A stretch of DNA of 64,000 nucleotides, from sequence record OQ790161.1; one strand, given 5' to 3'. Shown here piece by piece: positions 1-64,000 of the stretch (positions are counted from its first letter, which is position 1; each line of letters begins with the position of its first letter). The position numbers and the translations under genes were made by a program. The notes below the pieces were generated by a model that did not search any database, was not told the origin of the DNA, and saw only the letters and a list, made by a program, of their open reading frames with translations.

Positions 1-1
1 C

Positions 2-229
2 TACCACACCTACCAAGATGGCTCGCAGATCACCGGCACTGCACTGCACACCTTCGAAGTGGGCTTTCGTGTCACCAACCTGTACGACTATCAGGCCGAG
101 CTGAAGATGGACTTGCAAGACATCCGAGTCTTCCTCAATGGTCTGGTGCGACGGCACTTCGAGATCCAGATGCTGTTGGGTACCAGTCATCGGGGGTTTG
201 TCATCCGCGACCTCGAGTGGCGTCTGTAA
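2..229 (+). CDS. 3' end of hypothetical protein (truncated by window start)
   Basis: Open frame from nt 2 (YHTYQDGSQITG...RDLEWRL) to TAA at 227-229; phage-like codon usage. Confidence 0.65.
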   Translation, partial: YHTYQDGSQITGTALHTFEVGFRVTNLYDYQAELKMDLQDIRVFLNGLVRRHFEIQMLLGTSHRGFVIRDLEWRL

Positions 230-287
230 GGGTAAGGTGAAAACTTACGGGCGGGCGGGATAGTACGTACCCCGTTATGCCCTTGGA

Positions 288-2027
288 ATGAACATGTCCC
301 TGAAGATTGAACCGCGTATCGTACCGACGTACAACGATGCGGATTGGCCCGCTTCGATTCCGCCTGTGATCAGGCGGATTTATGCTGCACGCGGCTCGGT
401 TCGTCCGGAAACCGTGGAGCACACTCTCAAGAAGATGCTCCACTGGAAAGAACTCGGGGGCATCATTCCCGCTGCCAAGCTGATCGCTCAAGCCATCCGT
501 GAACAGTGGTGGATCACCATTGCAGGCGACTTTGACTGCGACGGAGCCACCGGCACCTCGGTGGCCTATCGCGGGTTGAAGATGATGGGCGCACAGAACG
601 TCAAGTACATCGTCCCCAATCGCTTCAAGCACGGCTACGGCCTGTCGCCGGGGTTGGTGGATGACATGGACGCACGGACCCAGTTGATCATCACGGTCGA
701 CTCGGGTGTGTCCAACGTTGATGGGGTAGCCCGTGCCAAAGAGCTCGGCCGTAAGGTCGTGATCACCGACCACCATCTACCCGGTGACGTTCTGCCGGAT
801 GCTGATGCCATCGTCAATCCCAACCTGCGTGGCGATCCGTTCCCCTCCAAGGCCTTGGCCGGTGTGGGGGTGATGTTCTACGTGCTGCTGGCTACCCGCC
901 ATGTCATGCGCATGGACGATGATCCGCAGCGTGGGGAGCCGGATCTGGTGGACCTGTTGGATCTGGTGGCACTGGGGACGATTGCCGATCTGGTACCGCT
1001 GGATCAGAACAACCGCATCCTCGTGGCCGCTGGCCTGCGTCGTATCCGGGCCGGTAAGATCAGTCCGGGTCTGAAGGGGTTGATCGAGCGGGCCGGCAAG
1101 AACATCGCCGAGCTGACCGCCACCGACTTTGCCTTTGCCGTGGGTCCGCGTTTGAATGCGGCCGGCCGGATGGATGACATGTCCATTGGCATCACCGCAC
1201 TGGTCAGTACCGATCCGGATCAGATCATCTACTACACCGACATGCTGGAGGACATCAACAACTCCCGTAAAGAACGTCAGCAGGAAATGATCGGTGAGGC
1301 CGAGCAGTTGCTGGCTGTCTCCGGTGACTCCACGGCCAAGGGCGTGGTGGTCTACGATCCCAGCTGGCATTCGGGCATCGTGGGCTTGGTTTCCTCCAAG
1401 CTGAAAGAGTCGCTGTATCGTCCGGTGATTGCACTGGCGCCGGCAGAAGCAGGCAGCACGGAACTGCGTGGTTCGTGCCGTTCGATCCCCGGCTTCCATC
1501 TGCGCGATGCACTGGCGCTGGTGGATGCACGTAATCCCGGCTTGATGAAGAAGTTCGGTGGTCATGCCATGGCCGCTGGCTTGAGCATGCACATCGATGG
1601 CGTGGAGCAGTTCTCCAAGGCCTTTGCTGAAGTGGCCGAAGAGATGCTCACCGATGACTTGCTCAATGCGGTGATCCACACCGACGGGGAGTTGCCGGAA
1701 GGGTGCTTCAATGCCGACTTTGTGGACATGCTCGACAGCTACGGTCCGTGGGGCCAAGGCTTCCCGCAGCCGATCTTTGAGAACGTCTTTGACATCGACG
1801 GTCAGTACTGCCGCGTTCTCAACAACAAAGCCACCCAACAGCCTGCTCACTTGAAGCTTGCCTTGATCGATCCGCGCGATGGTAGTTACGTGGAGGGCAT
1901 CCAGTTCAACTCGGAGTTCCTCGAGAACATCCCCCACAAAGCCAAGATCGTTTTTGAAATGAGCATCAACAGCTTCCGCGGTGAACGCAAACCGCAGTTG
2001 ATGGTCCGACACATTCACCCGATGTAA
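288..2027 (+). CDS. recJ: Single-stranded DNA 5'-3' exonuclease RecJ (DHH/DHHA1 family)
   Basis: Motifs GDFDCDG, HGYGLS, ITVDSG, TDHH, LVALGTIAD, GPRLNAAGR, GSCRS, FGGHAMAAG, PWGQGFPQP. Confidence 0.96.
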   Translation: MNMSLKIEPRIVPTYNDADWPASIPPVIRRIYAARGSVRPETVEHTLKKMLHWKELGGIIPAAKLIAQAIREQWWITIAGDFDCDGATGTSVAYRGLKMMGAQNVKYIVPNRFKHGYGLSPGLVDDMDARTQLIITVDSGVSNVDGVARAKELGRKVVITDHHLPGDVLPDADAIVNPNLRGDPFPSKALAGVGVMFYVLLATRHVMRMDDDPQRGEPDLVDLLDLVALGTIADLVPLDQNNRILVAAGLRRIRAGKISPGLKGLIERAGKNIAELTATDFAFAVGPRLNAAGRMDDMSIGITALVSTDPDQIIYYTDMLEDINNSRKERQQEMIGEAEQLLAVSGDSTAKGVVVYDPSWHSGIVGLVSSKLKESLYRPVIALAPAEAGSTELRGSCRSIPGFHLRDALALVDARNPGLMKKFGGHAMAAGLSMHIDGVEQFSKAFAEVAEEMLTDDLLNAVIHTDGELPEGCFNADFVDMLDSYGPWGQGFPQPIFENVFDIDGQYCRVLNNKATQQPAHLKLALIDPRDGSYVEGIQFNSEFLENIPHKAKIVFEMSINSFRGERKPQLMVRHIHPM

Positions 2028-2032
2028 AAGGA

Positions 2033-2281
2033 ATGACAATGGCCAAAGAAACCGAGTTGCGCAAGATTGCCCGCAATCCCCGCAAGTGGTACAACAAACA
2101 ACCACTGCACTCCAACCTGCGACAGGCAGGTAAGACGGCTTTGGCCTTTGCCTTCTCAGAGACTGTCTTTCGCTTGGTGTTCAATCACCCCCAGCGCATG
2201 CGTGGATTGTTCGTCCATGCTCGTAAGGGCAAGTTCCTGCGCCCGCACAAGCGTCGGACCAGTTGGGTGGATGCGCGATGA
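2033..2281 (+). CDS. Small basic protein, RGxFxHxxKGK-motif family member 1
   Basis: 82 aa, K/R-rich, contains MRGLFVHARKGKFLRPH; ATGA overlap with next ORF. Confidence 0.7.
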   Translation: MTMAKETELRKIARNPRKWYNKQPLHSNLRQAGKTALAFAFSETVFRLVFNHPQRMRGLFVHARKGKFLRPHKRRTSWVDAR

Positions 2282-2490
2282 AGAACCATTACCGCTTCCC
2301 TGTATTCTACACGCCCTACAATTGGCAGCTGGAGAAGATCTATCCCCGGTACCAACTGAGTCGTCAACGAGAGCAGCGCGGACGGTTCGTGCATTCCCGT
2401 AAGGGTAAGTCGATGCGTCGCCATCCGGTGCGCAAGACCGGACGTACCTTCCACCGTCGCAAGCCTTTCTCCCTTCAAATCGCAGGTTAG
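2278..2490 (+). CDS. Small basic protein, RGxFxHxxKGK-motif family member 2
   Basis: ATG 2278 overlaps upstream stop; contains QRGRFVHSRKGKSMRRH. Confidence 0.7.
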   Translation: MKNHYRFPVFYTPYNWQLEKIYPRYQLSRQREQRGRFVHSRKGKSMRRHPVRKTGRTFHRRKPFSLQIAG

Positions 2491-2492
2491 TC

Positions 2493-2813
2493 ATGGGTCT
2501 TTCAAACCAAAGCCGTGATGACCTTCAGCGCCAAGTTGAAGGTTTGTTTCTTCAGTCCGGCGTCCTTCTGCGCCTGAAAGTCGCCCGACGGTTCGCCCGT
2601 CAGGTACAGAAGGATCTGCGAGGTCTCCCACCCGGACTTGCAGCCGCTAAGGCGTATCAACTGCGCCTGCAAGCCCTCAACCGCTACGTCGTGGACATCT
2701 CTTCCCGGCGAGCTAATTTGCGTGGTCGTTTCGTGCGACACCACAAGAACGCCCGCTTGTGTGATCACCGGTTGACTCGGTTGCGGACGTTCCGTTTCAA
2801 GAAGGCGCCGTGA
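2493..2813 (+). CDS. Small basic protein, degenerate family member 3
   Basis: 106 aa; contains LRGRFVRHHK; tightly packed in operon. Confidence 0.65.
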   Translation: MGLSNQSRDDLQRQVEGLFLQSGVLLRLKVARRFARQVQKDLRGLPPGLAAAKAYQLRLQALNRYVVDISSRRANLRGRFVRHHKNARLCDHRLTRLRTFRFKKAP

Positions 2814-3163
2814 TGGGACTGGGCGCTCGCTGGAAGGATCGTCAGGATCGCATGCGTTTGGCTAAGCAACTGCAAAGGCAGCAAGCCGAACGAGAAGCGG
2901 ATTTCCAAGAACGTTACGAGATCTCCGAAGCTTTCAACCGGCGGTATGTGTTCAAGCACCCCTATCCCGGTGCGGTGGAGGCGTCCATTCCCGACAAGAC
3001 CGCACAGGTGGTACTTGGTCGGCGCGGTGATGGTGCCCGTCGGTGGATGTGTCACACCTGCAACAAAATCCATGCCCCCACGCATTACTCCCTCTTAGTC
3101 GGCCTGTGTTATCCGGCCTGCTGTGGAAACCAAGCGGGCGGCCGTATTCGCAACAACTGGTAA
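2810..3163 (+). CDS. Hypothetical protein with C-terminal Cys cluster (putative Zn-binding)
   Basis: CHTC...CYPACC; GTGA overlap with upstream gene. Confidence 0.7.
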   Translation: MMGLGARWKDRQDRMRLAKQLQRQQAEREADFQERYEISEAFNRRYVFKHPYPGAVEASIPDKTAQVVLGRRGDGARRWMCHTCNKIHAPTHYSLLVGLCYPACCGNQAGGRIRNNW

Positions 3164-3175
3164 AAGGAAACTGCC

Positions 3176-3844
3176 ATGTACAACATCACCTTGATTTCGC
3201 TGGACCTTACGGCCCGTGCAGTGGTTGAAACTTGCTTGGAGGACATCTTCTTCGGCGATGTCATGCGCAAGACCGACACCCAAGTCAACTACAGCCAAGA
3301 AGGACTGGTCGAACATCTGGCCAGCGGTCGTCGGTACGATGCGATCATCACGCCGGGTAACGGCCATGGTCACATGACCGGTGGGTTCGACGGTGCACTG
3401 ATCGATGTGTTCGGTCAGGAACTGGATGAGCGCGTGCGCGCTGACATCGAAAGCAACTGGCTGGGTGAGCTGCCGGTGGGTAACGCCCGCATGTATCACC
3501 TGGGCCGTGACGAAGCCAGCTGGATGGTGTACTCCCCGACCATGCGTGTTCCCAAGATCCTGGAAGCCAACAGCGAAGCGCCGTACATCTCCACGCTCGC
3601 TGCCTTCCAGCGCATCAACCGCTACAACCTCAACAAGCCCAAACTGTCCCCGCACATCACCGACATCCTGTTGCCGATGATGGCCGGCGGTACGGCGCGG
3701 TTGGATCCTCGTACGGTGGTGCGTCAGATGCAGCTGGCTCTGATGCGCGCTGTGGCACCGCAGCCTGTGCGGGACATCTTCGATGACGGTCAGGTGGTGG
3801 ACAAGCAGATCACCGGCCGCCGTTACAATGGGAACTACCGATGA
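3176..3844 (+). CDS. Macrodomain (ADP-ribose binding / Appr-1-p processing) protein
   Basis: DAIITPGNGHGHMTGGFDGAL resembles the macro signature D(A/C)IV(N/S)(A/P)AN..GGG.D.AI; GELPVG and PTMRVP also typical; AAGGAAA RBS. Confidence 0.82.
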   Translation: MYNITLISLDLTARAVVETCLEDIFFGDVMRKTDTQVNYSQEGLVEHLASGRRYDAIITPGNGHGHMTGGFDGALIDVFGQELDERVRADIESNWLGELPVGNARMYHLGRDEASWMVYSPTMRVPKILEANSEAPYISTLAAFQRINRYNLNKPKLSPHITDILLPMMAGGTARLDPRTVVRQMQLALMRAVAPQPVRDIFDDGQVVDKQITGRRYNGNYR

Positions 3845-4317
3845 GCCATAACCCGCATGACATCCGCGCACGCCAAGACGTGCGTGACATCGTCGATCAC
3901 TTCTTCAGTGCTCTGGAAGTCACCCTGCGCAAGGGTCAGGAGAATGGCAAACATCTCCAAGCCTTGTCGCGTAGCGGGGTCTTCCATCCTTCGTTCCTGC
4001 ACAGTCGCAAGATCGCCTATCATCCGCTCAAGGCCAAGCCGGTGGCTGATGTGGCCGAGCGCGTGGAAAGCTTCACGCTGGAACTGAACCAGCCGTGGAG
4101 TGCACTGGTGCGTGATCGTACCTTTGCCACCACTGTCATCACCCAAGTCAAGGGACTGATCGATCGGTGCGTTGAGCACATCGTCTCCCTGCCGCAGGTC
4201 GAAGACGGTCAGAACGGCAACGTTTGGTGGCCGGTGGTGATCAAGGGCAACTACACCGGCAACGGCCGCAACATCACCATCGAAATCCATTCGCGCCTGC
4301 TCAACTGGCGCACCTAA
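3841..4317 (+). CDS. Hypothetical protein
   Basis: 158-aa ORF, ATGA overlap, phage codon usage. Confidence 0.75.
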   Translation: MSHNPHDIRARQDVRDIVDHFFSALEVTLRKGQENGKHLQALSRSGVFHPSFLHSRKIAYHPLKAKPVADVAERVESFTLELNQPWSALVRDRTFATTVITQVKGLIDRCVEHIVSLPQVEDGQNGNVWWPVVIKGNYTGNGRNITIEIHSRLLNWRT

Positions 4318-4326
4318 GGGATTGCC

Positions 4327-4446
4327 ATGAAACCTAATCTGCGCGACATCCTGTTGACCATGCTCATCATGGCCTTGGCCGCCTTCGCACTGTGGGCGGC
4401 CGTTGGCATGAAGGAAGCCCACGCACAGGAGACGACCCATGTTTAA
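4327..4446 (+). CDS. Small single-pass membrane peptide (39 aa)
   Basis: MKPNLRDILLTMLIMALAAFALWAAVGMKEAHAQETTHV; AAGGGA RBS; not in supplied ORF track. Confidence 0.6.
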   Translation: MKPNLRDILLTMLIMALAAFALWAAVGMKEAHAQETTHV

Positions 4447-4711
4447 CATCAGCGGCCGTGATTTCCTCATGGCGATTGTCGGGGCGTTGCTGCTGACGAT
4501 CGTGACAGCCGTCCAAGGCTGCAAGCAGGTACCCCCGTCCGAGCGGGAAGGTACCGGTAAGGTGGTGAGTCCGTCGGCACCGGCCGAGGAGAACGTGACG
4601 CGCATCAGTAGGAACATCACGCGTACCGAAGACAAGGAAAAGAATGTCGTGTGTTACAACTACGACAATCCCAGGTCCCTCCATCACTCCCTCTCCTGCC
4701 TCAAGGACTAA
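4439..4711 (+). CDS. Putative lipoprotein
   Basis: Hydrophobic N-terminus ending in lipobox-like VQGC; GGAG RBS. Confidence 0.65.
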   Translation: MFNISGRDFLMAIVGALLLTIVTAVQGCKQVPPSEREGTGKVVSPSAPAEENVTRISRNITRTEDKEKNVVCYNYDNPRSLHHSLSCLKD

Positions 4712-4713
4712 CT

Positions 4714-5127
4714 GTGTCTGTACAAGCCAAGATTACCGCACACATCCTGGAAGTGCTCACCACCCTGGCACAGAACCACCGCAAGCATCCCGGTGAGGAA
4801 GTCAAGGCCGAGCTGGAACAAATGCAGCACTTCCTCCCCGAACGCCACCGCGAGCGTTTCAAGGAGGACTTCAAGGACGCCGCGCAGTTCCGTACCTACG
4901 GTCAGTTCGCTGCAACCGATGAAGCGATCTCGGTGAACTTCCTGCCGATGTACGCCAACTTCGTGGCCGCTCAGCTGGCCACGCCGCTGGAGCACTATAT
5001 CCCCGAGTCCATTCCGATCAAGCTGATCATCACGATCAGTCCGGAAGGGCTGGGGCTGATCGAATTCCATTGGGCTTACTCGATGGTCCTGCGCACCACC
5101 AACCCCAACAACCATAACAACGCCTGA
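4714..5127 (+). CDS. Hypothetical protein
   Basis: GTG start after AAGGA RBS within ORF 4651..5127. Confidence 0.7.
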   Translation: MSVQAKITAHILEVLTTLAQNHRKHPGEEVKAELEQMQHFLPERHRERFKEDFKDAAQFRTYGQFAATDEAISVNFLPMYANFVAAQLATPLEHYIPESIPIKLIITISPEGLGLIEFHWAYSMVLRTTNPNNHNNA

Positions 5128-6053
5128 TGGATCCCAACGAACTTTTCCGCCGGCTCGGACGACCCGTGCCGGCTCACCTGCAGCACCACTTCAATCAACA
5201 AGAAGAACCCATGAACCGCAACAACGAATACAACTTCTGGACCTCCAAGCTGGCGGTCGCCTTTTACGCCCTGATCGTGGGCTTCCTGTTCCTGCTGATC
5301 TTCAACCCGGTCAAGCGCGTCAAGACCGAGGTCGGCAATCAGACCGTGGTGGTGGACACCCCGCTGATCTTCGGCAGCGGCGGCGTGCGACCCAAGGCCC
5401 TGGAACCGGGTGCCGAATGGATCTGGCGGACGACCAACCTGTACCCGGTCAACCCCAAGCCGTTCATCATCACCCGTGCGATCGACGATTTCGTCTCGGT
5501 GGACAACATCCTGCTGGACTTCGAGTCCACCGTCACCGTGCAGGTTACCGACTGGCCGCGCATGATGAAGGACTTCGGTCCGGAGTGGTGGAAGAACAAC
5601 CTGGAGCGTCCGTACTTCTCCTTCGTGCGCGAAGAGATCAAGGTGCGTTCGATGAAGGAAATGATGTCCTCGATCACCGCCTCCAAGGAAGTCGATGACA
5701 GCCTGACCGAAGATCTGACCAACAAGGTCAAGGAGCTGAACCTGCCGGTGAAGATCGTGGAGATCAACCTCGGCCGCGCCAAGCCCAACTCCAAGATCCT
5801 GGAACAGATGAACGACACCGCCGCCGAGCAGCAGCGCTTGCTGACGCTGGAGCAGTCCCGTCTGGCCGAAGTCAAGCGTGCCGAGCAGCAGGACGCCAAG
5901 GCGATCGCTGACAACGCCTACCGCAACAAGATCGGTCTGAACGTGAGCGAGTTCGTCCAGATGCAGCTGGCAGACAAGCAGATCGAAGCGTGCCGCGTCG
6001 CCAAGGAATGTGTGATCCTGCCGCCGGGTACTTCCACCGTCGTCGGCCGTTAA
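5127..6053 (+). CDS. SPFH / band-7 (prohibitin/stomatin-like) membrane protein
   Basis: N-terminal TM helix, then beta-rich SPFH-like domain (DDFVSVDNILLDFESTVTVQVTD...VKIVEINLG) and coiled-coil tail; alternative start 5211. Confidence 0.8.
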   Translation: MDPNELFRRLGRPVPAHLQHHFNQQEEPMNRNNEYNFWTSKLAVAFYALIVGFLFLLIFNPVKRVKTEVGNQTVVVDTPLIFGSGGVRPKALEPGAEWIWRTTNLYPVNPKPFIITRAIDDFVSVDNILLDFESTVTVQVTDWPRMMKDFGPEWWKNNLERPYFSFVREEIKVRSMKEMMSSITASKEVDDSLTEDLTNKVKELNLPVKIVEINLGRAKPNSKILEQMNDTAAEQQRLLTLEQSRLAEVKRAEQQDAKAIADNAYRNKIGLNVSEFVQMQLADKQIEACRVAKECVILPPGTSTVVGR

Positions 6054-6060
6054 ACCCATC

Positions 6061-6082
6061 GAGGGGCTGGCAACAGCCCCTC
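6061..6082 (+). terminator. GC-rich hairpin, GCAA loop
   Basis: GAGGGGCTG-GCAA-CAGCCCCTC just after SPFH stop. Confidence 0.65.
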
Positions 6083-6101
6083 CTCTACTGAAGGACATGT
6101 C

Positions 6102-6689
6102 ATGGATGTTCTGAAGAAAGACGGTTCCAAAGAGCCGTTCGACGTTTCCAAGATGCCCGCCGTGATCATTGCCGCATGCGACCCCGGTGTGCCTGGGGCG
6201 GAGAAGACAGTGATCGAGTGGCAGCCGAAGTGGCCCTCGGTCAAGAACCTCGGTGGTGAACTGAAGGCGCTAGTTGATGGCGAATACGCCGACTGGCGAC
6301 TGGCACAAGGCGAGGATTTCAACACGCCGGTTCACTTGGTGGCACATGTGCAGGAATGGCCCTATCGCTTCGTCGTCGATTTCCTGCAACGCCTGCCGAC
6401 CCTCGTCAAGCTGACCGGGTTTGCTTCGATCGAAGTCAAGGGTCCGCCTTCCCCGTCTGAGCGCACCGATGAACAATGGCACGAAGAAACGATGCGTGTC
6501 CTGCGCACGCTCAACGGACCTGAAGTCTTCGTCACTTCCGATGGCGGAGCTATCCTCTCCAAGGGCTGCATCGTTGCTCTGGTGGAAGAACTGCACAAGC
6601 GGGCTTTCGCTGGTACCACGGTGATCGACCTTAAAGATCCGTTGCAGGCTCAGCTCATTGAGGCAGCGACGCCCAAGGAACAGGGGTGA
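6102..6689 (+). CDS. Hypothetical protein with ATP-cone-like N-terminus
   Basis: Starts MDVLKKDGSKEPFDVSKM, compare this window's NrdA start MLKTVIKRDGSREDFTPSKI. Confidence 0.7.
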   Translation: MDVLKKDGSKEPFDVSKMPAVIIAACDPGVPGAEKTVIEWQPKWPSVKNLGGELKALVDGEYADWRLAQGEDFNTPVHLVAHVQEWPYRFVVDFLQRLPTLVKLTGFASIEVKGPPSPSERTDEQWHEETMRVLRTLNGPEVFVTSDGGAILSKGCIVALVEELHKRAFAGTTVIDLKDPLQAQLIEAATPKEQG

Positions 6690-7033
6690 GCATGGAACGT
6701 CAAAGTAGTGTCGCCGAGATCTCCTTTCCCACGCGTATCTGTATCACCGATGCGGTTGACCACGTGGCCGCCGGTCAGCTCCCCGCATTGTTGGCCAGTA
6801 AGCCGGATAACTGGGCGGTGTCACCGACGTCGGTGGCTACTTACCTGCGGGGCAAGTACGTCATGCGTCGTAAGGGTCGTGCGGTGCGTCGGGGCGTCAA
6901 GCTCAAGCCTACCGAGATCTCTTGGGTCATCGACATCACCGAAGAGCGCAAACGTACCGATGCACAGGGCAATGTGTCGTTTGAATTCGGTGCTCAAGAA
7001 ACGCTGACCATCCACAAGGTCACCGGGCCGTGA
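6686..7033 (+). CDS. Hypothetical protein
   Basis: 115-aa ORF overlapping neighbours by 4 nt. Confidence 0.65.
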   Translation: MSMERQSSVAEISFPTRICITDAVDHVAAGQLPALLASKPDNWAVSPTSVATYLRGKYVMRRKGRAVRRGVKLKPTEISWVIDITEERKRTDAQGNVSFEFGAQETLTIHKVTGP

Positions 7034-7326
7034 CTTGGCGCATGCGGCTGCGTTTGGGACTATATGCGTTCGGTCCCACCTTCCTCACCTACGGGCCGGA
7101 GGAAGTCAAACTGGAAAATACGCTGGAGTTGATCTTGCGTTATATCCGGGGCGAGCACCAAACCAACAAAGGGCGCATTGCGCTCAGCTTCACTCGGGAC
7201 GGAGAGGAGTGTTACACCCTCAGTACCGATTGGACGCAAAGCGAAGACGCTTTCATCGAGAAGTGTCGCGAACGCATTACGTGGTTCTGTGATCATCACC
7301 GAATCCCGTTGCAGAACGGAGTGTAA
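7030..7326 (+). CDS. Hypothetical protein
   Basis: 98-aa ORF, GTGA overlap. Confidence 0.6.
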   Translation: MTWRMRLRLGLYAFGPTFLTYGPEEVKLENTLELILRYIRGEHQTNKGRIALSFTRDGEECYTLSTDWTQSEDAFIEKCRERITWFCDHHRIPLQNGV

Positions 7327-7382
7327 GCTCCCGCACTGCGGGCGCGTTAGTCCCGCTTATCCGTTGTACCCAGGAAGACACC

Positions 7383-8246
7383 ATGGACCATTCTGAAGGA
7401 ATCCAGATCCCCAAAGGGGTTCTGCCTCAGGTCACACGTATCAAACCTGGACTGGCACTGCTGTTCAAATCTCCCCAGATGGATGTGCGTATTCTCAATG
7501 AACACGCCAGCTATTTGGATGAAAGGCTCGGCAAGCTGCGTCCTTCTTTCACCGAAGCCAACGCCACAGGCGACTGGCAGTCTCTGCAGGATAGACTGAT
7601 CCGCTTGCGCAATGAAGCCATTGCCAACAAGCGCGTGTTCTTCGTCCTGCTCGAACCGTTTGCCCAGCGTGAGCAGATGTTGCAAGCCCTGGCCGATCAC
7701 GTGTTCGTTTATGCCAAGTGCATGAACACTACCTTGTTCCATACCGCCAAACACAATGGCAATGTCAGTGTAGCGTTCGGTCCGGTTTGCACCGAGGTAG
7801 TTCGCATCTATCGTCAGGTCCCGTCCAAGTCTGAGCGCCGATACATTCGTGTTGAAGTGCCCGAAGGTGTGGATCAAGACGCAGCTGAAAAGCAGGTCAA
7901 AGAAGTGCTGGCTACCATCCAGAGCGAGACTCGCACACTGCACCAGATCAGCGTCCACGCCAATCTCCAACAGGACTGTGGGATTCTGGTCGAAAGCATC
8001 TATCGACCCTTCGTTAAGGTACCCTCCCGCAAGGCGATCCTTGAGAACCTCAAGAAGGTCACCAGCAAACCTCACTGGCCCTACAGCGTGCCCGTCAAGC
8101 GGGTGACGTTCAAGATGAACTCCGATTTGATGATGGAGCTCATCCGTGAGGACGAGGAAACCGATGCCAAGTTCTACCGGCGCTTTGACCAAGCGCTGAA
8201 GCACTACTTGGAAAACTACGAACTGAGCAGCGACGTTGAGGTGTGA
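7383..8246 (+). CDS. Hypothetical protein
   Basis: 287-aa ORF with AGGAAG RBS. Confidence 0.78.
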   Translation: MDHSEGIQIPKGVLPQVTRIKPGLALLFKSPQMDVRILNEHASYLDERLGKLRPSFTEANATGDWQSLQDRLIRLRNEAIANKRVFFVLLEPFAQREQMLQALADHVFVYAKCMNTTLFHTAKHNGNVSVAFGPVCTEVVRIYRQVPSKSERRYIRVEVPEGVDQDAAEKQVKEVLATIQSETRTLHQISVHANLQQDCGILVESIYRPFVKVPSRKAILENLKKVTSKPHWPYSVPVKRVTFKMNSDLMMELIREDEETDAKFYRRFDQALKHYLENYELSSDVEV

Positions 8247-8247
8247 G

Positions 8248-8925
8248 ATGAGCGAGAATCCCATTGATTTGATTGGTCAGCTGGCTGACGAGACCGGTGG
8301 TGCCGTGACCGAGATCGGTCTCCTTCCGGACGGCAGTGGCTTTGCTACGTTGTCCACACCCTTGCCGGCCGATCACTGGATCTACGAGCGCGTGGCCTTC
8401 AACGGCGGTCCGGAGGAGTTCTGCCCGCCGGCAGCGTGGACCATGCTCGTGGGCGGTCACACCCAGGTGCGCCGTTACTTGGCCGAGGTCCTGCGTCCGG
8501 GCATTATGGCCGGTGTGCGTGACGCTACTCGGGGTGGTCGTGACGATGACTTCGATCCGGACGTGGTGGTCAACCAGTCCATCAACGGCCTGCTGGGTGT
8601 GCACACCGAATCGGGTATGTCCACCAATCCGGAAGATCGCGCACTGTTCGATACGCCCACGCCGGGTTCGCTGAAGGACGTCCTGCTCAAGGCCATTGCT
8701 CTGGCCATCGATGATGGCGTGATCTCTTACCAGGAAGCCTACAAGGCCATCGGTCCGCTGAACGTGATGAAGGTAGCCACTGCCCGTCGCACCGAACTGC
8801 GGCAGCGTCAGATCGAAGAAAAGCGCCAGACGTTCTTGGAAGGCAAGTTGGGTTGGGAAGGCATGGACACCGACCCGGACATCGCCGACCTGTGGGCCGA
8901 ACGGCAAGCGCAGCAGTCGCAGTAA
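8248..8925 (+). CDS. Conserved phage hypothetical protein
   Basis: LPDGSGFAT..PLP.DHW and DFDPD motifs that I recall from phage hypothetical proteins; followed by hairpin. Confidence 0.75.
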   Translation: MSENPIDLIGQLADETGGAVTEIGLLPDGSGFATLSTPLPADHWIYERVAFNGGPEEFCPPAAWTMLVGGHTQVRRYLAEVLRPGIMAGVRDATRGGRDDDFDPDVVVNQSINGLLGVHTESGMSTNPEDRALFDTPTPGSLKDVLLKAIALAIDDGVISYQEAYKAIGPLNVMKVATARRTELRQRQIEEKRQTFLEGKLGWEGMDTDPDIADLWAERQAQQSQ

Positions 8926-8936
8926 GCAGCATAAGT

Positions 8937-8956
8937 CCCTCCCCTTTTGGGGAGGG
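8937..8956 (+). terminator. Hairpin terminator
   Basis: CCCTCCCC-TTTT-GGGGAGGG, preceded by GCATAAG, followed by a T-rich tract. Confidence 0.75.
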
Positions 8957-8989
8957 GTCTTTTCCTTTCTTTTTGGATGAAAGCGAAAC

Positions 8990-10144
8990 ATGAAGAACAC
9001 CGTATTTGCCGCCCTGCGGTCTTACCAGTTCAGCAGTGAAGTGGAAAGCCAGCGTTATTTCGAAGCGCTGCGTCTGGCGGTAGAGGTAGAGCGTAACCTG
9101 GACGAACCCCAGATTCGAATGAACCGCGGTGCCAGCACCGTGATGGGCGCACTGGACTTCGCGTATATCGTGGCCCACTACCTGGTTCAGCCGGAACTGG
9201 AACTGCTGCCCTATCGCCAACGCGATAGCCTGGTTGGTCTGGCAGACTACGACACTCACCGCGAAGCGTTGGGTTTCAAGCTGGCTACTCTGCTGGCGCC
9301 GGCGGGTTCCAAGTGGACGCACTACAGCCGCCCTGACACCTTCGAAGTCGTGGCCGTGGCCCGCTACTTCGATCGCTGCGAGCACTTCGTGGTGTTCCGC
9401 AACGTCGACCGGCCGGAACAGATCTGGATGCGTACGGTGGATGACTTCTTCGATCGCGTGCGCATCCACAACGGCGTAACTGACACGTGGCGTTTCACTC
9501 GCATCAGCGACGAGGTGGATCCCAACACCACTGAAGAACAGTACGCCGCGCAGCTGACCGATCTGTACGCGCAATCGGAGACCATCGTCATCCGTGAGCT
9601 GGGGTCGATGTCGAAAAAGCTGTTCACTGGCTATCTGAAGTCGATCGGCTCCAAGGCCAAGTTCCGCTATGCCAATTTCTACCCCCGCGATACCGGCAGT
9701 GTGGAACTGGTGTATGAAAACGACGCCGGCGCAACGACCACCCTGTGGGTCACACCGGACAAGGACGACCCCAATCCCGGCACCACGATCCTGTTCATGC
9801 TCAGTCAGTCCGTATTGCCGGTCCGTGCGGTGCAGAACGTGCTGGACCGGGCCGACTTCGAAGTCAAGGGCGCGGTCAGCGTGTCCAATATCTCCGACAG
9901 TGACATGCACGGGGTGATGGGCAATGTGTCGGACAAGTTCGCCAAGCAGCTCAAGCCGGCCTTGGGCACGGTCCTGTCTCAGCTCAAGTACGAGGCCGAT
10001 ACCGGCTCGTTCAATCTGATCATCCAGGTTCCGGCCGACGCGGCCACCCGGCTGATCTTCAGCCACTTCGATGCCGTCGAAGAAAACAACTTCCTGACCA
10101 TCTGCCGCCGCTGGGATCAGGTACGTAAGTCCACCAAGGAGTAA
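8990..10144 (+). CDS. Hypothetical protein with internal DUF1653-like domain
   Basis: WTHY..PDTFEVVAVARYFDRCEHFVVFR...IWMRTVDDFF...RF matches the DUF1653 pattern YRHYKG..YEV...ARH.E..E..VVY...WVRP..MF. Confidence 0.75.
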   Translation: MKNTVFAALRSYQFSSEVESQRYFEALRLAVEVERNLDEPQIRMNRGASTVMGALDFAYIVAHYLVQPELELLPYRQRDSLVGLADYDTHREALGFKLATLLAPAGSKWTHYSRPDTFEVVAVARYFDRCEHFVVFRNVDRPEQIWMRTVDDFFDRVRIHNGVTDTWRFTRISDEVDPNTTEEQYAAQLTDLYAQSETIVIRELGSMSKKLFTGYLKSIGSKAKFRYANFYPRDTGSVELVYENDAGATTTLWVTPDKDDPNPGTTILFMLSQSVLPVRAVQNVLDRADFEVKGAVSVSNISDSDMHGVMGNVSDKFAKQLKPALGTVLSQLKYEADTGSFNLIIQVPADAATRLIFSHFDAVEENNFLTICRRWDQVRKSTKE

Positions 10145-10148
10145 GTCC

Positions 10149-10517
10149 ATGAAGTGGTATCAGCGCGTGCTGGTGCCGATCGTGTACTGGGCCAACTGGG
10201 TACGGGCGCGGATCTTTCCGCGCCCTATCGAGATGGACATCCCCACCGAACTGTTGCCTTTGTTGCAGGTCGGCACGATCGCAATGCGTTACTGCGAATA
10301 CATCGAACGCAGTCCGGAGAATCTGACGATCTCCAAGAAGTTGGACCTTGTCATCCGTCAGGAAGCTGACCAAGACACCATGATTTTCGTACGCAAAATC
10401 CTCACCACCGAAACCGTAATTGACACCACCTTTGATTGGCTGGTGCATCTGGGCGATGCGAAGGAGTACGACCGCGAAGGATTTAAGGTCTATTTGACCC
10501 TCCCTCGTAAAACCTGA
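10149..10517 (+). CDS. Hypothetical protein
   Basis: 122-aa ORF, AAGGAG RBS. Confidence 0.7.
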   Translation: MKWYQRVLVPIVYWANWVRARIFPRPIEMDIPTELLPLLQVGTIAMRYCEYIERSPENLTISKKLDLVIRQEADQDTMIFVRKILTTETVIDTTFDWLVHLGDAKEYDREGFKVYLTLPRKT

Positions 10518-10583
10518 AATCAACTCGCCTAAAGGTATGAGCTCGAACTCACTACCTGCCCAATTCAATCCAAGGAACCCACC

Positions 10584-10931
10584 GTGGAAATCACCAAACT
10601 CACCTCGATCGATGCCCTCAATGCCTTCACCGCCGACAACACCAATGCCCTGGTGATCGTCAGTCGCAACGCCTGCGCCGGCTGCAACGCCCTGGATGGT
10701 GCCCTCAAGACCAACGTCGAGCTGCAAGCTGCGCTGGCTGGCACTGCGGTGGCCCTGGTCAAGCTGGAAGACGTGCCGGACATCGCCCGCACCTTCGGCC
10801 TGCGCATGGCCCCCAGCATGTTGCTGTTCAAGGAAGACGACGAAGTGGCGCGCCTGCTGGGCTTTGAAGGTCCGGCCAAGTTGCTCGCTGCCCTGCGTGC
10901 GAACTTCTGCGAACTGGCCGAAGCGGCCTGA
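10584..10931 (+). CDS. Thioredoxin-like protein (probable RNR reductant)
   Basis: CAGC CxxC motif after a beta strand, APSMLLFK cis-Pro region, G.EV.RL.G tail; AAGGA RBS + GTG. Confidence 0.85.
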   Translation: MEITKLTSIDALNAFTADNTNALVIVSRNACAGCNALDGALKTNVELQAALAGTAVALVKLEDVPDIARTFGLRMAPSMLLFKEDDEVARLLGFEGPAKLLAALRANFCELAEAA

Positions 10932-10947
10932 TCGAGCTGAGTTGCCT

Positions 10948-10973
10948 GCCCTGCTTCCTTCGGGAGGCAGGGC
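10948..10973 (+). terminator. UUCG hairpin followed by CTATG
   Basis: GCCCTGCTTCC-TTCG-GGAGGCAGGGC after thioredoxin. Confidence 0.7.
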
Positions 10974-11041
10974 CTATGGCCGCCTACTTATTTTTCGAGT
11001 TAGGCGTGCGTAGTTATGTAGCTAACCAAGAGTGACCGATT

Positions 11042-11356
11042 ATGCTTTTGAATGACAAGCCGATCACCATCAACCACCGGATGGGGAAGATCGCGTTGCA
11101 CACGGTGGCTACGAAGACGGCGACCCTGCGCGTGCGCAAGTGCGCTGACGGCTCGCTGGAGACGCTAGGACGCACGTACGGTGGAAGCTGGGACGCAAGT
11201 AGCGTCACGGCACACCCCAGCTTCCTGGCGGCGGTGCGGGAGTTTCTGACCAAGCGAGAGGATGGCGGATACTACTACATCGAAGCGCAGAATCTGGCAA
11301 TCGTCAATCGACGGTTTACCAACGTCAAACAACCCACAGTCAAGAAGGTAACCTGA
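11042..11356 (+). CDS. Hypothetical protein
   Basis: 104-aa ORF, TGATG overlap with next gene. Confidence 0.6.
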   Translation: MLLNDKPITINHRMGKIALHTVATKTATLRVRKCADGSLETLGRTYGGSWDASSVTAHPSFLAAVREFLTKREDGGYYYIEAQNLAIVNRRFTNVKQPTVKKVT

Positions 11357-12162
11357 TGTCCCAGGTCCAAGAAAGTAGCGAAGGCGTCAAGATCCCGGCC
11401 GACTATATCGGTCAGGAAGAACTGAACCAGTTGGAGTTCCTCTTCAACCACCTGCCGCGTTATGTCCCCAGCAGTCAGTTGGGTGCACGAAACGATACCA
11501 TCGAACAGTGCCTGGCGCGCGCACGTTTTGATGTGGTCCACTACGGCGACCGTCTGGTCTTCGGCGGCTTTGTGATGGAGCCGGGTACCGAGCGCAGTTA
11601 CAAGACCGGCATCAGTGTGGTCCAAGGTCAGAACGAGGAAGTCTTGATCGTACCGGCCTCGATCACCTCCACCCAGGCCAGCAGTCAGCAGGAAAGTGAT
11701 CTGGAGAGCTGCAAGCTGTTGGCCGATCGCCTGCACCAGCTGCGCAAGGATTGGGATTTCCTCCAGATCCAGAGCGCCTTGCTCCATCAGATCGACATGG
11801 TCCTGGTGCGTGAACTGTGGGCGGTACGCGCAATGTTCGCCTCGCCCGATGCGGTCAAGCGCGGTCGTCCGTATTTCTACAGCTCTACCTCCAACGAGGG
11901 GTGGCTGCACCTTCACCTGACCCACAACAGCAAGGAACTTTCGACGGAGTTCCCCGAATTCCGTCTGAGCTTCAAGCCGAACCTGGAATCGATGGGGATG
12001 CAGTTGGTGACCACCTTCCGCACCCCCGATTTCCAACACGACGAGTACCGTCCGATCAGCGAAGGTACGCCGGCTTACTACAAGCAGGTGTTCGAGCTGT
12101 TCCACAACGTCTACTCGGCGGTGGGCAAGGCCATCAACCCGGCCCTGGGCTGGTACAAGTAA
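11356..12162 (+). CDS. Hypothetical protein
   Basis: 268-aa ORF followed by UUCG hairpin. Confidence 0.78.
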   Translation: MSQVQESSEGVKIPADYIGQEELNQLEFLFNHLPRYVPSSQLGARNDTIEQCLARARFDVVHYGDRLVFGGFVMEPGTERSYKTGISVVQGQNEEVLIVPASITSTQASSQQESDLESCKLLADRLHQLRKDWDFLQIQSALLHQIDMVLVRELWAVRAMFASPDAVKRGRPYFYSSTSNEGWLHLHLTHNSKELSTEFPEFRLSFKPNLESMGMQLVTTFRTPDFQHDEYRPISEGTPAYYKQVFELFHNVYSAVGKAINPALGWYK

Positions 12163-12165
12163 AAC

Positions 12166-12189
12166 TACGGGACCCTTCGGGGTCCCGTA
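12166..12189 (+). terminator. UUCG hairpin followed by TATG
   Basis: TACGGGACCC-TTCG-GGGTCCCGTA. Confidence 0.7.
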
Positions 12190-12304
12190 TATGCCGTCGA
12201 GTTTTCTTTTATGTTCGAAGACGCGATTGTATGGAGAGAGAATTCCATCGCACTCCTCAATCGCACTGAGGAGTTCCTGTACCAGACACAGGGGTTATCC
12301 ACCC

Positions 12305-13093
12305 ATGGCAAAGAACAGCAAGAAGCCCTCCCGGCGCCAACGCGAGCAGCAAGATCTGACTGCTGCTCCCACTTTCGAACCTCGCCAAAAGTCCGCCAAG
12401 ATTCGTGCGGCTGAAGCCTGGAGTCGAAAGGAAACGAAGCCGTTGACCTGTCTCAATGATGCCCAGCGCGATTACCTGCGCAGCATCGCCGAGAACCAGG
12501 TCACCCTCGGCATCGGCCCGGCGGGCACTGGCAAAACCTACGTGTCGACCAAGTACGGCGCCCAGCTGCTGGATGAGAAGAAGATCAAGCGTATCGTTGT
12601 GGTACGTCCGATCATCGAAGCCGGCGGCGGTATGGGGTTCCTGCCTGGTGATGTGGCCGAGAAGACTGCACCGTACATGGTGCCCTTCTTGGAGGTGCTC
12701 GAGGAGCACTACGGCAAGAGCCACCTGGAAGCGAAGATGAACGGCTTTGAGCCGACCATCACCTTCATTGCACCGGAGTTCATCCGTGGTCGCACGTTCA
12801 AGGACGCCCTCGTCATCCTCGACGAAGCGCAGAACATGACCTGCGATCAGATGAAGACCTTCCTGACCCGTCTGGGTGAGGACACGCGCTGCGTGATCCA
12901 GGGCGACCTGGAGCAGGTGGACATCAAGGGCAAGAGCGGCCTGCAAGATGCACTGGAAATCCTGGAAGGGATGGAAGAAGTGGGCGTGGCACTGTTCACT
13001 GAAGACGACATCGTCCGTTCGGGCTTCTGCAAGAACGTGCTGATCCGTTACCGCCAGCGCAAGACCTTCCTCGAGCAGGGCAAGGTCAAGTAA
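12305..13093 (+). CDS. phoH: PhoH family ATPase
   Basis: GPAGTGKT Walker A, RPIIE, GFLPGD, IRGRTF, ILDEAQN, TRLGE, GDLEQVD, DIVRSG. Confidence 0.95.
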   Translation: MAKNSKKPSRRQREQQDLTAAPTFEPRQKSAKIRAAEAWSRKETKPLTCLNDAQRDYLRSIAENQVTLGIGPAGTGKTYVSTKYGAQLLDEKKIKRIVVVRPIIEAGGGMGFLPGDVAEKTAPYMVPFLEVLEEHYGKSHLEAKMNGFEPTITFIAPEFIRGRTFKDALVILDEAQNMTCDQMKTFLTRLGEDTRCVIQGDLEQVDIKGKSGLQDALEILEGMEEVGVALFTEDDIVRSGFCKNVLIRYRQRKTFLEQGKVK

Positions 13094-13162
13094 AACAAGT
13101 CCATGGTAGCCCCTCCCACCCAGATCGGTGGGAGGGGACAAGTATTTTCTCTAGGGGATCAC

Positions 13163-13426
13163 ATGAGTCAGTCCATCCACAGTTCCTCCAAGATCGTCAC
13201 GATCGCTGTTTGCCACTGTTGCTGGTGGTACCAAGATCGCCACAAGATCTTCAAGAACAAGCACACCATCAAAAAGCCTGATAGCCACTGCGGGGCCTGT
13301 GGTCGTAAGGTAGGTAAGCATCTGGTGCGCTACCACTACCGCCACCTGAAGGCGCTGTTTGGCCTGATCCCCTACAAGAAGGTGGTCGGCTTCCAGAGCG
13401 AAGAGCACGACCGCTGCGGTCTGTAA
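13163..13426 (+). CDS. Small Cys/His-rich protein (putative Zn-ribbon)
   Basis: CHCC...HCGAC motifs; GGGGA RBS. Confidence 0.65.
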   Translation: MSQSIHSSSKIVTIAVCHCCWWYQDRHKIFKNKHTIKKPDSHCGACGRKVGKHLVRYHYRHLKALFGLIPYKKVVGFQSEEHDRCGL

Positions 13427-13528
13427 AAGCTTACACAACGCCTTATCATGTGTAGCACCCATCCAGCTCAGGACAGCCGACGGGCAGTCCTGACAGGTGT
13501 GCCGTCGAACAAAAATAGACTCCACAAA

Positions 13529-13550
13529 CCCTCTCCCCTAAGGGAGAGGG
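13529..13550 (+). terminator. Hairpin followed by GTCTTATG
   Basis: CCCTCTCCC-CTAA-GGGAGAGGG. Confidence 0.65.
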
Positions 13551-13789
13551 GTCTTATGTTGGCGACCATTTTTCAAGTGCCTATAGATATGTGCAACAAG
13601 ATTTTCTCTCGCAACCGCGCACTGGCTGAAGCCTCCGATGACCCGGTCTTCAGTCTAAGACGTTGTGCCCTCTAGGCCACACTGTAAAAAATCTTTCGGG
13701 TTCACTACGGTATGCAAGCAACACGTACTGCCCCGACTTTCTCTCACATCGAAGCTGCCCTTACTTCGATTGTACCAACAGGATCTTCC

Positions 13790-16351
13790 ATGCTTAAGAC
13801 AGTAATCAAGCGCGATGGTTCGCGCGAAGACTTCACTCCCTCCAAAATCAACGGATGGGGCGAGTGGGCCGCCAAGAACCTGGGCGCCTATGTGGATTGG
13901 GCTGACGTCGTGATGAGCGCCGTTGGACCGCTGCCCGATGAAGTCCACAGCCGCGACCTGCAAAACGCAGTGATCAAGGAATGTCTGGAGCGTGACACCT
14001 ACGCCCACAACCGCATGGCCGGCCGCCTGTACACCTCGGTCCTGCACAAGGACCTGTATAGCAACTACAAGAATGCAAACGGCAAGAACAGCCTGCCCAC
14101 CGTCGCTGAAGTCCATGCCATGCTGGCCGACGTCGGCTACATGCGTGAACTGAACTACAGCGCTGAAGAATACGCCGCTATCGAGAAGTTCATCGATCAC
14201 AAGCGCGACTTCGGCTACGCCCACTACCAGCTGCACCAGATCCGCTTCAAGTACGCCCTGCGTGACCGCACCGGCCGTCAGGGCGAGTTCGAGAGCCCGC
14301 AGTTCGTGTTCATGCGCATGGCCATGGCACTGGCTGAAACCCAGCCGGCCAAGCGTCGCCTCGAAGATGTGCGCAACTTCTACGACCTGTTCTCGCGCAA
14401 CGTCATCAATGCCCCCACGCCCAACTACGTGAACCTGGGCACCAAGCTCAACGGCTACGCCAGCTGCTGCCTGTACACCACCCACGACACCGCAGCGTCG
14501 CTGGCCGTTGGTGACCACATCGGCTACACGATGACCGTCCAGTCCGCTGGCATCGGCTCCAACGTGCAGACCCGCTCGATCGGTGACCCGGTCCGTGGTG
14601 GCCTGATCAAGCATCAAGGCAAGACCCCGTACTACCGTGCGATGCAGACCGCTGTGTCGGCCAACATCCAGAACGGTCGTGCCGGCGCCTGCACCACCTA
14701 CTATCCGGCCTTCGATCCGGAAGTGAACACCCTGGTGCGTCTGAAGAATCCGCGCACGCCCGAATCCAAGAAGATCCGGGGCATGGACTACAACCAGATG
14801 TCCAATCTGTTCTTTGCCACCAAGGTGGCGCTGGACGAGCCGGTGTTCCTGTTCAACACCTTCACCGCACCGGACCTGTACGCTGCCTTCTACAGCGGCG
14901 ATCAGGAACGCTTCGCAGCGCTCTACGAGAAGTACGAGTCCGACGAGAACTTCGTCAAGAACTACGTGCAGGCTCGTGACATCCTGCTGACCGAAGAAAA
15001 AGAAGCCTACGAAACTGGCCGCGCCTACGTCAGCTTCATGGACGAGATCAATCGCCATACCCCGTATATCGATCCGATCTATCTGTCCAACCTGTGCGCC
15101 GAGATCGTCGAGCCGACCTACGGCTACGACAACATGCGTCAGCTGTACACCGACGGCCCGGTGGCCACCACCGTGTTCCGCGACACCGCCGGCGCCTTGC
15201 ATCGGATGAACACCGTCGATCCGGTGTACACCCGCATCTACAAGTACACCATCTCCGCTCCGGAAGTCGAAGTGGGTATGGAAATCGCGCTGGCCGAAGG
15301 CGGTCCGTACTTCCAGGTCGCCGAAGTGGTCCAGTGTCATCGTGAGCCGGAAGTGGCCATGTGCTCGCTGGCGGCAATCATCATCACCAACGTCAAGAAC
15401 GACGAAGAGTACGCCAAGGCGTGCTACTACGCGCTGCTGATGATCGACAAGTGCATCCACATGTCCGACTACCCGTTGGAACACGTGGGCTACGCTGCCA
15501 AGATGCGTCTGGCCGCTGGCGTCGGTATCACCGACATGGCCCATCACATGGCCCGCAAGAAGCTCAAGTACTCCAGCCAAGCCGGCAAGGAAGAAATGCA
15601 TCGCGTGGCCGAACGTCACAGCTACTTCGTGACCCGCGCTTCGCTGGAGCTGGCACGTGAGCTGGGCAACTGCCCGTGGGGTCACCGTACCAAGTGGGCC
15701 CGTGGTTGGCTGCCGATCGACACCTACAACCGCAACGTCGATCAGATCGTGCAGGTGCCCTACCAGTACGACTGGGAACAGCTGCGTGCTGAGATCATCG
15801 AGCAGGGCGGTATCCGCAATTCGGCTCTGGTGGCGCACATGCCGGGTGAGTCGTCCTCGAAGGCATCGGGTGTGGCCAATGGTCTGTACCCGGCTCGCGA
15901 ATTGACGATGATCAAGACCGACAACAACCTGACCACGTACTGGTGCGCCCCGCACTCGGACAAGTTGGGTCGTCACTACGAGCTGGCCTGGGACATCCCC
16001 ACCGCCGACCTGATCGACTGCTACGCCATCCACCAGAAGTTCACCGACCAAGCTATCTCGGCCGATCTGTATCGCAAGATCACCGGCTCGGAGAAGGTCA
16101 CCTCCTCGGAAATCATCGCCAACTACACCCGTATGGCAGTGGTGGGCATGAAGACCCGTTACTACACCAACACCCATACGGCCGGTGCGGACATCGAACG
16201 CGATACCGAAGGCCGTGCAGTGGGTCTGGTGCAAATGGTCAGTGGTGATGCCGCTCTGGCTGAGCCGGAGCTGAGTGCCGAAGACGTGGCGGAGCTGGAA
16301 GCTGCTTTCGCCAGTGACGGCGACTGCGGTACTGGCGGCTGCAAGATGTAA
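13790..16351 (+). CDS. nrdA: Ribonucleoside-diphosphate reductase class Ia alpha subunit with ATP cone
   Basis: N-terminal VIKRDG ATP cone, PTP, SCC, SNLCAEI (thiyl Cys, residue 436), EVAMCSL, PGESSS, KTRYY, C-terminal CGTGGC redox pair. Confidence 0.96.
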   Translation: MLKTVIKRDGSREDFTPSKINGWGEWAAKNLGAYVDWADVVMSAVGPLPDEVHSRDLQNAVIKECLERDTYAHNRMAGRLYTSVLHKDLYSNYKNANGKNSLPTVAEVHAMLADVGYMRELNYSAEEYAAIEKFIDHKRDFGYAHYQLHQIRFKYALRDRTGRQGEFESPQFVFMRMAMALAETQPAKRRLEDVRNFYDLFSRNVINAPTPNYVNLGTKLNGYASCCLYTTHDTAASLAVGDHIGYTMTVQSAGIGSNVQTRSIGDPVRGGLIKHQGKTPYYRAMQTAVSANIQNGRAGACTTYYPAFDPEVNTLVRLKNPRTPESKKIRGMDYNQMSNLFFATKVALDEPVFLFNTFTAPDLYAAFYSGDQERFAALYEKYESDENFVKNYVQARDILLTEEKEAYETGRAYVSFMDEINRHTPYIDPIYLSNLCAEIVEPTYGYDNMRQLYTDGPVATTVFRDTAGALHRMNTVDPVYTRIYKYTISAPEVEVGMEIALAEGGPYFQVAEVVQCHREPEVAMCSLAAIIITNVKNDEEYAKACYYALLMIDKCIHMSDYPLEHVGYAAKMRLAAGVGITDMAHHMARKKLKYSSQAGKEEMHRVAERHSYFVTRASLELARELGNCPWGHRTKWARGWLPIDTYNRNVDQIVQVPYQYDWEQLRAEIIEQGGIRNSALVAHMPGESSSKASGVANGLYPARELTMIKTDNNLTTYWCAPHSDKLGRHYELAWDIPTADLIDCYAIHQKFTDQAISADLYRKITGSEKVTSSEIIANYTRMAVVGMKTRYYTNTHTAGADIERDTEGRAVGLVQMVSGDAALAEPELSAEDVAELEAAFASDGDCGTGGCKM

Positions 16352-16411
16352 ACCACACGAGGGGCGGCCACCACCGCCCCTCGGTTACCCATTTTAGAGT
16401 ACTAGTTCACC

Positions 16412-17650
16412 ATGCCCAAGCCCATCGCTCCGTTCGCACTGGCAGACTCTGGTCTGCTGCTGCCAACCAACATCTTCAACACCCAGAAAACCGACTACGC
16501 TCACGAGAACAAGCCCAGCCTGTTCCTCGGTCAAGAGCCGGGCCTGTTTGACACCGTCAACAAGGTCCACCCGGAGATCTGGGAAATCTACAAGAACATG
16601 CGTTCGCTGGATTGGGACGAGAACGAATTCGGCTTCGAAGTGTGCAACTCCGAATTCAAGACCCAGCCCAAGTCGATCGCCGACTGCATGATCCGCACGC
16701 TGGCCTGGCAGTGGGAAGCTGACTCGGTCGCTGCCCGCACGATCCTGCCGATCATGGCACCGTTCATCTCGGCACCGGAACTGCAGGCTGCCTGGGGCCG
16801 TATCACCGACAACGAAGTACTGCACGCCTCCACCTACTCGGAAATCGTGCGCCTGTCCTTCGATGACCCCTCGGTCGTGCTCGATGAAGTGCTGCGCGTG
16901 AAGGAAGCCATGCAGCGTCTGTCTGTGGTCGCCAAGATCATGGAGAACGCTTACGTGGTCTCCCACCAGTACGCCCTGGGCCTGCTGGACAAGAACAAGA
17001 AGGAAGACTTCATCAAGATCTACGATGCAGCCTTCATGTTCACCGTGGCCATGCTGATCCTCGAGCGCATCCAGTTCATGGCGTCCTTCGCTGTGACCTT
17101 CGCCATCGGCGAGCTGGGGCTGTTCATGCCCATCGCCAAGGCCGTGCAGAAGATCTGTCAGGACGAGTACGAGATCCATCAGAACCTCGACAAGGCCGTG
17201 CTGCGCAATGAAATGCGTCTGGACGTGGGCAAGCAAGCCTACGCCCGTAACAAGCACATCATCTTTGCGGCCGTCTCCGAAGCACGCCTTTGCGAGCTGA
17301 CGTGGAACCGCTACGTGCTGGCCGATGAGCCGCTGCCGGGCCTGACGGTGAAGAACCTCGATGCGTGGGTGGATCACAACACCGCCGACGTGTACGCCTT
17401 CTTCGGCGAGAAGCCGAAGGACTTCACTGCACCGTCCAAGATCCCGCTGTCGTACATGCCGCGTTGGATGAACATCTCCAAGACCCAGGCCAGTCCGCAG
17501 GAACAGCAGAACGGCCAGTACAAGGTCAACGTGGTGCGCGACGATGCGCAGGGCAAGATCTTCTCGATGACCCTGGCCGGCAATGGTACCTTCCAGCGCC
17601 GCGACGAAGTCACCGGTCAGCTGTCCGACCCGATCCAGATCTCCCACTAA
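16412..17650 (+). CDS. nrdB: Ribonucleoside-diphosphate reductase class Ia beta subunit
   Basis: W.E.E, DSVAAR, EVLHASTYS (E..H...Y radical site), LERIQF, DEYEIH di-iron ligands; adjacent to nrdA. Confidence 0.94.
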   Translation: MPKPIAPFALADSGLLLPTNIFNTQKTDYAHENKPSLFLGQEPGLFDTVNKVHPEIWEIYKNMRSLDWDENEFGFEVCNSEFKTQPKSIADCMIRTLAWQWEADSVAARTILPIMAPFISAPELQAAWGRITDNEVLHASTYSEIVRLSFDDPSVVLDEVLRVKEAMQRLSVVAKIMENAYVVSHQYALGLLDKNKKEDFIKIYDAAFMFTVAMLILERIQFMASFAVTFAIGELGLFMPIAKAVQKICQDEYEIHQNLDKAVLRNEMRLDVGKQAYARNKHIIFAAVSEARLCELTWNRYVLADEPLPGLTVKNLDAWVDHNTADVYAFFGEKPKDFTAPSKIPLSYMPRWMNISKTQASPQEQQNGQYKVNVVRDDAQGKIFSMTLAGNGTFQRRDEVTGQLSDPIQISH

Positions 17651-17668
17651 GCAGTCAAGGACTCTCAC

Positions 17669-18037
17669 ATGCAACGCTTGATTGTTCAGTCGCTGGTGTT
17701 GATCTACCACCACGAGGATCCGGAACCGGAACGTTCTGGCTGGTCGCAGCACGAAACGGCGTATCAGGCGATCAAGGCATGTCTGAATCCAAGCCAAGAG
17801 GACCACTGGCACTACAACGGACAACCCAACTACATCCATGCGTACTCGCGCAATGGTAACGGCATCAACGCCGAGTTGCAGCCGAAGTTTGTGTGGAAGA
17901 GTTGGGAGGCGTTTGAGGAGTTGCTCAAGACGCACATCCTTGCTTTCAAGATCCAGCGTAACCTCGACCTCAGCCAAGAACGGGCTGCTGAAGATCTACT
18001 GATTGCAGCGCTGGACAACCAGCGCTTGTGTAGCTAA
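17669..18037 (+). CDS. Hypothetical protein
   Basis: 122-aa ORF with AAGGA RBS. Confidence 0.7.
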   Translation: MQRLIVQSLVLIYHHEDPEPERSGWSQHETAYQAIKACLNPSQEDHWHYNGQPNYIHAYSRNGNGINAELQPKFVWKSWEAFEELLKTHILAFKIQRNLDLSQERAAEDLLIAALDNQRLCS

Positions 18038-18046
18038 CGGCATACG

Positions 18047-18066
18047 GCCCCGGCTTCGGCCGGGGC
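18047..18066 (+). terminator. UUCG hairpin flanked by GCATA/CTATG
   Basis: GCCCCGGC-TTCG-GCCGGGGC at end of nrdAB operon. Confidence 0.7.
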
Positions 18067-18132
18067 TCTATGTTCTCTACGTTGCGATTTACGGCGCAGC
18101 GTTTATCTGTGAACCCACACCTGATCGCAACC

Positions 18133-18750
18133 ATGAGCCGCCCTCCTTTCAACTACCGCAAAGTCATTCCTGTTGTTCCCGTTTTTCACGCCGATAGTGC
18201 GGCTTGTTTCATGCATGAAGGCAAGTTGTTGCGTGAGTCGGTGCAGGTGGAAGGTGTGTTGTTCGAGACTGCGCCGCTGGCCATGGATAAGGAAATCGAC
18301 CTGCTCGGTCTGTCCGGCCACAACGCGCTCGTACAGATGGGTATGCAGGACATGACCGATGATCTGGTCCCGTCGCTGGCCCTGCGTGATGTGTACGTCC
18401 AGTTCCCCGGTGACGCACCGCCGGTGCGCTTTGCCGACATGCACATCAACGATTCGTACTTCGACCGCTCGGTCGATGGACACAATCGTTTGAAGGGACT
18501 GGTGATGTACCTCAAGTACACCCAGACCTGGGGCCAGTACAAACTGCACTGGCGCGTCAGCGTGGCCGGTGAGGTCAACCTGGAAATGGCCAACATCAAG
18601 ATGTGGGGCAACACGGAACTGCAAAGCGCCGAGCCCATCGGTGATGCACCGGCGATCACCCCGCAGCAACTGCGCGACATGGATTCCTCGTTGCGTGGCA
18701 AGGTGTTGGGCTATTCGCTCACCGCCTACCGTGGCAATCGCCATTACTAA
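18133..18750 (+). CDS. Stand-alone paralog of the major capsid protein middle domain (about MCP residues 248-458)
   Basis: Colinear matches to 51434..53704: IPVV/IPVV, KEIDLLGLS/QEVDLIGIS, RSVDGHNRLKGL/KTVEGNNQLLGL, VAGEVNLEMANIKMW/VSGELNVEQGNVKVW, GYSLTAYRGN/GYTLRANRSN. Confidence 0.85.
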   Translation: MSRPPFNYRKVIPVVPVFHADSAACFMHEGKLLRESVQVEGVLFETAPLAMDKEIDLLGLSGHNALVQMGMQDMTDDLVPSLALRDVYVQFPGDAPPVRFADMHINDSYFDRSVDGHNRLKGLVMYLKYTQTWGQYKLHWRVSVAGEVNLEMANIKMWGNTELQSAEPIGDAPAITPQQLRDMDSSLRGKVLGYSLTAYRGNRHY

Positions 18751-18756
18751 GTCTAG

Positions 18757-18776
18757 GTCCCGGCTTCGGCCGGGAC
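18757..18776 (+). terminator. UUCG hairpin followed by TTATGC
   Basis: GTCCCGGC-TTCG-GCCGGGAC after MCP-domain paralog. Confidence 0.7.
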
Positions 18777-18799
18777 TTATGCTCCCCAACAGATTTTCG

Positions 18800-18813
18800 A
18801 AACTATACCATCC
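18800..18813 (+). promoter_or_regulatory. Putative phage promoter element AAACTATACCATCC (copy 1)
   Basis: Exact 14-mer repeated at 28524-28537; both intergenic, upstream of + genes, both preceded by CAGAT. Confidence 0.5.
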
Positions 18814-18863
18814 CCTTGAGTAATCGGCCGATTGCTTATACAACTAGAAAGGTAAACATCGAA

Positions 18864-19265
18864 ATGGCAAAGAACACCACTGCTCCGTCCGCAACCCCCA
18901 ACGCCAAGGTCGTCAAGAAGGCCCTGCGCAAGTCCGCCGTCTGCACCATCAGCACCGTCGAAGATCAGGTGTGGAAGGTCGAAGGTATCCGCATCGTGAT
19001 CCGCCTGCCCGAGTACGTCGGTGCCGCCGCCAGCGATGGCCTGGGCTACGACTACCTCCGCGCTCTGCCGCACAATGACGTGCTGGCCGCCCTGTCCCTG
19101 CGCCTGAACAAGGTCTTCGGTCATCCGGTGTCCTTCGTGGCCGTTCGCGGCGATGGCACGATCGTGGAAGCCCGTGCCGGCGAAGGTCGCCTGTCGACCC
19201 TGCTGTCGTCTTTCCGCGACAGCTACAAGCAGACCGCCCGCGCCAAGAAGGCAGCGGCCAAGTAA
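18864..19265 (+). CDS. Small basic hypothetical protein
   Basis: EDQVWKVEGIRIVIR...DY.RA...V.GDG...LRDSY-like pattern; strong codon bias; AAAGG RBS. Confidence 0.75.
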   Translation: MAKNTTAPSATPNAKVVKKALRKSAVCTISTVEDQVWKVEGIRIVIRLPEYVGAAASDGLGYDYLRALPHNDVLAALSLRLNKVFGHPVSFVAVRGDGTIVEARAGEGRLSTLLSSFRDSYKQTARAKKAAAK

Positions 19266-19331
19266 GACCTGTCGAGCAGCGCCTCTTCGGAGGCGTTGTT
19301 CCACCCCTTTCTCGATCAAGAGGATTCCCGA

Positions 19332-20048
19332 GTGAACAAGTTCTCCCGTACTGCCTTCCTGCTCGCTGCGCTGCTGACCCTGGTGGGTTGTGCCTCGGAA
19401 CATCTGGAATGGCGCAACACCGAAGTGGTCCGTGGTGCCCTGTACAAGCGCGGTGCCAATGAACCCCTCAACGGTGTCGTCAGCAACGTGCCGATGTCCT
19501 ACGTGACCAGCAACGAGTCCGGCTATATCCAAGCCCTGATGCAGGTGGAGAAGCTGACCAACACGGCGCTGTCCATCTACGGCGGTGGTTCGATCCTTGC
19601 CTGCGATGTCAAGGTCGATGACGGCCTGCTGGTGGGTAAGACCGAGTGTGTCCGGCAGGACGGGTCCAAGGCGATCGAGCTGTCGTTGAAGGACGGCGCG
19701 ATTGACGGTGAAGTCCGTCTGTTCAATCCCGGTGATTCCAAGCCGATCCTGACTTTCGAGATCCACGATGGTGTGCTCGAAGGTCCGATGAACTACTACT
19801 TCCGCGATGCTCGCAAGATCAACCGGGAGGCCACGGCCCGCAAGGGGCGTTGGGACGGTGAGTTCTTCGTCTACAATGCCGATGGCGATGTGATCAACGA
19901 AGGTCACTTCCGTGAAGGTGTACAGGTGGGCGTGTGGAAGGACTACTGGGCCAACACCGGCAAGGTGCGCAACGTAACCGTCTTTGACGTGGACGGTAAC
20001 CCGACCCAGCGCGAAAGCTACAACGCCAACGGCGAGCGGGTGGACTGA
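19332..20048 (+). CDS. Lipoprotein with MORN-variant (YwqK-like) repeats
   Basis: Lipobox LVGC; repeats G..DGE.R.F, GVLEGPMNYY, GRWDGEFFVY, EGHFREGVQVGVWKDY. Confidence 0.82.
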   Translation: MNKFSRTAFLLAALLTLVGCASEHLEWRNTEVVRGALYKRGANEPLNGVVSNVPMSYVTSNESGYIQALMQVEKLTNTALSIYGGGSILACDVKVDDGLLVGKTECVRQDGSKAIELSLKDGAIDGEVRLFNPGDSKPILTFEIHDGVLEGPMNYYFRDARKINREATARKGRWDGEFFVYNADGDVINEGHFREGVQVGVWKDYWANTGKVRNVTVFDVDGNPTQRESYNANGERVD

Positions 20049-20620
20049 TGTCCCATAACCCAGAGGCTCCCGAACCGTTCCAGTTTCCCAAGCCCTTCCC
20101 ACCACTGACGGACAACGTCCACAAGTTACTCGAGAAGTGTCGGCGTCGGGCCCGTGAGCTTGGAGTGGTCCAGTTCACGGGTAATGCTGATGGTCTGTTC
20201 GGCAACGAGCTGGCTGCGGCGATGATCGCCGATGGGAAGGCGGTGGCACCGGAGATCGATCCCTCCAAACGCGACCATGGGTTGATGGAGCACTACGGCA
20301 TGCACGTGGCCCAAAAGGTATTGGGTGCAGAGTGTCTGCAGCTGATCCACGATACCCTGCGTCTTAGTGGTGACAAGCTGCTGCCTTACAAAGTCACCAG
20401 CCATCCCAAGGTCAGTGCTTACTGTATGGCTGTCGCTTGGCAGATGACCAATGCCGATGTGATAACGACCAAACGCTTGCTGTCCCAGTACGGCATTCGC
20501 GCCATCATTCATCCTGAGGTGCATGGTGGCGACTTGGTCCTTGAGGTCGTATGCGAAATCGTCGATCTTTATCGTCCGGGTTTGTTGGCCAAGTTGCGTG
20601 ACGTTTTCCTGATTCCTTGA
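20048..20620 (+). CDS. Hypothetical protein
   Basis: 190-aa ORF coupled by TGATG. Confidence 0.7.
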   Translation: MSHNPEAPEPFQFPKPFPPLTDNVHKLLEKCRRRARELGVVQFTGNADGLFGNELAAAMIADGKAVAPEIDPSKRDHGLMEHYGMHVAQKVLGAECLQLIHDTLRLSGDKLLPYKVTSHPKVSAYCMAVAWQMTNADVITTKRLLSQYGIRAIIHPEVHGGDLVLEVVCEIVDLYRPGLLAKLRDVFLIP

Positions 20621-20645
20621 ATGCAAGGGGATGGAAGCCGGAGAA

Positions 20646-20665
20646 CCCCGCCCTTCGGGGCGGGG
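20646..20665 (+). terminator. UUCG hairpin followed by GACTATG
   Basis: CCCCGCCC-TTCG-GGGCGGGG. Confidence 0.7.
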
Positions 20666-20780
20666 GACTATGTTCCTTTCTTTTTGTGTTCGACTTTTTT
20701 ATAGAACTGTACTATGGCTGTGTAGTCCCGCACAGAGCACTGTGACTACAACTTCCATTTCAAACACAGAGTACAGAGAA

Positions 20781-22115
20781 ATGTCTAAGACCGAAGAGTT
20801 CCCCGGCTTTTATTTCATCGAACACACAGATGCCAGCCCCTACAAGACGTTCATCGAAGTGGGCGACATCAGTCATCCCGAACGGCGACTGCAGTTGGGC
20901 TTCCGGGCACCATCACCGCAAGACATCGAGGATGAATCTTACCAGACGTTGACGAAAGACAGTCTGTTGGTCGATAGCTACGAACTGCGTGGTTTGGAGC
21001 AGACTGACAACTGCCGCCTTCCTCCAGCCAAGCTCATCGCAAAACTGCTGCGTACGCTGGGGATCTTGAAAGGTAAGTCGTTGTCTGACATCTACCTCAG
21101 CTATGACATCGCCGCCAATATTGCAGGCGTGCAGCGTTTCTACAAACATAGCGAAGAAACGCACTGGCAGAGTTTGGACAGTGTCAGCATCGTGCGTGAG
21201 TGTGAAGTCCTGCGCACCTGCGGTTGGCAGTTCCAAATGCGTGGTATCAAGATCCCCCATGTGATGCTGCATGATCCCGAACCGGTCCCCTTCATGGAGG
21301 AATGGCGGGACAACATCGGTTCGATGGCCAATGCCGTGCCGTGGTTGATGGAGAACTGGGAGCCGGCCTACAACGCCACCGGCGTGCATTTCCACGGAGG
21401 GCATCGTTGGATGTGGAACTGGAGTCCTTCCACCGAAGTACTGATGATCCACACCACCGAACAGGGTGAGCACGGAGCGATTCGCTATCAAATCACCCTC
21501 AATCAGATCATCCGCTACGATGGTCCGTCTGAGCATTGGTACACGATCTACCGTCCTTTCCTCGGACAGATCTGGAATGACCCTTCCCAGCTGGCAATCA
21601 CGTGGATGAAGACGCAGGAAGTGATTGTCCAGTCCTACCACGAGCGCGGCGCGATTCCGCTGAACAAGCGTGAGTTGGTCTTGCGTGTTGAGCGTCTGTT
21701 GGGTCAAGCTCCCATTGGGGCCTATCCGCTGATCAAGTTCTCACTGCCCGTCAGTGGTCGCTCGATCAATCGCAAGGAGCGCGTCACCACAGAGCAGGCG
21801 ATGGCGTATAGTGATCTGATCCACCAGCTGAAGATCACCAGCGATGGTGCATCTTTTGTTGACCATCACATGCCCTCGTATTGGGCACTGCGTGCCAATA
21901 TCGCCAAGTTCTGTGAAGTGATGGGTTGGTTGAAGGACTGGACCGAAGACAACGCCCCTTATCCGCGCGGCATGTACCACGATGAGATCGATCGTTTGCT
22001 GGACATGGGTGAGTTCCACGCAGCAGCGCTGTTGCAGACCTTCCTGCACGAACAGGGCGACATCGCCTGTGCCCGTGGAGCGATCCGCCTGCGTCGGGGC
22101 ATGCCTGATCAGTAA
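20781..22115 (+). CDS. Hypothetical protein
   Basis: 444-aa ORF downstream of an AT-rich promoter-like region. Confidence 0.78.
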   Translation: MSKTEEFPGFYFIEHTDASPYKTFIEVGDISHPERRLQLGFRAPSPQDIEDESYQTLTKDSLLVDSYELRGLEQTDNCRLPPAKLIAKLLRTLGILKGKSLSDIYLSYDIAANIAGVQRFYKHSEETHWQSLDSVSIVRECEVLRTCGWQFQMRGIKIPHVMLHDPEPVPFMEEWRDNIGSMANAVPWLMENWEPAYNATGVHFHGGHRWMWNWSPSTEVLMIHTTEQGEHGAIRYQITLNQIIRYDGPSEHWYTIYRPFLGQIWNDPSQLAITWMKTQEVIVQSYHERGAIPLNKRELVLRVERLLGQAPIGAYPLIKFSLPVSGRSINRKERVTTEQAMAYSDLIHQLKITSDGASFVDHHMPSYWALRANIAKFCEVMGWLKDWTEDNAPYPRGMYHDEIDRLLDMGEFHAAALLQTFLHEQGDIACARGAIRLRRGMPDQ

Positions 22116-22163
22116 TGTGCTGACAAACGTGATCCTATAGGGGAACTTGTAGGAATCGCAACC

Positions 22164-22436
22164 ATGTGGGCACCCGTACGACACGCAACTCGCTACGACT
22201 TGGCCCGACTGTCACTCACAGCCGCCCAAGCGCGCTTCTTACTCAACACGTACTACACCAATCTCTATGGCTCGCACATCCGCCATGAGTCGGTCCGCAG
22301 CATGCGAACCAAGATCATCGAACTGGAAGCTCACATGGACCCGCTGCGCGCAACGCAGCCGCTTCTTTACCGAGCCTTGGCTCGGCAGTGCGTGGACTTT
22401 GAACGTATCTGCATGTTGATTGAGAAGTTGTCTTAA
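22164..22436 (+). CDS. Hypothetical protein
   Basis: 90-aa ORF, AGGA RBS, followed by hairpin. Confidence 0.65.
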   Translation: MWAPVRHATRYDLARLSLTAAQARFLLNTYYTNLYGSHIRHESVRSMRTKIIELEAHMDPLRATQPLLYRALARQCVDFERICMLIEKLS

Positions 22437-22443
22437 CTGTAAG

Positions 22444-22463
22444 CCCCTGCCTTCGGGCAGGGG
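22444..22463 (+). terminator. UUCG hairpin followed by TTTTATGC
   Basis: CCCCTGCC-TTCG-GGCAGGGG. Confidence 0.75.
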
Positions 22464-22543
22464 TTTTATGCCGCCAAACAGTAATTCGCTACACCGCTGT
22501 TCCATTTTCTGTCTACACGACCATCACCCAAGGATAGAGCGTA

Positions 22544-24220
22544 ATGTCCAACAACCCCGTTTCGACTGACCAGAACTCCGCAGACCCGCAGGTCAAGATC
22601 GACGAAACCAACAGCTGCTTCCGTCCGTTCATCACGCTGCTGCGTGCCAACGTGGCCGAACTGCTCAAGAAGATCCCCGCCGCCGGCACCCGTGCCGTGA
22701 TCGGCAACGCCGGCAACGTCTCCGGCCATGACCTGTGGACCATGTACCTGGATTCGGCTCCCGATCCGGTCGAGCGCCAGAGCCGCAACTGCTCGTGCTG
22801 CCGCCACTTCTTCCACAACTACGCCAACCTGATCCAGCTCACCGCCGATGGCCTGTCCCATTCGCTGCTGTTCCAGGACCACGACGACCAGCACGCCGAC
22901 TACCGCTCCTTCCTCCAGGCTGCGCAGGAAAAGCTGCGTAACGCACGTATCGAGCGGGTGCTGTTCGCCCCGGCCGAGCGCGCTGCGGTCAGCATCGGTG
23001 TGGATGAGGCCGGTGGCTTCAACCACATGCACTTCCACCTGGAAAACGTGGCGGTCCGCCCGAACAAGGCCAAGACCTCCAACCAGAACGCAGCGGCCCT
23101 GCGTGAGGACGTGCGCATCCTGACTGGCTCCTTCGGTAACTGGTCCGATCCGATCATCAAGCGCGGCATCGAACTGTTCGCCAACCACGAGCGCCTCTCG
23201 CGTAGCACCCACGCCGGCGTGATCGCCGAGTACGCTGACATCCGTGAAACGTACAAGTCGATCAAGCATGCCAACGTGCGCCACAACTACGCAACGGTTG
23301 CGGCCCTGACCAGCCGTCCGGCCGTGGTGCGCCTGGGCGCTGCCAGCTCGGTGACCGGTGAGTTCCTGACCCAGTCGGAAAAGGTCAACGAGAACTTCGC
23401 CCTCCAGCGTTTCCTGTCCCAGACCTCGGCCGAAGTCTACATGCGTCCGGTGGCCGCACCGACCTCCGGTGCTGTGGCGGCTGCTGAAAAGCTCTTCGCC
23501 GAACTGGACCTGGCTGCCTCGCTCAAGCGTCGTCCGCTGCGTCGGGACGAACTGGTCGATCAGCTGTGGACCAAGCCGGTCAAGGAAGCCCCGGTCGCCG
23601 CTGGTGTCTTCGGTGGCATCAAGACCAAGGACGCCGCGCCGGATACCAAGACCCTGCCGATCATCAAGGGTGGCGTGACCTCGTTCCTGAAGGTCATCAA
23701 GAAGATCCTCGCCGAGAACCCGGACCAGGTACAGGTGTACATCCCGCATGGTAACACCCATGCGTTCTCCTCGATCACCACCCAGGTCGATCCGGAAGCC
23801 AAGCCGATCCTGCGCTGGGATAGCGAAGACAAGCGCAACCCGCTGCTGGCCTACCGCTACCAGAACGCTGTGCATCCCTCTTCGTGGGGTCAGTCGCCGG
23901 GTACGTGGGCAGAGATCATCGCCATCGCCCCGAACACCCAGCACCAGCCGAAGGATCACGACGACTTCCTGTCGCGTTCCTACCCGGTCCTGGAGAAGGG
24001 CTACGACATGGGCAACCCGACCATCACCCCGCTCTTCCCGGAAGCGCTGCGGGGCGAGCTGCATGGGGTGCGTTCGGTGATCGAGCAGTACTGCCGCCAG
24101 AACCCCATGGAAGACATCGAACAGGGCTTGGCGGTGTGGAGCTACACCGGCGGTACGGCCAACATCCGCCTGACCAAGGGCGAGACGGTGACCGAGTACC
24201 AGATCGTGATGCAGGACTAA
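22544..24220 (+). CDS. Conserved jumbo-phage protein with NCSCCRHF motif
   Basis: 558 aa; ERQSRNCSCCRHFF Cys cluster; very strong codon bias; own terminator/promoter context. Confidence 0.8.
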   Translation: MSNNPVSTDQNSADPQVKIDETNSCFRPFITLLRANVAELLKKIPAAGTRAVIGNAGNVSGHDLWTMYLDSAPDPVERQSRNCSCCRHFFHNYANLIQLTADGLSHSLLFQDHDDQHADYRSFLQAAQEKLRNARIERVLFAPAERAAVSIGVDEAGGFNHMHFHLENVAVRPNKAKTSNQNAAALREDVRILTGSFGNWSDPIIKRGIELFANHERLSRSTHAGVIAEYADIRETYKSIKHANVRHNYATVAALTSRPAVVRLGAASSVTGEFLTQSEKVNENFALQRFLSQTSAEVYMRPVAAPTSGAVAAAEKLFAELDLAASLKRRPLRRDELVDQLWTKPVKEAPVAAGVFGGIKTKDAAPDTKTLPIIKGGVTSFLKVIKKILAENPDQVQVYIPHGNTHAFSSITTQVDPEAKPILRWDSEDKRNPLLAYRYQNAVHPSSWGQSPGTWAEIIAIAPNTQHQPKDHDDFLSRSYPVLEKGYDMGNPTITPLFPEALRGELHGVRSVIEQYCRQNPMEDIEQGLAVWSYTGGTANIRLTKGETVTEYQIVMQD

Positions 24221-24294
24221 GCGATCGCTGTAAAACAAAACCGCTGGTGGAGATCATGTGAGGATGCCTGAGTTAGGCGTCTAGGGGAATACAC

Positions 24295-24552
24295 ATGAGC
24301 AAAGCCAGCCAGCGGAAGATGACCATCAGGCAGGATGGTTATCGCTTCGCTCAGTGTGGGCGTCCGATCTCGGATTGCCCGCACCGTAATGCAGCTGATC
24401 GTTGGAACTGGAAATCCGGTTACGAGGAAGGGCTGCATCAGAAGAAGAAAGCCCAGCGTGCCAAAGTGCGCAGGGAACGCATGGTCACCGGGCCACTGGC
24501 TCGTTGGTGGCGCATGTGGTATGGCGGTCTGACTGCTTTCGGACTGCTGTGA
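24295..24552 (+). CDS. Rmf/CrpP-fold-like small protein with hydrophobic C-terminus
   Basis: GYRFAQCGRPISDCPHRNAADRWNWKSGYEEG aligns with E. coli Rmf GYQAGIAGRSKEMCPY...RSQWLGGWREA. Confidence 0.65.
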   Translation: MSKASQRKMTIRQDGYRFAQCGRPISDCPHRNAADRWNWKSGYEEGLHQKKKAQRAKVRRERMVTGPLARWWRMWYGGLTAFGLL

Positions 24553-24561
24553 CGGCATAAG

Positions 24562-24583
24562 CCCCCTCCCTTTCGGGAGGGGG
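24562..24583. terminator. Bidirectional hairpin between convergent genes
   Basis: GCATAAG-CCCCCTCCC-TTTC-GGGAGGGGG. Confidence 0.7.
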
Positions 24584-24589
24584 TGAGTG

Positions 24590-24853
24590 TTACTCGGCCT
24601 TGGGGGCCGGCTTGAGCTTTTCCCAGATCGCTTTCTGGTCTGCCAGACGGCTGACAGCACCCATGAACCCGACCCAGTTGATCAGCTTCTGGAAGATGGC
24701 CGGCAGGCCACCGCTTTCCAGGATCTGATACTGTACAGCCAGTTCATACAGGTCCGGGGACAGCGCGATGAGGATGAAGAACCAGGTGGAGAACCACTTG
24801 GGAGCTTCGCGCCAGTTGTTGACAAGATACTTGTCGAGGAAGTCGGTCAGCAT
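24590..24853 (-). CDS. Holin-like small membrane protein
   Basis: GGAG RBS + ATG at 24853; MLTDFLDKYLVNNWREAPKWFSTW... with 2 hydrophobic helices and basic C-terminus; LVxNWR..W/K.WFS pattern of phage holin-like proteins. Confidence 0.62.
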   Translation of the reverse strand: MLTDFLDKYLVNNWREAPKWFSTWFFILIALSPDLYELAVQYQILESGGLPAIFQKLINWVGFMGAVSRLADQKAIWEKLKPAPKAE

Positions 24854-24913
24854 GGAACTGCTCCACATAAACGGGGTTGTATTCTCTCCATAAGATTCAG
24901 GGGATTGTGCGAA

Positions 24914-25177
24914 ATGTGCCACTGCATTCATCGTTCCAACCTGCGCTTTCCGATTCTGGCAGCGCAACCCAATGGGCCTCGTGAAAACTGGCCTGTGTAT
25001 TTCACGCCCACCCGTCCCGGCGAAGGCATCTACCATTGCCCGACGTGTCTGGAAGGCAAAGTCATTGAGAAGGTCGTGAATCCCCCACTCACGTTCTTCC
25101 AGAAACTCTCCGGAGCGCTCAAGCGTCTGTTGACGCCGGCGTCCGGTAGTATTCACCCGCGCTACCACCGCGGGTGA
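24914..25177 (+). CDS. Small Zn-ribbon-like hypothetical protein
   Basis: MCHC...YHCPTC; AGGGGA RBS; divergent from holin-like gene. Confidence 0.55.
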   Translation: MCHCIHRSNLRFPILAAQPNGPRENWPVYFTPTRPGEGIYHCPTCLEGKVIEKVVNPPLTFFQKLSGALKRLLTPASGSIHPRYHRG

Positions 25178-25234
25178 TTCTCGGTAGTAAAATCCCTTTC
25201 CTATCGAGTGTTCAGGTGGTCAAAGGAGTTGGAG

Positions 25235-25459
25235 ATGAGTGATCCTCACAGCCACGGCATCGGCCCTTACCGTCTCGTTCGCAACCGCGACGGTCAGAAG
25301 AGCTACTTCGCCGGCCACCATGACAATGGTCAGCCGCGTTGGGTCGATAACCAGCAGGACGGTGTGCACTACCCCGAATCGGGGATGGCCGCCACCGTGC
25401 AAAGGACGCTGACACCAAATGCCGGTGAAAGCCTGAATGTTGTACGCGTCACCAGTTGA
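25235..25459 (+). CDS. Hypothetical protein
   Basis: 74 aa, GGAG RBS, followed by hairpin. Confidence 0.65.
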   Translation: MSDPHSHGIGPYRLVRNRDGQKSYFAGHHDNGQPRWVDNQQDGVHYPESGMAATVQRTLTPNAGESLNVVRVTS

Positions 25460-25465
25460 TGCACT

Positions 25466-25492
25466 CCACCGGGGTCTTCGGACCCCGCGTGG
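25466..25492 (+). terminator. UUCG hairpin followed by TTTTTATG
   Basis: CCAC-C-GGGGTC-TTCG-GACCCC-GC-GTGG. Confidence 0.7.
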
Positions 25493-25526
25493 TTTTTATG
25501 CCGCCCTTTTGAGAAGAACAATAACA

Positions 25527-26351
25527 ATGACCACAATCGCATATCACGGTCCCAGTCGCACGATCTGCTCGGATTCACTCGTTACCCGTGGTGCCGGTGC
25601 AGCTAAGGTGCGCAACGAGTCTGCGGTGAAAGTGGAGTGTCTCAAGCGACTCAAGTTGCCCCGTTGCAAAGGGGAGAAGCTGTTGGCGCTGGCCTACTGT
25701 GGCACCATGCAGCGCATGGAAGATGCCACGCGCTTTATCCTGCACAACTTCAAGAGTTGGCGTGGGGCAGAGGAACTGTATCGGCGCGAAGGTCTGTCGC
25801 TGGACAACCTCAATAACGTGAGCATGTTGTTGATCACGGACAAGAAGGCATACTGCTTCAACTTCGCAAATGGCAGGTTGGAGTTTATCCCCTACGAGCT
25901 CGATGCGTATGTGACCATCGGCAGTGGCTGCACGGCCGCGATCACGGCGATGAAGGTGTACGGGGCAACTGCACGTGATGCCTTGGTGGCTGCGGCACTG
26001 ATCGACGATAGCACGGGCGTGATTGTCCACACGCACCGGATCACCAAAGATGGTCTGATCTACGACATGCCGGAAGTGATCTCAACGGGTGACCAGACCC
26101 GCATTGAACTGCGCAACAATGCGGCAGCGTCCACGGTCATGCCCAAGCTGCGCAAGCCGGCACCGGGTGAGCCCATTACCTCGATTCTGTCGGCGTGGAC
26201 TGACAACAGCGAAACGGTCAAACAAATCCGTGAAAACCTGAAGGCGCGGGATTTGCGCGACAGGAAAAAGCGTGAAACTGCCCGCAAGGAAAAGCAGGCG
26301 CAGCGGGAAGCCAAGAAGAAGAAAGAGGAAGCGTCCAAGCCGTCCGCGTGA
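25527..26351 (+). CDS. Ntn-hydrolase (HslV / proteasome beta-like) peptidase with lysine-rich tail
   Basis: N-terminal M-T-TIAY...SDS.VT (Thr1 nucleophile) and IGSGC.AA..AM...A..IDD.TG motifs. Confidence 0.75.
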   Translation: MTTIAYHGPSRTICSDSLVTRGAGAAKVRNESAVKVECLKRLKLPRCKGEKLLALAYCGTMQRMEDATRFILHNFKSWRGAEELYRREGLSLDNLNNVSMLLITDKKAYCFNFANGRLEFIPYELDAYVTIGSGCTAAITAMKVYGATARDALVAAALIDDSTGVIVHTHRITKDGLIYDMPEVISTGDQTRIELRNNAAASTVMPKLRKPAPGEPITSILSAWTDNSETVKQIRENLKARDLRDRKKRETARKEKQAQREAKKKKEEASKPSA

Positions 26352-26568
26352 AGACACTGTGTAAATTTCTCCACATGGCGCCCTATTGTATACTTCAGCG
26401 AGTGTGACGGACATATCCCCAGGGAATGACCCTTCTCGTTGGAATCTATACTGCATTTTGGGCGTCATGAACCCAGCACAGTTAGCGAACCCCCTGCTAG
26501 TCAGCACCAGGCTGCGACGCCGCGTGTCTGCATCTGGCAGGGTTCTTCCCTGCAAGAGCGTCACCCTG

Positions 26569-27198
26569 ATGTTCAATTTCAATGTCAAGACTTTCCTGAT
26601 CGTGCTTTTTGCGCTCACCCTGACTGCCTGCGCCACGATCAGCAAGCCAGCCTTCTTGCAAAAGGCTGATCCGATCCTCATCGCTTCTTCCGTTCCCGTT
26701 TTCGCACCCCTGCCGGTCAATATCGAACCGGTCGAGCTGGTCGCTGCTATCCCGGAGATCAAAGACCTTCCCATCCCTGTTGTCCCCCTGAATGAGCGCG
26801 CTCGCGTTGTGCTGAGCGAAGCTGAAATCACCTGCATGGCCAAGGCCGTGTATTTCGAAGCCCGCGGCGAAGGTACCGTAGGCATGACTGCTGTTGGCTA
26901 TGTGATCTTGAATCGCATGGCGCACCACGACTTCAAAGCCAAGACCGCCTGTGGCGTTGTCTATGAGCGCAATTCGCGCGGCTGTCAGTTTAGCTGGGTC
27001 TGTGATGGAAAGCCGGATGCGATTCGCTCCGCCCAGACCTATGAGATCGCAAGGAAAGTAGCCGTCGATGTGATGAACCGTTCTGTTGAGAACCCCATCG
27101 ACGATAGTCTGTTCTTCCGTCACCGTGCCGCAAAGGTCAAGTTCGCGTACAAGTTCCGAGCGACCATCGGCGCGCACCGTTTCTACGCCAAGATCTAG
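26569..27198 (+). CDS. SleB-like cell wall hydrolase (Hydrolase_2) with lipoprotein signal
   Basis: CMAKAVYFEARGEG..GM.AVG.VILNR, CGVVY, CQFSWVCDG, IG.HRFY; lipobox LTAC. Confidence 0.92.
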   Translation: MFNFNVKTFLIVLFALTLTACATISKPAFLQKADPILIASSVPVFAPLPVNIEPVELVAAIPEIKDLPIPVVPLNERARVVLSEAEITCMAKAVYFEARGEGTVGMTAVGYVILNRMAHHDFKAKTACGVVYERNSRGCQFSWVCDGKPDAIRSAQTYEIARKVAVDVMNRSVENPIDDSLFFRHRAAKVKFAYKFRATIGAHRFYAKI

Positions 27199-27300
27199 GC
27201 GTCCCCAACCCCGAATAGACCCCCTGTCCGTTCTCGAGGCGGCAGGGGGTTCTATGGCGGCCTTATGGTTTTGTTTCCGTAGGGTGTAAAGAATCAGGTA

Positions 27301-27843
27301 ATGGACTTTTGGTATGTCTACCCAAAGGTTCAGCTCATGCACCTGACTCTTCCCCGATTGCCGCCTCACCCGTTGACTCCCAGTGAGATCGAAGATGTGA
27401 AGGCGTTTGACGCCTACCAGCAGTCTGTCGGCAAGCTGCGGCTTAAGGACATGGTGGTGGTCCAACCGCTTTCCAAACCGATGGGATCGTTGCCCATCTT
27501 GTCCATGCGCTCTTTCAAGATTCTGGCTATCCGCTATCCTGTCGCCAATGTCGAGGCGTACTTCAACATCGTCATGCGCACTTTGCGCACCCACGGTCAG
27601 TGTGTAACCTTGCAACGTGATGCTGCTGGTCTTTGCATTCGCGACGGTGAACTGCGACTACTCTGGACTGAGGCTGTCGCAGAGGACGGTTCCTTTGCAC
27701 GCAAAACGCCGACGGCTCTAGGCGGCATGGAGACCAAGTTCCACAGCCGCATCTTCGAAGACAAGCCTGCCGTCACCACCGTTGCCCTCGTGGCCGACTC
27801 CGCATTTGCCCAAGAGTTCCACAACGAGCTCCCTCCCCTCTGA
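27301..27843 (+). CDS. Hypothetical protein
   Basis: 180-aa ORF. Confidence 0.68.
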   Translation: MDFWYVYPKVQLMHLTLPRLPPHPLTPSEIEDVKAFDAYQQSVGKLRLKDMVVVQPLSKPMGSLPILSMRSFKILAIRYPVANVEAYFNIVMRTLRTHGQCVTLQRDAAGLCIRDGELRLLWTEAVAEDGSFARKTPTALGGMETKFHSRIFEDKPAVTTVALVADSAFAQEFHNELPPL

Positions 27844-27850
27844 GGTACTT

Positions 27851-28513
27851 ATGTCTAACGTCGTATCTATTGCTGATGCCATGAAACGTCGGGATGACCG
27901 CGTTCGTCTGACGCGCATGCGCGAAGTGGGCCTTGGCGATAAGGACATGGCGATCATGACCATCGCTGCCAATCGCAGTTTCCGCAACGAGCTCGAACCA
28001 CCCACGATTGCCGAAGCCTCGCACATGGGCTTTGAGCGTCTCCAGTACTTGGGCTTTGCACGTACGGAAATGGAGGATGGCGACCTGACGATCACGGTGC
28101 TCTATGACCAGACTCCGGTCCTGCACTACTTCATCTCCGGCGGCAACCTCACCAACGACTGGCATGAGGTGTCTTCGGTAGGATTGGAGCTGTCGGCCAC
28201 CGATGAGAGTCTGGAGGCGGCCATGTCCAAGATCTACGGCTGGCTGCGCGAGGCCGGTGTCGATGAGTTGAGCCTGTATGGCTTCTTTGCTCTGGACTGC
28301 CTCTATGTGGCCATGCAAAGCCACATGACGCCCATGCACTTGCAGTACTTCCCTGAGTCCCATCGTCTGGGACTGGTGCTGTATGACCCGCTGCGGGGCT
28401 CTGACGTTGCCCTGATCGCGATGATCGATACGTGGCGTCCCACTGAAGGTGACAACCTGGCCGGTAGGGTCGAAGACGAGCTGTTGCGTATTGCAGGTAA
28501 CCCCTGCGAGTAA
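27851..28513 (+). CDS. Hypothetical protein
   Basis: GAGG RBS + ATG 27851; 220 aa. Confidence 0.72.
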   Translation: MSNVVSIADAMKRRDDRVRLTRMREVGLGDKDMAIMTIAANRSFRNELEPPTIAEASHMGFERLQYLGFARTEMEDGDLTITVLYDQTPVLHYFISGGNLTNDWHEVSSVGLELSATDESLEAAMSKIYGWLREAGVDELSLYGFFALDCLYVAMQSHMTPMHLQYFPESHRLGLVLYDPLRGSDVALIAMIDTWRPTEGDNLAGRVEDELLRIAGNPCE

Positions 28514-28523
28514 CCAGATCTCA

Positions 28524-28537
28524 AAACTATACCATCC
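28524..28537 (+). promoter_or_regulatory. Putative phage promoter element AAACTATACCATCC (copy 2)
   Basis: Identical to 18800-18813. Confidence 0.5.
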
Positions 28538-28565
28538 ACTTGATCTGACAACCACCTAAACCATC

Positions 28566-29159
28566 ATGAATGCAATCGCAACCCCGACCTGCCCCGGCCA
28601 AGAATTGCTCCAGCGCGGTCTGCCCGTGGAGCTGCATGTAGTGCTTAAGCATGCCATTGACAACATGCTGCGTTTCGAAGGCAAGCTCAAGCCGGCGGCA
28701 TTGGACCACAACCCGTGGGAGTGCATCAATCTGGGCATAAGTGAGGTGGAGGGCCATCCGGAATTCAACACCTTCCAGTTCGGCACCAAGGAACCCCACT
28801 ACCCGCTGATGGTGCAGGTCTTTCCGGCCAACGTCGAACTCAGCGACGTAGCCGAGAGTCTGCTGGAGGTGGAGAACCCGCAGAACTTCTTCCAGCCCAC
28901 GCTCGAGTTCTCGCCCACTACTGTCATTGACATGGTGTATGTGGCATGGGGTGGGGACAAGGAGTTGAAGATGGATGGTTTCATCGCCGTCGCTGTGGGC
29001 GCACTGGCGCTCTCCTCCCGCCTTCCCACCGTGACCGATGTCCATCACGGGTACGATGCCGTCAACAAGCGCTACGCGTTGTACATGCGCAATGCCGGCC
29101 AGTCGTGGTTGTGGGTCTTGAAATTCGCAGAACTGCGTCCGTCGATCACCCGTCAGTAA
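28566..29159 (+). CDS. Hypothetical protein
   Basis: 197-aa ORF after CTATAC promoter-like motif. Confidence 0.72.
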   Translation: MNAIATPTCPGQELLQRGLPVELHVVLKHAIDNMLRFEGKLKPAALDHNPWECINLGISEVEGHPEFNTFQFGTKEPHYPLMVQVFPANVELSDVAESLLEVENPQNFFQPTLEFSPTTVIDMVYVAWGGDKELKMDGFIAVAVGALALSSRLPTVTDVHHGYDAVNKRYALYMRNAGQSWLWVLKFAELRPSITRQ

Positions 29160-29205
29160 TTTTTCCCACAGCGGTTTGATGCTGTGCACAATCACCTTTC
29201 CGAGC

Positions 29206-29673
29206 ATGGCCATGGAAAACGAACAGTCCACCCCCGCACCGGCTGACAACGCGGTCAATCAGCAGTTCTTCGGTATTTCCGCTGACGGCCAGATCCTCTG
29301 GCTGCCCGAAGCGGCCTACCCCAGCGACGCACTGCGCATCTACCAGGCCAACGACGAAAAGCCGTTGCGCATTGAGATGGTGCTCGATGCCAACCAGTAC
29401 GACATCATCCGCTCGGCGGTGGATGCGGAACTCAATGACGTGGACGGCGATACGCTGATCCCCACGTACTTCGTGATCCCCTTCCACACCCAGCATGCCG
29501 TCTTCCCGCACCCTTCCGTGGACACCGAGGAAGAAGTCAAGGAATGGCTGGAAAACTGGATCGCCCAGCACAGCAGCGAAGATCGTCATGTTGCCGTACT
29601 CGGCCCGTTCAAGCTGGACGACGTCAAGGCCAATTGGCCGGTGGTCCAGGGCAGTTCCCCAGTGCAGGCGTAA
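29206..29673 (+). CDS. Acidic hypothetical protein
   Basis: 155-aa ORF, strong codon bias. Confidence 0.72.
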   Translation: MAMENEQSTPAPADNAVNQQFFGISADGQILWLPEAAYPSDALRIYQANDEKPLRIEMVLDANQYDIIRSAVDAELNDVDGDTLIPTYFVIPFHTQHAVFPHPSVDTEEEVKEWLENWIAQHSSEDRHVAVLGPFKLDDVKANWPVVQGSSPVQA

Positions 29674-29860
29674 AGCGCTGCACGCAAGGGTTAGGTTTTC
29701 TCCCCAGAAACCTAACCGGGCTTGATTCCACCACTCCCCAGTGGGAATGCCAGGTTAAGGTCATCCGGCGTCGTGAGACGAATCCGGGCGAAGGCCATTG
29801 CAAGGCGTCGTTAACCTTGCCGCGAATTCTAGAAGACCAGCCCGTCAAACGGCTGGCCTT
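29655..29860 (+). ncRNA. Candidate structured ncRNA with repeated CCCC-loop hairpins
   Basis: About 210-nt ORF-free gap filled with stems: 29689-29717, 29725-29748, 29749-29758/29811-29820 enclosing a GUGA tetraloop hairpin, and terminal hairpin 29837-29856; strand uncertain. Confidence 0.42.
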
Positions 29861-29887
29861 TATGCTGTCCACTTACAAGGAAACCCG

Positions 29888-30838
29888 ATGAAGACTGAAA
29901 GATTTCGCAGGCCTGCTCTGGAAGACGTGTTGCCCTTTGCCAAGGCCGCGGTGGATCGTAAGGAACTGCGCAGTCTGGATCTGCCGGTGGAGCGCCAATG
30001 GCTGCTGGCGCAGGCCCATCCGTTCATCCTCAAGGCGTTCGAGTATTACCTCCAGCAAACTCACCGCCGCCACAACGCCGGCGTGAGTGATGAGGGGTTG
30101 TTCTTCTCCATCGATCACGAGTACGGTGAGGTGTTCCGCCTGACCGCCCATCACACCCCGCGGGTTTTCCAGACCACAGTGGAAGGGCTGTGGATTCCTG
30201 CACAACCGGGCGTGCATGATTTCCCGCCGCAGGCCGACAGCGCGAACACCTCGTTTGCGGTGGTCATGCAGCACGCCCTGAAGCTGGTGGAGCAAAACGG
30301 CGGCGATGAGGAAGTGTCGGTCCATCATCAAGGCACCTACGTCGAATTCGTCGAGGGTCTGTACTCGACGATCACGTCGGTGTGGACCTGGAATGATTCG
30401 CAGTGGACGATCACCTACAAGCCCCCCTTCCATGTTCCCGCACCGGGCTACGAAGGCCTGCTGTCCAGCCTGAGTGATCTGTACGAGTTCAACGACAACA
30501 TCCAGCACACTCGTGGGTTGGAAGGTGTGGGCGTGGGTCGTTCGGCCTACTACTACGACTGGAGCAAAGACCAGTTGTTGTTCTGGGTACTGGAAGACAC
30601 CAACCCCAATGTCCTGCAAGCCTACGTGCAGAGTCAAAGCGATGGCGTTGCTTCCCAGTTGCGCCAGTGGGCCACAGGTGAGGACCTGCGCGCTCAGATC
30701 GCCAAGTGCCTGCTGAACCTGGACGAGACCTTCACCGTCTACCATATCCTGGACGTGCCCGATCAGGATGAAGTGGTAGTCAAGATCTTCCACATCGGCG
30801 ATACCGCCACGAGTCTTTACCTGAAGATCAAGCGTTAA
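29888..30838 (+). CDS. Hypothetical protein
   Basis: AAGGAAA RBS + ATG 29888; 316 aa. Confidence 0.75.
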   Translation: MKTERFRRPALEDVLPFAKAAVDRKELRSLDLPVERQWLLAQAHPFILKAFEYYLQQTHRRHNAGVSDEGLFFSIDHEYGEVFRLTAHHTPRVFQTTVEGLWIPAQPGVHDFPPQADSANTSFAVVMQHALKLVEQNGGDEEVSVHHQGTYVEFVEGLYSTITSVWTWNDSQWTITYKPPFHVPAPGYEGLLSSLSDLYEFNDNIQHTRGLEGVGVGRSAYYYDWSKDQLLFWVLEDTNPNVLQAYVQSQSDGVASQLRQWATGEDLRAQIAKCLLNLDETFTVYHILDVPDQDEVVVKIFHIGDTATSLYLKIKR

Positions 30839-30849
30839 GTAGTTTTTCA

Positions 30850-31025
30850 CAGTAACGTGGGATGCTGTGGAAGTACGGTGCAGAATTAGTCGTCCATGAG
30901 CGACTGATACCTCACTGCATCCTGCATGTTCTGTGCTCGCTGTGAAGCGATCCCACTACCCAGAGAACATGTCGCGACCCCACGGTCGCCACCGCGAGTG
31001 GGGCGGGAAACCGCCCCACTCTTCT
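30850..31025 (+). ncRNA. Candidate structured ncRNA / regulatory leader
   Basis: Consecutive stems 30860-69/30913-22, 30888-92/30901-05, 30925-32/30964-71, 30974-79/30984-89, then terminator 30996-31021. Confidence 0.38.
30996..31021 (+). terminator. GAAA hairpin followed by TTCTTATGC
   Basis: GAGTGGGGCGG-GAAA-CCGCCCCACTC. Confidence 0.72.
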
Positions 31026-31051
31026 TATGCCTATTACGGAATCCAATTGCC

Positions 31052-32113
31052 ATGACCCAGACCACCACCACCGAGTCGCCCAAGGCTCTGTTCAACCTGA
31101 TCGTCGCTCCCAACCACGCCACGGCCAACGCCATCGCCAAACAGTACGACCTGTCCGATGTCCAATTCCTGGATGAGCTGGAAAAGAAACTGCGCCTGGA
31201 AGACGGCGGCATCAAGCGCGGCGATTCGCTGAACGCCTACCTGGCCTCGGTGGACCACACCATCACCCTGGTGGCCCTGTTCGATCAGGGTTGGCTGGCC
31301 AGCCTGCTGGGCAACAACAGTGCCATGTCCGCCTCGGTCTGGCGTTCGGTGCTGTCCAAGCTGATGGGTCATCGCAGCGAACTGCAGCGCAACCTGCTGG
31401 TCATCTCCGCTGACAGCCTGAGCAGCAACGTGCGCGCTTCGGTCGAAGCTGGCAAGACCCGCGTGTTCGCCGCCGGCCAGCGGGTGCCCAATGAATGGTA
31501 CCCGGCCCGTCCGGAACGTGAGAAGCCGGTCAAGAAGGAAAAGACCCCGATCCAGCAGTACGTGGAAAAGAACCTCAAGCCGCGCGTCCACGCCAAGAAG
31601 AACGGCGCGCCGGAGTTGGTGCAGGTGGGTCTCAAGCGCAAGGCCAATACGCCCAAGCCCAGCCCGCGTCGTTCGCACAACGTGCTCCACGATGACCTGT
31701 ACCTGCTGGCCAAGGGCCACTACGGCGCCTTCGGCGATTCCTTCGCGCTGGAGAAGGCCCAGCAGATCATCTCCATCCACATGGGCGTGCCGCTGATCAA
31801 CATCGGTGATGACATCATCGTCCACCACCTGTTCGAAACGCTGATCAAGAAGTCCAACCGTGGTTACTGGGGCGGCTTCACCCTGCTCAAGGACGTGGTG
31901 CATGCCGGTAGTCGTGGCGCCGGTGCACTGGTGGACACCCTGGTGGGCCACATCTCGCTGATCCCGGCCATCGATGCCAAGGGCGTGGAAGTCAAGCAGC
32001 CCAAGGCCAACGAGCGGCTGGTCGCGCTGCTGCACGAAGACAAGGACCGTGCGGCAAAGATGTTCCCCGGCACGAAGATGAATGTCGAGCGGGCAACGGT
32101 GGACGCGGACTAA
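31052..32113 (+). CDS. Hypothetical protein
   Basis: 353 aa, strong codon bias, K/P-rich central linker. Confidence 0.78.
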   Translation: MTQTTTTESPKALFNLIVAPNHATANAIAKQYDLSDVQFLDELEKKLRLEDGGIKRGDSLNAYLASVDHTITLVALFDQGWLASLLGNNSAMSASVWRSVLSKLMGHRSELQRNLLVISADSLSSNVRASVEAGKTRVFAAGQRVPNEWYPARPEREKPVKKEKTPIQQYVEKNLKPRVHAKKNGAPELVQVGLKRKANTPKPSPRRSHNVLHDDLYLLAKGHYGAFGDSFALEKAQQIISIHMGVPLINIGDDIIVHHLFETLIKKSNRGYWGGFTLLKDVVHAGSRGAGALVDTLVGHISLIPAIDAKGVEVKQPKANERLVALLHEDKDRAAKMFPGTKMNVERATVDAD

Positions 32114-32161
32114 GTCTTCCCATAGTCGCAGCATAATGTGACAACGACTCTGGGATAACCC

Positions 32162-32776
32162 ATGAACCCGATCCTCAGCCACTTGCAAGTGGTGAGTCTG
32201 GAAGCGGAAGCTGACGGACAAACCCGTGCTGAAAAAGAGATCGTCTTCTACGGCAAAATCGTCGACCATGACGCGCTGAAGAAGGCCGATCGCAAAGAAG
32301 ACCAGGAGCAGTGGGAAATCCGCTCCAAGGATGACTCCAATCAATACGCCGGGTGCATTCGCATCCGGTGCATCAATGGAGAGAAGTACATCCTGACCAC
32401 CAAGACCTTCAAGCCCGATAAGGGCAACTTGAGTGAGACGGAAGTCGAGCTGGCCCCGGAAGTGGGTAAGAACATGTTGGAGGAGTTCAAGAAGCTCTCC
32501 TCCGGTGGCATGGTCAAGACCCGCTACTTCTTCGATGTCCCCGACTCGGACTTGGTCTGGGAAGTGGATGTGTACTACGATGAAAAGGGCGAACCGCGCA
32601 AGTGGTGCAAGATCGACTTGGAAGTAAGCGACTTCCGCGTGAAGCGTCCTGAACTTCCCATCGAGCTGACGGATGTGCGGGAGATCCCGCCCAAGAACCG
32701 CAGTGAAGATGAGCAGCGCTTTGTTGAGAAGCTGATGACTCGCGAGTTCATCGCGCCCAACCCGTACCAAAAGTAA
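32162..32776 (+). CDS. CYTH / triphosphate tunnel metalloenzyme-like protein
   Basis: EKEIVFY (ExE-like), IRIR, LTTK, ETEVEL, KTRYFF, WEVDVY, IDLEV motifs of the CYTH fold. Confidence 0.78.
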   Translation: MNPILSHLQVVSLEAEADGQTRAEKEIVFYGKIVDHDALKKADRKEDQEQWEIRSKDDSNQYAGCIRIRCINGEKYILTTKTFKPDKGNLSETEVELAPEVGKNMLEEFKKLSSGGMVKTRYFFDVPDSDLVWEVDVYYDEKGEPRKWCKIDLEVSDFRVKRPELPIELTDVREIPPKNRSEDEQRFVEKLMTREFIAPNPYQK

Positions 32777-32836
32777 TCGGCATAACACCCCCGTCCCGCA
32801 CAAGGGACGGGGATGTGCCCTCAACTGGAAAAGACC

Positions 32837-33262
32837 ATGTCCGAGATCATCGAACACCGCATGCCGTACATCCCTTTCACCATCTCGCCCAATGGTGACA
32901 ATATGCGCGATTTCAGCGCAGTTGTCTCGGGCAACATGTTGATCGTGGAAGAAAAGACCTACCTCGCCATCAAGGCCGCCCCCGACGTCCCGGCAGTGAT
33001 GGCCGGGCACATGATCCTGCTCAAGGACCCCGACGCTCCGGCCGACCGTTTCCGCTCCAGCATGGATGCGCTGTATCCGGACCAGCACGGCAGCTCGCGC
33101 GTGTACGCTGACAACATCGATCAGGCCATCGGCCATGCCGCCACTCTGCGCAGTCTGGTGAACATGACCGCCGGCGTGCGCATGGGTCTGGTGGTACTGG
33201 ACTTCGGCGACTCTGACCTGATCGGTCAGCTGCGTGAGATCGGCTACGCTCCCAAGGAGTAA
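32837..33262 (+). CDS. Hypothetical protein
   Basis: 141 aa after hairpin; GGAAAAG RBS. Confidence 0.72.
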   Translation: MSEIIEHRMPYIPFTISPNGDNMRDFSAVVSGNMLIVEEKTYLAIKAAPDVPAVMAGHMILLKDPDAPADRFRSSMDALYPDQHGSSRVYADNIDQAIGHAATLRSLVNMTAGVRMGLVVLDFGDSDLIGQLREIGYAPKE

Positions 33263-33264
33263 GA

Positions 33265-33753
33265 ATGTCCAGCTTCGAACTTCATCGGGCACACGCCCAA
33301 CAGTTGCTGGCCCGCAAGAGCGAGCAACTGCGTAAGGAACGCCTGGCCCGTGAGAAAGCCAAGCGTCAAGCCCAACACATTCCGATGGGTTGGGAAGACT
33401 ACTACCAGATCTGGCTGGTGGTAGCCCTGTTGGCGGGTTTTTTCATCAACAGTCCTTGGGGCTTTGCCCTGCTCTTTCATGACCCTGTCGCACTGCGCGT
33501 GGTCAATCTGTTCCTGCTCGGCCTGCTGGTGGTCGTAGCGGTCATCGACATCTTCGCACGTGAGATGTCGCCTGTGTTCTACCACGAAGAGGAAGCTGCA
33601 CCATGTACTACCGACTCGGAACTTTCGGGCGCTTCCTCTGGAACCTCATCGCCTGTGTCATCTGGGGAGTCGCAACCCTCCAGTGCATGGCGTGGGTCGT
33701 GGGAGGCGGGCACCAAGCGGGACAGTCCGCACGAAGCTTCACCCGCAGTGTAG
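33265..33753 (+). CDS. Membrane protein (2-3 TM); 3' end overlaps next ORF by 151 nt
   Basis: Basic N-terminus then hydrophobic segments; Ser-rich tail looks off-frame. Confidence 0.62.
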   Translation: MSSFELHRAHAQQLLARKSEQLRKERLAREKAKRQAQHIPMGWEDYYQIWLVVALLAGFFINSPWGFALLFHDPVALRVVNLFLLGLLVVVAVIDIFAREMSPVFYHEEEAAPCTTDSELSGASSGTSSPVSSGESQPSSAWRGSWEAGTKRDSPHEASPAV

Positions 33754-33905
33754 GCCTGTCGCCTATTCTGTCGGATTTCCTCAACCTTGCCACGACGGTC
33801 TTCGGGTTCTTTATCCTGCCTGTATTGACCGCGTGGGTTGTCATCACTTTTAGCAATTTCTTGAAAGGCAAGTCCCATGAACGACCGCATCGAAAACCCG
33901 AGTGA
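33603..33905 (+). CDS. Membrane protein (2 TM)
   Basis: GAGGA RBS + ATG; two hydrophobic helices. Confidence 0.62.
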   Translation: MYYRLGTFGRFLWNLIACVIWGVATLQCMAWVVGGGHQAGQSARSFTRSVGLSPILSDFLNLATTVFGFFILPVLTAWVVITFSNFLKGKSHERPHRKPE

Positions 33906-34101
33906 CGATGACGCCACCGCCAACGGCGGCCACAACCCCTACAACCAACACCTGGAACATTGCGACCAGTGCCGTCACTCGCCTGACAGTCAGTGCGATG
34001 AGGGCGATCGCTCGCTGCACGAATCGGTCGTCAACGGGACCGCGGGTAGCTACGACCGCGAACTGGACAAGATCCGCAACCCGCATCTGAAGGAAGACTG
34101 A
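33877..34101 (+). CDS. Small acidic protein with H..HC..C......C motif
   Basis: NQHLEHCDQCRHSPDSQCDEG; TGATG coupling to folA. Confidence 0.65.
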   Translation: MNDRIENPSDDDATANGGHNPYNQHLEHCDQCRHSPDSQCDEGDRSLHESVVNGTAGSYDRELDKIRNPHLKED

Positions 34102-34613
34102 TGAGCCGTCCTGAAATTATCATGGTCGCTGCGTGCGACCGCAATGGTGCCATCGGTAAGGGCAACACCCTGCCGTGGAAACACCGGGCCGACATGCAGA
34201 TGTTCAAGAAGCTCACCACTGGCGGTACGGTGGTGATGGGTTCGAAGACCTATCTGTCCATGGGTGCCAAGCCGCTGCCCAACCGTGTCAATGTCGTACT
34301 GACGCGCTACCCGGACAAGTTCCAGGAACGCGAGGGCGTGCACTTCATCAACGACATGCGCCTGGCTGACCAGTACGCCACCGACAACAAGCTGCTGGTG
34401 ATCGGCGGTGAGAACGTGTACGAGCAGTTCGCTCCGTTTGCTGACGTGGTCCATCTGTCGCGACTGGATCTGGAAGTGGAAGGTGCCGATGCGTTCTTCC
34501 CGGACTTCCTGACCGGGCCGGTGGGTCGGGACATGTGGGACGTGGTGTGCATCGACAACCCCGCTGCCGGTGACGACGTTGCCTGGCAGCAGTGCGTCTA
34601 CAACCGCAAGTGA
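34101..34613 (+). CDS. folA: Dihydrofolate reductase
   Basis: AIGKGNTLPW, DMQMFKKLT, VVMG.KT, PLPNR.NVVLTR, VIGGE.VY, GADAFFP. Confidence 0.96.
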   Translation: MSRPEIIMVAACDRNGAIGKGNTLPWKHRADMQMFKKLTTGGTVVMGSKTYLSMGAKPLPNRVNVVLTRYPDKFQEREGVHFINDMRLADQYATDNKLLVIGGENVYEQFAPFADVVHLSRLDLEVEGADAFFPDFLTGPVGRDMWDVVCIDNPAAGDDVAWQQCVYNRK

Positions 34614-34627
34614 CCGGAGGTCAGCAG

Positions 34628-34960
34628 ATGTTACCGATCATTGCAATCTTTCGTGTCGATGAAGACGCATTCATGTTCTATGACCTGGACAAGGAAAAGT
34701 TCATTGGTAAGTTCACAGTGCCCGCTGGGGATGAATACCACACGATGACTTACGGGTCACTGACGTTCGCTGAGTACGACGAAGAGAACGAGAAGTCGAT
34801 TCAGTTGATCTCCGTCACTGTCTCGAACAAGTCCGATGGTCAAGAACGGGTACTCAAGGATCTTCCGACTGCAGAATTGGTTGAAACCATTCTCCATATC
34901 TTCACCGATCTCAATTTGGACAAGCGGTCTGAAGGTCAGGTCTCGGTGGTCAAGCATTGA
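34628..34960 (+). CDS. Hypothetical protein
   Basis: GGAGG RBS; 110 aa; ends at convergent hairpin. Confidence 0.72.
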   Translation: MLPIIAIFRVDEDAFMFYDLDKEKFIGKFTVPAGDEYHTMTYGSLTFAEYDEENEKSIQLISVTVSNKSDGQERVLKDLPTAELVETILHIFTDLNLDKRSEGQVSVVKH

Positions 34961-34972
34961 TCGACGGCATAG

Positions 34973-35002
34973 CCAGAGGGCTCCCTTGCGGGAGCCCTCT
35001 GG
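34973..35002. terminator. Bidirectional hairpin at convergence of + block and tail-fibre block
   Basis: GCATAG-CCAGAGGGCTCCC-TTGC-GGGAGCCCTCTGG-TGTTATGC. Confidence 0.78.
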
Positions 35003-35026
35003 TGTTATGCTGCTTTTCTTTTTGGC

Positions 35027-37813
35027 TTACGCCAGACCCGATGCAACGCGAATCTTGCACAGGTTGCGAGACTTGACACGGTTGAAGCGCGGATACGGAT
35101 TCTGTTCCACGTAACCGAAGTTACCGTAGAGCAGGTAGTCCTCACCACTGAGCTTGCACAGCCGCAGACTCGCCGTCCCGCCGGAGTTGTCGTGGGGCTG
35201 GATATTGAACGGCTTGTCCGCCGGTTCAATCAACTCACCGTCACGAGTGAAGAACTCGATGAACGAAGGTTCGAACTGCTTGACAGCCCACGCCGTCAGA
35301 CCACGGTAGCTGGTGGCGTTGTAGATCTGGGTGCGACCATTGAAGGTCACCGTACCCAAAAGACCACCACCCATGCAGTTACCTTCGGTCAGCGACGTCA
35401 GGACTTGCTTGCTGGTCGGATCGAAACGAACGCCCCATGCACCATTGGGCAGGTTACGCTGCTTGGTGAAGATCCAGAACGTACCGGTGTCGGGATCAGT
35501 GAATGCATCAGCGATGATCGGGTACTCCCCGCTCTGGGGATCACGCAAGCCCGTCCCCAAGTCCAGCCCGTAGTTGGCAATCTCCGCACCCGTTGCCGGG
35601 TTGATGAAGTACCACGCCGTGCGCGAGGTGCGATCCGGATGGTGTCCTGCGGTGAGCAGGATGGTACCGTCCGGCAGTTCGGCCACCGAAGTCACACCCA
35701 TGTAGGTGTTGTAGGTGTCGAAGTTCACCGCAAAGGTGGGGTCACGGGTGAAGTCTTCGTTGAGCTTGACGATGAAGTCAACTTCTTCATCGTTCCAACG
35801 AATCAACGTACCCCATGCCAACCAGCCACCGTTGCGCAGCTTGGTCAGAGACGGCTGGCCAGCGTAGGTGGACTGCGTGACGGGCTCCACGAACGTGGTA
35901 TCCACCGCACCAGCACTGGTGATGCGAGCGTAGCGAACGTAGCCGGTGTCTTGACCCTTCCACTTGGATGCATCGCCGGCGATGAAGTAACCGCCATCTG
36001 CCAACGCCCACACCGACGGTGCCGATCCAATGTAGTCACTGGACCAACTCTCATCGACAGTACCGTCCGATTCCACATAGAGCAGCTTGTTACCAGCGCT
36101 GATCAGATAATCCCCGCCGATGTCCACTGCACGACTGAAGCCGTAGTAGGGCATCGAATCGGGCCACGTCTGCTCGACGTTGATGGTGGGCGGATTCAGA
36201 TACGTCGGCTCAGGTCCGTTCCACGCATCCAGGTTCACAGCCGTGATCGAGGAGGGCTTGGTGGGGTCGAGCTTGAACGGGGAGTTCGGGTTGGACGGAT
36301 CGGCCGCCCAGGTCTCACCATCGTCGTAGGACACGACGAGGTTCTCCATGCCACCGAGGTTGTCGCGGTTGCCGCCGGCCCAGATGAGCGAGGCACCCAG
36401 CTTGATGAACAAGCCGTTGATGATGCCGGTGTTGTGGATGACCTTGACCCACTTCTGCTGGCTCTCGTTGTACTTCCAGATCTGGCCGATGTCCATTTCC
36501 GACTCCACCGAGCCGTTCTCATCACGCACATCCACCGAGCCCATGCCCATGAACATGCCTTCCGAGCCGTAATAGAACGACACCTTGTCACCGTATTCGA
36601 TCTGCTGGTACTGACCATGCGGACCAAAGGTCCAGTCATGGATTTGGTAGCCGGTCTGGTCCAGGAAGTTCACCGGGCCGGACAGATACTCCAGCTTGTC
36701 ACCGGTCCAACCACTGCCGCCGGAGATCGTGCCGGACAGCACGCGCAGCTCGTTGTCGTACAGACCCAAACCGACAATGCGGGGCATCTCGGAGCGATCG
36801 TTACCGCTGTACAAACGCGGCAGTTCGTAACGCGTCCAGTCCACGCCATTGCTGGTGTAGTGGAGCAGCCCACTGGCCACGACAAACAGATTGGTCACCG
36901 GATCAACTGCCATCTGGATGTCCATGCCCGTACCGTTCACCCACAGGTCCAGCACGCGTTCGTATGCGGGAGTGTAGCCACCATCTTCATTGACGTTGAA
37001 GATGATGCGATACAGGCCGCAGGTGTTGCCCCACGGATCGATCTCCGGTTCGGACATTGCGAAGTACGCTTCGTTGTTGAACACCGTCATGTAGGTGCTC
37101 CACAAACGACCCGGCCAGGTAGCCACCGCCCACGGGGCGTCTTCGCCCGGACGATAGTTCATGGTGACGTTCTCGTTGAAGTAGTCACCTTGCAGGGCCA
37201 TCAGGAAGCCATCGGCCAGACCTGCCATCAAGGCGGTCTTGTCGCCCGTCACCACCGGCGCGAAGCTGCCCGTGATGTCCTCATAGGTCACCAGATCATT
37301 GGTCAGCTTGGCCACGGTGCTGTTGGCAAACAGCATGCGGTTGGCACGCACCGGTTCGGGCGGAGTGTCACCGGCCTTCAGGGTCAGGTTGATCTGACCG
37401 ATCAGCTTGAGCGAATTGGTCTTGGCCTGCACCGTCACCGTCGGGGTCGAGCCACTGCGGTTGATCGCCGTGTCTTCGATGTCGTTGGCCGTGATGGTGG
37501 TGCGCAGGCGCTCGGACAAAGCGGCCAGCAAACCGTGCGCGGAGGTCTGCTCGGTATCGGCAAACTCGGTACTGCGCAGGTTGAAGATCTTGGTCAGGTC
37601 CAAGCGGTTGTAGTTGACATCGACCTTGATCGTGTCACCGGCAGTCACTTCCACACGGCTGTTACGTGCGGTGGGATTGGTAAAGTCCAGGACCGTACCA
37701 TCCAGCAGCAGCGGGGCGCCGAAGACTGCTGTCTGCGGGGTGAGCGCCAGACCGTGCCTGCGGTTGACCTCCGCAAGCAAGGCAGTCTTGACGTCGTTGT
37801 TCGGATCGGACAT
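35027..37813 (-). CDS. Tail fibre / receptor-binding protein: shared N-terminal virion domain plus beta-propeller (Asp-box and delta-60-like repeats)
   Basis: N-terminal VNYNRLDLTKIF...SLKLIGQINL paralog domain; VVSYDDGETW Asp-box; repeats RITSAGAVDTTF, KLNEDFTRDPTF, VAELPDGTILL. Confidence 0.72.
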   Translation of the reverse strand: MSDPNNDVKTALLAEVNRRHGLALTPQTAVFGAPLLLDGTVLDFTNPTARNSRVEVTAGDTIKVDVNYNRLDLTKIFNLRSTEFADTEQTSAHGLLAALSERLRTTITANDIEDTAINRSGSTPTVTVQAKTNSLKLIGQINLTLKAGDTPPEPVRANRMLFANSTVAKLTNDLVTYEDITGSFAPVVTGDKTALMAGLADGFLMALQGDYFNENVTMNYRPGEDAPWAVATWPGRLWSTYMTVFNNEAYFAMSEPEIDPWGNTCGLYRIIFNVNEDGGYTPAYERVLDLWVNGTGMDIQMAVDPVTNLFVVASGLLHYTSNGVDWTRYELPRLYSGNDRSEMPRIVGLGLYDNELRVLSGTISGGSGWTGDKLEYLSGPVNFLDQTGYQIHDWTFGPHGQYQQIEYGDKVSFYYGSEGMFMGMGSVDVRDENGSVESEMDIGQIWKYNESQQKWVKVIHNTGIINGLFIKLGASLIWAGGNRDNLGGMENLVVSYDDGETWAADPSNPNSPFKLDPTKPSSITAVNLDAWNGPEPTYLNPPTINVEQTWPDSMPYYGFSRAVDIGGDYLISAGNKLLYVESDGTVDESWSSDYIGSAPSVWALADGGYFIAGDASKWKGQDTGYVRYARITSAGAVDTTFVEPVTQSTYAGQPSLTKLRNGGWLAWGTLIRWNDEEVDFIVKLNEDFTRDPTFAVNFDTYNTYMGVTSVAELPDGTILLTAGHHPDRTSRTAWYFINPATGAEIANYGLDLGTGLRDPQSGEYPIIADAFTDPDTGTFWIFTKQRNLPNGAWGVRFDPTSKQVLTSLTEGNCMGGGLLGTVTFNGRTQIYNATSYRGLTAWAVKQFEPSFIEFFTRDGELIEPADKPFNIQPHDNSGGTASLRLCKLSGEDYLLYGNFGYVEQNPYPRFNRVKSRNLCKIRVASGLA

Positions 37814-37831
37814 TGTAATTCCTCGTAACGG

Positions 37832-39304
37832 TTAAAGCGGGGTTTCGCCGTTGTTGACCGGCAAGTCTTCGTAGGGGTAGAACTCCACCTGCAACCCTTG
37901 GATGTCTTTGAAGGCGAAGGTGTGGCGGTAGTTGAGATCGGTGTTGCCGCCGGGGAAGGTCTGGCCTTCGATGAAGATGTTGCGACTTTGATAGATGTCC
38001 TGAGGTTGGAAGACCACAGTGCTCAGGTCCGGCACCTTATCCAACGTACAGGCATGGGTCAGGTAGTGGGTTTGATTGGACGTCTTGACAGGCAAGCCCA
38101 CCCACTCCGGAATATCCAAGCATTCGGTGACTTCACCGACCACGAGCATCTTGCAGTTCAAGCTGGACGTGGGGGTGTTGAAGTTCTTGCACCAATCCAC
38201 TGCGCGCAAGATACCGCCGCTGATCCCCGAGCCCGGCAGGACCACGGCATCAGATTGATAGAACAGGTTGGGATCGTCCCAGTCCTTATTGTAGTTGGGG
38301 AAGCTCAGGAAGACATCGCCGATGGGCGGATCACTGGCCGGAGCCAACTTCAACGCAGGCTGCGTCAACTGCGCAACAGAGAAGCGTGCCTTGAGTGCCG
38401 GGATGCGCCAGTTGAAACCAACCGGAGCAATGTCCGAACGACCCGGTACCGACACGGTCAACTGTGCGTTCGGAGAGATGTTCTCTGGCAAGACACAGGA
38501 GAGCAACCAGCAGCCGGGGGAGTACCACGACGGATACGGGATACCCGCATCATCGTAGGCCTTGATGGCTTCCACCAGCGTAGGACCATCCAGCACTTGG
38601 ATGTTACTGAAGGGCGTAGCATCGATGTCAAAGACCGGCTGATCAGCGAAGGGCAATGGTACGCCGTTGTCATCCACCAGCTTGATGATCATCTGGATGT
38701 TGGCGTTCTTACCCGTCAGCACGGTGGCCCCATTCAGTTCCGGTGTGGGGGCATCGGGGACCATGAACGAGGCCAGAACGCGATCGCCGTTGGGCTGGAG
38801 CACGTACATCTCATTGGTGCCTTGACCCATCTCCAGCTTGATGCGTCCAACCTTAGCACTGGCAGCGCCCACGGTAATCTCCACTTGTCCGAAGACATAC
38901 AGCGAATCGGGATGGGCTTGCAATACCACAGCTCCTTCCACCAGTTGGACCGGCAGAAAGTCATTGACCGTCAGGTCCGTCTTCAGGCGGGTATTGAAAG
39001 CGGCGATGTAATCACCCACCCCTGCACCCAACAGGGGATAGGTCATGTCGGTCAGTCCGAACAAAGTACTCAGGGACAGCCGGTTGTAGTTGGCGTTCAC
39101 ACGTACTTGGCCGTCGCCAGCGGTGCCTGCGCTCACGCGCACTTGGCTATTGCGGTGCTGAGGATGAGTCAGGTCGATCACACTGGCATCAATCAACTGC
39201 GGTGTGCCGAAGGTCACGTCCTGAAGTTGCAAGCTCAGGCCGGACAACTGATTCACTTCGTGCAGCAGCGTCTGCAGGACGCTGTTCGAACTGGGGTTAG
39301 ACAT
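37832..39304 (-). CDS. Virion structural / tail-fibre paralog
   Basis: Shared N-terminal domain (RNSQVRV...ANYNRLSLSTLF...PDSLYVFGQVEI) plus unique C-terminus. Confidence 0.72.
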   Translation of the reverse strand: MSNPSSNSVLQTLLHEVNQLSGLSLQLQDVTFGTPQLIDASVIDLTHPQHRNSQVRVSAGTAGDGQVRVNANYNRLSLSTLFGLTDMTYPLLGAGVGDYIAAFNTRLKTDLTVNDFLPVQLVEGAVVLQAHPDSLYVFGQVEITVGAASAKVGRIKLEMGQGTNEMYVLQPNGDRVLASFMVPDAPTPELNGATVLTGKNANIQMIIKLVDDNGVPLPFADQPVFDIDATPFSNIQVLDGPTLVEAIKAYDDAGIPYPSWYSPGCWLLSCVLPENISPNAQLTVSVPGRSDIAPVGFNWRIPALKARFSVAQLTQPALKLAPASDPPIGDVFLSFPNYNKDWDDPNLFYQSDAVVLPGSGISGGILRAVDWCKNFNTPTSSLNCKMLVVGEVTECLDIPEWVGLPVKTSNQTHYLTHACTLDKVPDLSTVVFQPQDIYQSRNIFIEGQTFPGGNTDLNYRHTFAFKDIQGLQVEFYPYEDLPVNNGETPL

Positions 39305-39305
39305 C

Positions 39306-40250
39306 TTAGCTTTCCTTGCGCAGAATGAAACTGATCGGTTGCGGGAAATCCGGATGACGGAAACGCAACCAGTACAAATAGGCGAGCGGTTCGAAGTTCA
39401 ACACATCCGGTGCACTGGGCAGGGAGACTGCATAGCGCTTGGAGGTGTCAGTGGCTTCGATCTCGTTCAGATCGCCGGCGTAGACCAGTCCGTTGGAGTT
39501 CGATCCGATGTACTGGAGAACCTTCGGGTAGTCTTCGTAGGAATCCACTTCACAGGTGTAGGTACGGCCATTGGGCGGCACGGCGTACACCAGACCACCA
39601 TCAAATTCCAGATCGCTCAGATTGGAGAACTCGTGGTAGATACTGCGCAGCTCACTGTCGTCGTAGGTGGCCACATACAGCGGATCGGTTTGCTCGCCTT
39701 GTTCGAGCACCACTTGAGCGCCGTCCGCATCTTCGACGATGGAAGCTTCACGAACGGTCAGGTAGTGACGCTGACGCTCACTGAACCACGGCGGTGCAGG
39801 GTCGTTACCCATCGACAGTGCTACGCTGCCAAAGACGCCGTAGGAGCCAGGCTTGGCCCTGAGGATAAATGCACCGTTCTCACCGAACTCGCCATTGTCC
39901 ACGTCATCTTCGGTGAACTGGAACTTGCAGGCCGCGCTGAGCTTGGGCAGCAGTTCGTAAATGGTGGTCTCGCCATCGTCTTGGAAGTACGTGGAGGACA
40001 TGGCAAACAACCGACCCAATTGCAGACGGTTGTAATGGGCATTGAAGTCAAAGGCGGTCTGTTTCAGGTCGCCATCGAAATACACCTTGACCCGCGAGTT
40101 ACGACGGTTGGGAGTGATCAGCGTCAGGACCGTGGGATCAACCAACTCGGGTGCATCGAAGTGCAGCTCCGACTGCGACAACGACAGATTCTTCTGGGCG
40201 TTGACAAAGTCAACGATGTTCTGAAGAGCCGCTTGACTGGACTCACTCAT
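39306..40250 (-). CDS. Virion structural / tail-fibre paralog
   Basis: Shared N-terminal domain (RNSRVKV...AHYNRLQLGRLF...PGSYGVFGSVAL); C-terminal module resembles those of 40944..42551. Confidence 0.72.
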   Translation of the reverse strand: MSESSQAALQNIVDFVNAQKNLSLSQSELHFDAPELVDPTVLTLITPNRRNSRVKVYFDGDLKQTAFDFNAHYNRLQLGRLFAMSSTYFQDDGETTIYELLPKLSAACKFQFTEDDVDNGEFGENGAFILRAKPGSYGVFGSVALSMGNDPAPPWFSERQRHYLTVREASIVEDADGAQVVLEQGEQTDPLYVATYDDSELRSIYHEFSNLSDLEFDGGLVYAVPPNGRTYTCEVDSYEDYPKVLQYIGSNSNGLVYAGDLNEIEATDTSKRYAVSLPSAPDVLNFEPLAYLYWLRFRHPDFPQPISFILRKES

Positions 40251-40302
40251 GGAAAACCCTCCGGGCTTTAAGTTCATAAGATCGGCAACTCAACGGCATA
40301 AG

Positions 40303-40324
40303 GCCCCTGCCCGAAGGCAGGGGC
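40303..40324 (-). terminator. UUCG hairpin (- strand) after GT9 gene, followed by CTTATGC
   Basis: GCCCCTGCC-CGAA-GGCAGGGGC on +, preceded by GCATAAG. Confidence 0.72.
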
Positions 40325-40334
40325 TATTCATTGT

Positions 40335-40940
40335 TTATCGTGGTAACGAGGCCACTGCTTTGACAATGTCCGCCGTCTCAATGCGATGCACGCCGCGAGG
40401 ATCGTACAGTACTTGCGCACGTGTCCCCAACGGTCCATGGAAGGCCGGTTTGGTCAGACCATACAGACCGACCACAGGGATGCCCATGTAATCGGCCAGA
40501 TGCAACGGACCGGTATCCACACCTACGACCACACTGGCACGGCGCAGTTGTACTTCCAGTTCATCCAACGAACTGGACTGCGACTGCCACTCCACGTCCC
40601 GACCCAGTGCATCCCAATACACCGCCAGCTCATGCCAGAGGGGAATGGGGTAGTCCTTTGCCGCCAACCGTGATTGGGAAACAATCACGATCGGTCCGGT
40701 GGGGTCATACGTGCCTTGGAAGCGCTCCCACGGCTCACTACGGGGCGTGAGTCCTGCATTGAGTATGGCCTTGCGCATTCCATCGGTGTGGTGTACACCG
40801 TCCGCATGGGGCCGATCGAAGATGATCTCCGATTGACCGTATCCGAGAAACGCATGGACATCAGAACGACAGGGAGGACAGTAACCCGCTGGGAGCAAAG
40901 ACGCCCAGCGGATTGCCGTACCTAAGGCGTAGGTCGTCAC
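40335..40940 (-). CDS. Glycosyltransferase family 9 (ADP-heptose:LPS heptosyltransferase-like), compact
   Basis: AKDYP..LWHELA and VVGVDTGPLHLADYMGIPVVGLYGLT match the GT9 signature (K.WP...W..LA; G.D(S/T)GP.HLA.A.G.P.V.L(F/Y)G.T). Confidence 0.82.
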   Translation of the reverse strand: MTTYALGTAIRWASLLPAGYCPPCRSDVHAFLGYGQSEIIFDRPHADGVHHTDGMRKAILNAGLTPRSEPWERFQGTYDPTGPIVIVSQSRLAAKDYPIPLWHELAVYWDALGRDVEWQSQSSSLDELEVQLRRASVVVGVDTGPLHLADYMGIPVVGLYGLTKPAFHGPLGTRAQVLYDPRGVHRIETADIVKAVASLPR

Positions 40941-40943
40941 GGC

Positions 40944-42551
40944 TTAGACCTGAGGCGGCGTGGAGCTGACCAGTTCCAGCTTGATGTAGCCGTTGTACCA
41001 GATCTTCAGCGGCTGGCCCGACGGACTGTTGTAGTCCGGGTGGGTGAACTGCGCCTTGATCAGCAGCAGCTGGCCGCCTTCGTTGTCGTAGTTGTTCCAC
41101 CAGTCGGTGTTGTTGGTACGCAGGCGCAGGTTGAAGCGATCGCTACCCTGGAAGGCATCAACCAGCTCACCCACCCAACGCGGCTGTCCGGCTTCACCAC
41201 CGCTGCGCTGGAAGACTGCGCTGCTGGGCTGGACGTTCATGTCAGCGTACGTGCCCGAGGAGGTGAAGGTCTGCGTGACCACTTCCGGACTGCCTTCGTT
41301 GACGGCGTAGAGGTTGCCCTCGACGAACGCGAACTCGCCGAAGTCGCCCATGGCGTCCTTGACCGAGATGGCCGACATGTCCGTCTGGTCGGAGGAGACC
41401 AGGTAGCTTTCAGCGAAGTTGTTGTCGAGCTGGCCGAAGCGGAAATCGATCTGGCGGTTGGGTTCGTCCAGAGTGAAACTCATGTCCGACGCGATCAGGT
41501 TGTAGTACATTTCATCGTCCTCTTCACCCCCTGCGATGTCCAAGGGGATTACGGTGTTCCAGTAAATGAGTGCGGGCTTGCCGTTGGCATCCACCGCATC
41601 GGGATGACTCAGCACCGCACGCCACATCAACAGCTTGCCGCGGGCTTGCGCGTACGCCGCATTCCAGTCCGTGCCGATCGTGGCAAAGGTCAGCCGATCG
41701 TTGTAGGTGTTGAGCTGGTCGATGCCGAACGTGCCCACCTTGACCAGCGCATTGCTCGAATCGGGCATCGAGGAGATGCTCGAGTACGGCATGAAGTCGC
41801 CGGGGAAATAGGTGAAGGTGCCTTTCTCGCTGGAGAGCAGGTCCGGACTGATGGTGTTGGGCTGTGCGTACAGATCACCACTCACCAGCGTCAGTTCGCT
41901 CAGCTGTGCCACATCGCTCAGGTACTTCACGACCAGTTCGGTGGGCAGGCTGGATTTGAGGAACGAGGGGTAACCGCAACCACTGCCGATTTGCAGTGCA
42001 ATGCGGGTGTTGTCGCCGGGCATCGAGACGGTAGCCACTTCCGGCGGAATCAAGGTGTAATACATCTCGTCTTCCTCTTCGGGGACTTCTTCGTTGACCA
42101 ACCGGATCGTCACCGTGCCAAAGGCATACAGAGAGCTCGCCGGAGCGCTCAGGGAGAAGGTTTGCTCTGCACCTGTGAGCGTACCTGCGGTGATGTCCTC
42201 GGCGGTCAGGGCAGAACCCAGGCGCGCGTTGATGGCCGGCAGATAATCGTGGTAGTTGGTGAAACTGGGGTTGAGGGTAAAGTCTTTGCTGCGCAGATCG
42301 AACAGCTTACTCAGCGAGAGCCGGTAATACTGCAAAAGCAGGGAGACCTCCGGGTCATCCCCGGAGGCCCCCTGTACGATGCGTACTTGGGAATTGAATT
42401 TATCCGGATCGGTGTGATCCACCGCGGTAGGGTCAACCAAGGTCAGGTCCGAGAACACGGCCTTGGTTGGGTCCATCGCAACTCCTGTGCGCTCGCGCAC
42501 GATCTGCAACAGATAAGACCGGATGCCATCACGAATGATGATGTCGGACAT
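40944..42551 (-). CDS. Virion structural / tail-fibre paralog with tandem duplicated C-terminal module
   Basis: Shared N-terminal domain (FNSQVRI...LQYYRLSLSKLF...SSLYAFGTVTI); two modules starting EEEDEMYYTLI and EEDDEMYYNLI. Confidence 0.72.
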   Translation of the reverse strand: MSDIIIRDGIRSYLLQIVRERTGVAMDPTKAVFSDLTLVDPTAVDHTDPDKFNSQVRIVQGASGDDPEVSLLLQYYRLSLSKLFDLRSKDFTLNPSFTNYHDYLPAINARLGSALTAEDITAGTLTGAEQTFSLSAPASSLYAFGTVTIRLVNEEVPEEEDEMYYTLIPPEVATVSMPGDNTRIALQIGSGCGYPSFLKSSLPTELVVKYLSDVAQLSELTLVSGDLYAQPNTISPDLLSSEKGTFTYFPGDFMPYSSISSMPDSSNALVKVGTFGIDQLNTYNDRLTFATIGTDWNAAYAQARGKLLMWRAVLSHPDAVDANGKPALIYWNTVIPLDIAGGEEDDEMYYNLIASDMSFTLDEPNRQIDFRFGQLDNNFAESYLVSSDQTDMSAISVKDAMGDFGEFAFVEGNLYAVNEGSPEVVTQTFTSSGTYADMNVQPSSAVFQRSGGEAGQPRWVGELVDAFQGSDRFNLRLRTNNTDWWNNYDNEGGQLLLIKAQFTHPDYNSPSGQPLKIWYNGYIKLELVSSTPPQV

Positions 42552-42576
42552 CTGTTGTTACCTCGCGGTTGTGCGC

Positions 42577-43203
42577 TTAGGCCTGCGACTGCTCTTCGCC
42601 GTCGGCGTCGTCGGCGACTTCATCGCCCTGGCCTTCATCGGCAGTCGGCTCGGAAGCCGGCTCGGTGTTGGCGGTTTCATCAACCGGCGGGGTCGGTTCG
42701 CTGAAGCTGGCCACACGCGCCTGCGGGGCGCTGCCGCTTTCGACCACCAGGGTGCCCTGGCCGCTGACAGCCAGCGAAGCCGGATCGGCCTTGATCAGCA
42801 CGGTCACGATGCCGTTGGTATCGACCAGCAGTTCATCGGTGACGTCGTCGACGGTCAGCTCGTACTTGATCAGCTCGTTGATCGCATCCAGCAGGTCGTA
42901 GGTGCTGGACTCATCGCCCGTGCCTTCGATGGTGGAGGCGCGCGGAGCCAGCAGGCCGGCGATGGTCAGGCGGGTGTAATGCAGGTTGAAGCTGATCAGG
43001 TCATCACCGGTGCCGACGGTCACCGGCAGGCTGGTGTTGGGGGCTTCGGGATTGGTTTCGTCGTAGCTGCCCGGCTCATAGGCCACCGGCGCGCCGATGG
43101 TCAGGTCTTCCAGCGTGTACTCGGCGTTGACGCCTTGCTGGATGAGGGCTGCGTTGAACATGTCGACGATCTGCTCGCCAACGGACTTGATGGGTTCGGA
43201 CAT
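42577..43203 (-). CDS. Virion structural paralog (shared domain plus acidic tail)
   Basis: LHYTRLTIAGLL...DPASLAVSGQGTL; very acidic C-terminus. Confidence 0.7.
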   Translation of the reverse strand: MSEPIKSVGEQIVDMFNAALIQQGVNAEYTLEDLTIGAPVAYEPGSYDETNPEAPNTSLPVTVGTGDDLISFNLHYTRLTIAGLLAPRASTIEGTGDESSTYDLLDAINELIKYELTVDDVTDELLVDTNGIVTVLIKADPASLAVSGQGTLVVESGSAPQARVASFSEPTPPVDETANTEPASEPTADEGQGDEVADDADGEEQSQA

Positions 43204-43233
43204 TTTCAGTACTCGCTCTTCAGGAAAGAAAGC

Positions 43234-43710
43234 TTACGGGCCGGCCAGCGTGATTTCCACGCTGCCATTCAGAAGCAGGGAATTGGGTGCAGCGTTGAGC
43301 AGCACCGTTTTGGGATAGCCCACCGGCCCTTCGATCTCGTGGCCGGCGATGTCGGCCGTCGAAATCTGGAACCCCAGTCGCTGTCGCAACAGCGGCACCA
43401 ACTCGTGGGTATGGTCGATCTCACCTACGAACGTACGATCACGCTCGGAGAACAACACATTCAACGAAAGCCGGTTGTAGTGCAGCGACGTGGCGAACTC
43501 ATAAGGTTGGCCATCTGCCGATCGCAAATCCACCGCCGAGTTGAAGCCGGGCTCGATCTCGAAGGTGGGAGCGTCGGCCGGAACAATGTTGTTGAGATCC
43601 CACACACGTCCAAAGACGACTTGGTCTGCGCTCAGACGGGTGCGGTACTTCTTGTTGACCACATCGAGGATCTGGTCTTCGGGGGTCTTCTGCGGATCAG
43701 GTGTGGCCAC
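43234..43710 (-). CDS. Virion structural paralog (shared domain only)
   Basis: FNSAVDL...LHYNRLSLNVLF...PNSLLLNGSVEI; AGGAG RBS + GTG. Confidence 0.72.
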   Translation of the reverse strand: MATPDPQKTPEDQILDVVNKKYRTRLSADQVVFGRVWDLNNIVPADAPTFEIEPGFNSAVDLRSADGQPYEFATSLHYNRLSLNVLFSERDRTFVGEIDHTHELVPLLRQRLGFQISTADIAGHEIEGPVGYPKTVLLNAAPNSLLLNGSVEITLAGP

Positions 43711-43737
43711 CTAGGAACTCCTTTGACGGATAAAGAT

Positions 43738-43759
43738 CCCCTGCCCCGAAGGGCAGGGG
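43738..43759 (-). terminator. UUCG hairpin (- strand) within tail-fibre array
   Basis: CCCCTGCCC-CGAA-GGGCAGGGG on +. Confidence 0.65.
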
Positions 43760-43781
43760 CACGCTGCAACGCGTTGTTGGT

Positions 43782-44930
43782 TTACGGCGCCAGCTGACCG
43801 TTCAGGCCGCCGGAGATTTCCGCCACGAAGGACACGACCACCGGATCGAAGCCGCCGTTCTTGCGCACGGCCTTCAGTTCGATGTCGTAGCTGCCGTAGG
43901 GCGCGCCAGCGGCGTTCACCGGCAGGGTCGAACCCAGCTTGCCCTTGTAGAAGGTCACGCGCTGGATGTCCTGGTACAGGGTCTGCTCTTCGTTGTAGGC
44001 GTTGACGTCATCGAGGATCAGCTCGTTGGCCGAGTCCACGAAATGCAGACGGCCGTAACGGCGCACCAGCTTGAAGTTCAGCACACCGCCGCCGGGGGCA
44101 ACGATCTTGAGCGAGCAGTCGTACAGATCGGTGAGCTTGTCACCGTTGCGCGTGTCGATCAGGTTGAACGAGTACGGCAGGTTCCAGTCGGCGTGTTCGC
44201 CGATGTTCAGGATGTACTTGCCATCGACCGAAGCGAAGGTCTGCGGCACCTTGTACAGACGCGCACCGCCGGCCACTTCGATTTCGCCATTGCTGGCCAC
44301 GATCAGGTTGGTGGAGGGATTGCCTTCGCCCACGATCAGGGTGCCGTCGTACTTCAGTGCCGACGGGGCCGGACTGACGTTGGCAGCAACGTCGGGGGTT
44401 TCGATGATCGAGGTGTCCGGCTCGATGTCTTCGAGCAGGGTGATCGAGAACTGGCCGACGAAACGCAGCGACATCGGATCGGCACGCACGACCACGTCCT
44501 TGGGGAACGGGCCGTCCGGAATCGGGGTCGGGGCCAGGTCTTCGGTGGCGCCGGTGTCGAAGGCCACGCGGACTTCTTCCAGCAGCGGCAGGATCAGGTC
44601 GCGGTTGTCCACGTAATCCTGATTGCGCAGCTTGATGTTCTTCTTGGCGAACAGGCGGCCCAGGTCGAAGCGCTCGTAGTAGATCTCGCCGGTGACCGGG
44701 TCAGCGTCGGATTCGCCGGCCTTGGGTTCGACCGGGAAGGTGATGTCGATGTCGGTGTTCCAGGACTCATCAGCCGAGGGGCGCGGGGCGCCGATGATGA
44801 GCTTCTTGGCCGGATCGGTCTCGGTGAGCTGATCGACGGTGTAGCTGGTGCCATTGGTTTCGTTGATACGTTCCAGCAGGTAGTGCTGGCCCGGCATCAG
44901 CAGGTCAGCGACCTTTTCCGAATTGGACAT
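43782..44930 (-). CDS. Virion structural paralog with distinct C-terminal beta domain
   Basis: WNTDIDI...IYYERFDLGRLF...DPMSLRFVGQFSI then a different domain. Confidence 0.72.
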   Translation of the reverse strand: MSNSEKVADLLMPGQHYLLERINETNGTSYTVDQLTETDPAKKLIIGAPRPSADESWNTDIDITFPVEPKAGESDADPVTGEIYYERFDLGRLFAKKNIKLRNQDYVDNRDLILPLLEEVRVAFDTGATEDLAPTPIPDGPFPKDVVVRADPMSLRFVGQFSITLLEDIEPDTSIIETPDVAANVSPAPSALKYDGTLIVGEGNPSTNLIVASNGEIEVAGGARLYKVPQTFASVDGKYILNIGEHADWNLPYSFNLIDTRNGDKLTDLYDCSLKIVAPGGGVLNFKLVRRYGRLHFVDSANELILDDVNAYNEEQTLYQDIQRVTFYKGKLGSTLPVNAAGAPYGSYDIELKAVRKNGGFDPVVVSFVAEISGGLNGQLAP

Positions 44931-45064
44931 GGAGTGGTTTCCCTAGCTAGGTGGATAAATTCTTGGGTGAATCAGGGGGATGCGCATTCCCCTTGCATAC
45001 AATGAACCCAGTCGGTATTTTTTACGCATCTGCCTAGTCTTTATAGTCACACTAGGAGACTGAC

Positions 45065-45610
45065 ATGGAGAACGTTATCCCGTTCCATCCAGCTGTCAAG
45101 AATATGCCCTCTACCGAGCCGATGACTGATGGCGAACGCCGTTCACTGACTGTGATGCTCGGGCGTTTGGCACACGACAGTCCCTTCCCCATGAACATGG
45201 TATTGCGGGCATTGGCTGTCACGGTACGCGATTACAACTTGGAAGATGTCCAGCTGAAGGACCTTGCTCCCAAGGGATATGTCATCAGTGCCAACTACCC
45301 CAACTTTGGGTTGCACTGGATCTTTCGTCTACATGCGGATCTGTGGATGGCCAAAGGCAGTCCTATGTCCATTGATGATGTCCGGCAGATACTCAACCGG
45401 CATTCCAAGAGTTTTGCCTCCACCGAGTTCGCTGGGCGCTTTGCCTATCGCTTCTTAGATGACTTGAGTAAGCATCTCCGCATTACCTCAGTTAGCGCAC
45501 ACGGTGAGTCGGTGGTGGTGGCCGGTCAAATCCAGCACGAGCAATTCCCGTGGGATAAAACGAACTGCCATTACCACAACTTTGAAATGGTGTTGAGCCG
45601 GCACCATTGA
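45065..45610 (+). CDS. Hypothetical protein
   Basis: CACACTAGGAGACT RBS element, AT-rich upstream; lower GC3. Confidence 0.7.
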   Translation: MENVIPFHPAVKNMPSTEPMTDGERRSLTVMLGRLAHDSPFPMNMVLRALAVTVRDYNLEDVQLKDLAPKGYVISANYPNFGLHWIFRLHADLWMAKGSPMSIDDVRQILNRHSKSFASTEFAGRFAYRFLDDLSKHLRITSVSAHGESVVVAGQIQHEQFPWDKTNCHYHNFEMVLSRHH

Positions 45611-45680
45611 ACTGTATTTGAGAACTATAATACCCTAGTGAGTAGTCCACAATAACAAACCTCACTAGGAGTTCAAACTC

Positions 45681-46241
45681 ATGTACGACAACATCCGCAA
45701 CAACCCGGTCAAGCGTCTGGCCTTCCTGTTCACGCTGTTCCTCTCGCGAGCCGCTGACGCAGTGGGCAAACTGGGTGAGGACGTGGGCCATCTGTTCTTC
45801 CACCTGACCACCTACAAAGGCCGCATCGGCTACATCGACATCGATGTGGACGAAGAGCAGGCTGATGGCCTGATCCGTTACCGTCGTCGCAACGACTACG
45901 GTCAGGTGGTCTTGATGGACCAGCCCTTCCGCATCTCCAACCGCTGGCTGCTGCGTGGCCGCAATGTGTTAGGTGGTGTGGCCCTGCTCCAAGTCCGCAC
46001 TGACGCTGACACGATGCACGGCATGGATGTGCACAGTGTGGTGTTGGGTAGCCACCTCCACAACCGTCGTGTGTTCAAGCCGTTCGACCTGACCCAGCTG
46101 CCCAGCGAAGAAGAGATCGCAGCACGCCACGCTCGCATGAAGCGTTTCCAGGACTTCATGGGTCGTCTGTTCCCCGCACGTGCACCGGCCAATGGCCTGT
46201 CGCGTGAGGAGATTGCCGAACTGATCGTCAAGCGCATCTGA
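45681..46241 (+). CDS. Hypothetical protein
   Basis: CACTAGGAG RBS; 186 aa. Confidence 0.75.
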   Translation: MYDNIRNNPVKRLAFLFTLFLSRAADAVGKLGEDVGHLFFHLTTYKGRIGYIDIDVDEEQADGLIRYRRRNDYGQVVLMDQPFRISNRWLLRGRNVLGGVALLQVRTDADTMHGMDVHSVVLGSHLHNRRVFKPFDLTQLPSEEEIAARHARMKRFQDFMGRLFPARAPANGLSREEIAELIVKRI

Positions 46242-46248
46242 GGTATTC

Positions 46249-46527
46249 ATGAACACACAAACCAAACCCATCCAGCAGCTCGCCGGTCGTATCCACACGA
46301 AGAATGGTGATTCCGCGAGGGTCCCGTTGGTGGAGTTGCTCTTCTTGGGCGACCTCACTGTGGATGAGCGCATGAAGGCGTTTCAGGATCGCATGCGCGC
46401 CCACGCCGCTGAGAAAGCAAAGGTGAGGATGGCCAAAGCAAAACGCATCAAGCAAAAACTGATGCGTGGCCGCTTCACCCATCGCCACAAAGGCAAGCCG
46501 ATGCGTCAGCACGCATTGGTCTCCTAA
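46249..46527 (+). CDS. Small basic protein, RGxFxHxxKGK-motif family member 4
   Basis: GAGG RBS; C-terminal MRGRFTHRHKGKPMRQH. Confidence 0.72.
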   Translation: MNTQTKPIQQLAGRIHTKNGDSARVPLVELLFLGDLTVDERMKAFQDRMRAHAAEKAKVRMAKAKRIKQKLMRGRFTHRHKGKPMRQHALVS

Positions 46528-46545
46528 TCGCAACAAGGACCTCCA

Positions 46546-46704
46546 ATGAAACGCGAAGAGCGCTACCCCGTTGAAGTCAATGGGGAAGTCATCCAAGTCC
46601 CGGCGCATTTCATGCACGAGAAGATCACGGCCTCCAACCTGGAGCACATCCGGATCTACTGGCATGTCACCACGCGTGAGCGCTACCACAAGAAACGTAA
46701 ATAG
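46546..46704 (+). CDS. Small hypothetical protein (52 aa)
   Basis: AAGGA RBS; MKREERYPVEVNGEVIQVP...; not in supplied ORF track; followed by hairpin. Confidence 0.62.
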   Translation: MKREERYPVEVNGEVIQVPAHFMHEKITASNLEHIRIYWHVTTRERYHKKRK

Positions 46705-46707
46705 AAC

Positions 46708-46725
46708 GAGGGCCTTCGGGCCCTC
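46708..46725 (+). terminator. UUCG hairpin followed by GCTTATGC
   Basis: GAGGGCC-TTCG-GGCCCTC. Confidence 0.7.
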
Positions 46726-46758
46726 GCTTATGCTTTCCCACCAATCGAGTACAAGTCA

Positions 46759-47718
46759 ATGAATGAAGCATCCCCGATGGACCAGTTCAAGCTGTTGCTG
46801 GACAGCGACGCCATCAAGTTCCATGCACTGGTCGACGCCATCTCGATCGATCACGGTTCGCAGGTGGCCACTGGTAACCTGATGTTCACCGAAGGTCTGA
46901 CCGAACACATCGGCGTGGAGCTGGTGGGCTTCGGCTCGGTGAGCGTGTCGGATCTGAAGGGCACCGCGCAACTGATCTTCGCCAACTACCCGCGTGGTGG
47001 TCTGGTGCCGGTCAGCTCGGTGGTCGCGCCCTACATCCGTGCTGCCGTGGAAGCAGGCGACCTGCCGCCGCAGGATGACGCCCAGTACTTCCAGTACATC
47101 GTCGATGAGTCCCAGCTGGACGAAGACGTGGAGGCAGTCAGCGAGAATCCGGTCTGGGTTCCCGACGGCGGCAACAGCCTGCTCGACAATCCCACCCTTC
47201 AGGCTGAACTGAAGAAGTACCTGGACGGGCTGGAAAAGGCGCGTTACAGCCGCATCGAAGAAGTGCGCCAGCAGTACCGCGAGCAGATCTTCGACAATGG
47301 CTTCACGGTCCTGCCGGTGTTCGACAACGAGACGAGCATCAACTTCGCCTACAGCATCGGCCTGTCGTTGAAGGACCTGCCTGAGCTGGGCGCCAGCGGT
47401 CGCTTCCCGCTGGACGTGTTGTCCGGCTTCGTCGCTCACTTCGCCGAGCTCTCGCTCAATGAAGGCCACGCGCTGCGTCAGCATCCCAACGCGTTCGAGC
47501 TGGAAACCGAACCGGGTTCGTTCGGCATGCGTATTGTGGAAGTGGATCCCCACAACGTGGTGGCACACCACTTCGTGCAGGCGCCGATCATCCTGGAACG
47601 TCCGGTGGGTCGAGTGTGCTGGATCCAGATCTCCGACGCTGCCGGCAACTGGCCGGGTGATCCGGACTTCGACAACAAGTTCGACCAGATCGATTTCGGT
47701 CCGGTCATCGCCAAGTAA
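46759..47718 (+). CDS. Protein with C-terminal DUF4262-like domain
   Basis: FAYSIGL...LPEL..SG...CWIQISDAAGNWPGDPDF pattern. Confidence 0.72.
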   Translation: MNEASPMDQFKLLLDSDAIKFHALVDAISIDHGSQVATGNLMFTEGLTEHIGVELVGFGSVSVSDLKGTAQLIFANYPRGGLVPVSSVVAPYIRAAVEAGDLPPQDDAQYFQYIVDESQLDEDVEAVSENPVWVPDGGNSLLDNPTLQAELKKYLDGLEKARYSRIEEVRQQYREQIFDNGFTVLPVFDNETSINFAYSIGLSLKDLPELGASGRFPLDVLSGFVAHFAELSLNEGHALRQHPNAFELETEPGSFGMRIVEVDPHNVVAHHFVQAPIILERPVGRVCWIQISDAAGNWPGDPDFDNKFDQIDFGPVIAK

Positions 47719-47729
47719 AAGGAGTCGTC

Positions 47730-48452
47730 GTGTCCAACACGTACCCCGTCCAGAGCATCCCCTTGCTCCAGATCTCCGCAGTTGATCCGGATCGTTACTG
47801 CTTCGTCGCTATCCACAGTGTGGGTCCGGGTGAACCCATCCCGGCCGATGCCACCAACTTCCGGCAGCTGGAGCGGATGATGGCGCAGCTGGAGCGTTTC
47901 ACTCCGGCACCGTGGCGTCAGTACTGGGCAGTCAATGCTCTGACTCCGGACATCCAGTACCTCGGCGAATTCAACGATCCCGACGATGCGGTGGAGAAAC
48001 TCGAAGCGAGTGACTTCCTGCGTAAGGAGGAGATGTTCGTGGTCAATTGCAGTGGAGCGGCCAGTCTGTTGGTTTCTGGCAATCAGCTGCAGTCGACATA
48101 CAACCATCCCAAGGGTTTCAAAGCCACGTTGTTGGATAGCTCCGGTAAGACCAGCGTGCAGTACTTCGAAGCGCCGGTACTCCAAGGCTATTCCATGGCC
48201 ACCCAGCTGTTCAGTAGCGATGATCCCAAGGTGTCGGTCACTGGCGTACGCGTCCTGCGCAAGTACGAAGACCCGTTCCTGCCGGAGGTGACTTGGGTTG
48301 CTACGTTCAGTCAGTACAGCCGCGGTTTCGGTGGGGGTGCTGAATGGACCCGTGAGATCCAAGCCACCACCCAGCGTGACGCCAGTGACGTGGCCGGGAA
48401 GTTCGCCGATCATCCTGATGACCATCTGGTCAGTGTCGAACGCAAGCGCTAA
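47730..48452 (+). CDS. Hypothetical protein
   Basis: AAGGAG RBS + GTG; 240 aa. Confidence 0.72.
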   Translation: MSNTYPVQSIPLLQISAVDPDRYCFVAIHSVGPGEPIPADATNFRQLERMMAQLERFTPAPWRQYWAVNALTPDIQYLGEFNDPDDAVEKLEASDFLRKEEMFVVNCSGAASLLVSGNQLQSTYNHPKGFKATLLDSSGKTSVQYFEAPVLQGYSMATQLFSSDDPKVSVTGVRVLRKYEDPFLPEVTWVATFSQYSRGFGGGAEWTREIQATTQRDASDVAGKFADHPDDHLVSVERKR

Positions 48453-48518
48453 GCGCCATAAGCCCCCTGCCCTCACGGGCGGGGGCGATATGCTGCTGAT
48501 CTTTTTTTTTCGTTTCTT

Positions 48519-48869
48519 CTACTGATACCACACTAGGAGACTCGTCATGAGTACATACACAGCCAACATCGTGGTCTCGCACAAGACGTGACGCACGAGC
48601 AGTCGTTGCAGTGGCGCATCTCTCTCCAACAAAGCGGTAGTAGTGACGCCGGCAAACTCGACCAGCAGAACGATCGTCACTACGTACAGTGGGAAATGAT
48701 TCAAGACGAAAAGAGTGCCCACCATCTCAGCCAAGCAGTGCATCATAAGTGCCACGTACCAAAATCGGTAACTACCGCGGCGCGATGCGCTATACCCGAA
48801 ATCGATCACGTGGGCCAACAATGCATGTTTGAGCAGGAGGAGTCCTAGCAATCCAGCCCCTGTCATCAC
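48519..48869 (-). CDS. Small multi-pass membrane protein
   Basis: AGGAG RBS on - strand; several hydrophobic helices; LLLKH...HVIDF N-terminus. Confidence 0.6.
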   Translation of the reverse strand: MMTGAGLLGLLLLKHALLAHVIDFGYSASRRGSYRFWYVALMMHCLAEMVGTLFVLNHFPLYVVTIVLLVEFAGVTTTALLERDAPLQRLLVRHVLCETTMLAVYVLMTSLLVWYQ

Positions 48870-48977
48870 TAGCTCCTACGTAGATCAACGCCAATCGAAG
48901 GATGGGTCCTACCAATCTACATAAATATTGTCAATTGGCTCGAGTGAAATCTTGATGAAATAATGACCAGCATAAGG

Positions 48978-48999
48978 GGAGGGCCCCGAAGGGCCCTCC
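48978..48999 (-). terminator. UUCG hairpin (- strand) after helicase
   Basis: GCATAAGG-GGAGGGCCC-CGAA-GGGCCCTCC on +. Confidence 0.72.
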
Positions 49000-49003
49000 T
49001 TGA

Positions 49004-50608
49004 CTAGGTCGGTAGGCCTTGGGTGAGCTCTCCACCGGAGGGCATGAACCAGGGCGTTTCTTCGCCACTGCCAATCGGTCCGCCACCGGGCGTACGACGG
49101 GAGGTGTCCGGCTTGCCCAAGTCGTCGCGGATGGCACCCACGGCAGCGAAGGGGAAGACGGTGTAGCGGAACTTGTGGGGCGTGGGTCGAGGTTTGCGAT
49201 GCTTGCCTCGTTGGACGGTGAGGAAGTCCTCGCCGTTGACCTTCTCGATGTGGATGAAGATCTCCAGATCCACTTCCTGATCCACCGTACCGCAGCTGTC
49301 GTAGTAACCCTTGCCTTCCAGATGCTTGACGAACTCGTTGACGCCAGCACGCACCATCTTCTTGGCTTCAGTGGACAACTGAGCCGGGGTGATGAAGGTG
49401 ATACCACGCGGGGCCATGAAGTTACGCACACGACGGAACAGGTCACGCACTTCCGAGCCGGTCGGACCGCCCTGCTGGCAACCCACCTTGGAGATCATGT
49501 TCAGGTAGTCGAAGACGATGGCATGGATTTCATAGCCCATGGTCTCGTACTGCGTCACCATGTCACAGATCGACTGGTAGGTCGTGGTGGACGGATCGCA
49601 ACGACCCATCTCAACGTGGTAGCCGTTGACCGACATGCGCTCGGTAATGTACTCCTGCGCTTCGGTGATGGCCGCCAGTCGCTGTTCCAGCGGGATGTTG
49701 GGATCCTTGAAGCGGTTCTCATCGGCCGGCAGGCCGGTGTCGTTCTCGTACAGACTGACGTACAGCTGCACGATGTTCATGTGCAACTCGTTCTCTGCCG
49801 AGATATGCAGGATCAGCGGTTTCTTGGTGGGGTCACGCATGTGCGGCGTATTGAACAACGCCAACTGCTTGAACAGGTTCAGCGTGAAGCCTGTCTTGTA
49901 GTTGTGCTGCAGTGCGCCGATCAGGACGAACTCGCCACGACGGAAACCACCGTGATCGCCCAGCATGCGGTTGATCGCTTGCCAGCCGGTTTTGAGGATA
50001 CCTTCCAGCGAGGTTTCCTCGGCTGCGCGCTGGATCAGCGAACGCATACCATCGCCGTCTGACAGATTGATCATCTGCAGCATACCGGCGACCTTGAACT
50101 CATCGGAGGCGCTATTGCGGAACGGCTCCAGCTTAGTGTTCAGGTCACTGACGATGTTTCGCCAGTCCACAGACTCGGGTCGGAAGTTGACCGCTGTGGA
50201 GTATTGCTTAAGAATGTCTTGGATGTTTGTCTGATTGATATGATCCCGCAACTCCATTCGGAGCTGCAAGCACTGTTTCTTCAGACGCCCCAAATCGGGC
50301 TCTTCCTCAATTCCCGCTTCGAAGGCCCAGTACAGGCCCTCATCTTCCGCCGTATTTACCCGTATCCTTTGAAGCACACTACCGCGATCCATCTCTTCGC
50401 CTGGGGCGAAGTCAGACATCCATGCAACGGTAAGGCGCAAAGACTGCAGCATCTCACGGCTGCGATCCATGTCCATCGTTGTTTCGGGGATCTTGATGGT
50501 GGTGAGAACTTCTTTAACGAGATTGGCAGAGTGGACCGTGGGGTCTTTCAGCTGGCCCTCTTTATAGAGCAGCGTGGCGATCTTGACCAAAAGCAGTTTC
50601 GGGTCCAT
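49004..50608 (-). CDS. dnaB: DnaB-like replicative helicase (phiKZ gp118 homolog)
   Basis: RRGEFVLIGALQHNYKTGF Walker A variant, HISAEN, IVFDYL Walker B, ITPAQLS, QEVDLE, QRGKHR; divergent from capsid operon as in phiKZ-like phages. Confidence 0.88.
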   Translation of the reverse strand: MDPKLLLVKIATLLYKEGQLKDPTVHSANLVKEVLTTIKIPETTMDMDRSREMLQSLRLTVAWMSDFAPGEEMDRGSVLQRIRVNTAEDEGLYWAFEAGIEEEPDLGRLKKQCLQLRMELRDHINQTNIQDILKQYSTAVNFRPESVDWRNIVSDLNTKLEPFRNSASDEFKVAGMLQMINLSDGDGMRSLIQRAAEETSLEGILKTGWQAINRMLGDHGGFRRGEFVLIGALQHNYKTGFTLNLFKQLALFNTPHMRDPTKKPLILHISAENELHMNIVQLYVSLYENDTGLPADENRFKDPNIPLEQRLAAITEAQEYITERMSVNGYHVEMGRCDPSTTTYQSICDMVTQYETMGYEIHAIVFDYLNMISKVGCQQGGPTGSEVRDLFRRVRNFMAPRGITFITPAQLSTEAKKMVRAGVNEFVKHLEGKGYYDSCGTVDQEVDLEIFIHIEKVNGEDFLTVQRGKHRKPRPTPHKFRYTVFPFAAVGAIRDDLGKPDTSRRTPGGGPIGSGEETPWFMPSGGELTQGLPT

Positions 50609-50640
50609 TTCTTCTCTTTCCAGACCAAAAGGGTTTCGTA

Positions 50641-51174
50641 ATGAAAATCGTGTACATCCCACCGGCGTTGTATCCCGCGCTCAAGAAGGCGGAGCTGCGC
50701 GCGCAAGACCTGCGTGACGTGGAGAAGTTGTTGAGCACACTATCGGCCGACGACGTAGCTTTTTATTTCGCCGCCAATGACGCACGTCGTTGCCCGATTC
50801 CCAAGCCGCTCGCCGACACCCTGCCGAACCTGATCTTCGGTGGCGATGCGGTGATGCCGTTCACCGACAGCGATCAGAGCAAGGCCGTGCTGGGCAAGTT
50901 CAACAGCATCAATGCCAACGGTTCGATGGCTGATATGTATGAAGAAGGTTCGCTGCTGACCAGCGATTGCTCGGAAGAGGACCTCCTGATCATCACCCAC
51001 GTGGCTGCCGACGCCAGCGTTGGGGAAAATGCAGCAAAGAATGACAAGGTATTCTATGACCGAATCATTCAGCAATTGCTGGCCTTCCAACCTCTCGAGG
51101 CGGTCATGGGTTCTCCCCTGCTGCTCGGGTGGATGAAGTCGGTTCAGGCCCTTGCGGAAACCCCTCGCAAGTAA
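50641..51174 (+). CDS. Conserved chimallivirus protein between helicase and MCP (phiKZ gp119 position)
   Basis: 177-aa ORF in syntenic position. Confidence 0.7.
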   Translation: MKIVYIPPALYPALKKAELRAQDLRDVEKLLSTLSADDVAFYFAANDARRCPIPKPLADTLPNLIFGGDAVMPFTDSDQSKAVLGKFNSINANGSMADMYEEGSLLTSDCSEEDLLIITHVAADASVGENAAKNDKVFYDRIIQQLLAFQPLEAVMGSPLLLGWMKSVQALAETPRK

Positions 51175-51247
51175 GCTTTCAAAAATCGCTGTAAACAATG
51201 CCTAATGATTTGGTAGTTGTTTTTCTACCGGGGCTCGTCCCCGCTTG

Positions 51248-51251
51248 TATG
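51248..51251 (+). promoter_or_regulatory. Candidate late-promoter TATG upstream of MCP
   Basis: TGTATGTAA in the 260-nt AT-rich MCP leader; TATG is the described phiKZ late (nvRNAP) consensus. Confidence 0.3.
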
Positions 51252-51433
51252 TAACAACGTCGTAAGTACGTAAATACGTACAGGCAAGTTACGCGCCCCT
51301 CGTTAGAAAAGTGGTGGTCAAAAGTAAAGCCTGCCTTGAGTGGCGGCGAGCTTGAGACTCCATCATTGTTTACGCGGTGGGGAATTAGGCTACTACTGCT
51401 GCCCTTCAAAACACACTCAAGGAAACACAAGTC

Positions 51434-53704
51434 ATGTCCCTGAAGCTCAAGAGCCGTGGCGCTGCCCCGCTGACCCAGCTGGCACGCAACCTGGGTTCGG
51501 TCATCCGCACCTCGGCCGACGATTTCGCCTCTCCGTCCCACACCCAGCAGCTGGTTTCGATGGAATCCCTCGACCAGCACCAGGTCAATGACCTGAATTC
51601 GCGCTTCGACAACATCAAGAGCGTCATCCGTCGCGAGATCAACTCCATCAAGGGCCTGGGCCTGCAGATGGGTCTGGAATCCGCCGCCGATGCCAGCGCC
51701 GAAGATCGTGCCGAAGCTGCCGCACGCATGGAAACCGCGATCGAAGCCGGCGCGATGGCCGCGATGGCCGCCGGTGACCCGCTCGCCTACGCCCAGGCCG
51801 GCTACCACAACACCGCCGCTCCGGAAGCTGGCGTGAACGTGGTCGACACCATGGCCGGCGACGGCATGCAGGGCATGGACTACCGCGGCAACGTGGCCAT
51901 GGAAGCCTTCAACGAGAAGGAACTGCGCGACCACCTCCCGTTCTCGGTGCTGTTCAACATCTTCGCCTCGCGCCAGGATGACTTCTCCGAGATGTTCTTC
52001 CCGACCACCGTCGTTCCGCCGGACCAGGCTGGTCTGGACGTGACCGTGGCCCGCATGCAGGTCTTCAACGAGATCCGCCATTCGGCCTCGGGCGCCAAGA
52101 TCGACTTCGGCAAGCGCAACCTGATCGACGCCGCCGTCGACCACACCATCCTGGCCGACGAGCACACCCGCCTGATCCCGGTCGTGCAGCCGGACGGTTC
52201 CTCGACCGACAAGTTCATCGCCGCTGCCAAGCTGGCTCCGTTCAGCGTGAAGCTGGCGCAGCATGAAGTGCCGACCTCGGCGCTGAAGCTGGACCAGGAA
52301 GTCGACCTGATCGGTATCTCGCAGTACCAGCCGCTCCTGGGCGCCGGCGTGATCGATCACTCCGACGACGTCGATCGTCGCGTCTCGCTGGACGAACTGT
52401 ACCTGACCATCGGTGCCTCGAAGGCCGTTGCCTTCCCGGTGAACCGCCTGGCCCGTACCCAGTTCAACAAGACCGTCGAAGGCAACAACCAGCTGCTGGG
52501 CCTGCAGTTCACCTCGCAGGACCTGGTCATCGACAAGGACACCCGCGCTGCTGACGGTTCCGTCATCGCCGCCTTCGCTGGCCTGGCTTCGGCCGGTTAC
52601 ACCGTCCGCCTGTCGCTGAACGTCAGCGGTGAGCTGAACGTGGAACAGGGCAACGTGAAGGTGTGGGCTGCCAAGGTTTCGGTCGCCACCATCCAGGACG
52701 CGAACGGCAACGTCGTTCCGCAGACCGGCGGCACCGGTGCCAGCATCGTTGCTGACCTGGCCGGCCTGATCGTCGACGGTTACACCCTGCGTGCGAACCG
52801 CTCGAACGCCAACAAGCGTACCCGCGGTCACCTGCTGGACACCGTGTTCGAAACCCAGCGTTACACCATCCCGCTGGGTAGCCCGCTGTCCATCACCTCG
52901 CCGGTGAGCGGTGACGGTGGCCGTGATGCTGCTGACCAGAAGGCGCTGATCGCTGCTGCGCGCATGCGCAACACCAACAACGCCGTGACCGCGATCTTCG
53001 CGATCGCCGATCAGCTGCGCGAAGTCACCAAGGGTCCGAAGCTGCCGAGCGGTTCGCCGACCGGCGTGGGTGGCCTGGGTCGTTACCTGGTCGACGCCTT
53101 CTTCGAAGAGCACGATCTGGACCTGGTCCAGTCGATCAACTCGATCAAGTCGCAGGACCGTGCGCAGGACATCTCGAGCGTGCTGGTTTCGGCCATCCGC
53201 GACGTCGCCTACCGCATGTACCAGCAGACCAAGATCCAGCCCGCCATCGACGCCCTGACCGGTGTTGCCGGTGAAGCCCCGATCCTGCTGGTCGGTACCG
53301 ACCAGATCCTGATCCGTCACCTGCTGGTCAACGGCGATGCCCGTACCTTCGGCACCGTCTTCGACAAGGCCGTGGTCAAGGCTTCGACCGACCGTCGCAT
53401 GTACGGCAAGATCGTGATCTCGATGAGCCGCCAGGGCGCAGAAGGTCCGGATCCGCTGACCTTCGGTACCCACGGCTGGATGTCGGAACTGATCGCCACC
53501 ATGCCGATCAGCCGCAACGGCGCGACCACCAAGGAAGCGACCGTGCAGCCGCGTACCCTGCACATCAACAACCTGCCGGTGCTGGCCATCATCAGCGTCA
53601 AGGGCCTGACCAAGGTCCTGGTCGACCGTACGGCGACCCCGCCGCTGGCGGCTGCTGGTGTGAACAACGTGTACCTGAACGGCCTGAAGTACCCGTCCAT
53701 CTAA
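51434..53704 (+). CDS. Major capsid protein precursor (phiKZ gp120 homolog)
   Basis: 756 aa, extreme codon bias; propeptide with SME/GLE/AME cleavage motifs then AFNEKEL; FNIFASRQDDFSEMFFPTTVV, TQRYTIPLGSP, QPRTLHINNLPVL. Confidence 0.9.
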   Translation: MSLKLKSRGAAPLTQLARNLGSVIRTSADDFASPSHTQQLVSMESLDQHQVNDLNSRFDNIKSVIRREINSIKGLGLQMGLESAADASAEDRAEAAARMETAIEAGAMAAMAAGDPLAYAQAGYHNTAAPEAGVNVVDTMAGDGMQGMDYRGNVAMEAFNEKELRDHLPFSVLFNIFASRQDDFSEMFFPTTVVPPDQAGLDVTVARMQVFNEIRHSASGAKIDFGKRNLIDAAVDHTILADEHTRLIPVVQPDGSSTDKFIAAAKLAPFSVKLAQHEVPTSALKLDQEVDLIGISQYQPLLGAGVIDHSDDVDRRVSLDELYLTIGASKAVAFPVNRLARTQFNKTVEGNNQLLGLQFTSQDLVIDKDTRAADGSVIAAFAGLASAGYTVRLSLNVSGELNVEQGNVKVWAAKVSVATIQDANGNVVPQTGGTGASIVADLAGLIVDGYTLRANRSNANKRTRGHLLDTVFETQRYTIPLGSPLSITSPVSGDGGRDAADQKALIAAARMRNTNNAVTAIFAIADQLREVTKGPKLPSGSPTGVGGLGRYLVDAFFEEHDLDLVQSINSIKSQDRAQDISSVLVSAIRDVAYRMYQQTKIQPAIDALTGVAGEAPILLVGTDQILIRHLLVNGDARTFGTVFDKAVVKASTDRRMYGKIVISMSRQGAEGPDPLTFGTHGWMSELIATMPISRNGATTKEATVQPRTLHINNLPVLAIISVKGLTKVLVDRTATPPLAAAGVNNVYLNGLKYPSI

Positions 53705-53768
53705 TGGCCGGCCTGCTTCTGAGCAAGCGCGTTTCCGCAAGGTAGTAGCCTACTGAACGGACATAGAT

Positions 53769-53790
53769 CCCCCTCCCGAAAGGGAGGGGG
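53769..53790 (+). terminator. GAAA hairpin after MCP, flanked by CATAG/TTTATGC
   Basis: CCCCCTCCC-GAAA-GGGAGGGGG. Confidence 0.78.
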
Positions 53791-53980
53791 GTTTATGCTG
53801 TCTAGTGAAAAAACCTTGGAACCTATACTATCTCTTAGTGTAGCCAGCCTTGGTTATGCATTGTCCTTGCAAGAAGCCTGACTAGATGAGTCAAACAACT
53901 CCACGCCAAGCACGTAACTACCGTACGCAGGTGGTGGCCATTGCCGGAGGCCAAGATGAATATGCCCCGGCACAGCCGAG

Positions 53981-55111
53981 TTGGGGTATCAATTCATCAA
54001 CCAGCTGCACCGCCCAGTGACGGTCATCACTCGACTAGGAACACGCCTGATCATTCCCTACAAGCCCGTCGGACACCGACCGCCTGTACAGAGATCAGGA
54101 AAGAAAGTTGCCGATCCCCTAGGGACCGAGCCCCGCTTTATCATCCGTGTCAAGGTAGCCGCTCACCATGACGTAATCCTTGACACAACCGAGCTATCCA
54201 ATGACTTTGGCCATACGACATCTCGTGAGGCACAGGCTTTTCTGGACGCTATTCAGTTCAAAGAAGATCTGCTAGCCCACCGTGTTCGCACGGAGTCGAT
54301 CGCCTGGATAGAATACCACATCCCCGCAGGGGACTTCGATCTTGAAGGTGGTGTTCTGTTTCTGCAGAACCTAGATCTGCAAGTCAGTGTATTGGAACAA
54401 GCTTCAACCGCTCCTCACCCATACTCGATTCTGGGACAACGCAATCGAGACGCCTACCGGTTTAAGGAAGATATGGCCCCGAGAGGGGTGTTCTATGGCG
54501 TTTACATCCGAGACCGTGATCATCAGTACGGTAATCGGTTCATCAACATCAACGGCTCTGTGTATTCGGTGCCGGTAATCGAAGATGAAGATGAAGAGAT
54601 CGATGGTGTCTACCGCATCACCTGCGGACGGACTTCATCGAACTTTGCTCCCAAGCGTGTACTGACGGAGTATTACACGTTCGAGGAGGCCGATGAAAAA
54701 CTCGGGCTCTATCAGACCTACAACGAAGCCAACACTTTGGGTAAACCCGAGGAGCGCTTCAAGCGGGACTATGAAGAGCGTATTCAGACGTTGCGCATCG
54801 AAGAGCTGCGTCTGAAAGAGGAGCGCACCGCCAGTGAACGGGAATTCGAGCAGATCCGTGACAACTACCGTCGTGCCCAGATGCAATACGATCACGAGCT
54901 TAAGCGACTGGACCAGATCAACCGGCTGTATGCGGCTGAGCTGGAACGGCGCGAGCAACGACACAAGCATGAAATGCTGATGTTGAAGGAGATCGCAGAA
55001 ATCAACGGGCATGGACGGCGCGAGGCCACGGAGATCCTCAAGCTGATTCCCACTGTACTGACCACCGTGGCCACTTACGTGGCTGCGTACAAGAAACTCA
55101 AATCACTGTAG
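53981..55111 (+). CDS. Conserved chimallivirus protein with C-terminal coiled coil; 5' end uncertain (possible frameshift at 53983-53986)
   Basis: 376-aa frame with only a TTG start and no nearby RBS; syntenic between MCP and RNAP beta. Confidence 0.72.
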   Translation: MGYQFINQLHRPVTVITRLGTRLIIPYKPVGHRPPVQRSGKKVADPLGTEPRFIIRVKVAAHHDVILDTTELSNDFGHTTSREAQAFLDAIQFKEDLLAHRVRTESIAWIEYHIPAGDFDLEGGVLFLQNLDLQVSVLEQASTAPHPYSILGQRNRDAYRFKEDMAPRGVFYGVYIRDRDHQYGNRFININGSVYSVPVIEDEDEEIDGVYRITCGRTSSNFAPKRVLTEYYTFEEADEKLGLYQTYNEANTLGKPEERFKRDYEERIQTLRIEELRLKEERTASEREFEQIRDNYRRAQMQYDHELKRLDQINRLYAAELERREQRHKHEMLMLKEIAEINGHGRREATEILKLIPTVLTTVATYVAAYKKLKSL

Positions 55112-55128
55112 CAACAATCGAGGGCTTA

Positions 55129-56754
55129 ATGGACAGTCATCTGTTCCGACTGATCGACGAAAAGCACATCCCTCACTTCAATCCTCGGATCGTCAATGGA
55201 CTGGCGACTGAGGAGATGAAGCGAACGGAAGCCTATATCACCCAGGTTCTTCGTACGGCCACCGCTGAATTGGCACCGGAGCTGGTGTTCAAGGAAATGG
55301 TGCGTTGCACTCCGCGAGAGGAGTACAACGAGATCGTGCGCCGGGTTGGTATGCGCAACACCATCGAACATGCGCGCAGCGACATGTACATGGTGAAGAT
55401 CATCTTCGAACTCAACGGTGAAGCACTGCCGCCGCGTTACCTGTATCTGCCCACTTGCCGCCGCGGTGGACTGATGACCATTCGCGGTAGTATGTTCGCT
55501 GTCTCCCCGGTGATGGCCGACAAGGCAATCTCGGTGGGCCATAACTTCATCTTCATCCCGATGGCATGGGACCGGATGAACTTCTACCGTACCCCGCAGT
55601 ACTTCTACGCCAACGAGAAGCAAGAAGCGGTGGATGTGGCCTGGTCCAAGATCCATCACTACAAGCTCAAGGCACGACGCACCAACTCCAAGATGGACGT
55701 GCGTGCCAACACGGTGCTGCCGCATTACCTGTTCGCCAAGTACGGTCTGACGCGGGTGTTCGATGAAATGGCCAACACGCAGATCGTGGTGGGCAGTAGT
55801 CGTGAAATCACCACCGAAGCGTATCCGCCGGGCGACTGGATCATCTGCCGTTCCACCATGTTCAAGCCGCGCACGGTGAAGGACAAGAACTACGTGGGTC
55901 CGGACATCCGTCTGGCCATTCCGGCTGCTGACTGGAATGCCTCGGTGGCCTCGCTGGTGGCAGGCTTCTTCTACGTGGCCGACTTCTTCCCGGATCGTGT
56001 TACCCCGGATGAAGTGGATGAACCGCGCCTGTGGCGCATTCTGCTGGGTTACATGGTCTTCGGGCCGGGACACAGCGAAGGCAAGCTGGCCGAGGACATC
56101 AACGTCCACATGGGTTCGCTGGACAACTACATCGAAACCCAGACGCGCAAGCGCTTGGAAGATGTGGGCGTGTATGTGGAAGACATCTATCAGCTGTTCA
56201 TGCATCTGATCGAGAAGTTCGACTTCTACATCACCCAGTCCACCACCAACCTGTCCAGCAGCTATGGCAAGCGGCTGATGGTGCTGCCGTATGCACTGTC
56301 GGATCTGACGTGGGCAATTCACCGCTTCATGTTCACCGCCACCAGCCAGCGCAAGCGCAAGCCGCTGACCAAAGACGACGTGCTGAAGATCCTCAACAAG
56401 ACGTTGAAGACCAACACCGCGTTCAAGATGAACAAGCAACACGGCGAAGTCAATCCGGTAGCTGTGCCGGGCGACAACCTGTACTTCAAGGTGACCTCGC
56501 ATGTGGTGCTGCAGGAATCGTCCTCGGGTGGTCGGGCCAAGACCCGCTCTTCCACGGATGATCCGTCCAAGGTCCTGCACATCTCTGTTGCCGTGGCCGG
56601 CAGTTTCAACACGATGGGCAAAGCAGAGCCGACCGGCCGCGCGAAGCTCAACCCGTGCACGCCGCTGTCCACCTACGACAACGAGATCCAAGAGAATCCC
56701 GCACTGATCAACATCACCCGCGCAACGCAGGCGATGATTCAGCGCGACTCGTAA
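55129..56754 (+). CDS. Non-virion RNA polymerase beta subunit, N-terminal part (phiKZ gp123 homolog)
   Basis: Y.YLP....GG.M.IRGS.F.VSPV.AD...S, HYLFAKYGL, SLD.YI, YGKRL.VL.Y.L.D patterns; synteny with MCP and helicase. Confidence 0.78.
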   Translation: MDSHLFRLIDEKHIPHFNPRIVNGLATEEMKRTEAYITQVLRTATAELAPELVFKEMVRCTPREEYNEIVRRVGMRNTIEHARSDMYMVKIIFELNGEALPPRYLYLPTCRRGGLMTIRGSMFAVSPVMADKAISVGHNFIFIPMAWDRMNFYRTPQYFYANEKQEAVDVAWSKIHHYKLKARRTNSKMDVRANTVLPHYLFAKYGLTRVFDEMANTQIVVGSSREITTEAYPPGDWIICRSTMFKPRTVKDKNYVGPDIRLAIPAADWNASVASLVAGFFYVADFFPDRVTPDEVDEPRLWRILLGYMVFGPGHSEGKLAEDINVHMGSLDNYIETQTRKRLEDVGVYVEDIYQLFMHLIEKFDFYITQSTTNLSSSYGKRLMVLPYALSDLTWAIHRFMFTATSQRKRKPLTKDDVLKILNKTLKTNTAFKMNKQHGEVNPVAVPGDNLYFKVTSHVVLQESSSGGRAKTRSSTDDPSKVLHISVAVAGSFNTMGKAEPTGRAKLNPCTPLSTYDNEIQENPALINITRATQAMIQRDS

Positions 56755-56799
56755 CCATAAGGTGCCTTAGAGCACTCCGCCTTTCCTCAGGAGACACCA

Positions 56800-58863
56800 A
56801 TGAGTTTCGTAAATCGTGGAGGGAGTAACGTCCGCAATCCTCCCTTCGTCGTACCCGTGCAGGTCAGTCCCAAACTGAACCCGTACATCCCGCTGTTCAC
56901 CGGCTATGTGATCGATTGCATTATGAGCACGTCCGGCAAGAATCAGGCGCGTGCGATGTTCCAGCAGGTCATGGAGCAGGATCAGCAGGCACTGGGTTCG
57001 GCGGCGCAGGATCTGGCCTCGCTGACCGAATGGGTCGTCGAAGAAGAGCAGTTGCAGCCCAACCAGGTCGAGACCGCCATCCGCAATCTGGTGGAGCCGG
57101 TGGTCAATGCGTACCTGGCCATGGCAGTGCAGGCCTACCCGAATGACTTCGGTCCGGTCCTGAGTCAGGAAATGGCCAACGAAGTCGCCCGCTATCAGGG
57201 TGAACTGAACCAGCTCAAGACCCAAGCCCAGCAGTTCTTCAACGGCGGCGCCAGTCGCGGTTGGGGTAACGGCAACAACAACGGCAATGCCGGCTGGGGC
57301 GGTGGTAATAACCGCGCAGCGGCCATGCGTGGTGGCGGGAACAACAATGGCTGGAACACCAACCAGAACACCGGTGGTAACCTGACCAACTCCCGCTGGG
57401 ACGAAGGTGATCAGTCGGCCAACTACCAGACCGAAGCCAACTCGAACTGGCCGGGCAACAATGCCGGTCGTCGTGGTTACGGTGGCGGTGGTGGCGATGC
57501 TGTGTTCGCCGATGACCGTCCGCGCAATGCCGGTGCTGCCCGTGATAACCGCAGCAGCTCCACCGCACGTCCGCGTCGTGAGTTCCACGACACCCGTCAG
57601 CCTGCACGCCGAGAGGTAGCTCCTGTGTCGCCCAACGTCACGTACTTGGATGGTCAGAACTTCTTCCCGGCCCGTCAGGACCGCGAGTGGCCCAAGATCA
57701 TCAACGACAAGCGCCTGTTTGACTGGGTGCTGATGGAAGACGGTACGCAGCTGCGTCCGGCTTACCAGTCCGGCTGGAAGACGTCGTTCAACCCGGACAA
57801 GCCGGCCACGGAGATGTACAACCCGGAAACCCACATCCTGTTCCACATGAAGCGCCCCGATGGCACTGTGGTGGAAACGGCACTCGAACGCGAGGAATCG
57901 ATGGACTACCTGGATCACGAACTCGATCCGAAGCTGCGTCAAGTCGGCAAGGAAGCAGTGCAGGCCCGCGAAGGCAAGATGGCGCCGGCATGGCAGTTGG
58001 TCGAACAGCTGCGTCCGCAGCCGTCCAGCCCGCTGGCAACTTCCGAACCGCTCAGCGATGACGTCGAAGGTCACAAGCTGGTCCTGTCCGGCCCGGCTGA
58101 ATTCCTGAAGACCAGTTCGCTGGCCGACGGGATCAAGCGTGCCAGCCTGAAGTTGAAGGTAGAGCATCCGGGCATCCTGAGCAAGGGCTTCGAGCTGTAC
58201 GTGGATCGTGGTGTTCTCACCACGGTGGTCAATCCGGACTTCGAACTGCTGCTGCAGCTGTGCAACGCTGACAGCTACAAGTCGCTGTTCCACCTGATGA
58301 CCGAAGCAGAAGCCGACGAAGAGCTGATCGACGAGGTGGACAAGCGCATTGCCGCCGGTGTCACCGAAGCGCTGACCCAGAACATGGGCCTGAAAGGTTG
58401 GGCGATCACGTCCTTCCGTGATGACTTCGGCGATTTGCTGGCCGCTCTGAAGCAGGACTACGGCGATGCCGTGCTCCCGCATCTGGAGAACAAGGCACTG
58501 GAAGTGATCTCCCGCTGGTTGTCCCACTACAGCGAGAAGGAACTGAGCGAAATCCGCAAGACCGTCGGTCTGGCTGACGACGTGGTGGCCCTGGTCTGGC
58601 GTGAACGCTCTTCGGTGACCCGGCTGCCGGTGACTGCCGATGAGCTGAAGATTCCGGTCGATACCGGCGTGATGGTCGGCGCAACCGAACATCCGCAGAT
58701 GTACAAGACCCTCAGCGCCATCTTCACTCGCACCGAGGATGTGCCCTTCACCTATCATGGTCGTTATCTGGCGACCACCGATGGCACGGTCTACGCCGTG
58801 GTGAATGGCTACCTCAACGAAGAAGCGATCGTGGTCTACAAGGCCAACTTCGATCTGAAGTAA
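56800..58863 (+). CDS. Conserved chimallivirus protein with G/N/W-rich low-complexity region
   Basis: 687 aa; residues about 148-233 are GWGNGNNNGNAGWGGGNN...; follows RNAP gene. Confidence 0.78.
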   Translation: MSFVNRGGSNVRNPPFVVPVQVSPKLNPYIPLFTGYVIDCIMSTSGKNQARAMFQQVMEQDQQALGSAAQDLASLTEWVVEEEQLQPNQVETAIRNLVEPVVNAYLAMAVQAYPNDFGPVLSQEMANEVARYQGELNQLKTQAQQFFNGGASRGWGNGNNNGNAGWGGGNNRAAAMRGGGNNNGWNTNQNTGGNLTNSRWDEGDQSANYQTEANSNWPGNNAGRRGYGGGGGDAVFADDRPRNAGAARDNRSSSTARPRREFHDTRQPARREVAPVSPNVTYLDGQNFFPARQDREWPKIINDKRLFDWVLMEDGTQLRPAYQSGWKTSFNPDKPATEMYNPETHILFHMKRPDGTVVETALEREESMDYLDHELDPKLRQVGKEAVQAREGKMAPAWQLVEQLRPQPSSPLATSEPLSDDVEGHKLVLSGPAEFLKTSSLADGIKRASLKLKVEHPGILSKGFELYVDRGVLTTVVNPDFELLLQLCNADSYKSLFHLMTEAEADEELIDEVDKRIAAGVTEALTQNMGLKGWAITSFRDDFGDLLAALKQDYGDAVLPHLENKALEVISRWLSHYSEKELSEIRKTVGLADDVVALVWRERSSVTRLPVTADELKIPVDTGVMVGATEHPQMYKTLSAIFTRTEDVPFTYHGRYLATTDGTVYAVVNGYLNEEAIVVYKANFDLK

Positions 58864-58877
58864 ACCGGCAGCATAAG

Positions 58878-58901
58878 CCCCCGCCCGATCAAGGGCGGGG
58901 G
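58878..58901 (+). terminator. Hairpin flanked by GCATAAG/TGATATGC
   Basis: CCCCCGCCC-GATCAA-GGGCGGGGG. Confidence 0.72.
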
Positions 58902-58927
58902 TGATATGCCACAACTAGGACAAGATA

Positions 58928-60097
58928 ATGCAGCAGACCGATAAGTTCCGTTGGATAGGCAACGTTTTCAGCGGCACGTGGTTGAACGAACAGAACCAAC
59001 CCATTGTCGTGCTGACCCGCCCTTTCCGTACGGATAACCTCCGTTCACTCGCTGATACGGTGAACTTCCGTGCACTCGCCGACGGCAAGCCGGTGATCGT
59101 GATCATCGATCAGCATGTGCCGCGTTTCTTCAACGCACTCACGCTGGAACAAGAATACAATGTCCAGTGGCTGACGTTGGATCTCGACAGCTATGCCCGT
59201 CTGGCAGCTGAAGGAATTCCCTGCCCGACGCTGACCACTCCCCAGGAAGCCTACGAGGCGAACTTGGTGTCGCGGATTGAAGATGGTCACTTCGGTTATC
59301 ATCCGCAGACGCGTCCGCAACCGCATGGCTGGGGACATCCCCCCGGTGTGGGAATGTGGGATCGCAATCGCCCTCGCGACCCTATTGATCCCGAAGCACA
59401 TCTGCCGCCGTGGGCACGTACCAAGTCGGCGTCGAGGTCGTTCGGTCGTGACTACGGCCGGGAACAACTCAACGTGGTTCCCACCTGCCAATGCGGTAAC
59501 AAGCGAGGGCCGGCGTTTATCGGGATGACCTGCGCCAATTGCCAGACCAAGGTGTTGGCCGTCGAAGACGTTGTCATTACCTTGCCAGGCATCAAATGTG
59601 CAGCTCTGCCTGTTTGGGCTGGTCGTGAAGGCGGTACGTCGAAGTTGAAGTTGGTTGGTGTCTCGCCCGGTAAGAGCGCAGATGCCCTCGCAGCTTACGC
59701 CATGGCCGTGGCCACCCACGTGGGTTGGGATAACGCGCCGGCTCCGGTTCCTGTCAGTTTCGAACAACTGCGCGGTTGGTACACCGATGAACGTTGGGAG
59801 AAAGTCACCAAAGAGTTGACGCCCTTTGTCGTAGTTCGCCTGCGGGAAGTGTTCCCGCAATTGGTCAACAGTCAAGCCTTGGAGTTGACCGACGCAATGT
59901 TCCAAGATATGGCCAGTGTCGATTCGCGTAGTGAAGGACTGCTCGAGCAGATGGCCGAGGTGGGTTTGGATACCGCTACTGCCATCGACTTCGGTAAAGT
60001 CAGTGAGACGCAACTGGCCATGGGCCGGGTGCTGATTGCCGGCCATATCCAGACACCGTGGGAACGCGGTGAGACCATCCAGTGGGATCTGCCGTAA
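58928..60097 (+). CDS. Hypothetical protein with C4 Zn-ribbon resembling the jumbo-phage RNAP beta-prime zinc site
   Basis: LNVVPTCQCGNKRGPAFIGMTCANCQTKV. Confidence 0.7.
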   Translation: MQQTDKFRWIGNVFSGTWLNEQNQPIVVLTRPFRTDNLRSLADTVNFRALADGKPVIVIIDQHVPRFFNALTLEQEYNVQWLTLDLDSYARLAAEGIPCPTLTTPQEAYEANLVSRIEDGHFGYHPQTRPQPHGWGHPPGVGMWDRNRPRDPIDPEAHLPPWARTKSASRSFGRDYGREQLNVVPTCQCGNKRGPAFIGMTCANCQTKVLAVEDVVITLPGIKCAALPVWAGREGGTSKLKLVGVSPGKSADALAAYAMAVATHVGWDNAPAPVPVSFEQLRGWYTDERWEKVTKELTPFVVVRLREVFPQLVNSQALELTDAMFQDMASVDSRSEGLLEQMAEVGLDTATAIDFGKVSETQLAMGRVLIAGHIQTPWERGETIQWDLP

Positions 60098-60186
60098 GTC
60101 CGCTGTTCGTTAGGCATTGGAAACAGTGCCTAACCTACAGCGTCTAACGCTACGATACCAACCTGAGGTGAGGTAGGCGGCATAGA

Positions 60187-60245
60187 CGCGCACCCGAAGG
60201 TGCGCGCTAGCCTTTGAGCAAGGGGCCTCCGGTTTGGAGGCCCCT
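60187..60245. terminator. Pair of hairpins at convergence of RNAP block and portal
   Basis: GCATAGA-CGCGCACC-CGAA-GGTGCGCG (60187-60206) and AGGGGCCTCC-GGTTT-GGAGGCCCCT-CTTTTATGC (60221-60245). Confidence 0.7.
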
Positions 60246-60272
60246 CTTTTATGCCGGTTTTTTTTTTGCCCT

Positions 60273-63134
60273 TTACAGAGCACCGGAGTTGTTGTACTCA
60301 CCGCTGGCAGGTTCCTCTTCCGAGGTATTGCCGCCGATGTCATCCAACGCATCCATTCCCGGCGGAGCCAGATCGTCCAAACCACCCGAACTGGTGTCGG
60401 TCATGTCACCTTCGCCACCAGCACCTTGGTCGTCAGGAGCCCCGAAGGTATCTCCGCCACCAAAGCTCTCGCCACCGCCGAAGGAATCACCACCACCCGC
60501 ATCAGCACCCACCAGACCCGCCAGCTTCTGCACGGCCGGGTCAGTGATCTCACGACGGATGGCAAACTCGTACATGACCTTAAGCAGGGAATCACCCATG
60601 GTCTTGACGTGTTCGGTGATGTTCTTGAAGATGTCCGGACGTTCGTCTTCATCACCGGTCAGCAGTTCATGCAGTTCCGGCAAGACGTTGTTGTCGTGCA
60701 TCCAGCGGCGCATCAGTTCGGCCTTGATGGCTTCCTTGGTCGGATCGACCAAGTCCGTCAGACCGCCCAAACCCTTGGACTCCAAGTACGACTGGTTGAT
60801 GTACGAGCCCAGCGCCTTGTCATAAGCCTGTTCCTGTGCATCGTAGGCTTCCATCTGTGCACGGGTGGTTGCCATGTCCGGCTTGGGCAGGGAAACCAAG
60901 ATGCACTGCAAGAACTCCATGATCACCGCGTCCTGGTTCATCTCCTCGAGATTTTCCAGTTGCTCGTTGAACGACTCGGTGGACACGAAGGATTCGTTGG
61001 AAACACCAGCGCCCTTGTTGAGCACCTTGCGCTCTTCCTTGGCCTGCTCAGACAGCTTCTGCTGCTTGGCCTGTTCCTTGGTGAGCTTGTGGCGGTTTTC
61101 CTTGATGATCTTGCGCAGTTCATCCATGATCGAGCCGTCAGCCAGAATGTACTTCTTGACGAAGTCACGCAGGTACTCTTCCAGACGACCCTGATAGGTC
61201 AGCACGCGCTTGGCCAGCAGGAGGTTGTTGGCCAACACCGAGGTTGCGAACTCAGCATTGGCACCAGCATCCACCATGTCCGGGGACAAGCCCATGGCCA
61301 TCAGGTGACGATCACGCAGGTCCTTCATCATCGAATCGTCAGGCTTGGTGCGGTTGCTCTGACGTTCGTTGACTTCGAACTTGACTTCCGGCCAACGGGT
61401 GTTGCCCGTGACCTCAACGTCCACCGATGCGTTTTGCAGGTAGCTGATGACGTCGGTCGGATTGGTTGCGCCCAGCGGGAACGAACCTTGACGGGTCTTG
61501 GCGTACTCGCCCATCAAGAACTCGACGGTGTGGCTGGGGTTGGGATCTTCCGGATCCAGCGTGATGCCCAGACGGGTACGGTTGATCGCGTTCTTGATCG
61601 ACCCCATCGTCTCGGCAAACAGGCTCAGCACACGGATGCCGCCCAGGATCTTGGATGCCTGCAACAGCGAACGGCCGATGCCGTACTTGTTGTAGTCAAA
61701 GGCGATGTAGGTCATCATTTCCGCCGGGACGTACAGTACCTGCGTCTGCTGACGCTGCATTGCACGGGCGAACATGACACGGTACACCTCTTCAGGCGCG
61801 GTGACTTCCACGTTGTTACCGTAGGCACCATTGCGCAGGCGGTCGGTCAATTCCTTTTCCAGGAACTGGCCGTAGATCCGCGACATCTCATTGATCTCGT
61901 GCTGACGGTCGGTCGCCTGACCTTCCATACCGCGCTTGGCCTGTTGCAGCAACTGCGAACCCATCGACGAGTTCGGGTTGAGCGAGTTGGCCATATCGGC
62001 GTAGTAGTCACGCTGCTGCGCTGCATTGAGCGGGTTGCCCATGCCGTCGAGCATGATGAAGTATCCCAGATGCTTTTCCGGGTTGGACGGCTGGTGAACC
62101 GGGATCACCGATTCAGACGGCAGCTTGAGCACCAGCGGGTGACCGATCGTGGGACGATTCAGTTCACGCGAGGGCTGGAGCATCATGATCGGCTGATGCT
62201 GGTACTGGGTACCACGCGGGGCACCGTAGCCCATCTGCATACCCGAGGTGTAGCTTTCCTGTGACACGTTCAACGAGGCCGAACGCAGTCCGGTCATGCC
62301 ACGACGTTGTAGCAGGTGGAAGGTACGGTCTTGGGTGATACGACGCTGGAGGCTGGCCACCTTGAGGATGTTCGGGTTGTCCACGATTTCCAACTGCGGA
62401 TCCAGACCGTAGCACTTCTGGGTCACCGCCGCATTGTACTCGGTAGCGCCGCCGTAGTTCTCCAGACCGAAGTTGATTCGGGTACCGGAGGTCTGTCCTT
62501 CAACGTTGTTACCCAGGAAGCCAAAGCAGCGCAGCTTGCCGCTGGGATCGAAGTCTTCCCCGAGGGCTTCCATCGAAACGCGACCGGGGTTGTTGATGGC
62601 GCGGTCGATGGTCGACTCGGCCAAGATCAGCAGCGGGTAGGAGCCGGTCAGGAAGAGTGCGTCTTCCAGCGAAGGCTTCAGCAAGTCGCTAATCTTGTAG
62701 ATCTTCTCGAAGTGGTCGGTGACCACGTTCAACATCTGTCCGGCCAATTCGCTGTTGAAGCGGTTGGTTTCGAGACTGAAGTTGATGCCGGTGGTTACCA
62801 GATCCTTGGGAGCCAGAATTGAACTGACGAGGATCTGCATTGCCAGCTCTGTCTCGGGCAGCAGCTGGAAGATGGTCTGTGCGTCACTGACGTCATTTGC
62901 CGTCAAATCCGTGATGCGTTGCAGCAGGCCCATGTCCGGCGCCTGAAGACCACGGTCACGTCGGCCCGTGTTGGTCGTGATCATTCCAGCGCCAAAGCGC
63001 TGGTTGCTCATTTCCGGCACGTACTTCGACGTCAGTGCTGCGATTTCGTTCATGCGACCTGTCGGATTCAGACGCGGGTACGCACTGCGGGCCTCCATGG
63101 GCACCGCATAAGACGGCGAAAGCGAATTGGACAT
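60273..63134 (-). CDS. Portal protein (phiKZ gp129 homolog)
   Basis: 953 aa; IFQLLPETELAMQILVSSILAPKD, HPLVLKLPSESVIPVH, GYFIMLDG.GNP, YVPAEMMTYIAFDY...G.G.SLL; acidic Gly-rich tail. Confidence 0.78.
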   Translation of the reverse strand: MSNSLSPSYAVPMEARSAYPRLNPTGRMNEIAALTSKYVPEMSNQRFGAGMITTNTGRRDRGLQAPDMGLLQRITDLTANDVSDAQTIFQLLPETELAMQILVSSILAPKDLVTTGINFSLETNRFNSELAGQMLNVVTDHFEKIYKISDLLKPSLEDALFLTGSYPLLILAESTIDRAINNPGRVSMEALGEDFDPSGKLRCFGFLGNNVEGQTSGTRINFGLENYGGATEYNAAVTQKCYGLDPQLEIVDNPNILKVASLQRRITQDRTFHLLQRRGMTGLRSASLNVSQESYTSGMQMGYGAPRGTQYQHQPIMMLQPSRELNRPTIGHPLVLKLPSESVIPVHQPSNPEKHLGYFIMLDGMGNPLNAAQQRDYYADMANSLNPNSSMGSQLLQQAKRGMEGQATDRQHEINEMSRIYGQFLEKELTDRLRNGAYGNNVEVTAPEEVYRVMFARAMQRQQTQVLYVPAEMMTYIAFDYNKYGIGRSLLQASKILGGIRVLSLFAETMGSIKNAINRTRLGITLDPEDPNPSHTVEFLMGEYAKTRQGSFPLGATNPTDVISYLQNASVDVEVTGNTRWPEVKFEVNERQSNRTKPDDSMMKDLRDRHLMAMGLSPDMVDAGANAEFATSVLANNLLLAKRVLTYQGRLEEYLRDFVKKYILADGSIMDELRKIIKENRHKLTKEQAKQQKLSEQAKEERKVLNKGAGVSNESFVSTESFNEQLENLEEMNQDAVIMEFLQCILVSLPKPDMATTRAQMEAYDAQEQAYDKALGSYINQSYLESKGLGGLTDLVDPTKEAIKAELMRRWMHDNNVLPELHELLTGDEDERPDIFKNITEHVKTMGDSLLKVMYEFAIRREITDPAVQKLAGLVGADAGGGDSFGGGESFGGGDTFGAPDDQGAGGEGDMTDTSSGGLDDLAPPGMDALDDIGGNTSEEEPASGEYNNSGAL

Positions 63135-63182
63135 AAATGCTAACCTCTGAAGCTAACTTTTTCGTGTTTTGGGAGACGCCCC

Positions 63183-64000
63183 GTGTCAAAGGCGCAATAC
63201 GACATTTACCGACGCAAAGTCCTTGACCTTGCAAGGACACTGGTCGTAAAGAGCTCTGCGTCTGCAGACGCTATCAATCGTGAGTTGCGGGCCTTGGGCT
63301 TGGCGATTAACGAGAACGACCCCGAGAGTTGGAAATACTACCTGCACTTGGCTGGTGAATATCACAGCACCTCGGTGCTGATGACAGTCAAGTCGTTGGA
63401 TACCCTTACCGACATTCCCTTTACCAAGGATAGTCTGGTCAATCATCTGGCCACGATGCGTGAGTACCGACAATTCGGTTCTTATTATCGTGCGCTGGTC
63501 TCTCGTTACCCTGATCAAGAAGACCTCATCCGAGGCATCCTCAATCCGGTTGACATTGACACAGCAATCGCCGCAGAAGATGGGCAAATCCTCTACTTCG
63601 ATCCGGAGTTGGTAGAGTCCAACGAAGAAAACCTGATCCCCAAGCTGGAGAACTGGTGTAAGGTGTTCAGCCGTCGATGGCTGGTCCGTGCATATGCCCA
63701 GGTCGATGACCTGTACGTGCCGGCGCACCTCACCCTGATGTACATGCTCATCCCCTCAGTGGTGATGAACATCCGCTTGGCAAACTGTCATACCAATTAC
63801 GCACATTCCTACCATATCCGCGAGTACTTGGCCAGCCATCAAAAGCTGGACTGGGCTGTGGATTACATGACCAAGAAACAGATGCTCTGGCTGTATCGTG
63901 AGATCCGTTTCATTGAGCGTAATGCCGGTAAACAGTCGACGTTCAAGTCGTTGATCCAGCATATCCTGACCGAGCGCAGCTTGCCGCTGGCCGAATGGAA
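63183..64000 (+). CDS. Conserved chimallivirus virion structural protein, 5' part (runs off window)
   Basis: Open frame from GTG 63183: WKYYLHLAGEYH, SLDTL..I.FTK, YPDQEDLIRGILNPVDIDTAIAA, AHSYHIREYLASH, YREIRFIERNAGKQSTF; divergent from portal. Confidence 0.8.
   Translation, partial: MSKAQYDIYRRKVLDLARTLVVKSSASADAINRELRALGLAINENDPESWKYYLHLAGEYHSTSVLMTVKSLDTLTDIPFTKDSLVNHLATMREYRQFGSYYRALVSRYPDQEDLIRGILNPVDIDTAIAAEDGQILYFDPELVESNEENLIPKLENWCKVFSRRWLVRAYAQVDDLYVPAHLTLMYMLIPSVVMNIRLANCHTNYAHSYHIREYLASHQKLDWAVDYMTKKQMLWLYREIRFIERNAGKQSTFKSLIQHILTERSLPLAEW

Follow-up and report, generated by a model that had tools for sequence, protein, structure and literature searches.

A stand-alone capsid insertion domain in Xanthomonas phage RTH11 belongs to a broad, fast-evolving accessory family of nucleus-forming jumbo phages

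Far from its structural genes, Xanthomonas phage RTH11 (OQ790161.1, 312 kb) encodes a second version of a single domain of its major capsid protein (MCP). We analyzed a window of 64,000 nucleotides of this record (window coordinates are record coordinates minus 124000, and all positions below refer to the window unless another record is named). We are very confident that the open reading frame (ORF) at 18133 to 18750 is a functional, selectively maintained, stand-alone paralog of the insertion (I) domain of phiKZ-type MCPs and that it belongs to a broad accessory family. We think it probable that the protein has its role within the infected cell rather than as a component of the shell. The explanation of its role that fits best, which sequence comparison leads us to offer tentatively as a possibility, is counter-defense against capsid sensing by a soluble accessory protein that would work through I-domain-type contacts. 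The features on which the comparison is built are as follows.

18133..18750, + strand: coding sequence of the stand-alone I-domain protein (205 aa, 23.1 kDa, pI ~6)
51434..53704, + strand: MCP gene, phiKZ type (756 aa; Pfam PF25620, E 2.3e-214)
52172..52807, + strand: part of the MCP gene coding for the MCP's own I domain (residues 247 to 458), the paralogous counterpart of the ORF

A preliminary description of this DNA had proposed a free-standing copy of the MCP middle domain and had made the significance of the alignment a point to be checked. A single colinear BLASTP alignment joins ORF residues 14 to 202 to MCP residues 247 to 458 at an E value of 7e-17 (27% identity, 50% positives), which is significant, and the proposal is borne out by matches of the ORF to Pfam PF25620 PhiKZ_MCP (E 3.6e-16; 58.9 bits, with a cut-off of 27) and to PHROG 3231, "major head protein" (E 5.6e-13). 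The Pfam match covers profile positions 146 to 240 of 635 only. The MCP-like motifs quoted in that description are present in the BLASTP alignment, and the motifs IPxVP, TAPL, DLLGxS, GxxDxTD, and GYxLxAxRxN are common to the ORF and the phiKZ-type MCP I domain. The description was also right that the propeptide and flanking MCP regions are missing and that no shell could be built from this protein alone: the ORF aligns to the I domain only, starts ~11 residues ahead of the first I-domain strand, and has no N-terminal propeptide, N-arm, linkers, P domain, or A domain, and hence no full HK97 core. With the I domain as its sole part, the protein is not a capsid subunit and cannot serve as one in the shell. 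Within the I domain itself, a segment of ~25 residues found in the MCP is missing from the ORF. The remaining positional claims, a distance of 33 kb from the capsid gene and a setting in a nucleotide-metabolism block, agree with what we found, as the ORF lies 33.3 kb upstream of the MCP gene and is preceded by genes for thioredoxin, PhoH, and the ribonucleotide reductase (RNR) subunits alpha and beta. Searched by sequence against Pfam and the PDB, the ORF returned MCP matches only, with no Tad1 or Tad2 domain, and the PDB relatives of the RTH11 MCP itself include phiKZ gp120 (8y6v).

In phiKZ gp120, an N-arm and the P and A domains are accompanied by an I domain (residues 248 to 472) that is an elaboration of the HK97 E-loop, rests on the A/P junction of the neighboring subunit, and pairs with a second I domain across capsomer boundaries (PMC11297242). 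The arrangement of I domains in the Goslar capsid is the same as in phiKZ (PMC13742148). The middle domain copied by the RTH11 ORF is this phiKZ-type I domain, a surface domain of the capsid with clean boundaries. An AlphaFold model of the ORF built on a 31-sequence family alignment is confident (pLDDT 92.7, pTM 0.87; the single sequence alone gave pLDDT 35), and the predicted structure holds the I-domain fold only. A Foldseek search of this model against the PDB returned only the MCPs of phiKp24 and phiKZ (E 1e-10 to 1e-11, TM 0.68 to 0.72 on the query), and phiKZ gp184 was not among its structural matches. Core motifs, including a polar C-terminal R-x-N-x-N motif, are retained in both free and MCP-embedded I domains. 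The residues that form the I-I interface in phiKZ (R296, D366, K415, and D424) show no conservation, whether in MCPs or in free copies, and are for that reason uninformative on whether capsid binding has been retained. ORF residues 110 to 157 (window ~18460 to 18603), a β-hairpin region, matched designed Kelch-like "SAKe" propellers in the PDB (E 2.6e-6) as well as 14 repeats in a 3490-aa metagenomic protein (P0005), which is probably a repeat-like or compositional resemblance.

The gene has been annotated too short. In GenBank, the coding sequence WJJ55076.1 runs from 18211 to 18750 (179 aa), a start that lies 26 codons too late. We prefer the start at 18133 because homology to the MCP begins upstream of 18211 and because the AlphaFold model places a strand at residues 11 to 13. 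The orthologs P0002, P0003, and P0004, all of which start with M(S/K)RPPF, support this choice, and 18211 was rejected since starting there would cut off the conserved N-terminus along with the first I-domain strand. A still earlier ATG at 18070 was rejected as well: relatives do not keep the longer ORF, and the codon itself belongs to the TATG located just after the upstream hairpin. The annotation of the RTH11 gene calls for correction accordingly.

An ortholog with 78% identity occupies the same position in a metagenomic relative (L006). Between the two, dN/dS is 0.08 to 0.18, similar to neighboring genes, and the ORF is under purifying selection. The preliminary description had named a dN/dS of about 1 as the sign of a decaying gene; we found low values and an intact frame. 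The idea that part of the MCP gene was duplicated and left the ORF as a decaying or untranslated relic can draw on its ATG, which has no Shine-Dalgarno sequence before it, but it is contradicted by the selection data, by a length and start kept in four lineages, by a confident and compact predicted fold, and by clean domain boundaries, and we give it next to no weight.

Further orthologs with 48% and 43% identity were found in the same slot, in the order RNR alpha, RNR beta, g122, a variable small gene, and the I-domain gene, in genomes of 310 to 315 kb. The slot is shared by at least four RTH11-like genomes, and both the length and the start of the ORF are conserved across four lineages down to the 43% identical copy. 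In the syntenic Xanthomonas phage LucasX, a different gene occupies the slot and the I-domain gene is absent. RTH11 and the relative L010 have nothing between g122 and the I-domain gene; the same space holds a 107-aa gene (phrog_35913) in L006 (3568 to 3891) and a 124-aa gene in L018 (7558 to 7932). The genes downstream of the I-domain gene differ among relatives too, and the stretch that follows the RNR genes acts as a hot spot for accessory genes.

The ORF is set off from its neighbors by the following signals.

18046..18067, + strand: upstream GC-rich hairpin, terminator-like, closing the g122 transcription unit (9 bp stem, TTCG loop)
18069..18072, + strand: TATG directly after the upstream hairpin, by analogy a promoter or start site of the non-virion RNA polymerase
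18079..18121, + strand: gene-specific leader with two boxes, ACGTTGCGATTTAC at 18079 to 18092 and GTGAACCCACACC at 18109 to 18121
18756..18777, + strand: downstream hairpin, terminator-like (9 bp stem, TTCG loop), followed by TATG at 18778 to 18781

The bracketing of the ORF by UUCG hairpins and TATG, as first described, was confirmed: both hairpins exist, with nine pairs, a TTCG loop, and a TATG after each. They share an identical 14-nt core that is found only twice in the window, and the upstream hairpin is kept in relatives L006 and L010. GC-rich hairpins of at least 8 bp, many of them with a TTCG loop, that have TATG(C) within 4 nt occur 22 times in the window, on both strands, where 1.7 would be expected; examples elsewhere lie at 10948 to 10978, 22441 to 22470, 53766 to 53797, and 58877 to 58908. 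The late promoter consensus of the phiKZ non-virion RNA polymerase is (-3)TATG(+1) (PMC7618050). By analogy, the TATG at 18069 to 18072 is a putative promoter in RTH11, the hairpin and TATG together look like a combined module of terminator and non-virion RNA polymerase promoter that punctuates the genome, and the ORF would form a small transcription unit of its own. Because the module is found genome-wide, it gives no expression timing. In all four lineages, the ATG comes after the 55-nt leader with both boxes, also when an extra gene is inserted upstream; counterparts lie at 3897 to 3945 in L006, 9945 to 9995 in L010, and 7945 to 7995 in L018. We considered the leader as a conserved RNA structure and as a recurrent promoter motif and rejected both, since no conserved fold was found and the boxes do not recur within the window.

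The preliminary description treated the gene as a singular oddity, and here our results differ from it. An exhaustive phmmer search of 1.84 billion representatives returned 126 hits, ~45 of which are free or fused I-domain proteins from metagenomes; the others include MCPs of ~720 aa. About 30 complete proteins of 157 to 235 aa consist of the I domain alone, and the HMM envelope of the domain spans residues 1 to 205 of 205 in the RTH11 ORF. Extensions were found at the C-terminus in five members and at the N-terminus in approximately nine, and one member has two I domains in tandem. The latter, a metagenomic protein of 645 aa (P0006), carries its I domains at residues 1 to 230 and 234 to 468, followed by ~177 residues without a recognizable family. 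As for the distribution among related phages, which that description had put forward as a check, orthologs sit in the same slot and the family is sporadic among cultured phages. Across 50,697 records of cultured phages, sequence searches detected a second I-domain locus in RTH11 and Phabio only; phiKZ, Goslar, LucasX, and the majority of cultured relatives lack the gene. A structure search of viral models added further small proteins with the I-domain fold in RP12, 201phi2-1, pEt-SU, and others. Members were hard to reach by other routes: a word-indexed protein search recovered few of them, even with a profile, and a degenerate-pattern search for loci with the ORF protein alone returned nothing in IMG/VR. 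Bacterial genomes yielded no relative of the RTH11-clade protein. AgentSmith gp56, annotated as a "putative major capsid protein," was considered as an I domain and rejected by Pfam. Altogether, the family is old, fast-evolving, sporadic, and accessory, and it belongs to nucleus-forming jumbo phages. The I domain itself is already known, and the proteins come with precomputed Pfam matches; the stand-alone family is new in the literature that we searched, where we found no paper mentioning RTH11 and none describing a separately encoded I domain or this family.

In trees of I-domain segments, the RTH11 protein falls inside a set of 35 to 40 rows free of MCPs; the set has 39 to 40 rows and SH-aLRT support of 96 to 99 in quick trees, and 35 rows and a bootstrap of 77 with SH-aLRT 96 in a careful tree. 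Given the long branches, this grouping of free copies apart from MCP-embedded I domains is provisional. Outside the main free clade, 201phi2-1 gp106, Phabio gp274, and three metagenomic proteins are placed with phiKZ-type MCPs, and this placement of gp106 and gp274 suggests that free I domains arose at least twice independently. A comparison of evolutionary rates was made for one genome pair, RTH11 and IMGVR_UViG_3300011559_000001 (L028).

MCP HK97 core, RTH11 vs IMGVR_UViG_3300011559_000001: 94% identity, dN 0.04
MCP I domain, RTH11 vs IMGVR_UViG_3300011559_000001: 74% identity, dN 0.17 to 0.20
Free I domain, RTH11 vs IMGVR_UViG_3300011559_000001: 43% identity, dN 0.51 to 0.58

In this one pair, the free copy evolves ~3 times faster (by dN) than the MCP's own I domain. 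Within the MCP, the faster rate of the I domain relative to the HK97 core is consistent with diversifying pressure on an exposed surface. The free copies are about as similar to their own MCP as to that of the other phage (31% versus 31% identity, and 28% versus 27%) and thus do not track the cognate I domain. A recent duplication from the phage's own MCP was rejected on the same grounds, together with the separate positions in the tree. The RTH11 protein is homologous in sequence and fold, over its full length, to the I domain of phiKZ-type MCPs (phiKZ gp120 residues 248 to 472, PDB 8Y6V; Goslar; phiKp24), and it differs from that domain in being encoded alone, in missing a segment of ~25 residues, in its ~3-fold faster evolution, and in its grouping with other free copies.

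A gene that is sporadic, fast-evolving, and lineage-specific might be a weapon against competing jumbo phages, with a dominant-negative I domain that poisons the assembly of co-infecting relatives while sparing the phage's own capsid. Competition by interference among co-infecting chimalliviruses is on record for a different gene (PMC11620839). We consider this role improbable, as nothing specific supports it and it leaves the fusions to Tad1-like and Tad2-like domains described below unexplained.

Two cultured phages, whose hosts are laboratory Pseudomonas strains, provide named members of the family.

Phabio gp274, L016 5671-6618: 315 aa, an N-terminal extension and an I domain only
201phi2-1 gp106, L023 3228-3794 (record 55727-56293): 188 aa, acidic (pI 4.7), directly after the gene for chimallin gp105

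Phabio gp274 is named "major head protein" in RefSeq, and the real Phabio MCP is encoded ~82 kb away; the RefSeq name is an automatic mis-annotation that calls for correction, and it shows how free I-domain proteins come to be auto-annotated as "major head protein." The membership of 201phi2-1 gp106 was established by profile comparison (hhalign probability 98.7%, E 2e-16). The 201phi2-1 match in the structure search is likewise 188 aa long, and its UniProt accession is adjacent to that of chimallin gp105. A tblastn search with gp106 returned no relatives in cultured phages. In the 201phi2-1 record, gp198, gp200, gp138, and gp139 are flagged as identified by mass spectrometry of virions and gp106 carries no such flag. 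For the RTH11 protein, a probable absence from virions is argued from this record annotation of a remote homolog in a separate lineage. The metagenomic member P0074 lies two genes from a chimallin gene, and a tblastn search with a metagenomic chimallin gave no cultured match. All of the neighborhoods that we examined are arrays of small or metabolic genes, and none lies in a head or tail module.

These neighborhoods bear on the possibility that free I domains decorate or cement the capsid, perhaps at low copy, for example by occupying the I-domain pairing sites that lack a partner where a portal takes the place of a penton. The natural partners of the parent domain, the A/P junction of a neighbor and another I domain, would suit such a role, as would the retention of the core motifs, including R-x-N-x-N, in free and embedded copies; decoration proteins are typically accessory and modular, and the ORF has a TATG promoter-like element of the type used by phiKZ late genes. 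However, the I-domain sites of the lattice are all taken by the MCP's own I domains, the gene was never found in a structural module or encoded with head morphogenesis genes, 201phi2-1 gp106 has no virion flag, the ~25-residue segment of the MCP I domain is missing, and the phiKZ interface residues are conserved in neither group. A decoration role is weakened by these observations, and we regard it as unlikely. Small, dispensable, and sporadic binders of the capsid surface, namely T4 Soc and Hoc, lambda gpD, and phiKZ gp35 and gp244, are the class with which such a protein would be compared; unlike the RTH11 protein, they have folds unrelated to the MCP, are present in virions, and are usually encoded with structural genes. 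T4 gp24, the vertex protein related to gp23, offers a second comparison. It is a complete HK97-fold shell subunit, its gene adjoins that of gp23, and it is structural. Like gp24, the RTH11 protein is a second copy derived from a capsid protein and retained in one genome; unlike gp24, it copies the insertion domain only, is encoded far from the structural genes, and cannot tile a shell.

The position of two family members beside the chimallin gene (P0074 and gp106) would also suit a regulator of the phage's own capsid pathway. Such a regulator could be a chaperone or cap that keeps assembly from starting too early or going off-pathway, with the free I domain covering the surfaces through which capsomers pack, or it could modulate how capsids travel to or dock at the phage nucleus. 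A core assembly factor would be expected to be conserved, however, and this gene is sporadic, with no copy in phiKZ, Goslar, LucasX, or most cultured relatives; furthermore, it evolves much faster than the MCP to which it would have to be fitted. We find such a regulatory role rather unlikely.

Clues to function in the family also come from its fusions. Three members (P0020, P0045, and P0114) combine the I domain with a C-terminal Tad1-like domain (PDB Tad1, E 1e-12; phiKZ gp184, E 1e-14), and P0074 carries an N-terminal Tad2-like domain (PF11195, E 8.5e-8, above threshold) followed by the I domain. Tad1-like and Tad2-like domains are two unrelated anti-Thoeris sponge folds, and they occur on separate branches of the family. 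They account for two of approximately eight kinds of fused extension; searches of Pfam, PHROGs, and the PDB returned nothing informative for the other N- and C-terminal extensions. In phiKZ, gp184 is a Tad1 whose N-terminus is wedged into the inner capsid surface and whose C-terminus is freed by the head protease and injected. As a capsid-packaged Tad1, gp184 already links capsid biology and counter-defense in these phages. Major capsid proteins, for their part, activate the TIR proteins of Thoeris (PMC12578639).

The gp184 precedent also admits a different use of the I domain, as an adaptor that brings itself, or a cargo such as Tad1 in the fusions, into or onto the procapsid for delivery to the next cell, and the I domain is indeed fused to a Tad1-like domain closest to gp184. 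Yet the RTH11 protein is free of cargo, the I domain of the MCP points outward while packaged proteins lie inside, the I domain is C-terminal in the Tad2 fusion, gp106 is not flagged in virions, and gp184 is not among the structural matches of the model. We hold little expectation that the protein serves in this way.

Counter-defense fits best because it accommodates the sporadic distribution, the very fast evolution, the non-structural context, the probable absence from virions, and the fusions to two different sponges. Among the roles proposed in the preliminary description, the soluble decoy gains indirect support from these features, and it is weakened as strict mimicry by the equal distance of the free copy to its own and to a foreign MCP. 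Under a counter-defense role, the protein would be made as a soluble, non-virion product of its own small transcription unit and would work through I-domain-type protein contacts. It may act as a decoy that occupies host sensors of the exposed capsid I domain without activating them or, alternatively, as a mask that binds newly made capsid protein or capsids and hides that surface. In fused relatives, an I domain joined to a Tad1-like or Tad2-like sponge might provide a two-pronged block of capsid-triggered TIR or cyclic-nucleotide immunity. Several observations weigh against counter-defense. The free copy is 27 to 31% identical to the phage's own I domain, no closer than to a foreign MCP, and is thus not a faithful surface mimic; a trigger-like protein could activate a sensor rather than block it; and the Tad1 fusions could reflect capsid targeting, since phiKZ gp184 is packaged in the capsid. 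In addition, the RTH11 protein has neither a Tad domain nor a predicted ligand-binding fold, which leaves the I domain itself as the only possible source of any anti-defense activity. Extended to the whole family, counter-defense would make free I domains a recurrently evolved class of nonactivating decoys or cloaks directed against capsid sensors (Thoeris TIR, CBASS, CapRel-type, and STAND), fused in some lineages to Tad1 or Tad2 so that one protein blocks both sensing and signaling. We put this generalization forward as a doubtful one, if worth keeping in view.

The capsid protein is among the phage components most often sensed by bacterial immunity, and when jumbo phages form a nucleus, few other abundant phage products stay exposed in the cytoplasm. 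Free copies of its outer domain that appear to have more than one origin, evolve faster than the capsid, and are in some cases fused to sponges point to an undescribed layer of capsid-centered conflict or regulation. A parallel for the proposed decoy is DSAD1, which inhibits DSR2 by competing with the trigger for the sensor; in both cases the protein would occupy a site at which a structural phage protein activates an immune sensor. The trigger-competing inhibitors known, such as DSAD1, are not homologs of the trigger. No decoy derived from the trigger's own domain is described in the literature that we searched, and a decoy or cloak of this kind, if the reading is true, would be a categorically new mechanism. 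As for phiKZ gp184/Tad1 and Tad2, the resemblance lies in the Tad1-like or Tad2-like domains of relatives of the ORF, and the RTH11 protein has none.

A further free I-domain gene, P0049, lies within L029 4412 to 7451 among small genes that include BubE and a cyclophilin-type isomerase, with cpYpsA, which carries a SLOG-type nucleotide-binding domain, two genes downstream. These surroundings may represent a conflict-related neighborhood.

Follow-up and report, generated by a model that had tools for sequence, protein, structure and literature searches.

In Xanthomonas jumbo phage RTH11 (OQ790161.1, 312 kb), a gap between two protein-coding genes holds an element whose helices covary across 11 homologs while the C-rich loops on two of its hairpins stay invariant. 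This comparison gives solid support, at the level of sequence, for a structured RNA family selected at the RNA level. The family would be a new one of about 170–210 nt, read in RTH11 from the + strand at approximately 29655–29863. Positions refer to the window, a stretch of 64,000 nucleotides that corresponds to positions 124001–188000 of the phage record (record position = window position + 124000).

Location and architecture of the element

The gap is 214 nt long and separates two + strand ORFs (29212–29673 and 29888–30838), and neither has an assigned function in the annotation. All genes around the gap are on the + strand. An earlier note on this DNA, made from the sequence alone, had remarked that no ORF explains the gap, and indeed no conserved ORF was found: the homologs share none inside it, small ORFs included. 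Neither a tRNA nor a tmRNA was found at the locus. The motif TCCCCAG occurs on the + strand at 29656, 29701, and 29735, as the note had listed, with the first copy within the end of the upstream ORF. Across the whole window TCCCCAG is not enriched (13 observed versus 10.8 expected), which leaves the local cluster as the signal. The parts of the locus in RTH11 are as follows.

29212–29673, + strand: upstream 153-aa ORF (WJJ55092.1, from the annotation), overlapping the RNA with its 3′ end and stop codon
29655–29662, + strand: 5′ single-stranded UUCCCCAG motif, the third C-rich site, inside the last codons of the 153-aa ORF
29662–29683, + strand: P0 hairpin with the ORF stop TAA (29671–29673) in its loop (fold and covariation)
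29689–29717, + strand: P1 hairpin, loop CUCCCCAG (fold and covariation)
29725–29748, + strand: P2 hairpin, loop (A)CUCCCCAG (fold and covariation)
29757–29799, + strand: P3, a long hairpin interrupted by internal loops and capped by GUGA (GNRA) (RNAalifold and covariation)
29800–29820, + strand: P4 hairpin, GCAAGG-CGUCGUUAA-CCUUGC (RNAalifold and covariation)
29837–29863, + strand: P5, a GC-rich hairpin and CCUUUAU, resembling a terminator at the end of the upstream transcript (terminator scan and relatives)
29859–29867, + strand: TTTATGCTG, which may serve the downstream gene as a phiKZ-type late promoter (TATG, with the G at 29864 as start)
29888–30838, + strand: downstream 316-aa ORF (WJJ55093.1), poorly conserved

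The two CCCC-loop hairpins described earlier are present and conserved as P1 and P2. The 10-nt arms of P1 are 100% complementary, and one bulged U extends this stem to about 12 bp below a CCCC loop. A CGUC-GUGA-GACG hairpin, likewise described, forms the tip of P3. The 10-bp stem said to enclose it (29749–58/29811–20) has to be given up: its strands are 90% complementary in RTH11, and in the relatives 53% of cells are paired, which equals the shuffles, with no covariation. Since this stem is not conserved, the conserved fold of the region is P3 followed by P4 instead. The sequence GGCGTCGT appears twice, at 29767–29774 in the 5′ strand of the P3 tip and at 29804–29811 in the P4 loop, and both copies could possibly pair with GACG at 29777–29780 to give an alternative fold.

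Homologs and their distribution

Besides RTH11, 10 related giant-phage genomes or contigs carry the element (11 in total), always at the syntenic site beyond the stop codon of the 153-aa ORF, and orthologs of this ORF mark the RNA locus in every relative. The closest deposited relative of RTH11 is LucasX, whose genes include several for RNA polymerase subunits and one that is tubulin-like (PMC9009655). Its ortholog of the upstream ORF (39% identity) is followed by a 304-nt gap that aligns by eye helix for helix with RTH11, with many compensatory changes. A third copy was found with a loop-based DNA pattern on a 310,882-bp IMG/VR contig (L014), and a search of IMG/VR with single flanking proteins gave no match. 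A word search based on an alignment of the 153-aa protein returned 19 homologs of it, in jumbo-phage contigs; 12 of the contigs encoding them were fetched, and the element lies directly 3′ of the ortholog in eight of the 12. The other four (L088, L089, L091, and L092) have only a hairpin and then TATGC, with TTTTATGCCG in three of the four.

Identity of the upstream protein to that of RTH11 spans 36% to 89% among the 11 homologs. In a tree of this protein the RNA is found on the deepest branches, with at least two to three losses, and its loss from four relatives indicates that it is dispensable. Nucleotide identity to RTH11 is higher in the gap than in the downstream gene in 10/10 relatives, and it is at least as high as in the upstream gene in 6/10. 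For instance, in L087 the gap is 77% identical, the upstream gene 65%, and the downstream gene 53%. The element is not repeated elsewhere in RTH11 and is found as a single copy per genome.

Pattern scans of metagenome and bacterial-genome collections returned only matches that are attributed to chance. None of them passes a check with the covariance model, which covered 80 loci (617 kb) and gave 14.6 bits at best. The same model rejects L071, which resembles the element by eye. The only public runs containing words from 29200–29880 yield short, DNA-like contigs nearly identical to RTH11 (phyllosphere, wastewater, and freshwater), in which a bulge and a linker bear one or two single-base insertions. 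Two of these runs are labelled RNA-seq and are probably DNA. In one metagenome contig the 3′ part of the RNA is unchanged and the sequence diverges past 29874.

Covariation and conserved fold

When the 11 homologs are folded singly, all 11 give the same order of helices (P0, P1, P2, P3, P4, and then the GC-rich hairpin P5), with P0 located at or just past the stop codon. RNAalifold, run on a plain MAFFT alignment that was not fitted to the structure, recovers P3, P4, and P5, with compensatory changes in 10 of 20 pairs. From two sequences a covariance model was made that detects LucasX with 27 bits (E about 1e-8), and the second model, from which L093 was left out, detects L093 with 26 bits. 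In the model-fitted alignment of 11 rows, 92.1% of cells are paired, and both sides have changed in 42 of 49 pairs (102 cells); these counts come from a structure-fitted alignment and are somewhat inflated. None of 500 shuffles reaches any of the measures, and sliding the 3′ partners leaves 28–43% paired. Folding the sequences singly and running RNAalifold on the unfitted alignment give results in line with the fitted alignment. The covariation among related phages that had been named as a check is thus present.

By helix, P0 (helix 1) is 92% paired with double changes in 4 of 5 pairs, P1 (helix 2) is 99% paired with compensatory changes in 11 of 11 pairs, and P4 (helix 9) is 100% paired with 4 of 6 pairs compensatory; P2 corresponds to helices 3–4 and P3 to helices 5–8 of the fitted alignment. 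The loops of P1 and P2 both contain CCCC in 11/11 homologs, and their stems vary. In P2 of LucasX, the fitted alignment puts a gap within the CCCC run, although CCCC is present. Most of the C-loops read UCCCCAG, and ACCCCU, UCCCCUG, and UCCCCCC are found too. An unpaired CCCC run lies 5′ of P0 or P1 in 10/11 homologs, with L093 lacking one there. Outside the C-loops, the invariant unpaired bases are AAG just 5′ of P3, GYCG in the internal loop of P3, and UCGU in the loop of P4, which reads NNUCGUNNN in the homologs. The P3 tip is GUGA in 10/11; in L093 the loop is CUUCGA.

Folding energy, another check that had been proposed, is unremarkable: relative to shuffles, RTH11 has z = −1.8 on the + strand and −2.9 on the − strand. 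Folding energy alone is weak evidence for an RNA, and the case rests on the covariation in the 11 homologs.

Several observations favor the + strand as the RNA. The fitted alignment contains 39 G-U pairs versus 17 A-C mismatches overall, and 26 versus 2 in the well-aligned helices P0, P1, P4, and P5. Reading the minus strand lowers pairing from 92% to 88%, and a U-run follows P5 only on the + strand. Together with the + orientation of the neighboring genes, these counts are the reason for taking the + strand.

The 3′ end and the probable origin of the RNA

A terminator scan detects the hairpin at 29837–29856 and then CCTTTATGC / CCTTTATGCT, the GC-rich hairpin plus U-run of an intrinsic terminator. 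The earlier note had counted a terminal hairpin and TTTATG among the parts of the RNA. The hairpin and motif are there, but they are not specific to the RNA: a hairpin equivalent to P5 is found in all relatives, including those that lack the RNA, so what ends the element is a generic module. The motif (T)TTATGCYG has 27 near-matches in the window versus 14.8 expected (0/100 shuffles reach that number), and a hairpin plus this motif is located upstream of four genes versus 0.8 expected. Weak hits of the RNA model elsewhere in three genomes are all this terminator/TATG module. A GC-rich hairpin and then (T)TTATGCCG(TC) precede genes at window positions 22465–22473, 25495–25503, 29859–29867, and about 31022–31030; the same arrangement is found at RTH11 record positions 20149–20278 on the − strand and, after the ortholog, in L088, L091, and L092.

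This arrangement looks like a joint terminator and phiKZ-type late promoter. Late promoters of phiKZ contain TATG with the transcription start at the G (PMC4666361). P5 with TTTATGCYG fits such a layout of a hairpin and then TATG, a likeness that covers only the last 30 nt of the element. In most relatives the TATG lies 24–29 nt before the next start codon. Given the recurrence of the module, its retention in the relatives without the RNA, and the TATG promoters of phiKZ, P5 and TATG most likely end the upstream transcript and start the next one at 29864.

Neither a sigma-70-like nor a TATG promoter was seen between the 153-aa ORF and P1. As in an sRNA derived from a 3′ UTR, the first helix, P0, overlaps the stop codon, and no terminator-like site was seen besides P5. 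From the lack of a visible promoter of its own and the layout of P5 and TATG, we infer that the RNA is the 3′ UTR of the mRNA of the 153-aa gene. The earlier proposal of a phage sRNA is upheld as far as a conserved, structured, non-coding element with invariant C-loops is concerned.

Comparison with known RNAs

No Rfam family matches the locus at the gathering threshold or at E ≤ 10, and none matches the nine homologous loci. The search for a known family that the note had recommended was thus negative. The family is absent from Rfam, no paper describing it was found, and it is new.

The closest analogue is sX13, an Hfq-independent sRNA of 115 nt from the Xanthomonadaceae with three stem-loops bearing CCCC or CCCCC loops (PMC3771888). 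sX13 represses mRNAs with GGGG near the start codon, and hfq and type IV pilus genes are among its targets; in Xanthomonas campestris pv. vesicatoria (Xcv), a GGGG motif is found at the ribosome site of about 5% of the genes (PMC3771888). The phage RNA resembles sX13 (RF02232) in belonging to the same host family and in having CCCC/UCCCC(U/A) loops on stem-loops plus an unpaired 5′ part. The consensus loop of sX13 in Rfam, cAUCCCCUGG, is the P1 loop of the homolog L090, and the common core is UCCCC(A/U)G. Unlike sX13, the phage RNA is phage-borne between two ORFs rather than beside or downstream of polA; it has two C-loop hairpins and one unpaired 5′ CCCC, whereas sX13 has three stem-loops with 4C/5C loops; and three further helices are without C-loops. 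The extra P3–P4 domain, a length about twice that of sX13, the 3′ UTR site, and the lack of a visible promoter of its own also set it apart. The sX13 model (gathering threshold 50 bits) has no hit at E ≤ 10 at the locus in RTH11, LucasX, and the IMG/VR phage UViG and none at E ≤ 1 on nine homologous loci, so the phage RNA is not a member of RF02232. On the three whole phage genomes the only match of this model is one of 15 bits in LucasX (MW825358.1 79837–79968, L038:1501–1632; E 0.26 per genome), which is probably due to chance and adjoins a strong terminator hairpin.

The earlier note had named RNAIII and 6C as analogues; the anatomy of C-rich loops fits, and sX13 of the host family is the closer one. 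C-rich-loop sRNAs include RNAIII/Rsa of S. aureus (UCCC loops), 6C of M. tuberculosis, and RepG/HPnc5490 of H. pylori (PMC3771888; PMC6486639), and RNAIII/Rsa, 6C, and RepG use several C-rich apical loops to pair with G-rich ribosome sites, often free of a chaperone. They differ from the phage RNA in that their sequences are unrelated to it, they are chromosomal genes with promoters of their own, and no Rfam match connects them. The 3′ UTR of S. aureus icaR contains a UCCCCUG anti-SD motif that pairs in cis with the Shine-Dalgarno sequence of its own mRNA. Both icaR and the phage RNA have UCCCC(U/A)G in a 3′ UTR; the 153-aa ORF, however, is without a G-rich ribosome site.

Conserved small RNAs of phiKZ-like giant phages have been found by ONT-cappable-seq at other loci, namely 201phi2-1 sRNA005 and the phiKZ sRNA upstream of gp182 (PMC11512511). 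These are likewise conserved, structured RNAs of nucleus-forming jumbo phages with no known function; they differ in being derived from 5′ UTRs at another locus of Pseudomonas phages, with no C-rich loops described (PMC11512511).

Possible functions of the RNA

Invariant C-loops on covarying stems are, as read from the alignment, the anatomy of C-rich-loop base-pairing sRNAs. The explanation we favor, by analogy and with a probability somewhat under one half, is a riboregulator like sX13 that is borne on a 3′ UTR and whose C-rich loops pair with G-rich ribosome sites. The RNA would be transcribed with the upstream mRNA, whose 3′ UTR it would form, and perhaps be cut free; it would reach the cytoplasm, where its C-loops would pair with GGGG or GGGGA at the ribosome-binding sites of host and/or phage mRNAs. 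Such pairing would block translation in the way that sX13 does without Hfq. P3 with its GNRA tip and P4 with its UCGU loop would form a 3′ domain that gives stability or holds a partner. The phage RNA would thus be placed among C-rich-loop riboregulators and 3′-UTR-borne RNAs, the functional part of this assignment being drawn from those analogues.

Of the 74 genes in the window, 5 have a GGGG ribosome site. The phage genes show no depletion of such sites, so there is no sign of a host-selective action. A (C/U)(A/U)GGGGA ribosome site is kept in the RTH11, UViG, and LucasX orthologs of two small genes, which are the first candidates below.

RTH11 record position 148295 (window 24295), + strand: gene of 85 aa, conserved (C/U)(A/U)GGGGA
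RTH11 record position 218794, − strand: gene of 158 aa, conserved (C/U)(A/U)GGGGA

About ten more genes, among them a PhoH-family gene at window position 12305, keep a GGGG-type site in RTH11 and UViG. The genes with conserved sites are candidate targets of the C-loops and show that such targets are available. Duplex predictions in the window make no target stand out, and no cis pairing of the C-loops with the ribosome site of the upstream gene was found.

The P3–P4 domain and the invariant unpaired bases exceed what a simple seed-bearing sRNA needs, which hints at a protein partner or a tertiary fold. An RNA that binds protein is accordingly one alternative, to which we give a minor share of the probability: the C-loops and P3–P4 would be recognized by a phage or host protein (e.g. 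a KH/S1/cold-shock-type or other binder), and the RNA as a whole would serve as a scaffold, a sponge, or an autoregulatory site of the upstream mRNA, roles covered by that same minor share. The invariant AAG, GYCG, and UCGU outside the C-loops, the fixed linkage to one ORF, and the retention of the GNRA tip in nearly all homologs point this way. The linked 153-aa protein, however, is without a known RNA-binding fold or family. Neither flanking protein has a Pfam family, a PHROG family, or an Atlas lead, and the confident AF2 model of the 153-aa protein (alpha/beta, pLDDT 87) has no relative in the PDB (Foldseek E ≥ 1, VIA Z ≤ 4.5); lacking both a family and a PDB relative, the predicted protein seems to be of no help in explaining the RNA. 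Moreover, no binder of C-rich loops is known in the system, and the CCCC loops of sX13, in the same host family, work by base pairing (PMC3771888).

Of similarly low probability is a cis-acting 3′-UTR element that steers its own transcript, through termination or read-through at P5, protection from exonucleases, processing, or export from the phage nucleus; its termination variant, within the same overall estimate, would be a put-like antitermination of the phage RNA polymerase. The element is located exactly between stop codon and terminator, and in 6 of 11 homologs (RTH11 29662–29683, L082, L084, L087, L010, and L090) the loop of P0 contains the stop codon, so that a terminating ribosome would open P0 and translation could remodel the fold. 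LucasX has been grouped with the nucleus-forming chimalliviruses (bioRxiv 10.1101/2024.03.21.585822), and the mRNAs of LucasX must exit the phage nucleus. The relatives without the RNA retain the terminator, a fact that also tells against the cis role, since P5 alone would suffice for stability and termination there. In addition, a signal of general use in termination or export would be expected to recur, but the element is single-copy, and a cis role leaves the invariant CCCC loops unexplained.

The preferred riboregulator could take a stronger form, which we consider improbable: the phage RNA would mimic sX13 and take over the host sX13 regulon (hfq, type IV pilus, and other GGGG-site mRNAs) in infection. 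If so, abundant UCCCC loops could, for example, shut down pili and thereby block superinfection, or they could alter host translation while acting outside the phage nucleus, with P3–P4 as a phage-specific add-on.

A minus-strand RNA is very improbable. The earlier note had seen in the opposite strand a resemblance to GGA-loop protein sponges, and CUGGGGAG loops with GGA motifs would in that case sponge RsmA/CsrA. Hairpins can form on either strand, with a better z-score for the minus one, whose GGGGA loops contain GGA. We know of no Rsm-type sponge described for Xanthomonas, a point that was counted for the sponge. The sponge is disfavored by the excess of G-U pairs over A-C mismatches on the + strand and by the + orientation of the surrounding genes; on the minus strand the hairpin is not followed by a U-run and a promoter-like site was not detected, and no CsrB/Rsm family of Rfam matches the locus or the nine homologous loci. 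That the element has no function of its own and consists of leftover terminators, repeat elements, or DNA-level hairpins is scarcely credible: its folding energy is near that of shuffles and four relatives have lost it, but most of its pairs show compensatory changes, its loops are invariant, its conservation exceeds that of the neighboring gene over deep divergence, and it is single-copy, not a repeat.

Significance

To our knowledge, the mode of action is known for very few of the regulatory RNAs that phages encode. Among the reported regulatory RNAs of nucleus-forming jumbo phages found in the literature, none has a known function. The comparative support for the RNA described here is clear, which makes it ready for RNA family databases now. 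Pairing of the C-loops with G-rich ribosome sites is a concrete idea that can be tested cheaply, as sX13 reporters exist in Xanthomonas, and the relatives that keep only the terminator are natural deletion variants and serve as built-in controls. If the RNA is sX13-like, a virus would have copied the seed of a host global regulator of pili, Hfq, and virulence genes in crop pathogens, which would be relevant to phage biocontrol of Xanthomonas.

Other sequences near the locus

Upstream of the 153-aa ORF, TTTGANNCTGTGC was considered as a repeated promoter motif and rejected because it is not repeated. The sequence TTTGAYNCTGTGCMA at 29175–29187, about 35 nt 5′ of the 153-aa start, is kept in distant relatives (L086, L090, L091, and L092) and does not recur as a motif in the window. 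Another gap in the window, at 26351–26569 (218 nt) before a cell-wall hydrolase gene, has CACTATTGTATAC in common with LucasX (L010:3992–4170), and it may represent a second class of promoter. This gap additionally carries ATCCCCAGGG at 26414.

Follow-up and report, generated by a model that had tools for sequence, protein, structure and literature searches.

A phage-specific, single-domain relative of family-9 glycosyltransferases, putatively fibre-directed, in the DUF7941 gene array of Xanthomonas jumbo phage RTH11

What does a gene resembling LPS heptosyltransferases do among the fibre-type genes of a giant phage? The window analysed here, a stretch of 64,000 nucleotides, comes from the Xanthomonas jumbo phage RTH11 (OQ790161), a giant phage with a 312-kb genome. 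A sequence-only reading of this DNA had singled out an open reading frame with a signature of family-9 glycosyltransferases (GT9), opening with a GTG codon 3 nt after the stop of a fibre gene. The frame is present as noted, on the minus strand and encoding 201 aa, and is referred to below as mini-GT9.

Gene model and selection

40335–40940, minus strand: mini-GT9 gene, 201 aa, GTG start, TAA stop at 40335–40337

The GTG start lies 3 nt past the TAA of the upstream gene (40944–42551). In GenBank, the gene is modelled from an ATG and encodes 147 aa. Comparison with related sequences indicates that this call is too short and that the GTG-started 201-aa form is the real gene, because residues 1–54 are conserved in all relatives and because the closest relative, L028, likewise starts with GTG 3 nt past the upstream stop. 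The dN/dS ratio is 0.06–0.21, so mini-GT9 is a real gene under purifying selection. It shows no trace of the pseudogene-like divergence that the sequence-only reading had named as a reason to abandon its proposal.

Relationship to family-9 glycosyltransferases

The GT9-like identity proposed earlier is upheld by profile and structure comparisons. The Pfam profile PF01075 (Glyco_transf_9) matches mini-GT9 with an E value of 4.5e-13 (49.5 bits versus a cut-off of 22), although the match is limited to residues 124–179, equivalent to profile positions 173–228 of 247. Profile-profile comparison (hhalign) with full-length GT9 covers residues 46–201, which pair with GT9 residues ~155–329 (probability 99.9%, E 1.8e-33). 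The predicted structure is compact (pLDDT 95.8, pTM 0.91), and Foldseek relates it to E. coli WaaC with an E value of 7e-9, the best PDB matches being WaaC, a Veillonella GT9, HepII and TibC. Judged from sequence and model, the relationship to GT9 is far beyond chance.

The GenBank product name, "LPS heptosyltransferase I", is more specific. Mini-GT9 scores below the cut-offs of both NCBIfam HepI equivalog families, TIGR02193 (47.7 bits versus 185.3) and NF008204 (28 versus 437), and below the HepII equivalog cut-off (29 bits versus 134.6). The score against the Aah/TibC family TIGR04414 is 15.2 bits versus a cut-off of 200, and the similarity to these proteins is confined to the general GT9 fold. 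No PHROGs family matches the RTH11 protein, and the same is true for eight of nine other mini-GT9s tested, the ninth giving one weak match to a family of unknown function.

Domain architecture and donor site

40338–40697, minus strand: donor-binding Rossmann domain (GT9 C-terminal), residues 82–201, from alignment and fold model
40698–40940, minus strand: remnant of the N-terminal half, residues 1–81, three helices in the model and no Rossmann domain

The top fold and sequence matches are the E. coli GT9 enzymes WaaC/HepI (PDB 2GT1, 2H1F, 2H1H, 6DFE) and HepII (1PSW). Mini-GT9 shares with them the C-terminal Rossmann domain and the donor-contact residues, but has 201 aa versus about 320–350 and is phage-encoded within a fibre-gene array. 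The GT-B architecture of two Rossmann domains is absent: a single Rossmann domain (~82–201), one beta-alpha unit shorter than that of WaaC, is preceded by a helical remnant of ~80 residues. Alignment and model indicate that the acceptor domain, which in the LPS enzymes binds Kdo2-lipid A, has collapsed to these about 80 mostly helical residues. The suggestion that the nucleotide-sugar half is kept and the acceptor half much reduced is borne out by the hhalign range, the model and the fold matches.

The remnant holds the tripeptide L6-G7-T8 (40917–40925) and a near-invariant His50. In local hhalign comparison, residues 1–45 do not match the GT9 N-domain significantly (0.2% probability). When a global alignment is forced, the N-terminus falls ambiguously on GT9 residues ~101–150, with no Asp there either, and the other profile comparisons bearing on homology of the N-terminus extend over the C-domain alone. 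In a MAFFT alignment, LGT falls on the LGD motif that occurs in other mini-GT9s and in GT9. The two motifs may be equivalent, as suggested only by this alignment and by the strand-bridge-then-helix pattern of the model.

In HepI, Lys192, Asp261, Thr262, Gly263 and His266 contact the donor sugar or pyrophosphate, Asp13 in the N-terminal Gly-Asp loop is catalytic and called strictly conserved, and Glu222, in a Gly..Glu segment, binds ribose (bioRxiv 10.1101/2021.06.16.448588). Alignment to 2GT1 pairs Lys192 with Lys95 of mini-GT9 (40656–40658) and Asp261/Thr262/Gly263/His266 with Asp142/Thr143/Gly144/His147, the latter forming the motif Asp142-Thr-Gly-Pro-Leu-His147 at 40500–40517. These donor-contact residues are invariant or nearly so across the family: in 20 relatives with identities as low as 26%, Asp142 never varies, and Lys95 and His147 hardly do. 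By contrast, no equivalent of Asp13 was found in mini-GT9, where Leu-Gly-Thr is the sole look-alike motif. The aligned position is occupied by Thr, Leu or Tyr within the RTH11 clade, every member of which has lost both the acceptor domain and the catalytic Asp. The beta-alpha unit with Glu222 is deleted as well. HepI residues ~215–229, a segment of roughly 15–22 residues, have no counterpart, and the corresponding 22-column gap takes out the near-invariant Gly229/Glu232 of the GT9 alignment. Two still shorter relatives, P0030 and P0078, are also devoid of the Lys95 segment.

The DUF7941 array and its transcription

43782–44930, minus strand: DUF7941 paralog, first gene of the array, 382 aa
43738–43759, minus strand: second GC hairpin in the array, between the 382-aa and 158-aa genes
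43234–43710, minus strand: DUF7941 paralog, N-domain only, 158 aa
42577–43203, minus strand: DUF7941 paralog, 208 aa
40944–42551, minus strand: upstream partner gene of mini-GT9, DUF7941, 535 aa
40303–40324, minus strand: GC-rich hairpin directly after the mini-GT9 stop codon, 9–10 bp stem, 4-nt loop
40292–40300, minus strand: TATGCCGTT motif just 3' of the hairpin, candidate late-promoter TATG or part of a terminator unit
39306–40250, minus strand: DUF7941 paralog next after mini-GT9, 314 aa (GenBank call)
37832–39304, minus strand: DUF7941 paralog, 490 aa
35027–37813, minus strand: DUF7941 paralog, last gene of the array, 928 aa
34963–35002, minus strand: 13-bp hairpin and TATGCCGTC at the array end, between convergent genes

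The seven paralogs flanking mini-GT9 all score above the cut-off of the Pfam family DUF7941 (PF25613; 29.1–61.4 bits versus 27), with matches over residues ~6–155, that is, the first ~150. They also match PHROGs 1037 and 2935, annotated as 'virion structural protein'. DUF7941 is the family of the chimallivirus 'fibre cloud' or peripheral-baseplate filaments and includes phiKZ gp126/127/143; presence in virions and head-to-tail filaments were shown for Goslar gp22/gp23 only, and Goslar DUF7941 proteins bear carbohydrate-binding and hydrolase domains for host recognition (bioRxiv 10.64898/2026.04.21.720040). The neighbourhood had been described as a tail-fibre paralog array. This holds insofar as the DUF7941 scores identify seven real fibre-type virion paralogs, but these are not classical tail fibres; the annotated tail-fibre genes of RTH11 are located elsewhere in the genome. 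An assignment to phiKZ gp131–135-type fibres was rejected: Pfam places the paralogs in DUF7941, which the Goslar preprint ties to phiKZ gp126/127/143. The ATG of the 39306–40250 paralog is preceded by GGAGGG, and a mechanical list of open reading frames stretches this gene to 40277.

The 535-aa partner consists of a DUF7941 N-domain (~42081–42551) followed by two tandem copies of a C-terminal module, here called module X (41517–42074 and 40947–41519). The low-confidence model of the partner (pLDDT 56) consists mostly of beta strands. Its fold matches are to tandem beta-sandwich adhesins, with TM scores of 0.1–0.17, from which nothing more than 'beta-rich, not Rossmann' can be read. A relative of module X was found neither in Pfam nor in the PDB, and PDB sequence searches with the 928-aa and 535-aa paralogs gave no matches.

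Mini-GT9 had also been described as the last gene of a fibre transcription unit. The hairpin at 40303–40324 has a stability of about -20 kcal/mol in context and no U-tract on the gene strand, and it is kept, with compensatory stem changes, in the close relatives L002, L005 and L013. There is no hairpin after mini-GT9 in the more distant L008 and L010. The description may apply to RTH11 and its close kin, as the hairpin suggests, and is limited to them because in the distant relatives the hairpin is missing and the next gene begins at once. The late-promoter consensus of phiKZ is TATG, with the G as start site (PMC4666361). By analogy, TATGCCGTT is a candidate late promoter for the next paralog, or else could be part of the terminator unit. 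The stem of the 43738–43759 hairpin resembles that of the 40303–40324 hairpin in sequence.

Gene context and distribution of mini-GT9

Mini-GT9 was said to be embedded in the fibre-type array and translationally coupled to the upstream DUF7941 gene, from which a 3-nt gap separates it, and both statements stand. A synteny check, as suggested by the sequence-only reading, revealed that this position is conserved: in all 12 related lineages the gene immediately before mini-GT9 belongs to DUF7941 and lies 0–19 nt away or overlaps it, and in nearly all of them the mini-GT9 start abuts or overlaps the upstream stop. Ten of these upstream genes carry module X, which is found nowhere else in these loci or in the RTH11 genome. 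The two exceptions are the divergent lineages L012 and L118, where the gene upstream of mini-GT9 has no module X. Since phages with mini-GT9 are collinear around the array, the conserved gene order is partly due to common descent. RTH11 is the only isolated phage with a mini-GT9 of its clade; both module X and mini-GT9 are missing from LucasX, the one further isolated relative that was found.

A scan of GTDB yielded only ordinary cellular GT9s among the best 80 matches, mostly from Acidobacteriota and none from Xanthomonas; on these sequence matches, the RTH11-type family is absent from bacterial genomes. Few further mini-GT9 loci were recovered from IMG/VR and JGI metagenomes. Metagenomic mini-GT9s of the LGD type (P0036, P0053, P0077, P0104, P0120; 223–238 aa) and short GT9-like phage proteins in BFVD (A0A292GIQ5, 222 aa; A0A516MNJ9, 249 aa; A0A6J5T2Z0, 259 aa) resemble the RTH11 protein in their collapsed architecture, the loss of the Gly..Glu segment and their location on phage-like contigs. 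They differ from it in having an invariant N-terminal Leu-Gly-Asp (Leu-Gly-Thr in the RTH11 clade) and in not being encoded beside DUF7941, and share 11–33% identity. P0120 is similar to the RTH11 mini-GT9 also in following a large structural-type gene: on an unrelated 175-kb phage-like contig, this protein, with the LGD motif intact, overlaps the end of a 761-aa gene and precedes a 1458-aa DUF5122/Laminin_G protein, with GT2 and hexapeptide-transferase genes adjoining. A literature search turned up no described counterpart of the fibre-array mini-GT9, in agreement with the earlier remark that no fibre-glycosylation module is known to have been described in phiKZ-like phages. As far as sequence comparisons and the model indicate, mini-GT9 is a phage-specific single-domain derivative of family-9 glycosyltransferases.

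Putative function

Because the donor pocket is kept and the acceptor domain lost, the likely target or partner of mini-GT9 is the fibre protein translated immediately before it, and not LPS. The best reading, which we put forward tentatively, is that of a putative fibre-directed glycosyltransferase. Late in infection, the protein would bind a nucleotide-sugar of the host in the cytoplasm and pass the sugar to the DUF7941 fibre protein translated just upstream, which in most lineages has the beta-rich module X. Acceptor-side contacts, in place of those of the missing N-domain, would come from the fibre protein in its folded state, and the donor phosphate would take up the proton instead of the canonical Asp base. 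OGT and POFUT1 are protein-modifying GT-B enzymes in which the donor phosphate accepts the proton. The donor need not be ADP-heptose, since the ribose-binding Glu segment is deleted.

GT9 homology and fold, the kept donor residues, purifying selection and the DUF7941/module X context speak for such a role, and the surroundings of P0120 on the 175-kb contig add, by analogy, a class-level hint. A precedent, also by analogy, comes from the TibC/Aah autotransporter O-heptosyltransferases (PDB 4RAP, 4RB4), GT9 enzymes with protein acceptors that match mini-GT9 structurally (E about 1e-4). They modify an adhesin encoded next door and are the closest parallel in function to a fibre-directed GT9; unlike mini-GT9, they are full two-domain enzymes and form iron-containing dodecamers. 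Counting against a fibre-directed glycosyltransferase are the missing N-terminal Rossmann domain and Asp13 equivalent, the deleted Glu222 segment, the lack of an N-half in trans (see below), the two lineages without module X and a gene order that partly reflects shared descent. No active GT-B enzyme that consists of a single Rossmann domain is known to us. In its most specific form, a one-domain GT9 that glycosylates the module-X filament protein, with the folded fibre itself standing in for the acceptor domain and without a protein base, the proposal is unlikely on the present alignments and models.

The main rival, somewhat unlikely on the sequence evidence, is a pseudo-glycosyltransferase, i.e. 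a protein that would have lost catalysis, still bind a ligand and pair stoichiometrically with the module-X fibre protein. One possibility is a cytoplasmic factor for assembly or holding, whose gene occupies the usual place of tail-fibre assembly genes; another is a fibre-bound accessory that binds sugar or sugar-phosphate and aids host recognition. The clade-wide loss of the acceptor domain and of the catalytic Asp, replaced by Thr, Leu or Tyr, argues for an inactive protein, as does the additional loss of the Lys95 segment in P0030 and P0078. The abutting or overlapping start and stop codons would suit 1:1 production, and the co-occurrence with module X and the carbohydrate-binding and hydrolase domains of Goslar DUF7941 proteins (bioRxiv 10.64898/2026.04.21.720040) fit a partner role. 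There is also a precedent: Asp1 and GtfB of the streptococcal serine-rich adhesin pathway, inactive GT-B proteins that bind carbohydrate or adhesin and serve as partners in adhesin biogenesis, dedicated to a single adhesin (bioRxiv 10.1101/219105). However, Asp1 and GtfB have kept both Rossmann domains and lost the basic donor-binding residues, whereas in mini-GT9 the reverse is observed, the donor-contacting Lys, Asp-Thr-Gly and His being precisely what stays invariant. Moreover, mini-GT9 has no DUF7941 N-domain, which anchors other modules in the filament, and L012 and L118 have no module X. T4 gp38 and the Tfa proteins of lambda, Mu and P2, which act as tail-fibre assembly proteins or adhesins, have their genes right after fibre genes. 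Mini-GT9 is likewise a small gene immediately 3' of, and tightly coupled to, a fibre-partner gene, but position alone fits: it has no sequence or fold relation to these proteins and no PHROG match to a known fibre-assembly family, and its fold is that of GT9.

A host-directed role is improbable. Mini-GT9 would alter or starve the synthesis of envelope glycans (LPS core, exopolysaccharide precursors) through transfer, hydrolysis or sequestration of nucleotide-sugars, leading to less re-adsorption of progeny or superinfection. It corresponds to the LPS option of the sequence-only reading and is also implied by the GenBank name. The nearest characterised relatives are indeed LPS heptosyltransferases, and the donor pocket is retained. 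However, LPS modification is unlikely and the least compatible of the three options originally considered, since the domain for the acceptor, Kdo2-lipid A, has been lost. In addition, the scores are far under the HepI and HepII equivalog cut-offs, the gene sits in a late-type structural array and is coupled to a fibre gene, and a late protein would not change LPS already in the outer membrane. The LPS core of Xanthomonas is, besides, not known to contain heptose.

Very improbable is a split GT-B of the Alg13/Alg14 kind, an enzyme of another GT family whose donor-binding half is a separate ~200-aa polypeptide that mini-GT9 resembles in size and content: an HMM of the GT9 N-half that would complete the active site detected nothing among 3083 six-frame open reading frames of the whole 312-kb genome (best E 0.26), module X is predicted, in a low-confidence model, to be beta-rich and not Rossmann, and the model of mini-GT9 on its own is compact and very confident, although a split partner may be of a non-GT9 type.

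Implications

Both the 147-aa gene model and the name "LPS heptosyltransferase I" are misleading and should not be propagated from databases. The mini-GT9 family represents a natural minimal GT9 and raises the question of whether a donor domain alone can transfer sugar or, alternatively, what purpose a retained donor pocket serves once catalysis is gone. If a single-domain GT9 does glycosylate the module-X filament protein, it would be without precedent in two respects, as a fibre-glycosylation system in a chimallivirus and as a single-Rossmann GT-B with catalytic activity. The proposal that DUF7941 filaments form a "cloud" with which nucleus-forming jumbo phages recognise hosts at long range is recent. 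That a conserved GT9 of half the usual size, exclusive to phages, is tied to one particular module among the variable tips of these filaments suggests that the fibre is made or used in a step that depends on sugar. Whether this step is modification or binding, it would matter for how Xanthomonas jumbo phages recognise their hosts.

The RTH11 locus and the mini-GT9 gene model

Window coordinates equal record coordinates minus 124,000, and positions 38000-44000 match Xanthomonas phage RTH11 (OQ790161.1) at 100% identity (megablast). The RTH11 record is circular (312,199 bp), and its annotation includes split RNA-polymerase beta subunits, tubulin, and tail-sheath and tail-fibre genes outside the DUF7941 array, with classical tail-fibre genes and chaperone genes annotated at record positions 193-216 kb. 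Because of the split subunits, the tubulin and a PhiKZ-type major capsid gene that adjoins the locus in relatives, RTH11 is a phiKZ-like (chimallivirus-type) jumbo phage. At about 271.8-273.9 kb of the record (locus L026), three consecutive, partly overlapping CDSs are each annotated 'tail sheath'; as deposited, the gene appears to be broken up in three.

Features of the mini-GT9 locus (window coordinates)
40335..40940, minus strand: mini-GT9 gene, 201 aa, GTG start
40303-40324, minus strand: GC hairpin 3' of the mini-GT9 stop, no U-tract, compensatory changes in close relatives
40947-42074, minus strand: two tandem copies of module X in the 535-aa DUF7941 protein
across the array, minus strand: DUF7941 paralogs of 928, 490, 314/323, 535, 208, 158 and 382 aa

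The mini-GT9 gene is present as the sequence-only reading described it, with its GTG start 3 nt past the TAA of gene 40944..42551. The GenBank CDS (WJJ55104.1, window 40335-40778, 147 aa, "lipopolysaccharide heptosyltransferase I") starts at an ATG and misses 54 codons at the 5' end. The 201-aa GTG form, not the 147-aa ATG form, is the correct gene model, since relatives match it end to end, including the N-terminus, and the closest of them (locus L028) has a GTG start likewise 3 nt past the upstream stop. In a search of 5.8 billion proteins, ten relatives, 47-91% identical and ~200-214 aa long, align over the whole query, and their N-terminus is strongly conserved. Pseudogene-like divergence is not seen: pairwise dN/dS is 0.06-0.21, and thus the gene is not decaying. 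A 78%-identical relative on a 315-kb contig (P0006) has a far shorter gene call of 120 aa. Two proteins of 181-182 aa (P0030 and P0078) are natural variants in which the segment around Lys95 is also missing; their genes sit among small phage genes without DUF7941.

The mini-GT9 is a collapsed GT-B

The mini-GT9 passes the Pfam threshold for Glyco_transf_9 (E 4.5e-13), the match being limited to residues 124-179 (profile positions 173-228 of 247). A profile of 20 mini-GT9 members matches that of full-length cellular GT9s with 99.9% probability (E 1.8e-33). Everything from residue 46 onward pairs with GT9 residues ~155-329, apart from a 22-column gap that takes out the near-invariant Gly..Glu segment. 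In HepI (E. coli WaaC; PDB 2GT1), chain residues 176-214 and 230-318 are matched. Lys95 corresponds to HepI Lys192, and Asp142-Thr-Gly..His147 to Asp261-Thr262-Gly263..His266, while HepI residues ~215-229, including Glu222, have no counterpart. In HepI, the heptose is held by Lys192, Asp261 and His266, the pyrophosphate by Lys192 and Thr187-Thr188, and the ribose by Glu222; the backbone amides of Thr262/Gly263 contact the alpha-phosphate, and the strictly conserved Asp13 of the N-terminal domain is the catalytic base (bioRxiv 10.1101/2021.06.16.448588).

The very confident AlphaFold2 model (20-sequence alignment; mean pLDDT 95.8, pTM 0.91) has one Rossmann domain, five-stranded, at residues ~84-198. 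In front of it, in place of a second such domain, stand three helices (6-15, 26-31 and 51-61). Its best PDB match by Foldseek is WaaC (E 7e-9), followed by a Veillonella GT9, HepII and TibC; among viral models it matches a handful of short GT9-like proteins from phages (222-259 aa), all uncharacterised. Residues 1-45 do not match the GT9 N-domain significantly. Wider metagenomic mini-GT9s (223-238 aa) carry near the N-terminus an invariant Leu-Gly-Asp resembling the GT9 Gly-Asp loop, against which MAFFT sets the RTH11 clade's Leu-Gly-Thr. When global alignment is forced, the N-terminus falls at another position, and profile comparisons support the C-domain alone. Whichever alignment is taken, the RTH11 clade has no equivalent of the catalytic Asp.

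The mini-GT9 is a GT9-derived single domain, a collapsed GT-B in which the donor half is retained, its pocket signature intact and under purifying selection, and the acceptor half, catalytic Asp and ribose-binding Glu222 unit are lost. Retention of the nucleotide-sugar half with a reduced acceptor half had been proposed from the sequence, and both profile alignment and model agree. Compared with working GT9 enzymes, it lacks three defining features (two domains, Asp13 and Glu222). The protein falls below the NCBIfam equivalog thresholds for TibC and for HepI (47.7 against 185.3), and the latter score leaves the GenBank name unjustified. It is best described, from these comparisons, as a GT9-derived variant rather than a heptosyltransferase. 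We found no paper that connects jumbo phages or chimalliviruses with a GT9.

Distribution

Of 50,697 phage records, RTH11 alone has the gene; a handful of relatives of 310-317 kb come from the IMG/VR and JGI metagenomes. In 185,579 species genomes of bacteria and archaea, the matches listed are ordinary GT9 genes only, aligned over residues ~80-200, and none of them covers the N-terminal part. Since the family comprises one phage record and few metagenomic relatives, and the cellular matches are ordinary GT9s, it is phage-exclusive and rare. More distant mini-GT9s occur in other phage-like contexts without DUF7941. For one Leu-Gly-Asp type protein (P0120; L032:833-13118, JGI Ga0164243_10000148, a 175-kb contig), the start of the gene lies within the end of a 761-aa gene, and a gene for a 1458-aa DUF5122/Laminin_G_3 protein comes next; just upstream lie GT2, hexapeptide-transferase and two MptE-like genes (below cut-off). 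By gene content, this is a glycan-building neighbourhood, possibly a fibre-glycosylation cluster of an unrelated large phage.

The mini-GT9/module-X cassette in the DUF7941 array

All seven flanking genes exceed the Pfam DUF7941 cut-off over their first ~150 residues and have matches as well among PHROGs with the annotation "virion structural protein". The paralog array noticed earlier is thus real, and its identity is DUF7941; phiKZ gp131-type fibres are ruled out by Pfam and the Goslar preprint. According to that preprint (bioRxiv 10.64898/2026.04.21.720040), DUF7941 proteins are a virion family of their own, specific to chimalliviruses. Its members include phiKZ gp126/127/143 as well as ten proteins of Goslar, and two of those ten reach hundreds to thousands of copies in each virion. 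The module assembles head to tail into filaments with peripheral baseplate association, the C-termini are often carbohydrate-binding, glycoside-hydrolase or LRR, and a host-recognition "fibre cloud" was proposed. Seven more-distant DUF7941-like ORFs (E 4e-20 to 1e-4) lie outside the window (loci L023 and L025), bringing the family to ~14 members in RTH11.

Module X (~185 residues) is C-terminal to the DUF7941 N-domain in the gene upstream of mini-GT9 and has no relative found in Pfam or PDB. We found no second module X site elsewhere in the RTH11 genome or related loci. It is a tandem duplicate in RTH11, L028 and L013/L034 and a single copy in other lineages, including the L002, L005, L007, L008 and L010 orthologs; the mini-GT9s of L002 (one copy) and L013 (two) are nonetheless 93% identical.

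In 12 lineages of the clade, whose proteins are 29-91% identical to RTH11 mini-GT9, the gene is directly 3' of a DUF7941 gene in every case, with an overlap or a 0-19 nt gap, and the position beside a fibre-type gene is therefore conserved. It is translationally coupled to that gene, usually the module-X one (10/12); only the most divergent pair of lineages differs, L012 with a DUF7941 plus DUF5122 protein and L118 with the N-domain alone. The compared phages are collinear around the array, where capsid, DnaB and DHFR genes lie on its flanks, so this synteny is partly plain inheritance. Just one further isolated phage, LucasX, has a related array; it comprises five paralogs and lacks both module X and mini-GT9. 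The array is plastic in paralog number and C-termini, yet the mini-GT9/module-X pair persists. Such plasticity is also seen in the DUF7941 gene just downstream of mini-GT9, called as 89 aa in one close relative (L003:10695-10964) versus 489 aa in L002:10695-12164.

Transcription signals

The hairpin said to close the fibre transcription unit is present and kept in close relatives; L008 and L010 have none, and there the next paralog comes straight after mini-GT9. Directly 3' of it lies TATGCCGTT. The stem of the 40303-40324 hairpin is near-identical to that of another array hairpin at 43738-43759 (CCCCTGCC / GGCAGGGG). A hairpin-plus-TATGCCGT unit occurs in seven copies within the window, each with a strong intergenic GC hairpin that has a stem of 9-13 bp and a loop of 4-6 nt, and with TATGCCGT(T/C) at 0-3 nt beyond it.

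Hairpin units in the window
12190, plus strand
18036, minus strand
24551, minus strand
32776, minus strand
34963, minus strand
40292, minus strand
60250, plus strand

Near-matches to the 9-mer number 18 in the window versus 8.2 expected, with a hairpin at seven. In phiKZ, TATG defines the late promoters and transcription starts at its G (PMC4666361). The unit may therefore join a terminator to a promoter, but with one copy placed between convergent genes the promoter reading is not secure.

Possible functions of the mini-GT9

We tentatively favour a fibre-directed glycosyltransferase: the invariant residues are exactly the donor contacts, the adhesin-modifying enzymes TibC/Aah already belong to GT9, and the wider mini-GT9 class lies in glycan-building, fibre-like contexts. 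Loss of the catalytic base, stoichiometric coupling to the upstream gene and the Asp1/GtfB precedent speak instead for a catalytically dead ligand-binding partner (an assembly factor or a fibre-borne lectin), which we regard as the main rival, if a somewhat unlikely one. Modification of host LPS, one of the options raised from the sequence, fits worst and is improbable, the lipid A-Kdo-binding domain being lost. A split GT-B enzyme is hardly credible, as its other half was not found in RTH11: a GT9 N-half HMM run with filters off on 3083 six-frame ORFs of the complete genome gave nothing (best E 0.26), and a full-length GT9 HMM matched the mini-GT9 gene alone. In the poor model of the 535-aa partner (pLDDT 56), module X comes out beta-rich, and the weak fold matches are to adhesin domains of the tandem beta-sandwich type, which argues weakly against module X as the missing Rossmann half. 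Overall, the mini-GT9 probably acts on or with the upstream DUF7941 fibre protein.
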